Counted from the stretch's first letter, positions 1 through 64,000 are shown. The stretch: 64,000 nt of DNA from Lepidodermella squamata (GCA_047495785.1 JBLDXI010000033.1:2852001-2916000), one strand, 5' to 3'. Program-made: numbers and translations. The notes: generated from the sequence alone by a model not told the origin.

Positions 1-2020
1 TAACTGCTGGGTTCGTTACGACATTCGATAGAATTGCTTGCGCGCTATCGATAGTGTCGTCTTGCTGCGCATAAGCTTTTATCATTGCTGCTTCTGAGAG
101 GTATCGCCGACATCGGCAAAGAAAACGCAGCAGCAGCAGATAGAAAATGCTCATCCCGGATGTGCGCACACTCGAGTGTGCGCCGAGCAAACAGGTAGCA
201 CAAAAATGTCTCAACGAAAAATTCAGCAAACACTAAATCGTGGCTTATTCTCTCGGAAGCGCGCCCAAACGACTGTACCGCATCATTTTAATTCGCATCC
301 GTTAGCTCTACATCACTTCCTCCTGCGTTCGCTCACATAATAAGCTTACCACTCATCGTAGAACACAGCCCCTCTCCAGAAGCTTCGAAGATGGAAAATT
401 CAACCCAATTTATTCCAATCTGTTTAGCATTTCATCGTAACATTCCATGAATAATTACTATCCTATCGAAGCAAAGATTCAGCCGGTGGTTAATGTCTGT
501 AATTTTTTTCGCGCCTAATAATTCGATTCAGACATCCTGAACCCCGAAAAAGGAGCGATACTATGGAAGTCTTGAAGGGGGAGTGCACCGCAACCTTCCC
601 GGGCGAGAAACGAAATCACATTGCCGCATTCCCGTCCCTTTTCCTCGCGGCTTATTACATTTCTTCAAATCCGTTATTTTCTATTTTACTTGAATTTACA
701 TGGCTGACTTGGCGGCTGTGCTGTTAGATTAGCATCGACACGACGAGCACTCACTGCGCATGCGATGAATATCTTGTGCTTCTCTATCGATTTATTGGCA
801 ATTTTAGAAATTATATGCTGCATCCTTACTACTGTGAATAGCGCAGTGTGCATTTTTGCAGTTTCCGTTTCGTAGGCTATCTCGCGCCAACATTGTTATG
901 TGTATTTAAACAGCAATAATATATGTTCGATAGTGCTGCTCTATTTAGCAGAAGCGCATCAGCACTGTTATTTTATGCGACTAATAGCGCCGACGATGAT
1001 AGCAGGCGCGCGAGCGGCATTCAAGTGTGCGCAAAAAAAGCTCACGCAAAGCGCGCTCGCCGCCGCCGCCGACCTGTGCATCACGACGCTGCGCATGTGT
1101 CTGCATGGGCGCATTCGCCGCAGCGCCGGCGCACATCGGCGTGATCATTAGCAGCCATCGGCGCTCGCCAACTGCCGCCGCGCCTGTCTTGTCTTACGCG
1201 CTCACTCGCTCGAGTAAAAAACGATAATAATGCGCGCAATACGCACAAGCTATGCTCACTAGCACTATCGCTCGCCTAGCTAGTAGGCAGCGACGACAAG
1301 GATGACGACGACGACGACGACGGCGATGCGATTTTATTATTAGTAACAAGACTGCTATGTCGCCGAAGCGGGATCGAGCTGTTCAAGTTACCCTGCTCGG
1401 CCTGCGCCGCCCTGCGCGCTCGTTCTCCGTAATGGCTGTCGACGAATTTTGAGCGCGATACGCGGCGCCTAATAGCATTAGGCTGCCTGCATGCCGTCGA
1501 TTTTCTTGCCCGTGCGCCGGGGCCGCGCCGGCGCCATGCCCTCATCTTGTTATACTTGTCATGCGCCGCACCACGCCGTGCTCCCTTGACGCCGAGCGAT
1601 GATTTTTTCGCTGCCTTGGTCAAATTTTTATAACATTTGCAGTATCACTCAATCAGTAACTGTATTTCCCCCTTTAATTCCTGCATTCGCACACGACGTC
1701 ATACATGTATATATATATATTGCTTTGCACCAATCGAAGAATTAAATAATAATTCTCTCTACGTTTTGATTGCCACTTGCACAGCTATTCGTCTGCTAAT
1801 ATTATAGGTCCTGCGGTTGATTTATTTTGCGTTATACCTGAGAGGGAATTTTTCATTGCGAAGAATGAGCCCGTGAAGCAGTCAGATTTGAATGAATCGC
1901 TGAGTGTGGCCGGCCGGCAGCCGCATCATCTTGTTCAGCTCCGTGCGCCACCGTGCCCTCCCTGCTAAACTTCTATTTATCCTTGTTTGAAATTATGTTT
2001 TCGATTCGCCAACATTTCAG

Positions 2021-3340
2021 CCTTACTACACGGAATAACGGAGAGGAGCGCCAAGAAGGTGGCCCCAATCACCCGTCGTCGCCGCCCGACAAAAAGCCTG
2101 CGCCGGCTCCAATTGACCCGGAAAAGCCTCAACTGACTGATATTTTATCGTGGGAAGATTCGTTCGATAATCTCCTCAACAGTAAAAGTGAGTCCTCATA
2201 TTGAAACCGCATACTCCACGTACATAACCTTTCGATATCATTTCAGAGGGTCGACCCATATTCCAAAATTTTCTCAAGCAAGAATTTTCGGACGAGAACT
2301 TGCTATTTTGGATCGCTTGCGAAGAACTCAAGTCGGAGAAGAGCAAGGATGCGATAGAAGAGCGTGCCCGAATGATCTATGAAGACTTTATTTCAGTGCT
2401 TTCGCCAAAAGAGGTTTGCAAAATTTAGAGACCAGCGATTTTACTGTGCACTGCATGTTACTTGAGCAAAAACCACAAAAAATCTAGATAAACTGGGGCG
2501 CGCAAATGGCATTTTTTTAATTATATTCATGAAGTACGTTGATGCAGCCTTGATACAGCCCATGTTTCATGTATACAATGCTTAACGTCCACTATATTTG
2601 TCGGAAACTCCCTGCTCCTTCCACCCGGGTAGTCTAGAAAGCTGGCTAGGATTTCGGCATTAATCAAGAAACTGTCTCACGTAACTAGGTTAACCTCATC
2701 AAAAAATCTGTGAATTTGGTCTCGCCATCATGTAATATGGCTGTGAAGGCATTGTGGGGAGGGTTGACAACTTTTCTAGCTTGATAATATCCCATTAACT
2801 TGCCTAGCTAACAAACTCATTCGGCCAGCAAATTAAATTACATATAGATGGTAAAAAACAAAGGAAAGCAGCTAGGAAGCAATATTTTGTTTGTTCGCAA
2901 AATTTAGCTTCTGTACCTTGGTTATGTTTGCTGGGATAATAGGCTTTAAATCAACTATGAATTACATCCTCGTGCGATATTTCGATTCAAGTATCATTCT
3001 TTTCGAAATTGCATTGTTCTTTTAATTTTCGCAGGTGAGTTTAGACGCTCGAGTGAGAGAGCAGGTGAATCGAGCAATGGTCGAGCCGCGGGCGAACATC
3101 TTCGACGAAGCTCAGCTTCAAGTATACATGCTTATGAAACGAGACTCGTATCCAAGGTTCCTCGGTTCGTCCATCTATAAAAAACTAATGCAAGACGCCG
3201 GCAAAGGCTCATCCTCGCTGATGGCGGCTTCAAGCCGTGCTGGTAGGTTCCTCTAGTCTCAGGCGTTCTATTAATATTGAAACTTGTCGTCCTTAGGTGC
3301 GGCTGCTGGATCTCCAGATTCATCACTAACAACTTCGTAA
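2021..3340 (+). CDS. Regulator of G-protein signalling, RZ subfamily (RGS17/19/20-like); 5'-partial. Exons 2021-2187, 2247-2413, 3035-3242, 3297-3340
   Basis: Spliced translation [41 protein letters not shown]...IYEDFISVLSPKE-VSLDARVRE...FDEAQLQVYMLMKRDSYPRFL is an RGS domain of the RGS19/GAIP type. GT-AG introns join in phase. The first exon starts (C)LTTRN, as follows the cysteine string in RGS17/20; no Cys-string exon was found in the window, so it is probably upstream. Confidence 0.9.
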
Positions 3341-5139
3341 CGGCTGCGCAATGATCACAATTTTATTATTTTGAAAATTATTGTTTCGACTCTTCTTTTC
3401 TATAAAAACAAATAACATTTTCACCGTACAAAATCATAGCTTGAGAATTCTTTATAGACACACTTCAAACTTGTTGCGAGAATGCTATTATAGAATTTTT
3501 ACAAGCAATCGCTCGTTGAAAATTTTTGATTTTGCAAAACTAACTAATTTGTTGCTCGTTGAGCAATCGCCACATATTACATTCGACGAGGTCTCCTCAA
3601 ATTTTGATCTGATCGTCCTTCTCACGTTATGTTTCTCTGTTGCCATGTTATTACCGCCGTTCGAAGCGTTCTCGATATCGCCATGCAATTTTCTAGAAAA
3701 ATCCTCAATATCCAAAGTTCAATACACCGATCTAGCGAACCTCCCCTGTCGACTATCAGATGCCGAAGCTTCGATTGAATCTTAACGAGAGTGCTTCAGC
3801 AATCCACACAACTATCGATCACACGCGGCGCGTCCATAACCACTTCCAATCGGTCAGTCTGAAGTTGGCGAATCATCACTGCGAAAACATATTGTCGGCG
3901 ATAGGCACGGATTGTTATTTTTCAATAATTTCCTTGAAACAACTCGAAATCAACTTAATCATACGATACCATGTGATTACTCCTCATCGTCATCTTCGCT
4001 TTATCTCTTCTCTCGCCTCTCCTTCTCTCGCCCTCCTCCTTGTCTGCGGACACACAGCGCCCCTTGATCATCTCAGAAGCAGTTCCCGGTTTCACGACGA
4101 CGCTGGCTTCAGGAATAAACATCGGCAAGCCTTAATTTATCTGTGTGCAAACATGTACCGCACGCTCTCCTCCCTATGGTAACTGTTGTCGATTTATTAC
4201 CTGCCAATGATATGCTCTGCAGTCGGTCGCCGATCATCAACTTCCACGTACGATCATCTTCGGAGGCAACAAATCACCAGGCGATCGATCGGTTGTTGTT
4301 GAGGTCAACGTGATAAAGTTGGCTCTCACCACCAGACGCGCTTGGCGGCGATAGCATTATTCTATTTAGACGGGCTTCAACCTCTGGCAATATTTGTATG
4401 AATCGCCGCCGCTACGGCGCATCTCTGTGTATCTCTCTTTTATTGGCGTATTCGATGTGATAAAAATGGGCAGATTAGTGGCCTCCACGTTCATCTTCGA
4501 AATTCGAACGTTGAGGCTCAACTGTTCGCGATCCAGCGGTAAAGGAGTGAAGTCGCGTTGAGGCGCTGTAGAAACCTTAGAAAATTGATTGAAACTAGTT
4601 TCCTGTCAAATAAGCGAAATTCAGAGGTAATTAAAACCCTATGATTTACTTAGGATACGGCGATTCTCGTATTATTATGATGATGCACGTCTGGGAAATC
4701 GCTAACAACGATTACTACATACTTTTGAATGCCTAAGCGAATGAGCTATAATATTGAAATATCCTTTTCTTCATCTTCTTCAGGAAAGTCTTTGTGTCCA
4801 TACTACTACATACAACATAGGTGCGCGGGTTGGTGTCTATGCGCGCCCTAGATTGTCGTCCTTGAATGTCGCGAAAATGTACATGTCAGCATCTAATTGT
4901 ATATTGTATTTGTGCAAAGAATTGTTACTATATACCAAATTATCTATTCTGTTATATTCGAAAGTCACGGAAATTTAAATGAATTGCATAAATAATGGAG
5001 AAAAGAATAAAGAATACCGAATACAGGTCTCTTTAACCGTTGGATTTTGAATTTCAAGGTCGTTGTTAGGCCGTTGCTTTTCAGCGACGCACCAGGAAAA
5101 ACGCAGAAAAAGAAATTGGGTGATGCAATTGTATCAGTC

Positions 5140-5142
<3 letters not shown>

Positions 5143-5180
<38 letters not shown>
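5143..5180. repeat. (AG)n microsatellite
   Basis: About 19 perfect AG units. Confidence 0.95.
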
Positions 5181-5181
<1 letters not shown>

Positions 5182-8100
5182 AGGGCCGACGCTATCGAAT
5201 TCCAATCGGGCGAATAGTTAACTCTTCCATTGAACGATAAACTAGTTCAACAGGGCCAGATGAGAAGGAGAACTACAGGCTTTATTACTTTTGTGGAAGG
5301 TGAATAAGATTCTACGACCGAGCTGAAAGACCGATTGCCTGCCCATGCGGATTATGAACCTGGTCTACCACCACACCGGAGAAAGAAAGGAAAGAAGGGG
5401 AAGAGGAAAGATAGCCTCCGAAGCTGAAATATGGGATCTGATCGCAGCTGTTGATCTCAAACTGGCTGAAATAAGCACGCGTTCTTGACTATTCGTACTT
5501 GGAAAGGATTCCAGTGGCGAATAGTTGAACATCTTTTGCTCAAAATATTCTATATTCGAAACCGAGTAAGGCAAGGCGTAAGCTCATACTTTACCTGGTT
5601 GGAAAGAGCGATTCCCGTGGATGCAGTTTTATTGATTGAATCGATTGAATCATCGACCTAACCGTTCGTTTCGAACTCGGCACCACCAAGCTAGCCGATG
5701 TCGATGCTGAGAAGAGGGGTCATTACGTGTGTCTACCTTCAGAAGCGATTCGATCTCGAATGAATCGAGGTGTTGGTGCTTAAGGTCGGTGCTCTTGGCA
5801 TTATTCCCCGTCAATTTTTCAACTTTTTAAAACGCTTTGAGCTGCCACCAACCACCAATTATCGCCCATTACATCGTGATCTCCGTGATCACCATCAGAA
5901 TAAATCAAGGTTTGAATGACCACGAAAGTAATCGTTTTTATACCACGTGCATCATTGGATAGCTCATTTCGAGAGGAATATAACGATATAAATGTTGGGC
6001 CCTATTCGTTTTTTATTGTTATAAATGTCAGCACTAATAAAAACATAGGTAACAGCCCCTTTCAAACGCAACGCGACGAAATGAAAAATATTAGTTAACA
6101 AGACAAACCCTATGTTGGCTGTTTTGCTGTCGGAGAATGATGAGAAATAATTTCGTTAGGGTTTTTACATTCCGCAGCCGGTCATCTTTCCTGGTAACGA
6201 TCATTAGAATATTTTTAATTTTTAATCACGAGCTTGAAACACAATTAACAGCTATTAACCAGGTGATGCGTGCTAAAATTAATTTACACCCCGCGATAAA
6301 ACATTAGACCTGAGGACTCGCTGAATCAACGTGCAGATTGAGGGCTTAAGACTATGTTTTATTGCAGACCTGTGGTCTTACATAGGATTTTATGGTATTA
6401 CACATTAAAGAAACCAAAACAAAATTTAAAAAAATGCCATATCATATATGAAGTATTTCCATATAATTCCCAGATGCTTTTATGCGTGCTCTTGCGATCA
6501 AGCTACATATCGTTTTGATCACCCAACGATTAGCGGCACATTTTCTGCTCAGAACTGAGATTCAAAGAATCACTGCCATCGATTTAGCATCACTCTTGGA
6601 TGAGCCTGTATTTTTCCTGAAATTCTTACAAAATTACAAAATTACAAAATAAAAAATGCATGGACAATTTTTCCAAAATGGGCTGAGCTTGGGAATATGA
6701 CACGACACAGTAAGTTGACAGACGCGTTTTTATGGTCCTGCGACCATATACAAGAGAACATGTTGCAAGAAAACCCACCTGCAAAGTTACATGTCGGTCT
6801 GATCACCCAATCGTTCCTCTTCAGCTAAGGTGATAGCTTCTACCCCGCCAAGAAGTAATTGACTACGTGGATTTCTGCGCTGACTTTGATGAGAATCCCA
6901 ACGTTGCCGCCGTTCAAAGGGAACGTTTTGCGAACCTATATGGGAAATTCGCAACCTGCATGCATATAGGCATCACTGTATGTGGTATGGTAGTTTTAAA
7001 AAATTCAAATTCAAAATTAAGCATGCGACTCCTTTAAAACCTCCTTTAAAACCACCAGTGCCGGAAAGGAGTGTGAAAAATGATTCGCTGGCAAGTGCTG
7101 TAGTTTTAAACACAAAAACGGCATGATTGAAGGATATAGCGAGGCGTGAAAGACGACGACGAATGTTCCTGGGAGATAATTCGGAAAAATAAGGAATAAG
7201 GACAAGAAAACATAAACTTGAACAATAGAAGAAATACGTAAAACGTGGCAATGATCACCCGAACGCGACTGGCATTCACCGCGTGCCTTAATTGTAAATT
7301 ATTTCTGAAGTTAAGAAACTTGTTGTTAACATCAAGGACACGAAGAAAACGCCAATCGCTGCTTCAGTCTCATTTAAGAAAACAGAATTACACAGACCTA
7401 GAATGCAACATCGAAGTGAGCCTGATGAAAATGAAAGAAAATGTGCAGTTTCGATAAGCAACCATCACCTATATATGCCGGCCATTCCTGCAAAACGTGA
7501 CAGGATAGCCCGATATGGGCAATCGAACTGCTTCGGGGTGAAAATCACGTAGCAGCGATGCGTGAGTCGATACTGGCAGTTCGGCGCAAAAGAGCATCAG
7601 CTAAAGCTGACAAGTGATATAAATCGAAAGCACGAATTTGGCTAACTGAGGCTCGAACTACAGGCCGTCGGCGCCTTATGTAGTCAGCCTCTAAGGCGCG
7701 TATAAACAGCGACAAGACACCGAGTACGGATGGCCCGTGTTGAATTATCGTCGATTGCTCGGCGCTCGATGAAGATGAGCGCGCACCAGGTAAGTTGACA
7801 CACTGGTAATTTGATCGCTTAATTTTCGCAAGCGTTTAATAGCGTCGGCAAGCGCGCGTTGAGGCGCTGCTCGTCCGGCGCCGAACACGAACACGCGCGA
7901 ACACGCGCTTGTATTACACCTATCATCATTGCGGCTTATTAGTGCGCAGCGAACGTGCGCTGGCTGGCTATCTTCACCGATTCGATATTGCGATCAGATT
8001 TCGCGTCGATGCGTTGTGTTGCTTTTAGCAGCTGGGCGGAAGCGAGCTATGTAATATAGCAAAAAGGGATGTCGCCTCCTCTTCACAATCTTTGCGCCAA

Positions 8101-9065
8101 GGACACTAATAATCAACACCTACAACACACGTCGCATCTATCACTCCAATTTATCGCGTAAACAAAACAGCCGGCGATGCACTTCGGTCGTGCTGTAAAA
8201 TTCTTAGTTTGAAACGAAAGTTGTGGAAGTTAGAGGAGTCTCGCACTTTGTCTCGTATCTTAATTTGCTCTGCAGCAAATTCAATCTCGCAAGTATATAA
8301 TATGCGGTCGTAAACAGAACCGCGGCGATGGCACCTACACATTGATGATAGGTATAGCAAGAACAGTGACACGACTTGTGCACATGCGAACGCGGCGAAT
8401 TTGAGAAGGAAAAACGAGCAAAGCAAAACATGTACGAAAATTGTATAGAATTACGCATCGGCAAAATTAACGTCGCGCTCATCGGCTCACTTTTTCGGTT
8501 GTTAGTGACGAGAAGCCGTCGATTTTCGTGTTCTCCGCCTGAGCCTCACCTTGTCATAATTTTGTCGCGCGCGGCTCGTTTCAAGTCTCACTGTGCACCA
8601 GTAAATCAATAGCGGTACGTAGCTAATGAAGAAGACACGAGTCGTATAGATTAGCTGACCACTATAGCTGCCATACGATGATCAACTTTTGCCATTATTC
8701 GAGACATTTTACGAGTTTCTTTATTAGCAAAGCTCTTAAAATGCTTCACTTTTTATTCTTCATCTTTCTTTATTCTTTACTCTATTTCGTCCGCTCCCTT
8801 GCAGAGAATCGGATGAAATCTTACAACGTCCATCTTCGAGGACGAAAATCTACAGTATTCATTCCATTTGAACAAATGAAATAAAATAAAATTATTGGCA
8901 TTATGACACAGCAGAGATGTGTCTCTCGCTGCCATGTTTAAAGAATAACATTGTAATGCTTCATCATTCCTTGGTTTGTATCTCCCACTTCAGGATTTTA
9001 TTGCCGGATCACACATCGCATGTAATTGAATGGATACATAATTCACATAATAACGGATGCATTCA

Positions 9066-9822
9066 ATTTATTTATTTATTTATTTAAAGAGCGTGATATC
9101 CAGGTTTGGAAGCTCTACAAGAGAAAAAAGTGCAGCCGCTAGTTATCGTGCAGAGAGCCATAGTCATTCGGAGCCGTTTCAGAGGTCGGGGTTAAACTTT
9201 GTTTGAAAAATGCATAGGCAGTTCGTTGTATGTTAGTTGTCGGCCGTTTTAGCGTTCTGTGTTTCCCACGACAGGTTGTTGAAGAGCACTGCGCCTCGGT
9301 ATGCCATAGTGTTTTCTGTCCATGCTTAGATCGTAGACATGGAACGACGAGGGTGTTGTTGAACACGCTTCGCGTCATTGGTTGGTCTGGGTCAAATTCT
9401 TTCCGGACGGAAATTTCGCACAGATATTCGGGAGCCTCACCGTTCACGCACCGCCAGACCAATGTTGATAGGTGTACGTTACGCTTTTGGTGCATCGGGA
9501 GCCATCGTAACTTCTTGCGCAGCGGTTCGACGCCGGCACGTTTCGGAGCTTTCATGATAATCCTGATTGATCGATCTTGTATCGTTTGCAGTGGTAAGTT
9601 CGTGTCAGCTGATTGAGCCATGACATTGTCAGCGTATCCTGGGTAACTCAAAACAATGCCGTTCGCCATCATTTTCAGGGTATTTCTATCCATGTATTTG
9701 GAGGCCAGCTTCAGCGCATACAAGCCGCGACGCGCTCGATTTCTAATCGCAAAGAACCAGCTCAGTTTATTCTTTCTCTCCGCTTGCACGGCGGATCTCG
9801 CTTCTAAGAATTTACTCGTCAC
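9066..9822 (-). mobile_element. 5'-truncated non-LTR retrotransposon 3' end (CR1/L2-group ORF2 C-terminus)
   Basis: ORF 9139-9822 has LQTIQDRSIRII...LRKKLRWLP...LVWRCVNGEAPEYL...TRS, typical of the post-RT region, and is followed on the minus strand by a (TAAA)n tail at ~9066-9086. Confidence 0.8.
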
Positions 9823-10640
9823 GGATGGACGTGTTTTCAGACTTCAAAAACAACCCGATAAAACCGTTCAGACGTTTATTTCTTTGCCTTCAAATAATCA
9901 CGATGGGCCATCTTTCGATTTCGCCACTATTATATATTGAATAAAAAGTTGATGGTATTTACAGCTTTAGGCGAGTTTTTTCTGCGTTTATGCTGGCAGA
10001 AAATGAAAACACAAGGATTTGCAGACTGCTCAGTTTCAACTGCACGAATCTTGAGTTTCCACAACAGCCAAACAACAAACCAAAACAAAAAGAAATCAAA
10101 GTAAAACGTTGATAAAAAATCCGTGCAAAGATAATCTTGTTGATGTTTCACTTTGACTGAAAATAAGGGTCACCTTGCTACTACTATTATTATCCTCGCT
10201 CCTTACTACTTACTCAATTAGCCCGATTTCATCACGGAGGCAGACGAATATTCACAATATATTTGTTGTTAAAGATATACATCATCTGCATGGTACATGA
10301 TCATCAAGATCTCGTCATCATCGTAGCAACACACGAATTGTGACACTTTCAACTTTCAATTACTGAATCAGTGAGAGAAAACGTTTTCAGCCTTATATAG
10401 TTCTCGATTCTTTTTGCGTCTTTCTCATGACGAGTGAAGAACAAGCCGCTACTAAGGAATTCACCGCAAAACACGTCCCGCAAAACAGAAGGTCGGAGTA
10501 TAGCAACAGGGACAAGTTGATTTATAACACAAACTCGTTATAGATATTCAAGGAGAAGGAGCACGCTCGATCAACTACAAATTAGAAGAGCCCATTGTGG
10601 ACAAAAATCACGATTATGACAGGAGCTTTCAGACGAGAGC

Positions 10641-13076
10641 TCAGGAATCATGTTCGCTGCTTTCCAGCATGTTGTAGTCGAATAGCGACGTCGGGCGGCT
10701 ATTTTCAGTTCGCGCTTCTCTTTCATCCGTGTCATCGCCAATGCTTACCGTACCGTGGCCAGGTCCGGTTTCATGACCCCAGGTTGAATCTATATGCAAA
10801 GAAAAAATCATCAATCTGTTTGTGAATCGTAAAACCGTGCTGACTTACTTTTTGCAAGATGCTCTGAGACGTATTTCTCCAATTTCTCAAAGTTTCCCAT
10901 TCCAGCTCTTGGGGTTGTAGCCATGAGCTAAATTAAAGACAAATTCATGTTCAGAATGGATAAAAAGATAACTTTCAACGCATGCATACCTGTTCATCGA
11001 GGAAGCTTCCATTTTTGCCCAGTTCGCTTCCTTCCTCCTCGTCATCTTCGTCATCGCTGCCAAGTCGGAAAGTGGCAGTAGGAATAGACGAGAAAGGCTG
11101 TTGCTGCAACGAATCGCCAAGCTGTTCAGCCATCGACGCGCGGCGAAATGCATCGTTTGATCGCTCCAACAAAAATGACAATGCGCTAAAGAAAATTTTT
11201 AAATTGAAATGCTCCGAGGCAATATTAATAGGTAGCTTACTTTGATATTTTCAGCGTAGATGGAGTTGCTAGGAGAGGAGCACCGGTACGCTCTTTTTCA
11301 TCGGGTTGGCTCATTGAATTCAGAATCCATGTATTATTCAGCAATTCGACAGCACTCGGTCGAATTTTTGCATCTCTCACGAGCAAGGTGCGCACAAAAT
11401 GCTTCGCGCGCTCCGTAACGAACTGCCATTCTTGCTCCGGGAACTCGACTTCGCATGCTTGGATCTTGAAAAATAGGTCCATTTGGCAGTCCGTGCAGTA
11501 TTTGCCCATGTCGCGCCATCCACAGGATGCACCACAGTCGCCGTTGAACGGGGCGTAACCGCATAACAAGACGTAAGTAATGACGCCCAACGACCAGAGA
11601 TCGCACCGCTTGTCGTACGTAGACGCCTGGTCCGTCAGCCACGCGTCGACCACCTCTGGCGCCATGAACTCGGCCGAGCCGACCGGCGTCAGCAGGGCTG
11701 GCGTTGTCGAGTTGTTTTCGCGCACGAGACGCACCGGAGAGCCAAGGTCAAAATCGCAAATCATAACCGGGTCTAGTTGGCCCGAGCGGGCGCACAAAAT
11801 GTTCTCGGGCTTGATGTCGCGGTGGGCGATGCCTTTGCTGTGGAGGTACGCAAGTCCAGACGCGACTTGGCGCACAACACCCGCTGCTTCGATTTCAAGC
11901 AGCCTGCCTCGCTGAACTATCGTTTCGAAGAGTGAATTGTTCATTCGTGGAAAGACGAGGAAAAACCGTCCGTCTTCTTCAAAGTACTCTTTAAGATCGA
12001 TAATGTGTGGATGACCGGAGCACAGAGAGTAGATCTCGATTTCTTTGAAAACCTTCTGGCGAGCACGTTCATTGCCGAAACTCTCGACGACCTTGACGGC
12101 AACTTCCTTGTGATCGGAAACGCGTCGGAACGACTCTACGCGAGCGTACGCTCCCGATCCCAAAATCTAATAAAGAAAAGAGGTTTTTAAAGTAGTAAAT
12201 CAAACAATGGCTTTGGCCGGCCAAGTGCTCACAGGTTTTCAAGTCGCATGTTCATACTCTCCACACATTATGGTTACAAACTATCACATTGTATTTGCGA
12301 GTGATAGTTCAGCCTAAAACCCACACTTTCAAGTTTTAGTCGATTAAGGAATCCGACGATTTTCCCTTTAGTTGATGGATCCCATCAAGAAGATTTATCT
12401 GCTTTTCTCACGATACTAAGTCGATTAGCGGGGAAATGCATGGATTTGAAGGGCGTAAGACCCTCCATTGAAGTCGGAACAAATTAGGGCGTGTTAATTG
12501 AACGTTTAACATTGCGTGCAAGTTGGCTCCGTGGCCTTCGAAATGCTAGATTGTAATCAAATTACGCTAATTTTTGTATCAACTCAATTCCCCAGGTAAT
12601 TCTAGCAAATATTGCCATCCTGCTAAAAAATCACATGGAGAAAAACAGTAAGCCAATCTAGTCGGACTGCATTCTACTCTCGAATTTCATTGCTCGGAAA
12701 ACTCCTGTTTCATCTCACTCAAGAACCAATCTTAAACCTTCCATCATAGCTATGCAAATGAGACGCAACTCAAGAAAACTTAACAAATTGAGAGTTTTAT
12801 TCAAAAAAGCAACAGGCATGTTTATTATTGCACAAGGCCCCTTTTTGTTTGATGGTTGAATAAATTCGGTAAGTTCTCTTGGGGTGCGTCTCAAATTATG
12901 CTTTCAAATATATCTATATCGATATATATCCATAGAAATATATTTTTACTTACCTCAGATAATGGCACATAGAGGTCGTTAAAAGTTTTCGGCTTGCTTT
13001 TGTTAGTGGAGCGAACGATGGCGAAGGAGCCGTCCAACTCCGTCACAGGACGTTCTGTGATCACTGTCTCGCTCAT
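10641..13076 (-). CDS. MKNK1: MAP kinase-interacting Ser/Thr kinase (MNK / Lk6). Exons 13076-12954, 12166-11241, 11185-10990, 10927-10849, 10789-10641
   Basis: Kinase motifs GSGAYA, VAVK, HRDIKPEN, the MNK-specific DFD (not DFG), activation loop TPALLTPVGSAEFMAPE and Zn-binding insert CGASCGW...CTDCQ. All introns GT-AG and in phase. Confidence 0.92.
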
Positions 13077-13164
13077 CTGACTGTTGCTGTGTTGAGCCGC
13101 AGTTGACGAAGGACGATTGGTAAAAGGCTGATGGTTTTCTTTTTTCGTATTTTAACATGACCAC

Positions 13165-13254
13165 CTAAATAAATACGACAGAGTTTTGAAAAGTTGCCAA
13201 TATAATGACGAAGTCAAGCATTGCTCGATTATTTTTTAGTAAAAATTCTTTATT
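13165..13254 (-). promoter_or_regulatory. Putative intercistronic region: RAD23 poly(A) signal (AATAAA, 13254-13249) and splice acceptor TTTATTTAG (AG at 13166-13165) before MNK
   Basis: Both motifs are read directly on the minus strand, about 85 nt apart. Confidence 0.55.
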
Positions 13255-13635
13255 GTGGTTCAAAATTGTGACGCCACATTTCATTTGCGCGAAACTATAA
13301 AGTACCTTCTCTTTCTACCCATGTTTTATGGGCAAGAAAGAGAAAGCCCAAATGAACTCTGTCTATGCACCGAAGCTTCTGGAATATTGTCAATCACCGT
13401 GTGGGAAAATTATGGATATGCAATGAACTTTGTCTTATCGTAAACGCACAGAGAAAGGAGTTTTCAACTATATTTTGCATGAGCACATAAGGCCATTCTT
13501 TGTCAGATGCGCCATTTCTTGATAGCGATTTTAAAAGAGAAAAACTGTACGCATTGAATGCTTGAATGTATACTGTACAAAATTCTGCTTCAAAATATTC
13601 ACTATTAATTAACAGGAAAGCGTCACTTCCAAAGC

Positions 13636-14901
13636 CTAATTGTCATCGTCGTCTTCTCGCTGGGAGAAGAGAAAGTTAGCGGCGAGTTCTTCGTTCTTGT
13701 CACACGCAAAGTACGCTTGAACACACATCGCCTCTGGAAATCCAAGACTCTTCAGTCGATCGATTGCAGCCTTTTCGGCCTAAATATAAAAAAATTCCAC
13801 AACCTCAAAGCATGTCAACTCCTGAATTTTCTACCGGTGTAACTTGTATAACATGACTGGGATTGCGTCCGCCCTGTTGGCCCTGAGGAGCGTTGCCGCC
13901 ACCAAGACCTCCGCCGCCACCAGCATTGAGCATCTCAAGGAACTCTCCCTATTAAATGCATTCACAGTAAATTCTGGAGGCTTGGGTAATAATGAAATGA
14001 AAAACCTGATGTTCCGCAATTTGACTGAGAAGTTGCGGATTACGCTGCTGAATCGCAGCCAGTAACTCTGGCAGTAGAGCGGGGTTCTCCTGAACAGCTG
14101 CTCTGATTTGCTCAAACATGGGATCATCAGCCAAAGCTCCAAGAGCATCAGCGCTCAACCCACCCTCGCCTTCAGACTCTTCTCCCTCGGCATCAGACTG
14201 GCTTACGCCTTGCATAGCCGATTCTCCTGTCGAGGGTTCTCCGGATCGAGCTGGAGTCGGCGGTGGGACAGATGGCATATCGTCAGCAGCGCTAGGCGGG
14301 ATGCCGGACAATAAATACTCAACGGCTCGTTCAGGGTTAAAGAAAGATGCTCGCAGGGCACGCAAAACAGGCTCTCTTTCAAAGCCCATCAACATAATTT
14401 CGTGGACGATTCGCTCGGCCGCTGCATGAAAAACAGCATTTAAATAGACCTAAAAAATTGAAAAATTGCTTTATTACCTTCTCCCATAACCAATTGCTCT
14501 GCAGCAGCTTGTTCCGAAGGACGACTGCTGGATGCGGGCTGAGAAGCAGGAGCAGAGGTGGGAGCAGGAGCAGGTTTCGTGGCAGTTGGTTGAGAAGCAC
14601 TAGATGCCGAGCTTGAGGATTCTGCTGCTGGTTTAGCGGCAGGGGGAGCCTCGGCTGCTGGTTTCTTTGCCGGGCCAAGGATGACAAAGAAGTCATCTTT
14701 TTCACTGTACTTCAATTCATTGAGCTTGGTTTCATCCTTGCAGATGACACCTTTTAGAATCAGACGTTGGCCATCAACTGGAAACTCGTCCCCCTTTTTC
14801 TCTGCGACTTTGGCTTTGATCTGCCCGATAGACGCCTCGTCTTCAACATTTTCAACTTCAAAAAACGTGTTGCGAATAGTTTTAAAGCGCAGGTTCACCA
14901 T
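13636..14901 (-). CDS. RAD23: UV excision repair protein RAD23. Exons 14901-14478, 14421-14006, 13948-13835, 13779-13636
   Basis: UBL domain (LRFKTI...QRLILKG), UBA1 ([27 protein letters not shown]), XPC-binding domain ([19 protein letters not shown]) and UBA2 ([10 protein letters not shown]...[16 protein letters not shown]). Confidence 0.96.
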
Positions 14902-15405
14902 TTCGATCACTTAAAATACACCTGTAAAAAGACTAATGCATATACAATTTATTTCTCTTGTATTTGAAGAAAGCGTGCCAAATTGAAAACCAGCTCAGTT
15001 TTTTAAAGCAACAGCTGGTGCAAGTTTATGATTGCGTAAAGGCCTCTTCTTGTTTTAAAGAATGAAACAATTTGGAACTTTTAATTGGGTTGCGTCCGAC
15101 TTGGGCCTCCACTCTAAGAGATGTCTAGTAAAAGGTACTAGGTACTACAACAAAATTCTACTCCTAATAGTTGATAATCGCAATTAACCATTAATCTATA
15201 AATAGAATTCTTAAATGGGGCTAGGATCGGCGACGAATGGAGCACTAAATCTTACACTCAGAGCTCCAAAAACCCGGCAATATCGTAATTAAATTACGAG
15301 TCGGATCCAAGTCTTTCGGCGCGTTGTCTCGCTAATCTTACGTTTCTCGACTGCTTTGGGTAGCATTGGCTATCTAGATACTAATTTCTTGTTGAAAATG
15401 CATTA

Positions 15406-15582
15406 GAATTTGGACGATTCCAATTTCGTTGGTAGAAGTGCGCTCTCGGAACGATGGCTATCAGACGGTCAAGATTAAGGTTTAGGTCAGGTTTAGGTTT
15501 AGGGTGGGGTGCCCTCTTAGCTATCTGAGAGGGAGCCCTCTGGGAGCGCACTTCTATCAACGCAATTGGAGGAGGCAGAATT
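15406..15582. mobile_element. Small MITE-like element with central TTTAGG/TTAGG-like repeats
   Basis: Inverted arms 15419-15445 / 15544-15570 (27 nt, 2 mismatches), TGCATTA direct repeat on both flanks (15399-15405, 15583-15589) and centre AGGTTTAGGTCAGGTTTAGGTTTAGGG. Confidence 0.6.
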
Positions 15583-17377
15583 TGCATTAAATGCATCATA
15601 GAAATTACCAGCTACCAATGTAATCAAGGAGGCAATTAGAATGTCACGTCAAGTTCTTACAAGGGAAGACAAGAAACAGTTTTCGAAATCGTCTGACTGG
15701 TTACGATACAGAAAACCAATTTTTGGGGCACTGCTTACACTTTTCCCAACCGGCGCCAGGCGCCTGAAATTCGTTTTCATTTTCGTCTACAAATTCTAGA
15801 TATGTTCAATCAGCCAGTTAACTAGTAGCAGTAATTTCTTTCTCAGTGTATTTCGTGGACAGATAAATACTGTAAAAAAGGAAATTTTCGCGGGCGGCAC
15901 TTTTTAACAGTAACCAATATATTTTATTAATAAAGAAGAGTCTATGATCTAATTTGAAAATGAAGAATCTTTCGCTACTCAAAGCGCAGCAGTTTTTGAG
16001 CAGTTCAAGTTGCTCCAAGAGCTGATCACTAGGCTCAAGGAGTAATGAGTGAGGACTAGAGAATAGAGCGGTTTGACTGATGTTGCTCTTGACATGAAAT
16101 ATTCCAGAAGAAAGTTACTCGAGGAGGCAAAAGCTCTTAGAGTTAAAGTACTTTGCCCTAGGAGGTAGGAGGCTATGAGTAGACGTCGTTAGGAGTGTTT
16201 TGCTCAAAGAGTTGCTCTCATGGAACAAAACTCCAAAGCGATCGATTTGTTCCAAAACACAACAAAACGATCATTTTCCTACTAGAAGAGCCCAAGTAAA
16301 GTAAAAATAAATAGAGTAATGGCGCAGGCGAATTTTGGGTTTAAGCCAAAAGAGCCCAGCGCCATACGCAAACTCGGAACGTCTGTAATCGCATTTTCAG
16401 AGACAAAATAGATATCCATATATCTAAGAAACATGTATAAAACGCAAGTATATATTATTTATAAAGCATTAACTTCTAGTCTTGTCTTCTGCTCTTCAAG
16501 TTTCCATTTCCACGTCCCCAACGTCATCTGGGTTTCGCGTGTGACGCACCCTCTGAATAAACTCTTGTTCATAACCCTCCAGGTCCTAAACAATGACACC
16601 CTTTAGAAAACACAATATTTCAATAAATATGTCATCATCAAATCAAAATTATTAAAAATATGTTTAATTTCTAGTTAGCTTAATATATAATTTTTATCGG
16701 TCAAACTTATTTTTCAATCTTCGATTTTTGCGGCTTCAATTTTTTTCCAAAAGAAGAACCCGGCCGGAATCGTTGGCATCGGCGAGTCTTCTACTGCGTA
16801 GTTGCTGTAAACTTGCAGGTGTGGCACCTGCCAGTGTAAACCCATTAATCCCATTTTTCAATGTTGTGTGATTGGAACTGTCTTATGACATAATTACTGT
16901 ACCATTTTTTAGATCAAGTTCAGTTCAAAGTAAATATCTAACAAAGTCGCCAGAGATCAGAGATCGTTGATGCGAGATCGCGATGATTCAAGATAAGAGA
17001 TCGGTTGTCACTAGTTACACCCATTTGATTTGTGATCGCATGGTTTAGATTATATAGGCAAAGGGATACGTATAGGAATACGCGCTTCGATAACTACTAA
17101 CTTCGTATTGATTGATTTTTTTTCGTGTTCTTTGAAATCCGACGCTCCAGAGTTGCCACGGTCGGCTCCCTCCATTCCCTTCTACTCGTCAGTGCGCATG
17201 TGTGATGTGAGAATATTGAATTAATATTTTCACAGGGAGTAGATGACCTCTATTGTCATTTATGTTTGACCATATTCACCTATTTTGTATCTGTTCCCCT
17301 ACTCGATTCTCTATAATTTTCCATATCATTATTATTTAGATTTTCGTTAAGAAATGAGCGGTTGATATCGCCTCACA

Positions 17378-19226
17378 ATGTTTTATACGGACTTGGTCCT
17401 AAGCAAGAAAGGGCCTTTGGCTAGAATATGGCTTGCGGCTCACTGGGACAAGAAGCTGACCAAGTCTCATGTTTATGAAACAAATATATGTGGCTGTGTC
17501 GAAACAATCTTGCAGCCACATTCTGACTTGGCGCTTCGAACGTCGGGCCATCTGCTGTTGGGTGTTTGTCGAATCTTCAGCAAAAAAGCTCATTATCTAT
17601 TGGCCGATTGCAATGATGCTTTCATTAAAATCAAAATGGCTTTTCGATCAGACGCACTCAATTTGGAATTATCTGGCGGTGATATGCTTTTGCCTATAAG
17701 CGAGTTGACATCTGCTATTGATCTACCCTCTGGTCGTCAAAGAAAGCAAATCGGTTCTGCCACCATCGATCCTCTTATTCCAGACTTAAATAGTATTGAT
17801 CTGTCCCTGATGACTGCTTCTACTGGTCAACCACTAGCGCTAAACCTCGACAATAACTTGGATGTCGATAGCTTGCCACATGGTCGTCATGAAAACCAAT
17901 CCGATAAACATCTGCTAAGTGATGCTCGGTGTGGAGCAATGGATCTCGATCGCCCAATTCAAGATGACGGCTTCGGCTTGCTGCTAGGGGACGAAGCCCC
18001 ATCCTCCCTCGACTTTGCGGATTCCGCTGACCTGTTAATGGGTCACAATGTCCAGTCGGATGAAGCATTTGGTGATTCTTATCGTTTGATGGAAGGAACA
18101 GAACCAATTCAACCCTCGAGCGTTGACGAATCGCATCCCAAAGATGTCGTTAATTCAACGCCTGCGACATCGCTTGACCTGGCTGCGTCTGTTACTGTTG
18201 CTGAAAGCATTGCTGGTACCGATGCTTTTGCGGAGGAATCTACCGTTAACGAATTCAGACCAGTTCGCGTGAGAAAGCGGAAAATTGTAGCTATCGCGAT
18301 GGATGACGAAAAGCTACTCAGTTCTGACTTCATCAAGAAATCCCTCGCTGATTCTTCTGACACTGTAACTCGGTTACAATTAGCGCCACCGGTTAGGTCG
18401 CTGATGAACCTGATGCAAAGAGGGCGCGTAGAATATCTTTTATCTTCGCCTTCCATATCTATATCACCTCGAGTTTGCCGCGATATTTTCGCACATTGTG
18501 GGCAAATTTTGGCGAGAAATCTAGAGAAAGAAAATCACACCTCAACTTTCAATGACGTCGAGAATATGGCAGCTATCGATGAAAACATTGCGATAGATGC
18601 TCCTGATGGAACCGTCGCCATGGAAGAACCCATCGCCCCTGTCAGTTTGCTTCATGAATCAGCACATGTAAATAACAAGGCGGATGAAACCGTAGCGAGT
18701 GATCATCCAAAGCGCGCAAAACGAGGAGATGGCGAACAAAGAGCTGTAATGAAAGCTGGCCAGTTTGCTAAGCGCATGGAAGAGTTGCTGAAGCGGCTTG
18801 TCGAAAACGAAGCCTCTGTGTCGAAATCGAGTGGCAAAAATGCTGGAGAGGGAGTGAAACTTGCCGAATTGTTTTTGCCTCAGGATGGCCGGAAAGGCGT
18901 CGCTTGCAAATTCTTTTCTTGCCTAGTATTGCGGAAACTCGGACGTGTAGAAATGGCGCAGGTCAGTTTACTTGATAATTTTTATTAAAACCAATGTGCT
19001 TATTGTCATCTTTTTGTTTCGTTTTTAGGCTGCGCCATTTACTGAAATAAATGTATCTAGCGTAAACAAGCCTTCTCATAATGATCTGAATGATGATGGT
19101 GACGACGATGCTAGTGGAGAGCGCGATGGGAGTGGCGACGAGAGCGATTCAGACGAAAGTAGTAGCTCGGAGTCAGAAGTTGTTGTCAGAAGTCCTTCAC
19201 CTTCGCACCGTCGAAAAGTGCACTGA
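17378..19226 (+). CDS. RAD21: RAD21/SCC1-family cohesin kleisin. Exons 17378-18961, 19029-19226
   Basis: Highly conserved N-terminal domain MFY..VLSKKGPLARIWLAAHWDKKLTK...LALRTSGHLLLGV.RI, central RKRK..MDDEK motif and C-terminal winged helix RKGVACKFFSCLVLRK...QAAPF. Orthologue versus paralogue status is unresolved. Confidence 0.9.
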
Positions 19227-20543
19227 CTAACTTCTGTGTTTTCTACGATGTAATGTTGTCAGCCGCACTTGTTTGCCAAGTCATTAAATGATGGAAATGT
19301 TTCGTCTTGTTTTGTAATTTCGCCTGTTTTGTTTATGATTGTAAAATTATAACTGCATATCTTTTCTGTGCTTAATTTACACGACGATGCCTAATATAAA
19401 TGTACTTTGTGTACTTATCATTTATATGAATGTATATAGAGATGACCTTTATTATTTATTTGATTGCGCCCCATCCGGCTGCGGATGCAAATTTCATCGT
19501 TGTTTTCATCCGAATTTCCTGAATGTTACACCATGTGCGAGCTGCAGAGTAAACTTAGCTTAGGCAGGTTTCCTGGTTTTGAAGATCTCGTGGACTATTT
19601 TGGTAGTGCGGTGGGTGTATAATTAGGAAGCTCTACACTTGAGGTGTTGAGAGGGATGAAAAACAGCTTTTTTTGCGACTTTTTGTACTGCCATCGATGT
19701 TCATTTATTGCTAAAATCTTTATCTTTTTGTTTGCGTCTCGTGTAAGTATACTGATTGACATGTACATTTTTTCATATCATCACAATTCTAGCGAATTTG
19801 TAAAGGCTGTAAGGATTCTGAAGAAAACAGGAAATGATGGCGATGACGGTTTTCTGTCTGTCTTATTCACTCACTGTTCTGATTGATAATCGACTGTAGA
19901 TTTGGTCGTTGCTTCGATTGAGCAAGAAATTTTTATGTATGCTCCTGCGACATTCAACGGAAAGCGCTCAAGTGCCATTGAATGTTGTTCATTCTCTGTT
20001 AACGAAATATTAGGAGGATGATGATGATATAAATCACTGACCGTTTTTATTAAAATGAATTTGAGCGATAAATCAGTGTTTTTGTATTCTTTCATAATAT
20101 TTAGTGTTTCGACTAGTAGAAGTTGCCATTTATTGAGTTATCAATGTCCCGACCGAATAGCAGGTGACATTACTCGGGTAGCATTGGCTTGACAATTAAG
20201 TTATTAATAATTTCATAAAAATATTTCAAAGCTGGAATCACAGTATGCTTGGATAATGGGATTCGAATGGCTGTTACGTTTCATAAGCCTTATCAGAATG
20301 TCATGAGTATTCGAGCCCGATGAATGCAAAATTCGAAAAGTCGTATTTTCCTTTGAAGTACCCGGCGCAGGGTTCGTAGTTCTCGTCAACTATGACTTAG
20401 TCTCGAACCGAATAGTGGGGACGAGATTCTACTCACTTTCGTGTTACTCTACGATTAAGCCATCCAACCTTGCATGATTTGATTCGGCATTTTTTCAAAT
20501 AACTTACTTTTTCGTAGGCTTTATTTCATCTGCGATCGAAGTA

Positions 20544-23500
20544 ATGTATTATGTCTTCAAAAGCTTTAATCATACGGGGCGATCTATTTGCAGTCGATTT
20601 TGTACCTTGCGATTATTCCCAACCAGATTGTGCTCTGCTGCAGTAAAACCTACCGTCTCCTTGCCAGTACCTTTGCCGAAAAATCACAAAAAAATAGGTT
20701 TGCGCCCTCCATTAATTGCTGATTTGAGCTTCATCAGTGATACTTTGATAGGATACTGGTTACTGGCTAGTGCTGGTCTCACATCTGGAGTTCTATTTCT
20801 TGGCGGTCTGACGCGACGTCATGAGGCTAAAATCTCGGTGGCACAATGGAAGTTTGTGCAAAAAATGAAGTTTCCTAAAACGGAAGAGGTTGTCTTTCTT
20901 TGTTCCTTGCTTTCCGTTGTTTCTCTGTGGTTGTCGTAGAGCAGATGTCCTAACTCTTCCTTCTCTTAATTTTCCTTTCTATTATTTCTCTTCTTCCATT
21001 CTTCTTCCTTAAAACTTTTGGAACCCTGGGCGACCAGATGGTCAAAGGCTTGCGGGCTCCAGGGATCTCCAGAGAGCTGGAATCCCAGGGAACTCTTTAA
21101 CACCCTGAGTTCGAAAAAAATTCTCCGGAACCCGTGAAACTGGGCTCCGGTTTTCGGGCCTTGAATCAGCCAATCATGTGAACCACAACTGCTTATTAGA
21201 CTACGACATGCTTACTGGTAGAATGCCTCATTCATGGGCTCAGTTCCACATCTCTGTACGCAGAATCATGAATGTTCATTGTTCATCGCGACTATTTTCA
21301 TATTTTTTAGGAGTGGCTTCAGCAGTTTCACCAGTTCGAAGCATTGGGAGGAGTTTCAGGCTCGACTTTGGAAGACTTTAGAACAATTGTTTCGCACGAA
21401 GCAGCTTTCTATTATTACGGCCGGGTAGTTGCAACAAGTTTTCTGTTGCCAGGTTAGATTGTGAAACAAAAACACACATACCGTCAACTGGGGTGACTTT
21501 ACCCAGTGGGGTGACATATTGGCATGGGTTTTTGTAACTGACTTTCAAATAACCGCGGTGGGCATGTGTTACATTGAAATATAGTCGATATGGATGCCAA
21601 TCGAAAGCTGACAGGACCTGCAGCCAAACGGAGTTGGCATTTTGACCAAATTGATACGCTCACGAAGCGTATTATCAATTACCTGTCACCAAAGTCACCC
21701 CAAACGGCAGTTTCACATATGGGGTGACTTCGTCGTATGTTCTCTCTTCGTTAATCAATATTTTTCATGCGACAATGACTGGGGAAATAAATTATGAGAG
21801 CTAAGAGGCTGGAATTTGGTGATCAGACAGGATCGGTAAAGGGATCGGAGGCTGTCTACCAATATACATGTAATTTAATCCACACACAGTAGGATCACAT
21901 TCAGCTAGGAAATTAGGGCCAAACGGGTCTAATAAACGTTCAAAATTATTAGCAGATAAAATTCCGTGAAGGTTGATTGAATAAATTCATGTTATTTGCA
22001 AGTTTTTACATGTCACGTGATGCTAATAAAGTCACCCCAGTTGACGGTACTTGATTATTCGTTTTTCCAGGCCTCTACTTTTGGGCCAGGGGACACTTCA
22101 CGAAACATCTGAAAATTCGATTCGCGGTTCTATGCGGATTTCTTGGAAGTCACGCAATTTTAGGCGTTGCATTTGCTCGGCACGACAAGTTTCGAAATGT
22201 TGATGAAAGGCTGGAGGCTAGGACATCTCCATACCGCTTAGCCGCTCACTTGACTCCATCACTGTTCTTCTACGTCATCTCGCTATGGAACGGACTCAGT
22301 CTAATTCTTCCGCAGGTTTATATTCCTGAATCGACTCGCTACGTTATTATCAGGAGAATGTTGGTTTCAATTGTCTTTCTATGTAAAATAGCATTCTTAT
22401 TCTGAATATCTCAAGGTTTGCTCATCCATTAATGCTATTGATTTTCTCCACGACTATCACTGGCATCGTCGCTAGCAGCATTCAAGCAGGCTTGGTATAT
22501 AACTCGTGGCCACTCTTTGCTGATCGATGGGTTCCGAGTGATTTATGGGATGAGTCACTCGTGCCATCATATCGTAACTTTTTTGAGAATCAAACCATGG
22601 TTCAATTCGTCCATCGATTGGCTGGCGAATTATGCTTCATTGCTGTAGCAGGTTTTTATTTGGCAGCTAGAAGAATTCCGCATCTTCCTCCCAGAGCGAA
22701 GCTTGCCTTGAATTCACTGCTCGCGATGGTTTCCATCCAGGTACATCAAACTTATGTTATGAAACCTTATGAAACCAATTGGGTTGCCCTCGCTTGCGTA
22801 TCAAAATCGCTCAAATGTGGTATCACTTGCGTATTTTTCAAGTAAAATGACACCAAGCATCATTTTCGTAGCCCATAATTAAAAACTTTATATCATTCAT
22901 TTCATTTGGAACAATGGGCGCTATTGTTATGTACAAGAGAGCCTAATATGAACGGTTCAGGTGTCAAAATTGTTTTCAAAGTTAACTATAAATATATCAC
23001 TCCTTCATACGATTGCTTTTTAACACGCATTTTCTCGAAAACCGTAAGCTTCTCGCGATCGTCTCAGAGCAATATGAACTCTCTGGCATAATCATCTGAT
23101 GAATTCCCGTCAACTGCTCTTGGATCTAATACAGTTGGCTACGAATGCTCAAGGTTCAACAAGGCAAGGAAGCTGCTCTGCTTCCAGGGGTCCGTTTTCA
23201 TCTGCGAACACTGTGAAAATGAAAGAATCCCTACTACCTAATAGTATACACCTAACTGAAATATGAACATATTATTATACCGTTCTTATATATGACGAAT
23301 GCGCCATCATGCTATGAGTCATATTATTCTTGGACTTGAATTGCAATATGTGAACGAATAACAGAAATGAAAAAACACCCAAATTTCTCTCTTGGAAAGT
23401 GTTCGTTCCGGGCGTGAGCGCGGCTCTGGCGGTCCGTAGAGGCTCTCGTTGTCAGCCGGTTGGCTAGCACGAGCCTTATGTTGTCGGGCTTCCTTAGCTA

Positions 23501-24025
23501 TGCGCTCAGTTGTCCCCGGGGCTCTCACTTTCTCACTGAGAAAAGGCATACTGTTTCCTGTTTCACGTCCTTGATGTTACTTAATTTACGTTTTATAATC
23601 AGGATTATTTCATAATGATGAACTTTAAAAAACAAACTATTACTATATTGACTGCTGCTATATACCTACAAAGAAATCGAAACATCTTTACTAACCTAAA
23701 TACAATTAGCGGTTATAAAATACTACGATTTTAAATAATCGCGGGGTTGAACCCAAATAAAACATGATATAAAAAATAAAAATAAAAAATTTGAGCGATT
23801 TTGATACGCAAGTGATAAAATGCGCAACCTGCAATGTTTTCCTTCAATTTGATGTAATGCTGAGATTTTTTTACATTCGCATAGGCTGGATTAGGAGTGG
23901 CAGCTTTATTGACATACGTGCCTATCCACGTTGCTGCAACTCATCAGACCGGATCTGTTGCTGTGCTGTCTTGTGCGGTGTGGTTTGCCAATGAAATCCG
24001 AAAATGGAAGATACCAATCAAATGA
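20544..24025 (+). CDS. COX15: COX15 heme A synthase-family protein with divergent N-terminal half. Exons 20544-20697, 20752-20888, 21311-21452, 22071-22359, 22416-22740, 23885-24025
   Basis: Mitochondrial-type basic presequence, then GYWLL..LGGLTR, YRLAAHL, AGLVYNSWP, FFENQTMVQFVHR and VAATHQTGS, all colinear with human COX15. Six exons join in phase with GT-AG introns. Confidence 0.88.
21481..22047. mobile_element. MITE, Tc1/mariner-pogo superfamily, in COX15 intron 3
   Basis: Perfect 21-bp TIRs CCGTCAACTGGGGTGACTTTA, TA target-site duplication on both sides, internal copies of GGGGTGAC in both orientations. Confidence 0.92.
22780..23831. mobile_element. Inverted-repeat-bounded non-autonomous DNA element in COX15 intron 5, carrying a spliced antisense ORF
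   Basis: Perfect 24-bp subterminal inverted repeats (22793-22816 / 23789-23812), termini TGGGTTGC / GCAACCTG, CAAT on both flanks. Confidence 0.7.
23139..23549 (-). CDS. Hypothetical ~98-aa protein or pseudogene nested antisense in COX15 intron 5. Exons 23549-23379, 23334-23281, 23210-23139
   Basis: ATG-initiated ORF with two phase-0 GT-AG introns (44 and 70 nt). The frame continues past a TAG and a TGA with coding-like composition. No recognisable homology. Confidence 0.4.
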
Positions 24026-27000
24026 TGATGAAGCATATCTTTATTGTTGTAACTGAGATGAGCCTCTTTATTGTGTTCTTGTATTTACATTGCGTTTCTG
24101 TGAAATGTCCAGTGATTTCTTTTCGGGTACATTATGCGGATCTTCATTCTAGAATGTTCAGATATTTGTGAATAATGTTAATAAAAAAGCGTGAACAAAT
24201 AACTTCGTAAAGCGGTTTATTGTTTGACACATCATAAATTTGGAAAAAAGAGCTGCGGTCTTTGCATTGCCTTGGAGAGCTTTGAGAGAACAAAGAATGC
24301 TTATTTTATATAATGTATAAGGTATAAAAATCAAACGCCATCTGAAATTCCATACATCAAGAAAACGAATCGAATAATATCATTTTTTGTCTGCGTCATT
24401 AAGGAAAATATAGCAGATGATGTAGAATGTACCATTCTTTCTTCTTCTTCTTTTGTTATGATTAAGAATAAATTGGTTGGTAAACGGTGCGCTGTTTGTT
24501 ATCGTTTTGCAATCGTTAAGAATGGCGCACGGCCAGGCTGTTAAAATAAACGAGCGTGTACTATATAAATCTTTATAGACAAAGAATCGATCACGCATTG
24601 TTGTGAGCAGGTAAAAAGTCTTCGTCTCATTCATTATTGCAATCGCAAGATCGCAATTTGTAGATGCAAAATAATGAATGAAGGTGTCAGAGCGCAATAT
24701 TTTTACTTCATATTCGCATTGCCGTCCCTTCGATCACGCATTTTCATCAAAGTCCTTGTTCCCAGGAAAGCTTTCCCATGAAATATTTAATGCAACAAAG
24801 GCGCGCTTTGTTGTTTAATTTAACCTGCAGCTTTGTAAACAAACACAAGCATTTTTCACAATGATACGATTCTATATACTCCTCATTCTTTCTCCTTGCT
24901 TGCAAAAATGGCGCGGCTAGAATACATATTCGGATCCACTTCGTAGATAATGCAAAATATAAAATATTATTTAAAAAATACCGAGATCAAATTGATCTTC
25001 CTGTTTTTGCGAACTGTTTTCCCAACCATCATGCGCGTCAAACGTCTGTGTAGTTGAAAAACGTAGGATAATCGTATTATACTAGTTATTAGCTATGGAA
25101 CTCCTGTCAGCACCCCGGTCGACGACTCACCAGTTGCTGAACCGCCTTTTACATCAGTATTCACGATAATTCCTATGTGAAGTAATTATCGCCATCAAAT
25201 AATCTTTGGCAAAGATGAGACAATATTATAGAACAGCGGTGGAGCTTTATCCAGCGCGAGTAAATTACTTGTACATGTATTTGGACAGGGAAGGAATATA
25301 TGGATCCAGAGGATGCAAGGCGCGCAGTGCGCATCATCCTATAATTCCATTTTATAACCGCAGCGCGTGCGTCTGTTGTTTGCGCCTGTTTGCTATAAGT
25401 GCGACACTCGACCAAATCCTTGGCCCTCTTGTGGCAGGCGCGTGCTGGCGTTTGCGAGTGGCAGAGTTAACAACAGTGGTGGTGGTGGCAAATTATTGAC
25501 AACACGGCTGCAAGGCTCATATTATTTTCTTAACATAAAATGAAGATATTATACCTAGGGAGTAGCACACGGCTGAACAAATAAATGACTATAAATATAT
25601 TTCATTTGTTGTTCTTTCTACTTTCTCACTTTCCAGCTTCTGAATAATAGCCCGTTGTTGCATTCTTTAAGGCAGATTTTTCCTTGACCGCTTATAAATT
25701 ATTTTTTAACACTAACCCATAACAGCAACGCAGAAAATTGATTTCATGTCCCCTGGCTAATATCTTCCTCTTCCGTCTCTTTTCTTCCCTCTCTATTCTT
25801 CCTATTCTAAGGTGGTTTAGGCCTGCTATATACAAATTGATATTGCAGTTATCCGCGGAAACATAAATATTCAATTTGTTCTCAACGTGAAATGTATTAT
25901 CGCATATCGATTGGATGTGATAAATCATAATTTGTTTAAATTTGTGCTCATGAAGTTGCTGTCCTGCGGCTGCTATCAGGGATATTCCAATTTATCAAGT
26001 GACACGAATAAATGCGAGACAGTGCACCGTAGAACATCTGTCCGATCATCCTTTGCGATATGCTCGTCATCATCGCGCCATGCCATATCAAAACTTTGTC
26101 GAATTATTCCGCCTCGGCGCTGACAGCACTGGACCCCGACCAACTATATCATCGCCTAAAAATAAGTTCGCCATCCTTTGCTCTCATCCACAAACCTTTT
26201 GGAGGTGGACAATATTCCTTCTTCGTTTTCTGAGGTATTCCTTCTTCTTTCTTCCATCAATTTCCATTACACTTTCCATGGGCATATGAGCATCGGCCCG
26301 TTTTACATTCGTATACGACTTATTTACTGCAGAGATCTAACTGCAGATAAAGAAAAGTGAACCCGATCATTTTACATTTTCGTAAACATGGCAAGGATAT
26401 ATTTATCATCGTCGCGTATTTTAAAATTATAAATTTGGTATCGCCGTGCTCATAGAGTATCATTCTAAGAATCCGGTTTAAATTCTCCTTTGAAAAGCAC
26501 CATTTAGAACGGCGCATCTTTTCTAATTTCTTGCTTAGCCTTGGAGGGAAAGCTTGCAACTCCAGCAATATGAGGTCAAAATCGGTATGATGCAAGTATT
26601 TAGGAAATGTAGCGATGTGCGCATTAAGGCGCATACAGTTTCTGCGCGCCTCCCTAATTTGACAGCCATCTGCGCGCACTTATAGGCGTAAGGGCGCGCG
26701 TCCTCAACATCATTCTCGCACAACGCGTGCTACTACTGGCCTCATTGACGACGACTGCAGCTATCTGTCTACTGGTGCATCATTCGCGCATCCCGGATCA
26801 GGCGCAACATCGCCGCGCCTGGTGTTATAATTCTCCACTACTATGTATGTACGATTGCTCGCAGGAGGCCAATCGTGCCTCGGAGGCAAAGACAGACGCT
26901 ATACCCGTAATGTACAAAGTATTATTGCTCCCTTAATACGGCCAAGGAATGTCATTATTATTACCATTGCGATCAAATCCTTTCGGCTAATATTATATGC

Positions 27001-29344
27001 ATACATCGTTATTACTTGTCCATCAGCATCTCAGTTCCTCGCATGATATTACAATATCGGCGACGCTAGAATAATTCGTTAATCATTAACGTGGTCGCGT
27101 TCCGATATGTATGCAATGGTGAAGAGTTTCAACCATGCTATATTATAGCAGCCCAGTCTTATAGCGCTAATTATTCTTTTTCAATTTTTACTCTCGAAGT
27201 AACAATGACCCCGTATCAACTCAACAAATTCGATGGTCATTAAACGAGTTGATATTTCATGCTCTTGTGTAGAAAGCATATTATACACGTCCGGCATTTC
27301 TTCGATATTGTCACTTTCACACAGCATTTGATTCTTTGTAATATTATTTTTATAACCACTGCAAAAATTGCTGACAAATATGTCAGTCGGGACTAAGTCG
27401 GGACGTTAGACATGATCACTCCCGAGAATTTGAAGTCACCTAGAATCAGCCATCGGCCTGCATTCCAATTAACACAAAACAACCGCGACAGGAAACTGAG
27501 ACGTTTACTCGATTCTGCAGCCAGAAGCACGATCGCATCATCATAACCACCATAATCACTGATTCAAACGATTATTCGGTTGTCGCCGGACGGAATGTGC
27601 CGACGCGTATCATCGTCATCATCTCCCGAGTCTGTCGGGTGCTCGCTAATTTGGCGCACTTTTCGTGGGCGCAGCCGCGGCACAAACGCGTAATCCGCGC
27701 GCCTTCAATAACGCTTTTATTTAATTGTCGAAGGTTGCAACAAGCAGAATGGCCAGGATTAGGGGCAATAATCGGCATTAAATGGCGGTCATTCCCTGGT
27801 AACTACAGCCAGACTGCCCGCCCTTATTATGTGCAATATTTGCCGCCCTGCCACGCAATATTTGCCGCTGCTGTTTTCATATTATATTATTGTATCTTTC
27901 TCTCCATCGGTCTGCTGTTTTAGCCGTGAAAACCGCCCATGAATTCGGAACTTGACTGCTGACATTTCGCTCTTCATTTTATTTCTTATTTGATCAGTTC
28001 TCACTGAAAGCAATTAAATTTAGGGCTCAGCCCCACCACCTATTAACACGCCATGTATACCGCCGCTGTCCGTTTTTACGACTCGGCGTTTCCACTTGCC
28101 CGATTGAAAGTGAAACTGTTGTTAAACTACAAAACGAGATGTATTTTGTGTTCGCACGTGGCAGAGCTCTTTGACTCGCCTCTCATCTCAATGCGATGAA
28201 ACTGCGGTCACTTGATGAGGTGCCTTGCCGTGAATACAGAGCAACCGTGCCATCTCTGTTTTTATCTTGCTCCTCTCGCTTATTGACACATCCTCATCAT
28301 CATCGCTGTCACTGCTTCTTTATTCTTTCTTCTTTCACGTCCGATCCCAAAGCGGATTCTTTCTTTCTAGAAATGGAATGGGTTTATTGACCGAAAATTC
28401 TTTCTTCTAATAATTCTGCGCCGATTTGACAGTTTGCTGTTTCATTACCCTTCAATAAAACGTAAACGTGCGTTGCTCGTTCTAAAATAAACAACAATGC
28501 GCGTGGGTGCCGAACATTCAATACCTAATAAATCAAAGTGGCCACTGTTCGGCTGTTTTTGATGCATTTTGTTCGGTTTTATGTTAGGACATACTTCAAA
28601 TTCAACAAAAATAATTGTTAGTAAAAAATAAAAACTTTTACAGACTGTGAGATTTGAACCCTTGTTCACACGTTTCACACCCAGCCTCTCTCTCTCTCAT
28701 CATTAAGCCACCTATATTAGCTTGACAATAGTGATCGATTTTTTGCTACTTGCTACCGTGACACAACAGGAGGTTTCCCAAATCCTCATCATCATCGCTG
28801 TCACCGCCGCCGCCGCCGCTGGCGTTGTATATCTCTTTATTGTAATTATTTTGTTCGCTTTGTTATTGTCTGCTGTTTTTCTCGTGCTAAGCCGCGGAAA
28901 TCAATGATAGTGATATATGCGCGCGCATTTGACAGCGATGTATTTTCTTGCGATTGCTAATAACTGCTGTTTTATGCATGAATAGAATCAGGGTTGATCG
29001 ATCTGCTTCTACTGCGATTTTAAAAATTCGATTTTATAATTTTTGACATTGCTATAACTTTACTCTTGATTAGCAACAACAGAAATTCAGTTTTCTGTTT
29101 CTGTTTGGGATGTATACATGTAGTACAGGATGTGACGAGTGATTAAACTTACTGTGAGCTACTAAACATATTTAACAAACTTGGTTGATGGTAATATTTC
29201 TTACAATTTTGAATGTAATAGTTATTGAATTAATCGCTGTAAACTGTCGCGGTCCCTATGCCACTTCACCCGTTTGTCTGACGGAACGCGCACTGCCTCC
29301 GACGATTGCTGACATTTAGTTCGAGGCGCTGAAATTGTGAATCG

Positions 29345-31674
29345 ATGATGTTCCCACCTTCAAGTCTTCCTTGCTCAACTAGTTTCGTCGTACTTGCATC
29401 TATTTTCCTGCTGCTACCGGGCTACAATACGTGCTCGACCGATATTGGCACGAGCGTTGTTAGGCGAACTTCTTTTGCGACGCCGCCGAGAGCTCTCATC
29501 ACCACGTTGACAATCATTTTCGGCGTTTGCGGCGCTGTCCTCCTTGTCGCGCTTGCAATCCTTTTCGTTCACTTTTTTGTCATCGATTTATCTGACTACA
29601 TTCTATGCTGCTTTCACAAAAGGCGTCACAGTTAGTTTTGCAATTTTGAAAATTGTTCAATCTGTTTATTTGTTCCTCAATTACACAGGCGATCCTTCGA
29701 CACTGTCATGCTTCAGCCGTTTGTCTTTCAACCGGTGTCCGCTGCTGCCGTCATTTTTGCGATGCCATCACGAACCGATCATTTTATCGCGACAGTGTAA
29801 CCGCAATGTGTATCGCCCACATTTATTGGCTGTTACTTCCTCTCCAAGTCTACCACCGTGCCTCAATTTCAGGTATACGCTTCGTTTATTTCTTCCTTTT
29901 CACATTCTTGTTAAGTCTTCCATGATTTGTCTTCAATTGCTATTTTCAAGTATTTTTGCTGTCGCTTTCGCTATTTTCAAGTTGAATTTTGTGCGAAAAT
30001 TTGGTCATCTGATTTTTCATATTTTACTGCTTATAGAGGTTGGATGGGCCAAGAACTTGATTTCATATTCTAGCGCGGAATTAGAGCCCCTGTCAAATAT
30101 TTGTTCGAAATACTTATGGGTTTTCAAGTTGCACGTAGCCTTTGAGATATCATTATTTTTAATATCAAGTATTCCCTAAATTTCACGCGAATTTTTTAAC
30201 CGGAAGAGCTAGTCTTACATGGCGTGTAAGCGCAAATTGCTATTCGTACATATTTTCGCAATAATTTTTCTGAGGTCTGAACTTTCTCAATTTTCATTCG
30301 AAGAGTCTTAATTTTTTGCGTGCACACAGCTGACCATCAAATCTATCTCTTCTCAAAAAATAATCACAACCCTTCGACCCTCTATGGGTGGCCAAGATGG
30401 GTGGGGCGTAAGAGAGAAAACCTTTTATTGGTATACTGTGTTATATACAATACGAATTGGGACCCTAGTGACAAATCATGAAAAACTATGTACGAATAGC
30501 AATAAAACGAGCGAAAATTTCAACCGGCTGAAAATACGCCTCTGCGCGAAAATTGTTGGTGCGCGAAAAATAAGATTTATACAGTTTACAGGAAAAGCGT
30601 GACCCTTTTTAATTACTCCAAAGCTCTTGGGGAGTTTTTTACGCGGTTTATTTTCCCCATCGATAGGAGTAGTGAGAGATTATTATGAGATGAATTATGA
30701 GAACTAGATCATCTGATCAGAAGAAAACTAAATGAAAAATAACGTTAAATTATATTTTAATATAGACGCCGGCCAGATCCATCCCTGTTTTTCGTTGATA
30801 GCGAGGCGCCATCTAACGCATCATCCAACCACACCAGTAGAAACGCACGACCGGCCACAATATTTTCCGTCTTACCGATGTCGTCGTCGTCGTCGTCATC
30901 GACTTGTCTAGTCACATCAACTCGTTTACAGTCACAAGCTGCTCGCTTCAGCCAAAACAATCGCCACCACTCGCTGCTCTCGTCATTCTACGCGAACTCA
31001 CTCTTCATGTCGGACGATCCTGTTGGTGGAGGAGTTGTAGCCGCTGATCGCGCCTTTACTTCTCAGCTTCCACAACCGCCCACTTACGATGACGCTGTCC
31101 GGCTGTCTTCAGTGACTGCGGGATCCGTACCAGCAGCTTTCATTCATCGAGGGGGGCGCGGCAGAGCGGGGCTTCCTCCGTACAGTTCTCCGTACACTTC
31201 CCCGCCTCCTCCAGCCTACGACGAGGTCGTCACATTTACGCCGGTCCATTCGGCCATACAGCCATCAGGAATCGAACTTGGGGATTTACCATTGCAGACT
31301 AGTCAAACCTCTTCAGGAATGTCGACCGAAAACGCTGTTCCGATAATAACGTGCCACTCGTCAAGAGCATCGGCGGCCTCGTCACTTTCCGAGCATCTTG
31401 ACATCTCGAGTATGACTCGTCTTGTCACCCAAAACGACCTTCCTCAAAATCGGTATGCTCAGAGTGCTCTACTATTCATTTGACGCTATTTATGTATTTT
31501 GTCGACAGAATAATCCAAGTCAAAACATCTTCTCAGCAGCCGAACAATTATCGATACATCTTGCCTCACGGCGACGATCAGATCGGCACGTCGAATTCAT
31601 CATCATCATTCCAAAACGAAGACTCTGCGCCGGCAGATAGTTACGATATGATCCAATATAGCTGGCATATTTGA
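29345..31674 (+). CDS. Orphan single-pass membrane protein with cytoplasmic PY motifs. Exons 29345-29630, 29689-29872, 30766-31452, 31509-31674
   Basis: Signal-peptide-like N-terminus, TM segment (LITTLTIIFGVCGAVLLVALAILFVHFFVI), Cys-rich juxtamembrane region and PPTY, LPPY, PPPPAY motifs. Three GT-AG introns join in phase. Confidence 0.7.
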
Positions 31675-33503
31675 TTTGTTTTTTTTTCGTCATCAAAAAT
31701 TGGTGTACCATAAAATACCGAGAAATGTCCTATTGTATCTATTATAATCTGATCTGATTTATGATATTTTGAACTGATGATAATGCATTCATTTTATAAA
31801 TGCTGTCGCTCAATTTCCGATTCACCTCAGTCGATATCTTGCAGCTCCTCATCTCTTCTGCCGATAGAAAACTCCGTTCTCTGCTCACGTAATATTTGCA
31901 CAAGACCAAGGTTACCCAAGGCGCAATTGAAAGCTTTGCATAACACTGTGAATGATTGCTGGAATAATTATTTGAACACTGCGAAAAGCAGAAAATAAGC
32001 GGTAGTGTCTAAATGTCTCATGACTTGCATCGGCCATATTAAAAAACGAGTTGTAATGAGGTTGGTGTAATGTAATATCGCAACAATAACAAAGTCATTT
32101 TATTTGATAACTCTAGTATACCTTTCGGAAGATGAGCTGTTGTTACTGTTTGTAAACTATCGCATACCTATGAACACATCGACACGTGCCTATTTCATAT
32201 GTATATGAAGCGATTTGACAATAAAAATATTCCTTTTTCCACTCTAACGATATGGCGTAGTTCTTGATGGGAGCGTTGGCAGAGGACGTTCTTTTTTCTT
32301 TCTATTCTTCCTGTCTTTCTTTCGCGGCTGTCGCAGATTTTGGCTTCGTTATCAGCTAGGCGAAACATGAATATTGAATGAATATTTCCTTTCCCGGACG
32401 GTGGCATCGTATGCGAAAATGAGTAATGAATCAATTTTTCATCAGCGACGCAATCTGCACCACGTTACACGTCAAATTGTACCTATTATCCATGTAGATT
32501 AAGAATTGGAAAACACAAAAAACTCGAGAATTTGCATTTATCTTGTTTATTTTTATATCATTCGTGCTTCTCATCATAAGTAACGTCGCAGTAACAAAGA
32601 CGCAAAGACAGCAGCTGAGCTCTGCCAGTACAAGATGCCTCGAAGAAACGACGATGCTTATCATTTCGTCGGAAAGGCAAGCAGAGAAGCTCAGCAAAAA
32701 CAAATACCTGAGTAGCTATCGCACTTTCATTACCATCAGGGGTTTGCAAGTAAAATCTGTCCATTTGGTACACTAAATACAACAGACAAATGATAGAATA
32801 ATAACAATGTTATAGAATAATAATAGAAAATCAGAAAACTTAACAAAATGCATGTGTATAGATAGCTACACAAGCAAAGAGCAATATAATAATGATGTAA
32901 TTGATATTCCTCAACACTGTCAATAACAAGTTTCTTCCGCAAAAAACAATAAGTCTATTTACAGGTATACATGGCTGGTATAAAAAGTGAAAATGATGAT
33001 AACCTTCACAAACAAGCACTTAGTAAGGACAAGCTGTTCCGGTTCAGGAGGAGCAGACAGAAAAAAATTGTCATTTTTCTAAAATTGCCCAATTAGCATT
33101 TGCATTTGTCATTCTTTATGTTAGAAGCGGGTGATAATATTATTCGTGAATAGTGAAAATGATGTTTTGAATGCTCGCTATTTTGACACTAGCTTTGTTG
33201 TAGAAATCATGAATCAGTATAGCAAGGAGGACAAATGAATAGACTGCATTTCATTCGGCCATTCGCATGGCCACAGAGACAAGCAACGATTGGAATGAGA
33301 GCAAGATAAAAACAGAAAAAACTAGAATGATCTTTCTACAATAATTTTCTAGCCAAAAATTGTCGTTTTATGGTTTGACACACACACGAGTGGCAGACTC
33401 TGAGCTATGAAAACCTAGTAAATTCGTCGCAGGCGTTGTAATAGCTATAAGCAAATTCAGGAAGAGAAGTCAGCTTCACTTCACCATCTCCACGCAGAAA
33501 TGT

Positions 33504-36500
33504 CTATGCTTTCGACGAGCCGCCACCCGTCGCGTGGTGCTGTTCCGTCTTCACCTCGATTCGCTCGACAACCACGTTGGGATTGGCACCGATTGCACGG
33601 CTAATAGCCGCTTCCAGCTCGTCTTCGTCGCCTGCTCCGAAGGTTGTGCCAGCAGGCACCGCGCCCCGCACATCTTGATTGCCACCGCGCTCGGTCGTGT
33701 AGCTGCTGTCAACAATGAGCTGCTGATGGCGAGTGACCTGTGTCGTGGTTGTCACGGTGCGCTCGACGTTCGAATCGCCAACCTTCTGCCGTGTTGTTGC
33801 CACCGTAGTGTGCGCTTCAGTCTGAGGCGGGCTTGCCGACTGAATAACAAGCCGCGTTGTACCAGCAGCCGGTGCTCCGGGGACCACCATACCCGACCCG
33901 CGAGATCCATAAGCTTCATTTTCGACAACGAATTGGTCGCCACCGCTAACCCGTTGCTACACAGAGAGATATAGAAAAATACAGATAAGCCAAAGAAAAG
34001 ATACCAACAGAGAGAAATTTGAGGTTTTAATGTGATAGAAACCGTTCAACAACCTGACAGCCCGTAGGCTCAACTCATATTGCCTGAATCAAACACGTAA
34101 AAATAAGCAATTCAGTGACTAAAGGGCGCCGAAAAAAAAGCAACAGGGCATTTGCCAAGCAGATAAATTCGGACAAAATCGCCAACAGTGCCGCGGCAAT
34201 ATACGAAAAAACTTAAAGATGTCGGCCAAAACATGGGCTGGTTGACTGCTCTCCCGATCTCTGAACCGGCCGGTTAAAATACCAAGATCTTCCTTATCAA
34301 TTAAGATATTATATAATTGTTTTTGGTACTGGATAATGCCAGTTATCGATTTTGCGAATTTAATTTCGCTAACCTTAGTAAACTATTGCCACGAGTGAAC
34401 GCGGAATCGAACGAAGTCAAACTAACTTTAGCCATGATACTAGACGTCGAGGAAGTCTGGCCTAAGAAAACCTAGTTTGTGCTACCTGCTTATCCTAATC
34501 TGGCTATATCATACGTATATCATTCAAGCACTTCGGCAGTGTAATTTCTAATGGCGGCAACCATATACAAGAAATCGTCAGTTATTTTTGAGACATACCT
34601 TTACAATGGTAAGACTTTTTAAAACCCGGGTTGTCCAAATATTAGTTACATTACCCAAATTGTAGTTACAATTAGGTTTCTTAACTTATCAAAAAATCCC
34701 ACTCTTATCTCTTATCTCTTGCATATTTGCCAACTTACTTGCTATATATTGAAGCGGCCCGAAAATAAGATGTTTCTGGGAGAAATATTGCTTGTGAGGC
34801 AATACAAACGGCACGGGGCCGAAAACAAAGCAATAAAAACGGCACAAACTAGGTCAACGCAATAAAATGCGGCAACCCGGCAGAAGCGCACTCTATGAAA
34901 CGAGAATTTGTTCAGAAAATTTCGACTCAAATCACAGATATTTTTGATTAAGAGAATATGGGAGATCGATTAATAAGTTCAAACACGCTAATTTTTTAAG
35001 CAGCAGCTGGCAGTATGACATTAAAAGCGCGTCAAACCTGTGCTTGGTATGCCGGGTACTGCGACTGAGCTGGCGCCTGCTGGCCATATGGGGTATTCGA
35101 AGGCGTCCTCCTCGAATCCATCACAGCAGCCAGGGCAGTGGGTTGGTAGTAGTCCGGTCGACGAGAGGTCTGCGGCGGGACGTACTGTTGTTGCTGTTGC
35201 TGGGGTTGATACTGGGCTTGTGGTTGCTGCTGCTGGTACTGCGATTGAGCATACATGTGCTGCTCGTGAGGCATTTGCATCGAAATTTGAGCAGACGATG
35301 GCGGTATATACTGCAAGCCAAAACAGCATTTATCATTAATAGAAGCGCAAGCAGAAACTTTATGCGAGCTTTTATAATTACACACGCACAAAACACTCAT
35401 CAATCAGTTTAAGAAAGGGCCTTCTGGGGGAACATGCGTCAGTGCCACGACAAATCACGGTTATACGAAGTCTCAAATCTGAACCTTCTGCACTCTAATT
35501 TCTCGAGCCTGATTCAACTTCGGCGCAGTCAAAAATCGCTAAAAACGTGTAACCACAAAGTAAAATCGGAAGGTCGACTCGATGTAACACGTACGTCTCG
35601 TTCAGCAGCAACATCATGACATGATTTGTGAAAAAAGCGACGAGGACTCGAATTAGTTGCGATGTTGTCGCAACTTGCCCGGTAGTCTGGATAAGTCAGG
35701 TAAGGATTCAACTGAGTTGAAAATTCACTGATCGAGGCGTCGTTCAACAGAACCAGCGGGGCACTAGGCTGTTTCGGGCCCATGCCGGGGCAAGGCATGA
35801 ACAACACCGGGTAACTGGTATTCTGGTCGGTATATGAAGGACACAGCCGATGTTGTTGGAACTGACGCATCTGAAGGCGAGCGAGGCAGCACTCGTGATC
35901 TCGAGCGCCATGCCAGCAATGAAGCTTCAAGGAGCATATTAACCACACACACACAATTCAAGCACAGCTAAAAGGTTCAACTACTAAAAGCTAAGCACTA
36001 CATTTGAGAGAAAAACGTGACACAAGGAAGGAAAACAAGGAAGCTACAGCTACAAGATTCATAATTCAGGCCCAAACCACATTGAAGATTTAGCTGCAGG
36101 ACTCACCTCTTGTTGTTGGCCGCGAATTGGTCCGCGTTGTAGTTGATCACCAGGACCGGGCATCGTCGCATATCCCGCACCGCGATGTTCAGTTCCCATC
36201 ATTTGGTCGTCATAGTCGATTGGTTGCTGGTGGTGGTAGCCGCCGGCGCCACCGCGGGGTCCCGTGCCATACGCGCTACCGTTCGTGTGACTACCGTATC
36301 CGGCCGACTGAGGTGTGCGATTGTGACCACCGCCCTCTCGTCGATCAAATTCAGGTGGCGGGCGTTCGATGCGGTGGCCGGCTTCCAGAGCCTGGTGAAT
36401 GGTTCTACCCGAGAAGCGGAAGCGCGAGCCGAGGGTGATGAAGCCGGTGCCAGTCTTGACGGGTTCCGGCTCTTTCAGGCGGAAGAATGTATGATGTTCG

Positions 36501-39500
36501 ACAGCAGTTCGCCACAGCCTTTTAGCAAGTTTGTGATTGGCGAGTTTAAAACCAATGGTGCTTTCAAACTGCTCAAACTCGGCCGGGCGAATTTTGATGT
36601 AAAAGTTGTTGCGTTTGTAGGAAATTTTCAAAATCTTAGGCCAGGCGAAACGGTTAATGCGCAGTTTGTCACGGTAGATCAGCAGTCCCGAGGCACACAC
36701 GCCAATACGAATAGGAATTCCTTCGGAATCTTTTGCGTCATGAAAATCGACGCCATACATCGCCAGCTTCTTGGCATTTTCCAGAAAGTGGGTATCTGCC
36801 TCTGACGGTGTTTGGCCTTTATGCGTGCGATGTAGCTCGGCAATCTTGTCCAGCAGTTCATTCGTCTGGTTCTGCACGAAGGAGAACGCGCGGATATATT
36901 CGCTGGTGTCCCCGTGTTGCAGTGGGTCGAAATCACCGATTTCCGACTGAACCATGTAAGAACCGAGGAGGGCGTGGGTGACAAATGAACACGGCAGGCG
37001 ACCACTGAAAATGTCGTTGCGGATTTGCAGACATAGCATGTAACGTGTAATGTCTTCCTGCAACTGTGATGGCTCTGGCGGGTAAAATTTCACTTCAAAC
37101 GCGAAAACTGGCGGCCTGCGTTTCAGCTGCTGCGTTATTTTCTTCTCAGGGTGCAACCAATAGCGAACGCCATTTTCATCTTTAAAGCTCAAGCCGAAGA
37201 AATCTTTCTCCAATAAATTAAGAAACTGCAACACGCTGTCGAGAAGAACTTGGCCTTTCGCTCGTTTCTACAAGAAAAAATGAAAAATTGTTAAATTTGA
37301 GCAACATGCCATATATCGATAAATGGACATCACCGAGAACAAGCATAGAGAACGTAGTGATCAATATCCTACTTGGAAAATCATACCGAAGTGATAGGGG
37401 AAAAGGTGGAGTCGAGCTATCCACCATAATAATTTTTTAACCCGGGATAGAGCGAGTAACAATGACAAATTGATAGCTAAAAGATGTTTTTTAAATCATG
37501 ACTGCTGAGGAAGTGAGCCAACATTACCCAAAATGAGCGCTCTCGCGTCTCAATATTTCATGGGCTAATAATACGCGTCTCTTGTGCGCGTAGATTCTCA
37601 TTCATAAAACAGCAACGCAATAATTATATTACTGTTGCACGCACAAAACGCTGTCAAGGTTATAACCGTGGCGCAAGCAACAAGTTACAACTGGCGAGCG
37701 CAGCGATAATTATTGATTAAAGCTGGGTCTAGCAGCTAATGCGAGTGAAATGAGCCAAAATTTGCTTATCGGCGATAGTAGAAACGTGTGGCGAGACAAT
37801 TTTCAACGTTTCCAATATTTGAAAACCAGTTTCTGCTTGCTGTTTAATAAACGTCATATCGCCGCGCAAGGGAATCACTTATTGTGGCGGCGGGTGAAAA
37901 TTATTGCCATCAATAAAACACAAAAACACACGCACACAACAGCAGGATAACAAACGATAACAGGAAGTCGTCATCGGTCATCGACATAAGATTCGGCAAG
38001 AACATGTTCAATTTTCGATTTATCCCTAAATTGTTGTACGCAATTTTGTAATCATCATCACATTCGCTCGCTGAAAAAGTCATAGCATTTGGCCGACGTG
38101 CAATAAAAAACTACGCCCTTATCTACCCTTGTGACTAATACCACTTGACTCGACATACACAGGCGCAGGCCATAGACTACACTAATAGTTACGCAACCGC
38201 GCTTCGTTTTCAACGAAAATTTCAACAAGTCTCATTTGGCCCCTTTTTGAGAAATCAATTTTTGATATTGGGTGAATGGTTCGTTATAGAGCAAATACTG
38301 CCGCTTACCGCGGACTAAATTTCGTTAAAAATGCATTATAGAATGATCATGAGAGGGAGAACAAGTAGCATGATAACCGGCGCGCGCATGTAACTTGCTA
38401 CACCTGGGCACGCAGCATGTGCATTGATTGGGTCCTTTTTACAAAATCCTTCAGGAAATTTTCAATTGTAAACAAAAAGTGCGCTCAATACACAAGAATA
38501 TAAGTGGCTGCGATGCATTTTAGGAAATAACGTAATGGACATATTCCCAACATAGATATTAGATTATCAATGTGTGGCGGAATAGTTGAAGTCGGTAGAA
38601 TAATTGAAAAACAATGCCTTAATTACCTAGGACATATAACGTAAGATGGAAACGTATGTCGATGATGTCATGATGTCGATGAGGGTGAGCCAATACCACA
38701 TGGGGCCAGTCTACAACCTTTACAGGTGGGTAGCTCCTAAGGAATGGCAGAGACCGGTGGGGAGACCTCGAACTAGGTGGCTAGATTCGGTAGAAAGAAG
38801 TCTAAGAAGAGTGGGTATAATAAGGAAAAAACTGACAGGTCCCGTGGCAGACCTCGTAAAGATGGTTGTAATATAATCAAAATTATCGAAATAACTGTTG
38901 ACTGGACATTGACCGAAACAACTGCACTAGACCGAGACGAATGGCGTAGGAAATAGTCGAGACTTGAGAAGATTTTGAATTTTACAACAAAAGCAAGATA
39001 CTCTCGGACGTGGGGGCAGGTGACAGATTCTTTTGGTTTGCCTTGCCTTCGCCTCCCTCGAAACCCGAAAAAGTATAGACGCTCAGTCGTGGGGAAATAA
39101 AACAATAAAATCTTTTTCATTTTCACAATATAATTAATTTCACCTTAATGTCAATTTTATCGTGGTTTGATTTGTCAACAAGGAGCGCGGCCTCCTCAAA
39201 GAGAGCCGATTCGCAAACATAACTATTTTCTCTCGCGCCATCTAATTAAGATATGACTTACATTCGGGTGCATGAAATGGAGCACAGACATACGCACAGA
39301 TATAAACTTCTCCCGTATGTTCCTCACGGTTGACGAAATATCGGTACCCAAATGAGACAAGTACCGTGAGGTTCAGCGCAACGCAGCAAGTGGGTGCCCG
39401 CGTACTCTCAGTTGCAGCCTGTTGCGCATGTATTTATTTATTGCTAATTTTTTGGGCGAAAATATAGCAGAAGCAGATGCGGGACATAATTTTTTGAATA

Positions 39501-42500
39501 TCCGTCGTCGATAATTTTGTCCCATTGCAATATGAGAGGGTGAAACAATTTTGATGAAATAGATAATGGCCCTGATTGAAACACCATTTGATAGCCTTGA
39601 TTATTCCAATAATTTTGCATTTCAGCAATAGCTTATACACACGCTCCACTGTGATGCGCTGAAGACGGCAACCTTTTCGCCATCGCGCGCGCCCCTCGCC
39701 TCACCCTCAAGAGCAATTGAACGACAGAGGTTGATCAAGACGAGCGATGAGTGGCTAAGATTTACTTACAAATGGTCATTTTGCGATTGAATTGTTGAAA
39801 TCATGCCGAGTATATGAAGCGCTACCAGCTAAGAAGCAAGAAAAGAGCAACCAACCGAGGGTGCGAGCCTATAAAATGGCCGTGCCGTTCGGTTAATAAT
39901 GTCGGACGGCCATAGCGCTTTGCCGAGCCAGCAGCGACGACGACCAACACCATCCCATATAGCAATAGCAATTCATTTTCGTTCTATCCGCGAGATTTCC
40001 GATGGTATGTGATATTTGTTATGATATCAAGGAAAAAAGAGAAGTAAAGAATAAGACGCGCTTCGGTCATACCAATGAGTGTGCATATTACCGTAAATAC
40101 CGAATTACTAGGCATCACCTAAATTTAAGGCAGGACCGGAATTGAGGGCAGAGATCAGAGGTCAATTGAAATAATATAAGGCAGAACCGAAATATAAGGC
40201 ACGTGCCTCTTATTTTCCGGCTTGAGTCAGCTGTGCAAATGGAAGAAGCTTAATCTCGCGCACTTGATAGAGCGTAAGTAGTACTTAATCCACCTGTGAG
40301 GAATTTAATCCCTTGTTTACACACAGTCGCTAGCAGCAAATGAGGTAAAGAACGCAGGCGCCTCCCAGGTGTCCCAAAGTGACGATGAGGTTGAAATTAT
40401 AACTGGTGATGATAATGAATGAATTTCTCGTGCTCGGTAAAATAAATATAAGGCAGACCCGAAATTAAAGGCAGACCCGTTTTACAAGGCAGGACTTTTG
40501 GGGCATCTGAAATTATTATAAGGCACTCTCTTATAATTCGGTATTTACGGTATGTTACAGTTACAGGTGTTCATATACAATAAAGAGGTGCTAGTGTGTC
40601 GCGTCACCCCAGCTTCGAGATGCCAACGACAAGAAGGCTGAAAAAACCCCATAGGTTTCATCTCCTGAGCATTGCGACTACTCCCGCGGGTCTTCAATTC
40701 AAGTTAATTTTTTGCCCTTCACATTTAACCCAATTTTAGGAAAAAAATGCTAAAGACTGTCGCATTGGACCCAACAATGCAGTATGTGAGCGAAGCGAGC
40801 TTTAGCTAACGTTATTTCAGCGAAATTTTAGCTGAAAATAGGCTGATTTTCGGGTTATGATCGTGCGAAACTCCAGCAATTCTTTGAGAAAAGCCAATCG
40901 GCAGCCATGAACTGCCGAGCCGGTGGCCGGGAAAACCGAGTTTGCGACGCACTGGGCTACTTAGTAAGTGCTAAATGCTAAACCCGTCAGTTTCTACTCC
41001 TTCATTCCTCCAAGCCTGCGCGAACTCAGTACTTACCATATACCGGCAGAGCAGAACCGGAGTAAAGCTTGGAGGACTGAGGGGAGTTAAGGGCAGAGAG
41101 GACAGGTCATGTAGAATAATAAAGACAGAACTGTATTAATAAGTATTGGCAAGTATGGGTAAGAGGTTGAAGCTTGATAGGGCGCGATTCCTCGAAATTG
41201 AGTTCACTAATCCTCCTAATCCACTTGATCAAGCACTTCACGCATTTGGTCACTGGTAGTGGGCGGTAGCTAGCAGTTATTTGGCGGCTTTAACCGTTGA
41301 TCTATAGTGACTCTTGAGATTGACTGATGAGGTTCGAAAAAATAAAGAGCAGAACCGAAATAAAGGGCTGACTCTAAATACAGAGCAGGACTTGGACATA
41401 GTTCGAAAAATATAGGGCAGTGTCTTATAATTCGTAAAATAAGAAACACGGTAAGTTGCTATGTATTAGTTTTAGCGCGTGCGGAGTGAGCACCTTAGAG
41501 TAATAAATGGTGATTCCGGCACGTAAATCAAGTGCCAATTGCGGATGCCTTCGGGTAGAAGGTGCGCGAAACACACACACGCCCAAGGTAAAACGCAAAA
41601 ACGAAAAAAGACCGCGTGGTATTGCGTGTTTCTTCATGAGCTGTAATTTTCAACGGAAGCAAATTACATAGCTTGATGCAGCGTTCTACGGGTTATTCAA
41701 TGTATAAGCCATTTTAGTGGACATAATAAAACTCTAGATTTTAATATGTAATGGATATGCTATGGAGAGACATGCTGACAAGCGCAATGTCTCTTTGCAC
41801 TTGTCTCTTGTATCTAATTTGTGAATCGGAAAAGAGACTTGAAGACAAGAGACGAGAGCCACGAATTCTTGTCTCTTTAATATGTGAATACTACATGAGA
41901 AAAGTGAATCTGAGGATTGATAGCCTTGAATGTCTCTTTCGATTTAAAACCTCATGGTCGTCCTATTTATGGTTATTGCTAAACAAATGCGAATTACCTA
42001 ATTCAATATCGCGAGAAGCTGAGGCAAAATCTACGCAGTCCTGCGACAAGTGCGCGAGGCGAGCTGCCTGCATCGCTCGCACGCGCAAGATGAGAAAACG
42101 GCAGCACGGTAATACCATTTTTCCGTCAATTTCAATGATATTGAACTGTGCTTTGGAAGGAAGCTAGCAGAAAGCGAGTCGCATCGGTATATCGAAACAT
42201 TTTTGGATTCTGACCTAGGGCTGAGGAATAACTTGAATATTACTAGAGTGCCTGTTCTTTCAATACTACCGCGTTAAAAAAACCTTGTGGTACCGTTTAC
42301 TCCTTAACGGTAGATGATGTCTTGATAAAATTTGGTTTAGTCGTAGCTAATAGCGAACCTATCGGTACACAAAAAACCGACATCGATGCGATGCACAGTT
42401 GCTAAGAAAAAGTTTCATAAAATGCACGCGTCTTCATTCCTCAAAGATGTCGATTCCAGTGGTATAAGTCACTACAAGCATCTACCAGCACACACAACAA

Positions 42501-45500
42501 CAACACACACACACAAGCGGACGAATATAGAAAGCATAATCACGCAACGCGTACGCGTCGATCAGTTATTGTCAGCGATCAATGGTAACCTATATAATAT
42601 AATGCTCGCTGATACCTATACATGATAACCCTCATAAGCGCCGATACCATTAATGAGACAAGTCACTTGGTTCGGCAGGCTGCATGATAGGTTTATGCAT
42701 GGAGCGCGGTCAGCAGCCGACATTGTTCGCGCATGTTTTTCACTTCGAAACAAAACAATGCGCCCGTAAATCAGTGTTTTAACGCCGCGCATAATTCGTA
42801 TACCATGCCTGCTAAAAATGTAAAACGAATGGTGCAGTGGCTGCAAATTTAAAATTTACATTTAGTCCGAGAAAAACAGGCCTCGACGTTCGCATGAATC
42901 AGCGCGGCGCAAGGTTCGAATTAGCTAAAATACGTTTACTGCTTGCTCGATTTACGAAATTTCTCTTTAGCTTTTAGTGCAAAACAAGCGATGCTACTCA
43001 CTGTCAAAATAATACATATTTGACTTGTGGCTTCTTATTGCGTATAATAAATGTTGACTTCTGCGCTCGTCTATAATAATGCCGTTATAATAATCGTGGC
43101 CGTTTCAAAATTGGGAGTTGCTAATCTGACTTAGCTACCTCGCACTAAATTAGAACCTGCTTGTATCAGAAGGCGAACTATCAGATACGATGTAGGGGTT
43201 TTACAAAGGTCATTATTAAATGCATTAAAAAGCTTGGGATTAAATAACCATGGAGAAGGTGCATCTTTTCAAAAACGATACGCGCAATCTGATCACTACG
43301 TTCTCTGCAAGAATAAGTAACAAGGCTTACATCAACGTCGAATTTCTGACGGCTGCCGTCGAGCAGCAAGACGTCGCAAATCATTCCACCGTGTGATCGC
43401 TGGCTCGAATTGTAGTTGTCCATATTCGAAGATTTCTGACCACGTCGACCAGCTTGCTGTTAACGCAAGAAAACAATAGGTATCGGTTAATAATGAGCAT
43501 TAACGCCGTTGTTTAGTAATAAACGGCAGCGGTAAAGGAGATAATGATAATAAAAACATGTGATAACAGCGGGAATCTAGAAAAGCGTTGCTGTTTACGG
43601 CTTATCCTCTGTGAGCGCGCGCGATCAGCAACGTAAACACGCCGGTAAACAAGACTAAAAGGCGGCGATGAGCGCAACACTTTCCACGTGTTTCCGATAA
43701 GCGCGAGGGAACAAAAATAAAACAATCAAGTACCGTCGCGTAGGTCATCGCCAAATCGCCACCGCGAAACCGACTGTCAAAAAGTTTATCCGATTCCGAA
43801 TAATAAATGTCGCCGTCATCAAATCTCTGCTTCCAGACAGCAGATTCCGAAGTAGCGAGGCCGAGCGCTGGTTCGAGCGGTGCGTTTTCGCGACGGCTCG
43901 GGCCCAGCGGAACAACTTTTTTAGGGCTGTTCAGATGAGGCGAAGGGGAGTTCGATTGGTGTGAAAACGCTTCCGTAGCTTCGGTATTGGGCGAGCCCGA
44001 AATCGGCTCCGAGACAATAACTGTCGCCACAAGAAGCGCCAGGTCTGCTATTAAATCTAGGCCGGTAGTAGTTCACTTCTACCCAACATACGAAATGTCC
44101 TCCAAACAAGAAATTAATATATAACTACCAAGCTAGCGCGCGAAAGAAGGCAGTTTATGTATGAATGAATAATGACGTGAGACGGCCGGATAGGGGGATT
44201 CATGTTAAATAATGAAATTTGCCGCGCTATGTGTTGCTACTAATTTGGGCGGCAAAACATCAGCGTTTTCGGCTAAATTGGTGTGTTCATGAAAACGCTC
44301 ATAAACAAGGCGGCGATGGGGCGAAAACACGGTGTAAATGACGAAGAAAACTACAGGCAGGATCGATTTGTCTATCGCCGGTCCCGCAGCCGCTAAATGC
44401 CTGGCTGTGCTAGAAACATGGCATAAAATCGACACGAACGTGTCTGCTGCCATCGGCCACACTTAGCTGCCAGCGAACTAATAGTTGAGCAAAAATAATA
44501 ACGCGCTAATAATCGTAACGACAACTGTAGGCGAAAAAGCGAAAAGCTATCGCTCGCCTGAATGACGTTATTAGCGGCAGTAATGATGTTTGCGTCCTAA
44601 GCTGACCGCACGCGGCTATTTAGAAATGTTTTAGCACTCCTAAAAAATTGGCAGCTTCACTGCCGCAAATCGGCGTTTATTCACACCCGATTCTGCCCGC
44701 AAAGAAGCGAGCAGCAATAAACGCACTCGAACAGCGCTGTTCGCAAGGTAGTCCTCGAAAAATAGACAAAATCAATAGGAAGCGAAAAAATTTGTCATAG
44801 CTAGCGATGAAAAGTAAAACTCACAGTCGCTGCAGATTATGATGATGCTGCCGCTGATACAGCGAAATGGTGACGACGGTGGGTCGTAATAAATTTATAC
44901 GAAATATCGGCTACGCGCAGCTTTAATCCAGCTGCAAACGCAATTCTACACACACACGACTTTACAAATATCGAGCAATAAAACAATGTGGATATTAGTT
45001 TTTGTCTGGCCGTACATATGTAAATCCTGTGGCACCTAGTATTGAGGCGGATTCGCAATAAGCGAATATTGCTGCGGCGCGTAGATCAGATACAGTGAGC
45101 ATTAACACATGTTGGCATTTCGGAAATGCGTGTGCAATAAAACTTATTACAGCAGTAATATTAATATTAGTTAGCAGCAGCGAAACCCGTGTTTTTACAT
45201 GATCTACGCTGAGATACTAAAAGCAGCCCAGCGTAATGGCTCGATTCGGTGGGCCAGCTAATTTTTTCCGACTACGAGCGCGTTTTTTCTCGTCGGATCG
45301 TGCCGATCAGGATGATTAAAAAAACGCGAGCATAAAAATTGCTTCAAGAACACCGCTGTATCACTGTGTAATTATTATCATAACCGCTTTCCGTACGTAA
45401 CAATAACGAAACGACAATAAATCAGCAAATCAGACGAGTGCATGCAAAAAATAACAACTCACCCTTCCGTCTTCAGCCGACTGATGGCTTTCATCTGCAG

Positions 45501-45504
45501 GCAT
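33504..45504 (-). CDS. cora: Protein 4.1 / coracle family FERM protein. Exons 45504-45463, 43456-43331, 37267-36107, (35870-35595 candidate cassette), 35310-35038, 33956-33504
   Basis: Complete FERM plus FERM-adjacent domain ([18 protein letters not shown]...[13 protein letters not shown]...VEHHTFFRL...[11 protein letters not shown]) and 4.1 C-terminal domain ([23 protein letters not shown]). All junctions are phase 0; the first exon is less certain. Confidence 0.9.
38640..39110 (+). mobile_element. RTE-like non-LTR retrotransposon 3' fragment in a protein 4.1 intron
   Basis: Motif [14 protein letters not shown], typical of the RTE-clade ORF C-terminus, and an A-rich 3' end near 39095-39110. 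Confidence 0.6.
40091..40550. mobile_element. MITE, pogo/Tc1-mariner type
   Basis: Perfect 17-bp TIRs CCGTAAATACCGAATTA, TA duplication on both sides, multiple subterminal (AAATA)TAAGGCA repeats. Confidence 0.9.
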
Positions 45505-48500
45505 TAACTCAGTATCAGCCTATATAAGCAAAGCGACGTGGCAAATAAATAAACAAAATGTATTTGTCCGAATGAAAATGAACAGGCAAACGTTAAAATT
45601 ACCTGCTGGGCCATTAAATCAGTCATTGCTTGAGGAACGGCGGACGCGTTAAAAAATAAACAACTCTAGATGAACACAGATCAATACATGAAATTTGATA
45701 GCACAATGACGTCGCAGAAAGGTTTCCTGGTCGCGCGATATTTGTTCATAAACAACAAAATGTGTCAAGTTGCTCGCCGGTCAATAAAATTTGCGTTACG
45801 TGGCTGAGGTGTAATACAAAGCCGCCAATGAGTGATCAAAATCTAAATTTTCACGGAGCAAGGGAATGAAAGGAAAACAACAAAATTATAAATTGTTTGC
45901 GAAACGAGCTCGCAACGATTAAAATTAGCCAGCAGAATACGAGGCTGTTCTACGATCAGCGGGACAGGAAGAACGGCCGTACGTGAGCTATGAAAGAGAG
46001 GCAGTAATAAAAAACAAGCGACATACCGGGCAGGTGAGTGTGATAACGCACATGCAACCAGCTCTTACACTCAACATGAAAAAAGTGAGACATGTCTTGC
46101 TGCTAACACCGATGAATAAGAGAAGGAAATGGCGTGGATGAAAACAGCGCGTAGTAATAAATGTGTAGAGCTACATACCAAAAAGTAGGCAGTAAAAGGC
46201 TAATCTACATTAGTCGCTTTTATTGCAATAAAGTGATTACGCTAGGAAAAAACTAGATAACGGTAACGCGCGCCGTAGAGAAACGTGGAGCCGAACGATA
46301 AAATAACTCATGTCGCACGCGGGAAGTATGCGAAAGCCGAAAAACAAAATAACAACAATAATGTAGTGATAATAGGAGCAGAGAACACCGACGTCAAAGA
46401 ACTAAAGGTAATGATACGTAATAAAACGAGCCAAATCGCAATGGCAGCGATGTGTGATATGCTTATGGCCGAGGTTGCAAAGCACATAATAAACATGCGG
46501 AACAGCGAATGCATACCAGCACTGTATTTGTTCGCTCAAAACTATGTAGAAATGCACAAGTGTGTGTGGCCGCACGTAGCAAAAATTGCCCAGAATGGCA
46601 AACGCAGGACACGGGAAGGTAGAGGAAATTTATGCTATCGCAGCACGAATGAAGGCAGGAACGGAGTTGCCATCGGCCGCAAACTAAACAATGAGCCGCA
46701 AACGCACACATATACACACACACTCGCCGTACGTCGCGCTAACTCTAGTTTTCGTCGTCTGCCTAGCTAGATCTCGGGCAATACAAATTCATTCTACGGC
46801 AAGTAAGCCATACTCTTCAGTGCTAATGCGCACGGCCAGTACTACTCGCAGAGCTACTAATATAGCAGAGAGTGTGGCAACAGAATTAGCAGACAACAGA
46901 AACAAGGACAACAACAACAGCAGTAATAATAATAACACAACGGAGGGCGAGATCTATTATAGCGACCATAAAAGCAGTACCCTCTGTGCCTGCCCCATAA
47001 AATTGTCGACTGTTTGTCTTGACCGGCTAAGCATTTGCCGCTCATTCAATAGCGTCGTCATCCGTACCAAACAGCATTATTTAATGCGAAAGATGATATA
47101 TTGTTGTTGTTGTTATCGTCATCACTATACAACTAGAGCCACCGTTTATGATCTATCGTATCAACACAAGAGATGCTCGTCGGTGGCTATTCTAGGGATA
47201 AAAATAAAAAGAAGTTGGCGCCGTGTATATAACGGCCAGGCACGCCGCCTTCGACTAATTTCAAAGACACGCATACCTGCTGGTATAAGTATATGCAAGT
47301 GAAGAAAGCCGCTTAACAAATCGCGAGTGTCTTCGCAAAGAATGCTCGAGGATTTACGACTGCTGTTGATTATAGAATATCAAGAGCCATGCGCGCCTCG
47401 CCAATACATATATAAATAATACCAAATTAGAATTGACATGCAGAATGAGGTTTTCAGTGGTGAGAGGATGTCAAGGGAATACGCAATGCGTGATGAATAG
47501 CGCATAGACATCAAAAATTAATGAATTCTAAAAAATTGCGATATAAAAGAAACATATGACATAACAAAATTGCAATGCGAAAGACAAGTTGGGAATCTAG
47601 TTATTTAAAACCATTTTCTTTCGAAAAAAGCTAGCACTGGCCAAATAAAAGCATAATTAAAATGATTTTCCTCTGGAGTTATTTATTCACTATCAATTGG
47701 TTGTCCAACTGAGTCTTTCTACAAGACGACCTAACTTGGCAAACAAGTAGCCCAACTTACGCGGAGATCGGGAAGAATCCGGATCTTGCAATGTCGGGCT
47801 TCAGAAATAATATTTTGATGCAAAAATTGCTCTATTTTCTTTGTTTTTGAAGGAATATGTCGATGACAATGATCGACTCGCCAATACGTAGCGGAAAAAA
47901 TAGTAAGGCTTGCATGGACTATCGCATTGCCTTAGTGGCAGTCGGCTAAATCAGGCAACTATTTTCTTGATCGTTATTAAATGGCGAAGACGCGGCGGTT
48001 AACACAGCGCTGGCTTTAGTCCGGTGTGAGGTATGCGCCAAATTTTCCTGACTGGTTGACAATCCTTTGCTTTAGCATTACAATATGTGCATGTTGCACA
48101 TAACGCCTACTCGTGGGATTCAATCTATTAGGGTGCCAATCTATGGAACTTAGGGATATTGAAGATAGCCATGTCAGCAATAGATCACCCTTCTCAAATG
48201 GGCGACGCTATTCTATACTTCTGGTGCAGAGTGCAAATGTGACAACTGTAAACCGGCAGATAATTCAAGTAGCAGCCCATTTAGTAAAAATCTATATAGG
48301 GGGTAGGGTAGGGTACTGACAAGCCGGGCGCCGCGAAAGACTCAACGACATGACCATAAGGTCAGCGTAGTGGCTAGTCCGACAAGCATCCGAGAGAACT
48401 GTACTGGATGCACAGCTCTTCTGCTGAACGCCCCTAACTGGGCCTGACTGCGGATGACGACAAACGATTTAAATGTTGGTTCCTCCGAGCATTCCGACCA

Positions 48501-49765
48501 TTAGAGGAGTATGGCCACCCACGTCTACGCCCTTAAGCGGTGGCTGCGGGCGTATCCGTGTCAGAAGCTCGAAATCGAGAGTCGCATCACATCAGACATC
48601 AGTCATAAACCTTAGCTAAAGAACATCCAAGAGTGACACCAGTCGATCGCACTTCTAAGGTAAGGTATATAGAAAGTACCTGTCAATATCCAATCAGAGA
48701 AGCGAAATCTTTTTTAAATCCCGAATTGTGTCCTATCATAGACTTTTGTCTCAACTATGGATTGCAAAAACCTTTCAGTTTCTAGTCATTTGAATGAGAT
48801 TGGAACGAAATGAGGTCGATAATTAATGGATAAAATTATAGAATTAATGGATAAAATGTCTGTTTCAAGTCAGTAGAGGTTAAGGGTCAAGTTTTCCTGA
48901 CCGGCTTATTATAGACGTTTGTTAACCTGCTATCCAATATCATCTTAAAATAAATATACCATATCTAATCGCTGTAAAATCTTGTCTCTTAGCTCGAAGA
49001 ATTTTTTTTTCAGAAACATGGTGGTAGTGATCAAAAGTTAAATACCAGTCTGCCAGTTAACAGTCGGTTAATCTATCTTACGCATGAAAAAGTTCAGTGT
49101 TAACTGTTAACTGGCAGTTAAAGAGAGCCTAAAGGCTAGAGGCTGTCGTAATTTGAGCAAAATTCGAGTTAAAGATCAGTGATAAAACAGTTATGGACAA
49201 GGCGAATGGTGAATGAGATGGCTCAACATTATACAAGCTCTCTCGGAGGGCGGAGGGGGCCAGAAGTCAGGGTCGGGAGTTGCCAAAAATGAAACCACTC
49301 CGGCAAACTTGAGCTATGAAATGATGAATAAGCTGTTTTCACGCAAGAAAAAACATATTATAAAAACTTATATAAATGAATAAATTAAATAAAAATGTGT
49401 ATTTTAATATTTAAAACTAAAAAAATACCGCGTGTCTGCACGCTGCACGTGCCGCTATGGCTCCGACGCGGCTCTTTAGGTTAGCTTGTTTGAAGACAGA
49501 TTCAGAATCTGGCCTCCGTTATCAAAACACCAGGTTCCGAGGCTGAAGGAAAATGTACCATTTTGTGTGATTTAAGCCAGGATTGTGTCCTGATTTCCTC
49601 CTGCGACTTCAAAGATATTTCTGTATTTGCCGACTTGATGAGTTAACTACGAACTCAACTTCTAGAATCCATTTATCTGCTTTCCGAGCTCGTTTCTCGT
49701 TTCTTATGCTTTGGTTTATTTTAAACTGTTTAATTTTATAGGTCCTCACGACGTTATTCTAAATA

Positions 49766-51810
49766 ATGGTTAGTTTTGTAACATATTTTATTGTCATTAC
49801 TTGAACATGGCTTTGTTTTAGTCTCATCGTAAATATTGTGCCCCTCGCCATGGCTCTCTGGGTTTCCTCCCCAAGAAGCGAAGCCGCAGAATGCGTGGCA
49901 AATGCAAGGCTTTCCCTAAGGACGACCCCTCCAAGCCTGTTCATGTTACCGCTTTCATTGGCTTCAAGGCTGGTATGACTCATATCGTGCGTGATGTCGA
50001 TCGAATTGGCTCAAGTAAGATTAATTAGTATGCCAGTAGCCAGTAGTAAAATGTCGGAAAATTATAATTTTAACGCAGAGGTCAACAAGAAGGAAGTTGT
50101 TGAAGCCGTTACCATTGTCGAAACTCCGCCCATGGTCTGCTGCGGTGTTGTTGGCTATATCGATACCCCGAAGGGTATGCGCATCTTCAAGACTGTCTGG
50201 GCTCACAATCTGAGCGAAGAGTGCCGTCGCCGTTTCTACAAGAACTGGTATGATTAGAACGCAAATTGGTCTCAAGTTTTTGTTTACAGGATGTTCCAAC
50301 AAGCCTCTAAGCTCGCAGATACTCACTTGTTCTTACTTTGTCTCCGCTGAACCGAATGGTTTATGAGACATTATGTTTTAAATGAGTGCACGTTTAGTTC
50401 AGTACATGAGCCTAACGCAGCGACGCGTTGGTTAATGATACTCAGAACCAGGGTGCACTCTTTAGTCGACATCAAACTTGATTGATCGGTGTCAGCCTGC
50501 AGTCAAACAAAGCTTACTCTGAGTTTTACAAATTCTAAGGTACAAGTCAAAGAAAAAGGCGTTCACCAAGTACTCGAAGAAATGGAGCGACCCAGCTGGT
50601 CAAAAGGAGATCGAAAGTGACTTCCGCCGTATCGTCAAGTACTGCAAAGTCGTCCGCATTCTGGCGCACACTCAGGTTAGCGATGTTTACTTTTCTAGAC
50701 TGAGTTCATAAGCAAAAACAGCATTTGGTCCCAGAAATGCCGACAGGGTTTAGGTTGATTCGCCAAACACTGATGCTTTTCATTGTGGGTAGAATAAAGC
50801 CTTAGCCGAAATAAGGGTGCTTAATGAATCGGTTTGAGTTGCTTATTGACGTTAATGTATATTCTCTGAATTTACAGCCTAAACTGACTCCTCTGAAGCT
50901 CAAGAAGGCGCACATTATGGAAATCCAACTGAACGGTGGCACTATCGCTGATAAGGTCGCCTGGGCGCGGGAGCACTTCGAGAAGCCCATCACCATCAAC
51001 CAGGTCTTCAATCAAGACGAGTGCATTGACACTATTGGTGTCACGAAGGGCCACGGAGTTCAAGGTAATTATTTTTTTCCGTTTGACTTTCGTTGGTAAA
51101 AATGATGAACAGTGCTCAGAATTTTCATGTTGAAATTTAATGTTGCCTTCCTACTGATTTTCCTCCAAGTTCATTGAAGCTTAAATTTTGCACTTCGAAA
51201 CTTCTATAATTGTGTTTATGCTTATTAACTTAGGTGTCACGTCTCGCTGGGGTACTCGCAAGCTGCCTCGCAAAACTCACAAGGGTCTGCGCAAGGTCGC
51301 CTGTATTGGTGCCTGGCATCCTGCCCGTGTCTCGTGGGCTGTTGCTCGCGTCGGTCAAAAGGGCTACTTCCATCGCACGGAGATGAACAAGAAGATCTAC
51401 CGCATTGGCAAGGGCTACTACAAAGAAGGCAACAAGGAAATTAAGGATAACGCCTCGACCGAACACGACAAGACTGAGAAGAGCATCACTCCCATGGGTG
51501 GTTTCCCACGCTACGGTGAGGTCAAGAACGACTTCCTGATGCTGAAGGGTTGCATCATCGGTGTGCGCAAGCGCCCGATTACTCTTCGCAAGTCATTGGT
51601 TACTCCGACCAAACGGTGGCAGAACGAGAAGATCACCCTTAAGTGGATCGATACTGCTTCCAAGTACGGTCATGGTCGCTTCCAGACGCACAAGGAGAAG
51701 ATTTCCTTCATGGTTTGTTGAAACACTCTAGAATGATTTGCTTTGACCTTATCTTTTTTCTTATTCAGGGTCCGTTGAAGAAGGATTTGAAGGAACCTGG
51801 CGAGGCGTAA
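49766..51810 (+). CDS. RPL3: 60S ribosomal protein L3 (uL3). Exons 49766-49768, 49822-50014, 50079-50247, 50540-50675, 50878-51064, 51234-51712, 51769-51810
   Basis: [18 protein letters not shown]...[21 protein letters not shown]...[10 protein letters not shown]: full-length uL3 with ATG-only first coding exon. Confidence 0.98.
51098..51161 (+). ncRNA. SNORD83: Box C/D snoRNA, U83/snR52-type guide for 18S rRNA
   Basis: Box C ATGATGA 51102-51108, D' CAGA, C' ATGTTGA, box D CTGA 51154-51157 and a terminal stem. Guide TGTTGCCTTCCT is complementary to conserved 18S AGGAAGGCAGCA. Box D lies 76 nt from the 3' splice site. Confidence 0.88.
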
Positions 51811-52460
51811 ACTTTATGCTATTTACGATATTTTGTGAGAGATGCGAGGAAAGAAATAAAAATGATGCTAAATTGAGAATACGAAGGGACCTGTTACGTC
51901 CTTGTGTCATTGAGCCACAATATTATTGCTAGGCGTATTTAATGAGGTATTCATCAGAAACTGCTGACGTCGATGAGGAGAAGCAACCAAAGGCAACTCA
52001 TTCTGCTGTTTAAAATCGTCCCGTTGCATTTAAAAGGGGCCGCTATGTTTTTGTTACTGCTGCAATATAATATAGCAAATTTATATGGCCCAAAATGTAT
52101 ATCCTTATATTCCTCACAAAATGATCTCTCCAATGACGCAGGTTGTCTAAACTTCCGTGTTCATTCAAACCTTGATTTTGTTTTTATGGTGTTTCTTTTA
52201 TATTATCGCCATAGTGACAGTATTTCTATTGTACGATGGAAACGAAACGATCTCAAGTCTAGTTGTATGTGTTCGGTTTGTTAATATAACAACGACATCT
52301 CGAAATTGCCCAACTGTAATTGAAGTGTTGACAAAAGGAAAGCAATGTGGGACATCTCTGTTTGTGATGAAGTTGCTGAAATTTCTGTTTCTCTTCCACA
52401 TCTACGCTTCCTTTCTCTCTATGTTCCTTCTACTCTTCCACTCTTTTTCTTCGTTTCTAT

Positions 52461-53189
52461 CCTTGTATAGAAAACATGTTTGGAGTTAGTGACGCGAGCC
52501 AATCAGCTTTCGACAAATTTCAATTCCGACATTTTGAAGATGCACTTTTCATTCTTTTCTTCCGCATTTTAAGAATTAATTAATTTTTTATATGGCTCAG
52601 AATTCAGGAACACCTTTCTTGCACGACTGACTAAACAAACCGTGGTTCCGCACGAACTGAAGTTGAGTTCGGTCATTCCAGCTAATTTCGTCAGCCTGCG
52701 AAAAGCTAAATCTTCAATAAATTTCAAGTGAAAAGGTCGTGCGGCCAAGTTTCATCCCGTTTCTTCCTGGTCGTTTATGCCAGCATAGAACAAAGTGATG
52801 CCATCGGTTTTCTACCGGGGTTTATATCATCGGAAGAGAATTATACGGTGTGTTTTCTGGTTTATAATTTTTGTAATTAAAAAACCGAGAAAAATCGCGT
52901 CTTGATAGCGTGCGCCGGAAAGAACAAGTCGATGCTATCTTTTAAAGGTCGGCAATCTGCGGAATGTAGACCACGCAGAACGGCAGAACTGCGGCCGGTG
53001 GTTACGCCATGCCGATTGATTGAATGATTGGTGGACGTGTATGAGTGATTTTTGGTTCGTTTAAGGCGAATTCTGAAAAATAAGTGCGACTTAATTTCTG
53101 CGAGTAGAAACTTTCTTGCTTATGGTTGGCCGAGGTCGACGGTCCTTAGATAAACTCGTGCTTCTGAATTCGCTGAAGTACCCGTTCCG
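52461..53189. repeat. Dispersed repeat, copy A (without tRNA cluster)
   Basis: Colinear blocks shared with 58062-59851, e.g. TGACGCGAGCCAATCAGCTTTCGACAAATTTCAATTC, GAACTGAAGTT.AGTTCGGT, GTGCGCCGGAA and CGGTCCTTAGATAAA. Confidence 0.8.
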
Positions 53190-53894
53190 ATTCACCAACA
53201 TAGATGTAACTTCGTCCCATTGAATTGCTGTGGATATGAAAGATGCTATTTCCGCAGTTGACTTAGATTAGGCCGAGGAATTTAGTTTATTCTCAACCTG
53301 GAATTTCCTGATGGCGGGATCCGTTATCTTAATTAATTTATTTCTTTAGTTCTTGATCTTTTTACATCTTACTATCGGCATGCGCCAAGACAGTCTTCGT
53401 GCTATCAACGAAATCACCGATATACGGTAGTAGAAGAAAACCCATAATACTTAATTTTATTATAATTGTTCATTTTTATATACTGTAGATCTCAATTCAC
53501 AACTTGAGCCAGCTGATTGACTTTCGGCGCGTTGTGTGGCAAGAAACAAGCCACAAGACGGCGAACATCAGGAGCGCTGGCGAGATAAGCGGCCGATATA
53601 ATGTGAAATGTGAATAGCCTCGCGTTGACGATGGGCAAAGCAAAAGGGACCAACACCTCGTGCCTCCTTGCGAAAGTAGGTTGCAACGTGGCGTAACCCG
53701 GCCGGTTCGTCGGTGTTTTTATCTTCCAGCGAAAGCGTTTTTTTGGTGATGAGGCGAACCAGGCGGCGAGAAAAAATGCGCCTAAGCAGCCTTGGTGTAA
53801 TCTTTTCTTGAATTATTCTTGAGTGACGGCAGCTGAAACGTTTCTGCAGCAGGAGACAGCGCGGTAGTCTGCAATACTGGATTTTGCTTCAATC

Positions 53895-54860
53895 ATGTCG
53901 CGTTTTTGTCCACGCTATTTCTCCAACAGATGCCAACGTATTGGAAGCTCGGTCTACCTACCTGTGGCCTACGGCGTGCCGCAAGGTAGTGCCATTGGTC
54001 CGGTTCTGTTTCTGCTGTACGTGGCAGATCTACCCGCTGCGATGTCACCCAATGCCACCCTGTACCAGTTCGCTGATGACGTCGCGCTCGTTGTCTCTGC
54101 CAAAACTCGCGACCAACTCGAGGCGGCTATGCAGCGTGAGCTGGACACTGTCGACCGATGGATGAAGGCAAATCGACTAGCCCTCGCTGCCAACAAAAGC
54201 CAGGTGATGTCGATCGCCTACAATACTACTTCCGAACCCATCGATGTTTCGTTAAACGGGCAAAAAATCGAACCGGTGGACCAAGTCAAATACCTCGGTT
54301 TCATCATCGATTCCCGCCTGTGTTGGTCATCACACATCGATCTAATCGCGAAACGTGTCTCATGGAGAATCAGCCAGTTTTACCAACTACGACGCTTTCT
54401 ATCAAAGAAGCAATTGCGAAACGTATACTGCGCTGTGATCCAGCCCTACTTCGACCGCGGCGACAAGGTCTGGAGCACCACCACCAAGGGCAACCTCGAC
54501 CGTCTTCAGCGTCTTCAAAACCGAGCCTGCCGTGTGATATGCGGCGTTCGTCTACGCGACAGAAAACGAAGCGAAGAACTGCGGAACAGCCTGAAGCTCG
54601 ACGATCTAGCTACTCGGCGCCGCAAGCGATACTCCGCCTTCGTGAAGAAGCTCCAAGTCAGCGGGCATAAAGTCGCCGGAAAATTTGCCATGCCATCACT
54701 GCGACCTGAATCTCGGCATCAAGCGCCACTACTACCTTCCACCTCCACATCTGCCGGCCAGCTGACGGTCCGATTTCGGGGGACAGCGCTGATACGAGAC
54801 GAGCACGGCATGCAGAACGTACGAAAGCTAATGAACAGTTTTGTGAGAGGCGCCTTATAA
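53895..54860 (+). mobile_element. 5'-truncated non-LTR retrotransposon (CR1/L2-group) RT C-terminal half
   Basis: GVPQGSAIGPVLFLLYV, FADD, KYLGFIIDSRL.W..HI and LQRLQNRACR motifs in an uninterrupted 321-aa ORF. Confidence 0.92.
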
Positions 54861-55874
54861 CTACCTCGTGTTTTTCTACTATCTTTTCTCCTGATTACCT
54901 ATATAGCACCTTAGTCTATGTTTCTCTTCTTTTCTTGTCACTATGGTTTCAGAGAGATCAGCTGATGGAGAGTGTTTACGCAAACTTCTTGTTTGTTTTG
55001 GGCGTATAACGGCAAATCCGTCGCCTTCGCTTCTCATTTCCAACTACGAGTAGACTAGTAAACCAGCGGCGTCGACTGATTGTTTCTTTCCAGCGTGACT
55101 ATGAAAAGTGTCCACTTTAGTGATTGTTGTTAGCTATTAGTTTCAGTACTCCTCTGTTTTCATGTCCTAACTAATTATATTTATGTCTGTGAATTAATGC
55201 CTGTGAAAATTTGTCTATTTCTACCCAGATACCTATATTTGTCAGATTTTTCTCTCTACAATTTTCATGATTTCTATTTCTATGTCTAAATGTCCTGTGT
55301 GCGTGTGTGTGTCAAAAGTTGTCAACAAACTTACCGCAATAAAACTTTGAACTTTGAACCACGAACTTTTTCGTCCAGCCTCCCGATTCGAACATTTCAC
55401 ATTTTGCCAGCGCAGGACATTTTGATCGTTCGCCCTCGACCTGACCGAAACAACTGCGCAGATTCGGCGTTGTGGCGGTGTGGCGAATTGAGCATTTTGT
55501 GTCTTTGCCAATTTTATTGTTTTGACGTCGTTACGCGAAACAATTCTCCAAATCATCGAGCTGCAAAATCAACTAGAAGGCGAATTTTGTTCTTGTGAGA
55601 GTTTCTAGTTGATTTTGAATTGTCATGTACCTTTTATATGTGAAACTTTGGTACGATACTCGCGTTTTTCATCTCTTGGCTTCCGGTTTCTATGAAATTA
55701 CAACGCCGCGCAGCTGGTTAAAACTATTCTCGCGCGCACTTATTACTAATCGCGCAACTTATTGACTTATTGTTATCCCTTGCGCAAACATCGACGATCG
55801 ACGCACTAGCTGTTACGCGCCTAAATAAACAAAGATGTTGACGCTCAGAAATTTCGGCACATTGTGACGGATAA

Positions 55875-56835
55875 AATTTTAATATGGAAATTGAACAGAA
55901 CAACCAGATCGCTCTCTGCGGTGCTCTCGTGAAGACAACTGGGTCGGTTCTGAAGACTGAGGTGTACCACAAACCAACGGACACCGGGCTGTTGTTGCAC
56001 TTTCAGAGTCACACCGACACCAAGTATAAGACGTGCCTCATCAAGACCATGCTGTATCGCGCCTACCGGCTTAACAGTGAATGGCTCGGATTCAACAGGG
56101 AAGTTGATCATCTGCGTAAAACCTTTTAGAATCTTCAATACCCTTTAGCCATGTTTGAGAAGCTGTTGGCATCATTTGTTGACAAGGTTGACCAATGGTA
56201 TAAAAACTGAGGAAACGAAGACCGAACCTGTACGCTTTGTGTTACCCTACAAAGACGGGAAAAGTGCTCGACAAGTCAAGATGAGACTCAATGATCTTTC
56301 TGGAAAACTCCGGGGGGCTGTTCAAGCCATGTTCACAAGCCGGAAAATCAACGAAAATTTCTGAGCGAAGGAGATCAAGCCCGAACTCGTAAACCGCCAG
56401 TGCGTCGTATATCGTTTTTCATGTCGCCAGTGTGACGCTGGCTATGTTGAGATGACCACACGGCACCTACATCAACGGGTCGAAGAACACAAGCTCGTTT
56501 CGAGTTCAAGTGGCAAACATCTGGCCACACACAAACTGCCTGACAGCTTTGACATCAATGCTCACTTCAAAGTATTACGCAAGTGCAGCAACAGGTGGGA
56601 CTGCTTGGTCCACGAAAGTCTACTCATCAAGCAGAAAAAGATTGCTGTGAGCTTCAACGTGCAGTCCGACTCAATAAAATTAAAGCTATTTTGACAGTTT
56701 CTATTTTCATCCTGATACCTTGTTGTGCTTTCGTTCTTTTCCTGTAATGATTTCTTGTTGTGTTTTCTTTTGTTGTAGCCTGATGATGGTCCGCGCAAGG
56801 AACGAAACGTCGCCCGTTATAAATAATAAAGTTGT
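55875..56835 (+). mobile_element. Penelope-like element (PLE), 5'-truncated and disrupted
   Basis: RT C-terminal motif TEVYHKPTDTGLLLHFQSH, then GIY-YIG endonuclease VVYRFSC..C...YV..TTRHLHQRVEEH...ESLLIK; in-frame stops and a frameshift; AATAAA at ~56825. Confidence 0.9.
56774..56820 (+). ncRNA. Minimal type I hammerhead ribozyme motif at the PLE 3' end
   Basis: CTGATGA 56780-56786, stem II GGTCC/GGAAC, GAAA 56804-56807, palindromic ACGT helix III and GTC cleavage triplet 56809-56811; stem I is only 2 bp. Confidence 0.65.
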
Positions 56836-57339
56836 AATCAGAAGCAACTTGCGGTCGCTTTCTTTTTTGGTTATTCATTAGCGAGAAATGTGCATTATAT
56901 TCCGAATCTATCCGCAAATCTCTTAAGTGTAACTCAGCTCGTGTTATCAGGAAAGAAAGTTGAATTTGAAGGTAGACACGGTAGCGTGGTTGATAGGTGA
57001 GGAATCCATGGTCTTGGCGGATTTGATCGGCAAGCTTTGGAATTTGCGTGGCGTACCGGTCGCCAGCGCGACGCCATCTACTTCTTCGACCAGCTTCCCT
57101 TCTTCTCCTGACTGCTTGCTTCTTCTCAAAAGCATTAGGTTTCAACTGTGTCTTCACCGTCTATTGCTCGGGTTTTCAATTTTTATACAATGAACTCATT
57201 GGAATTTCATCGATTTCTTAGCCAATATGACTGGAACTATATATCATTGAAAACACACCTTCCACAGATGTGTGCTACATGCGTCTTCTCAGAATTATAT
57301 ACCTGCGTTTCTTTCTGTTTGCGCCTCGACGAAAACATC

Positions 57340-57730
57340 GCAGTGCGAAGAGTGCTCCGTGGATGAATTTTGACTTGCGCGGTCGGCTGAGAAATCTGCG
57401 TAAATTGTCCTCTAAATTGAACAGTTCTGGAGTTTTGCCATCAGCAAATTCGACATATCGTGCTGCTAGAAGCTCCTATCAAAAGGCCTATCGAATTGAA
57501 AAGGAAAAATTTGAGAATGCCACTATTTCCGATCGCTCTCTGAGCTTGTTCTAATCTTATGTTTATACTCGGTTCAAATCACGTTCTGCGATACCGCCCT
57601 TGCTTCATAATAAGGCTTATTATGAAAATTAGATGTGCACAAAACAAATATCTTGTGAAATGTTTTCTCGGATGCTTATAACAAAAAATCACTGAAGTAT
57701 GAAGCGAAATTCCGATCACTCGATGACTGC
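57340..57730 (+). mobile_element. Degenerate non-LTR ORF2 fragment (endonuclease-RT linker)
   Basis: APWMN...YRAARSSY...IEKEKFE...F*SYV...KSRSAIPPL pattern with a stop codon. Confidence 0.5.
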
Positions 57731-58303
57731 CTTCAGGATATAACCTTCAGGATCGTGTCTTGTACTTCATCGCTTCATCGCTTCATCGCTTCAACTCGCG
57801 AGCGTTCAAAAAGTGGCATTAACGTTTAGTGCGCTTGAATGTGAATGAAGTCAAACGCATGGCCTCTCACGGTTTAATTAAAAAAATCTTCTCAGTATGT
57901 CTGTGAGAGCACTGAGCCGCGGTGTTCTCGATTTAGTTCATACTGATTTGGCAGGTCGTGAGCCGACTGTACCTGCTGTCATTCAAAGATGATTATTCTT
58001 CCTACTGTTTAGGTTTCCACTTGTTACAACGTTTTATTTCTTCTACGATCATCTCTTATAGCCTTGTATAGAAAACATAATTCGAGTCACTGACGCGAGC
58101 CAATCAGCTTTCGACAAATTTCAATTCGGAAATTTGGAAGATGCCGTAGTGGAACCAGTGAATCCACAATTATCTGATTGGTCGGGTGGCTTCAAGTCTG
58201 TGATTGGTTGGTTCAAAGAGCACGCGACACACATGGTTCGAGGGGTTGGTTTAATTTTTTTTCTGCGATCATGAAATTTGAAATGTAGCGGTAAGTGCCA
58301 TCC

Positions 58304-58376
58304 GCCGAGATAGCTCAGTTGGGAGAGCGTTCGACTGAAGATCTAAAGGTCCCTGGTTCGATCCCGGGTCTCGGCG
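58304..58376 (+). tRNA. tRNA-Phe(GAA), variant
   Basis: Cloverleaf, anticodon loop CTGAAGA, A/B boxes, oligo-T terminator; one C-T mismatch in the anticodon stem and G at the discriminator. Confidence 0.85.
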
Positions 58377-58445
58377 TACTTTTTTACGCCGCCTTTGGCC
58401 TATCCTAATTGCCATGTTAGAAACCCGCGGGGGTTTTCTATCGCA

Positions 58446-58517
58446 GGCCCGTTGGTCTAGGAGTATGATTCTCGCTTCGGGTGCGAGAGATCTCGGGTTC
58501 AATTCCCGAACGTGCCC
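58446..58517 (+). tRNA. tRNA-Pro(CGG), variant
   Basis: CTCGC-TTCGGGT-GCGAG anticodon arm, intact T arm, T-run terminator; one acceptor-stem mismatch and an altered D loop. Confidence 0.8.
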
Positions 58518-58593
58518 ACTCGTTTTTTCTTCATTTGAATTTCAACAAGGTATTGAAAATTTATCACATAATCCAGGCATTTAATTTCATATC

Positions 58594-58665
58594 TCCCTGG
58601 TGGTCTAGTGGTTAGGATCCCGCGCTTTCACCGCGGCGACCCGGGTTCGATTCCCGGTCAAGGAA
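58594..58665 (+). tRNA. tRNA-Glu(TTC), variant
   Basis: CCGCG-CTTTCAC-CGCGG anticodon arm, canonical D and T loops; one C-A acceptor mismatch. Confidence 0.85.
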
Positions 58666-58719
58666 AGTTTTGCTTTGAAATGAGTTTTTTGCAAAAATCA
58701 CTGCTTATTGCTTATCGCA

Positions 58720-58792
58720 AAAAATCTCAGGGGAATCGAACCTTCAATCTTCTGCTAACTGGGCAGACACTGTATCACTAAGCTACTTTCCC
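58720..58792 (-). pseudogene. Degenerate tRNA, probably Thr(AGT)
   Basis: TCTGC-CCAGTTA-GCAGA arm and GGTTCGATTC B box; acceptor stem unpaired. Confidence 0.5.
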
Positions 58793-58863
58793 TTTTGGCT
58801 TGGATGGCCATTCAGTCCTAAATTTAAGCTGCCGAAGCAAACGATTCGTGGCAATAAATCTTT

Positions 58864-58936
58864 TGTAGGATACGAGTGCCGATCCTTTTGCCTCTCGCAT
58901 GTTAAGCGAGTGCTCTACCATTTGAGCTAATACCCC
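58864..58936 (-). pseudogene. tRNA-Ala-derived pseudogene with AAC (Val) anticodon
   Basis: Body matches eukaryotic tRNA-Ala(AGC) (GGGG..TTAGCTCAAATGGTAGAGC, ATCG T loop, G3:U70); loop TTAACAT; T stem broken. Confidence 0.75.
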
Positions 58937-59012
58937 ATGTATTTGAGTCAATATTAAAAAAAAGCATTCTCAACAATAACGTAAAACCAGCAGTAAGTTT
59001 TTGAAAAGCTGG

Positions 59013-59091
59013 CGCCCTTCGGGAGACTTGAACCACAGAAACTGCGATTAACTGCTCACGGGAGACCAGGGTTCGATTCCCTGCCAAGGAG
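59013..59091. pseudogene. Fused back-to-back tRNA 3' halves: Asn-like (minus, ~59013-59055) and Asp-like (plus, ~59056-59091)
   Basis: CTTGAACCAC...GATTAAC resembles reverse-strand tRNA-Asn; TCACGGGAGACCAGGGTTCGATTCCCTGCCAAGGAG resembles the tRNA-Asp 3' half. Confidence 0.55.
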
Positions 59092-59148
59092 CTAGCTTTT
59101 TCCTCGATTTTAAAGCTGAACTATGCGTATTGGCCAAAAATGTACAAC

Positions 59149-59221
59149 CGCCCGATGTGGGGCTCGAACCCACGACCCTGGAATTAAGAGTCCCATGCTC
59201 TACCGACTGAGCCAACCGGGC
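59149..59221 (-). tRNA. tRNA-Lys(CTT)
   Basis: Fully paired cloverleaf, loop CTCTTAA, T5 terminator at 59140-59136. Confidence 0.93.
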
Positions 59222-60069
59222 TGAGACTGAGTAGTGTACTGCTACATTTTATATTTCCTTACTGGCACTTATCATTGCAACCTTTTCTTTCATATTTAAG
59301 AATTAGTCATCTTGTTTGGCTCAGAATGCCGGAACTCTTTTTTGCACGATTGACGAAAAAATGGTGGTTCAGCAGGAACTGAAGTTTAGTTCGGTGAAAA
59401 TTGGTCCTCATTTCAAAATTTTGTTGACAATTTGATCAGTTGTTGACTAGGTATCAAGTGGTGACCAATGAAAACTATTTTCAATATTTGCACAGAATTT
59501 GGCATGCATGGGTTTTTTTACGTGAATTGGTAGACATTATCTTTCGTGCGTAATCTTTCGTGATCGCGATGTAGCCCTATTTGTTGTCAAAGTTGAGCAG
59601 TGCGCCGGAAGCAACAAGTTGATTCTATCTTTTTAAGATCAGCGATCTGCGCAATGGCGATGAAGTAGCTCGGCAGAACAGGGCGACTGCGCCTTATTGT
59701 CGTCCGGCTTAACGCGAAACTACTGTATATTGTTTATTTTGCCTGATCGTTTGACGTCATGTCGATTGATTGGCTGGCCGAGTTCGGCGGTCCTTAGATA
59801 AAACTCGTGCTACTGAATTCGCCCGTTCTACCAGTGTAAGTACCCGTTCCGCAGTGCTCCAAAAAGTGGTTTTCTGTCTCGTAATCTGTACTAAGCCTTG
59901 GATAAAACTGTCTCTTGTCTGCCATTATATAAACATGGCAAAGTGAAAGATTTGTCTCTTTACTTGTCTCTTTCTCGCGTATCGCCAACAAATAGCGATA
60001 AAAAATTTCGTAAAATTGAATACATGCTAGTTAAGGATTAAGGAACGAGGATTGAAAACTTAGATTAAA

Positions 60070-60477
60070 CGGTTGTGTGCGAAAAGAGCAAGCGAAATAA
60101 GAGCAATGATATGAGAGCAATGACAAAAGAGCAAAACGAAATAAGAGCAACGAGATAAGAGCAGAACGACGAAAGAGCAATTATTAATGATAAATCACGA
60201 AAAAATAGTGGCACGCGATCATATATTTTTCCGCATCATTATCAAGTGATTAGCGGAGCGGTTAAACAGCAATTCGAGCTACTTGAAGGGTCGAGATTCA
60301 CTTGTCTGTTCAAAGAAAAAAAACAAGTCGCGTGCCACTATTTTTTTCTTGATTTATCATTAATAATTGCTCTTTCGTCGTTCTGCTCTTATCTCGTTGC
60401 TCTTATTTCGTTTTGCTCTTATGTCATTGCTCTCATATCATTGCTCTTATTTCGCTTGCTCTTTTCGCACACAACCG
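60070..60477. mobile_element. Foldback-type MITE with ~150-bp TIRs made of AGAGCA sub-repeats
   Basis: Arms 60070-60218 / 60328-60477 are near-perfect reverse complements; flanking duplication (G)ATTAAA(C). Confidence 0.92.
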
Positions 60478-60799
60478 ATTAAACATGAAACATGAACCTG
60501 TCTGTTTCCAAACATTATTTAAATCCGTGATTTAACATGAAAACGAAGGTAGTAGAAAACAAGCAAGCGGTGTATTTTATTCTTCAATTATTTACAAAAC
60601 GCCGGCCACGGGTGGGCTTTGGGCGCACACCGCGTGATCGCAAGTGATAAGAATTGTAGATTATTATATATTAGTTGTAGTTTATAATTATCGAGGTATT
60701 ACGTTGTTTCGATATTAGCGGCAGGTGGATACACAAAAGATTTTAGCGTCTTACGATAGAGATGAGCTAGAGATATTATTCTGGATAAATTTACATTTT

Positions 60800-61600
60800 T
60801 AATATATTTACAGCAGTTGATTGATTCGTAGATATCTTTCGGGTCGGCATTAGTATCTTCAGAATTGTCATCAATATAATTTTTGTAATACGGAGTACGG
60901 AGTATGCTTACAATTAGTGTACAGGTGAGTTAAGTGGTCGGTCGCATCTAAATGAACTTTGACGGAAGAAAGAAGATCATCGCTGAATTTGAAACAGAAA
61001 ATACATTTAATACCAAAATTATTTATATAACAAAAAGGTTTATGAATAGAATTAGTTCGGAGCATAGCTAAAGTTTGAATATTTTTCATCGACCAGAAGG
61101 CTTTCCTAGTACTCGAGTATAGCAAAAATTTGTTATATGTTTCATCGGTATATACTGGATTTTGGTATAATGTTTTTAGGGAGGAGATTGTCGACAATTT
61201 GTCGTCGTTTACCCATCTTTCAAACCATTTCCCAAGTAGGGCAAGACCCTCTTTTAAGCGAATTCTGACATGCATACGCTTGAAGTTCATCTAGCATTTG
61301 TTGTAATTGTTCCGGGCTCTCCGCCATTAACGCAAAGTCGTCTGCGTAAAGTATCGCTAAAATCACGTATTCTCCGAAGGTTAGCCCCGGAAAGATTTTC
61401 ATTATATGAGGAATCAAATCGTTTATGAATATGCAAAAAAGGAGCGAGGAGAGCGGGTCTCCCTGCCGCACGCCTACATTCGACGTGATCGGGTGGCTAA
61501 ACCATATCGACGACTTCAACCTCAAAAATAACTTATTTTCTGCGTACATGTTTCTTATTACATCGACGAGAAAACAAAGCAGAAGCAAATCAAGTAGAAA
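60800..61600 (-). mobile_element. Disrupted non-LTR retrotransposon RT fragment
   Basis: GVRQGDPLSSLLFCIFINDL and YADD motifs, an apparent internal deletion, then a Cys/His-containing C-terminal ORF (C..C...H....C). Confidence 0.85.
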
Positions 61601-61679
61601 TTGCGTTTATAATTATTCTTATCAAACCGCCCGAAGCATGCGTCTCACTTGTGCTTTTGCTCGAAAACTTCAAAATTTA

Positions 61680-63600
61680 ATCTAGAAAAGAACGCTTTTA
61701 TCGTTGCGTGCGAAACGAACTGCCAGTTGGCGGGACCACCGGGAAATCGCAAATTCAGCCCCTTTCGAATTATCGAATCCGCGTTCAATCGGCTATGCCC
61801 GTTCCACCGAATGAAGGTCTCGGAATCGATTGCGTCTGGCGACCGGGCGCCCTCCAGGGAGACGCGATTCGGTTGATGGTTGATCCCATTGATTCAACCA
61901 CTGATTCAGCAGGAGAGGGTCGAAACGAGAAATTCATGCCGCTGTTCGGGCGTAGAAATTAGGGAACGATTGAATGGTACCGGCTTTTTACCGTCTCGCG
62001 TAATTTTCTCTCTTCCAAACCGGAGTACTTCGTAGACAACATCATCGGTCATTGGAATTTGCGATTCAGCCGCGTTTCTCATGTCACAAGCCGTCGGAAC
62101 CGCTGAAAGTTTCGTCAAGCGACACTTGCCTTCATATTCATCCGCGCCGAAACCTTCTCTTTAAAGACGTGGTTAAATCGGCAGCGAAATCCTCAAGCTC
62201 TTTGCTAACTTCATCGATAACTTTTTTCGCCCGTTGCCAAAAATCGATATGTTGTTTCTTCGAATGTGTTGAATTTAATCATGCCGAACAAGTCGATATA
62301 TTCTGCGGTGGCGACCGCTCGTTCGGCTGTCGTTAGTGCGACTTGTTGTACAGTCGTCGATAGTTTGCTGAGCAGCAAATAGACGTCGAACAGCACAACG
62401 ACTCAAGTGATGAGGCAAGCGTCAAGCATGTCTGACAGAGAGTGCTTTTGTTCGCGTAAAGCTTGCAGCATAGGGGCAGCCTCGTTGAGAAATGCTGGTA
62501 TCACGCGGTGCTGATGAGCAGCAAACTTTGTCTCGCTTTCGTTCTTCAAAATCAACAGCTTGCGATCTGGAAGCAGTGCTGAGTGGGCCTGTCGCAGCAG
62601 TCGACCGCGGCACCGTGTTGAATGTCCTGTCGACCCAGGAGCGCAATTTGCGAGCGTCGTCTTCGGCTAAAAAATGAAAATTTGTTTTATTCGAATCGAA
62701 ACATTTAATCAATCGAACTAACCGATTCCAGTCAAATGTGCAGGATCCCACCAATAACATCTCTCCCTGCCATCTGGAAACGGGGCAGAAGCCTTTCAAG
62801 CTCACCTGGCACATCCAGCTGAAAATATTGGCCATCGAAGCTGCCACCGTGAATTTGCCGACTGATTTCGAACGATTCAGCCACCGAGAAGATGTGTTTA
62901 GCCAGTGCTTCGCTAGTGTGGCCGGATTTAAGTACAGCTGCTCGAGTTGAGGAGTGTTTGACCAAACAGCCGACCATTTGATAGGTTCGATGATGCACCG
63001 TCATCTTGTCAGCTAATAGCATGACTGGCGGGGGTTTGTTAGTGCACTCGAGAGGCGCTGTAATTTTCGAAACAAATTCCTCGCGGCAGACGGCGGCGAA
63101 CAAGGGACGCATAGAACGTAGAAACTCAGCACTGTGGTTCAGATTTCCGACTTTTCCTTGTTCTCCTCGCAAACAGACATTGTTTGTTCGAATATTCTGG
63201 TCCATCCTTGAAAATTTGATAGCAATGGCGACCAACGCACATTCCAAATTTTTTGTTGCGAAGTTCAATTTTCCGAGCCTCAGCATCCGCGGCTTCGAGT
63301 TGCAGAACGTTATGCTTGCGTCTAGCTATAATAAGGCAGCGATAAATCGTATTCAAATGTGAATTTCAAGGCGGCTTACCTGTTACGTAAAAATGCTTGA
63401 TGACAACGGTTTTCAGGTTCACGAATTGCACGGGTTGATTTTCTTCTGCGTGAAATTTGATCGGCAAATCGGAAGGATAAGTAAACGACAGTTTGCAAGC
63501 CCTGCATGCGACTTTCTTGAATTTTGTGATGACGAGCCATTTGTTGATTTCCGGAAATTTGTTCGCATCGCTGCAATTTCGAAGCAGCGTTTCGGCGTGT
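61680..63600 (-). mobile_element. Degenerate DNA transposase, probably hAT superfamily
   Basis: Frameshifted ORFs with C..C, GNLNHS..F, LLADKMT, GHTSEALAK and SFDGQY segments resembling the first two catalytic Asp regions of hAT-type transposases; termini not seen. Confidence 0.55.
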
Positions 63601-63626
63601 AACGCGCTACACGAGTGCTCGAAAAG

Positions 63627-63698
63627 TGTCGTACCCGGGGATTGAACCCGGGCTGCCTTTCTGAGAAGGCACGGCTCTAACCTTTGAGCCACCATGGC
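63627..63698 (-). pseudogene. tRNA-like sequence (pseudogene or SINE head)
   Basis: A box TGGCTCAAAGG, B box GGTTCAATCCC, paired D and T arms, TTTT downstream; 6-nt anticodon loop and poorly paired acceptor stem. Confidence 0.6.
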
Positions 63699-64000
63699 CG
63701 ACACACACTCCGTGTTCGCTTACGCGGTTGTAAGGGGACCAGGAGGAGAGATGGGAGGTGGACTCGCTCCCTATACGGCGTTTTCCGGTAGCAGATTTTG
63801 TGCTTGATCCGAGGTGATTTTTGTCGGCGGCGGCGTAGGTTGAGCTATTTGTAAGCGGCCGAGCGCTTCAGTTGGAGTTTTAATTGTTGCCTCGTACGAT
63901 TTTACTTGAGCTGGAAATATGGGCTTTATATAAATTTGAATATGGAGGAAAATCGCTATTTACCTAGTAGTGCTTCACACGATGCGCAAGAAACGGCAGG

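Follow-up and report, generated by a model that had tools for sequence, protein, structure and literature searches.

Cytochrome c oxidase cannot do without heme A synthase, and aerobic animals require heme a. To our knowledge, the mechanism of the synthase is still unresolved, as there is no in vitro assay for it. The stretch of Lepidodermella squamata DNA analyzed here (64 kb, referred to throughout as the window) contains a homologue of this enzyme, COX15, in which the first of the four family histidines is a phenylalanine and several of the surrounding motifs are replaced. The question that it raises is what such a protein can do: whether it still makes heme a, has turned to other chemistry, binds heme as a non-catalytic relative of a conventional enzyme, or is simply in decay.

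Proteins of the COX15/CtaA family carry mirrored motifs, with E-x-x-H-R on helix 2 and x-x-x-H-x on helix 6, and have further histidines on helices 4 and 8 (motif definition in PMC12808453). The helix-2 motif is written E57-X1-X2-H1-R, with a strictly conserved Glu (PMC12808453), and the survey summarized in that paper gives H1 as His across all types, or as Asn in some lineages. We refer to the histidines of helices 4, 6, and 8 as H2, H3, and H4. In yeast Cox15 all four histidines are essential, with H169 and H245 proposed to ligate heme o, the substrate, and H368 and H431 to ligate heme b, the cofactor (PMC13213658).

Gene structure and transcripts

The homologue is encoded by five exons and 413 codons on the forward strand (20544-24025), with a frame that is unbroken over all 413 codons and with GT..AG ends at all four introns. 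The preliminary description had placed the gene at 20752-22359, and the gene is indeed there, but that span takes in only part of exon 1 through exon 3; its statement that the frame and splice sites are intact applies to the full model, three of whose junctions are also seen in sequencing run X1, described below. The GC content of the window is 41-45%. The features are as follows.

20544-20888, forward strand: exon 1, presequence-like N terminus and helix 1; ends in phase 0 with GAG, followed by the intron GT
20811-20837, forward strand: helix-1 motif TRRHEAKIS, replacing canonical TRLTESGLS
21311-21452, forward strand: exon 2, loop joining helix 1 to helix 2, and first part of helix 2
21395-21412, forward strand: helix-2 motif H-E-A-A-F-Y, replacing (M/x)-E-x-x-H-R
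21464-22064, no strand: intron 2 MITE-like insertion, whose terminal inverted repeats are 21464-21501 and 22027-22064
22071-22359, forward strand: exon 3, end of helix 2 and helices 3 and 4; Pfam score 33.9 bits
22148-22189, forward strand: helix-3 motif SHAILGVAFARHDK, replacing canonical FQGLLGWYMVKSGL
22416-22740, forward strand: exon 4, helices 5 and 6 and part of helix 7; Pfam score 62.9 bits
23885-24025, forward strand: exon 5, end of helix 7 and helix 8; stop codon TGA at 24023-24025

The Pfam COX15-CtaA profile (PF02628) matches exons 1, 3, 4, and 5 at colinear profile positions and places the protein in the COX15/CtaA family. Taken singly, exon 3 and exon 4 both score over the 29.9-bit cut-off, and the matches of exon 1 (residues 71-115) and exon 5 are below threshold at the correct profile positions. 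The two four-helix halves with their mirrored motifs are both recognizable, the exon pieces being colinear on 13 canonical proteins, and a simple hydropathy scan shows hydrophobic segments for helices 1, 3, 4, 5, 6, 7, and 8 (helix 2 is divided between exons 2 and 3 and has no score as a single segment). There are 10 Lys or Arg and no acidic residues among the first 59 amino acids, and the N terminus appears to resemble a mitochondrial presequence.

Two sequencing runs bear on this model, a public run from 2015 whose kind was guessed as RNA (X1) and a second run, from 2024, that contains the DNA (X2). Three of the four splice junctions (2-3, 3-4, and 4-5) are present in X1 contigs. For the exon 2-3 junction, two contigs have a loose end, CCTCTACTTT, at 21453; the exon 3-4 junction is seen from either side, with loose ends at 22362 and 22416; and the exon 4-5 junction appears as a skip from 22738 to 23883 with GT..AG ends. 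These spliced contigs establish transcription of the locus and the correctness of the model for exons 2 to 5. The X1 contigs run on to 24199, and the additional sequence is consistent with a 3' UTR. Run X1 has no contig over exon 1 or intron 1, and we infer the presence of exon 1 in the mRNA from its frame, its donor site, and its homology; by tblastn it is the sole helix-1-like exon of the window. The X2 contigs contain exons 1 and 2 with zero differences. The MITE-like insertion of intron 2 has high repeat depth and is missing from one X2 contig (joint from 21466 to 22068).

Ligand residues and extent of divergence

The exon pieces were aligned one at a time, as fragments, with 13 canonical COX15 proteins. 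Those named here are human COX15 isoform 3 (P0028, NP_001307904.1), the polar bear protein (P0035), and that of the midge Contarinia nasturtii (P0036, XP_031637521.1); the other ten range from protists to vertebrates. The human protein reads TRLTESGLS, YMEYSHRMWGR, FQGLLGWYMVKSGL, and YRLAAH, so that the human motifs quoted in the preliminary description are correct, and its E149, H152, H226, and G78 are at the positions published in PMC13213658. The motifs compare as follows.

Helix 1: canonical GGVTRLTESGLSM; here GGLTRRHEAKISV; replaced
Helix 2: canonical (Y)MEYSHRMWGR; here (S)HEAAFYYYGR; Glu retained, Phe for His, Tyr for Arg
Helix 3: canonical QGLLGWYMVKSGL; here HAILGVAFARHDK; replaced
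Helix 4: canonical YRLAAH; here YRLAAH; kept, H2 is CAC at 22247-22249 (forward strand)
Helix 5: canonical LSGAFVAG; here ITGIVASS; replaced
Helix 6: canonical VQFDHR; here VQFVHR; H3 kept, CAT at 22612-22614 (forward strand)
Helix 8: canonical AATHQ; here AATHQ; H4 kept, CAT at 23942-23944 (forward strand)

The position three residues after the helix-2 Glu, where H1 is His or Asn (B. subtilis H60, yeast H169, human H152), is occupied by Phe (TTC, 21407-21409), and the Arg that follows it in the canonical motif is Tyr. The loss of the His and Arg of E-x-x-H-R was thus described accurately at the outset; the Glu of that motif is, however, kept (GAA, 21398-21400), and aligns with the Glu of all comparators (B. 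subtilis E57, yeast E166, human E149). The other three histidines, corresponding to H123, H216, and H278 of B. subtilis, are all present, and the codons listed above bear out the earlier statement that YRLAAH and both C-domain histidines (QFVHR, ATHQ) are kept. The substrate-side region has also gained residues. A new His (CAC, 21395-21397) lies four residues ahead of the lost H1, three Tyr come after the Phe at the H1 position, and helix 3 acquires a new His as well. Asn is able to coordinate heme, and Phe is unable to do so.

Replacement of the helix-1 motif TRLTESGLS by TRRHEAKIS and of the helix-3 motif FQGLLGWYMVKSGL by SHAILGVAFARHDK, both claimed previously, is upheld by the fragment alignments, in which these two motifs and SHEAAFYYYGR align to their canonical counterparts without gaps. 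The canonical helix-3 motif has Q, G, G, M, V, S, G, and L invariant in a nine-protein alignment (A1), and the T.SGL core of helix 1 is common even to a bacterial 'heme O oxygenase' structure, 8aw5, that the canonical profile matches weakly.

More than half of all residues are replaced in the homologue. With columns of the separately aligned exon pieces read side by side, the N half is 29-34% and the C half 30-46% identical to the canonical proteins; by exon, identity to mammal and insect COX15 is 29-56%, compared with 54% between insect and mammal COX15. Of the near-invariant columns, defined as those at least 90% conserved among the 13 comparators, the homologue keeps 29 of the 55 that lie in the N half and 17 of the 27 that lie in the C half. 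The N half is the better conserved among canonical proteins (ratio of N-half to C-half identity 0.92-1.33, mean 1.14); the corresponding ratio for the homologue is 0.62-1.15, and is 0.62 against the sole animal comparator having both halves. By these alignments, divergence is protein-wide, with an extra loss in the usually best-conserved substrate half. The preliminary description of a remodelled catalytic half is therefore right in part: the most conserved of the lost family motifs are there, but the C half has diverged too, as its column count and the change of LSGAFVAG to ITGIVASS show.

A second variant of the locus, a few percent different and either an allele or a near-identical copy, is present in both runs. 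Ten exonic differences are among those listed (40 more lie across the stretch, outside the list), of which two are non-synonymous (a change of F to L at 22192 and one of V to M at 23897). As the other eight listed are synonymous, we conclude that the homologue is under purifying selection, from a small sample of 10 listed variants. Nine of these 10 are at third codon positions (binomial P of about 4e-4 for at least 9 of 10). Four of the listed differences are in the N half, three of them synonymous, which is too few for a claim about selection on individual domains.

Searches for a canonical exon, a second copy, and relatives

The preliminary description had itself named circumstances that would undo it, namely an alternative exon or RNA editing that restores E-x-x-H-R, or a locus that is unexpressed and evolving neutrally, and the data go against each of them. 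A tblastn search of the 64-kb window with the 13 canonical proteins, at E values up to 50, matches the five known exons alone, with no alternative or mutually exclusive canonical exon; a cryptic exon restoring E-x-x-H-R is thus rejected for the introns and for the rest of the 64 kb. Editing is rejected too, as conversion of TTC to CAY needs both a T-to-C and a T-to-A change, beyond the reach of A-to-I or C-to-U editing, and no exon 2 difference is among those listed for the RNA-like run X1. Spliced X1 contigs and the listed excess of synonymous differences speak against an unexpressed, neutrally evolving locus.

There is no second COX15 copy in the 64-kb window. The L. squamata assembly is 122 Mb in 157 contigs, with 43% GC and 2.8% duplicated BUSCOs (PMC11660948); this low duplication argues against a whole-genome duplication, so a second COX15, if there is any, would be a local duplicate. 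Two fragment matches (P0004 and P0012) were considered as the animal's own canonical COX15 and rejected, since they come from unrelated samples.

An exhaustive phmmer search with exon 3 against 1.84 billion representatives, at E values up to 1e-3, returned 27 matches, the best at 41% identity, and all of those retrieved are canonical COX15. The closest relatives of the homologue are animal COX15 proteins. None of the phmmer matches retrieved has the remodelled motifs, and by these comparisons the remodelled form is unique among the sequences searched, in collections without the animal's own proteins. A word-index protein search with a 137-amino-acid ORF around exon 4 found no match, itself included, which indicates that the proteins of this animal are absent from that collection. 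A sequence search of the PDB with exon 3 alone recovered no heme A synthase, and the canonical profile gave the weak match (E = 0.13) to 8aw5, which confirms homology of the helix-1 and helix-2 motifs, with residue numbering beyond its reach.

Candidate roles of the homologue

The preliminary description proposed a pseudo-enzyme subunit of a COX15 hetero-oligomer, a heme chaperone or electron carrier, or an enzyme with migrated ligands, and the sequence data do not discriminate among these. The reading that we favor, giving it about an even chance, is that the gene encodes a catalytically inactive, heme-binding COX15 paralogue of the mitochondrial inner membrane, acting beside a canonical COX15 that would be encoded elsewhere in the genome. 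Besides H1 and the adjacent Arg, the protein has lost the helix-1 and helix-3 motifs, which by chain order would lie at the outer helix ends around the substrate site. In B. subtilis CtaA, the change of H1 to Leu (H60L) abolishes all activity with hemes b and o still bound, according to PMC12808453. Since replacement of H1 inactivates the B. subtilis enzyme without loss of these hemes, and activity is also lost in yeast, heme b probably remains bound in the C bundle of the homologue, and the oxidation of heme o would be lost. The literature leans toward loss of catalysis with retention of heme binding (PMC12808453).

Cox15 oligomers form regardless of monomer activity (PMC13213658), so a non-catalytic protein of this kind may join oligomers of canonical COX15, and perhaps regulate them. 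In the trimer, the C bundles make up a rigid core and the N bundles a flexible periphery (PMC7327177). The homologue would retain this oligomer-forming C bundle together with its heme b site. Alternatively, the protein may hold heme o or heme a for hand-over. Either role, as partner or as holder, requires the predicted canonical COX15 elsewhere in the genome. We note that the retained Glu and H2 are unexpected if the substrate site had simply been abandoned, and count against this reading. With a new His four residues before the lost H1 and on nearly the same helix face, and with three Tyr nearby in the chain, a replacement ligand is conceivable. If the protein is indeed non-catalytic, it may be the first candidate for a non-catalytic COX15 relative in a eukaryote, and would offer a handle on suspected non-enzymatic roles of Cox15 oligomers, such as heme hand-over and coupling to oxidase assembly.

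It is also conceivable, but in our judgment unlikely, that this is the sole COX15 of the animal, a working heme A synthase without H1 that would bind the substrate heme through H2 and a relocated ligand, which would be the new His on helix 2, the new His on helix 3, or a Tyr of the three that follow the Phe. Heme a is a necessity for an aerobic animal, and the window contains no other COX15; the Glu, H2, and the Gly equivalent to G78 are kept, and the gene is both expressed and under purifying selection. By helix geometry, the His at -1 from the Glu would be separated from the lost His by about 40 degrees of rotation and 6 A of rise, and the natural Asn at H1 in Actinomycetota (Mogi 2009, as cited in PMC12808453) suggests that this position is not absolutely fixed. 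Weighing against a sole enzyme, 26 of the 55 near-invariant N-half columns are changed, the Arg of E-x-x-H-R among them, and the helix-1 and helix-3 motifs that are altered here show little or no variation from protists to mammals, so that their loss would be unexpected in an essential single-copy enzyme. H1 is, moreover, solely His or Asn in the survey and inactive as Leu in B. subtilis (both in PMC12808453), and yeast needs all four of its histidines (PMC13213658). Were the gene nonetheless the sole copy, the substrate site of heme A synthase would be far more plastic than mutagenesis suggests, and the locus would be a natural experiment on which parts of that site are dispensable. Less likely still is a catalytic paralogue with an altered reaction or substrate, which might stop at the hydroxylated intermediate or take another heme or porphyrin into a rebuilt, more polar pocket. 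In favor of such a protein, the Glu, H2, and the entire cofactor side are kept, the gene is under purifying selection, and the pocket-lining motifs have been swapped for new polar residues (RRHEAK, SH, RHDK) and not randomized; however, the new motifs occur in no relative among the phmmer matches, so their conservation cannot be shown, 10 listed variants are too few to detect selection on the new residues, and the literature searched offered no precedent.

The remaining explanations do not invoke a functional change at all. A duplicate in early decay, a pseudogene that has yet to gain a stop or frameshift, would account for the loss of an essential ligand and of many near-invariant residues in both halves, and exon 1 is without RNA support. 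It is nevertheless largely refuted, and we regard it as very improbable: the 413 codons and four good introns are free of defects after replacement of more than half of the residues, which points against decay, and the transcripts are spliced. The listed synonymous and non-synonymous differences stand at 8:2, when neutrality would give approximately the reverse, and the protein still has the Glu, the type-2 helix-6 motif Q-F-x-H-R, and three of the four His. An artefact, whether from assembly error, contamination, or a wrong exon model, is refuted, with a negligible chance of being correct. Although the assembly was made from amplified DNA of a single tiny animal (PMC11660948), the sequence is present in two independent runs from different studies and years, with X2 matching exons 1 and 2 exactly; the junctions are confirmed by spliced contigs, and both the neighboring genes and the closest relatives are animal.

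Comparison with known proteins places the favored reading, an inactive heme-binding paralogue, in context. The homologue shares with eukaryotic COX15 (type 2, or class D; human P0028 and C. nasturtii P0036) the PF02628 domain, the arrangement of helices and motifs along the chain, and an N terminus like a presequence, as well as the Glu (human E149), H2 (H226), H3, H4, the Gly equivalent to G78, the type-2 helix-6 motif Q-F-x-H-R, and the absence of loop cysteine pairs. It differs in having Phe at H1 (human H152) and Tyr in place of the adjoining Arg, and in the replacement of TRLTESGLS, QGLLGWYMVKSGL, and LSGAFVAG. As in B. subtilis CtaA H60L, H1 is occupied by a hydrophobic residue that does not ligate heme, and the Glu and the three remaining His are present; H60L is a laboratory point mutant, whereas the change here is natural, is accompanied by many other changes in the pocket, and is maintained by selection. 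The Asn-H1 enzymes of Actinomycetota, as PMC12808453 presents them, likewise have a natural non-His residue at H1 in a presumably functional protein, but theirs is one that can ligate heme, as Phe cannot, and the rest of their motif is kept. A natural change of His to Phe at one of the four ligand positions is also found among the archaeal type 1A^ heme A synthase-like proteins, in which PMC12808453 reports Phe at H3 in 55% of sequences; there it affects the cofactor side of prokaryotic proteins, and here the substrate-side H1 of an animal mitochondrial protein.

The COX15 locus and its two variants

The same two variants of the COX15-homologue locus (20400-24200) are present in both public runs, which come from separate studies, years, and organism labels, and locally the variants differ by ∼3 to 6%. 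Such a pair would fit a single clonal culture lineage that carries two diverged haplotypes. A search for a canonical copy in Lepidodermella squamata led to a COX15 gene on a metagenome contig (L001, with its own coordinates), which has no evident tie to this genome.

L001 5676-6890: canonical COX15 with four short-intron exons, on a 769-kb eukaryotic contig of an ENA metagenome assembly

Noncoding features of the COX15 homologue

20510-20543: polypyrimidine tract with an AG (tttcgtAG, AG at 20516-20517), 26 nt before the ATG
21464-22064: MITE-like element of ∼600 bp, in intron 2

The tract and its AG, which lie outside RNA contig coverage, would suit a spliced-leader acceptor. The intron 2 element has terminal inverted repeats of 38 nt that are 84% complementary, with a core, GTCACCCCAGTTGACGGTA, that is exact in both arms. 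It is multicopy, as depth across it reaches up to 20 times that of the flanks, and its presence is polymorphic, since one contig from the 2024 DNA run (X2) lacks it, jumping from 21466 to 22068 with 33 different letters instead.

Neighboring genes

17378-18988, + strand: kleisin gene, a 536-aa open reading frame with Rad21/Rec8 domain matches
13952-14907, − strand: pieces of a RAD23-like gene, with Pfam ubiquitin, UBA, and XPC-binding domains

The N-terminal Rad21/Rec8 domain is strong in the kleisin (124 bits) and the C-terminal match is weak; the reading frame is unbroken and the gene is apparently intronless. It shares its strand with the COX15 homologue, which lies 1.5 kb farther downstream.
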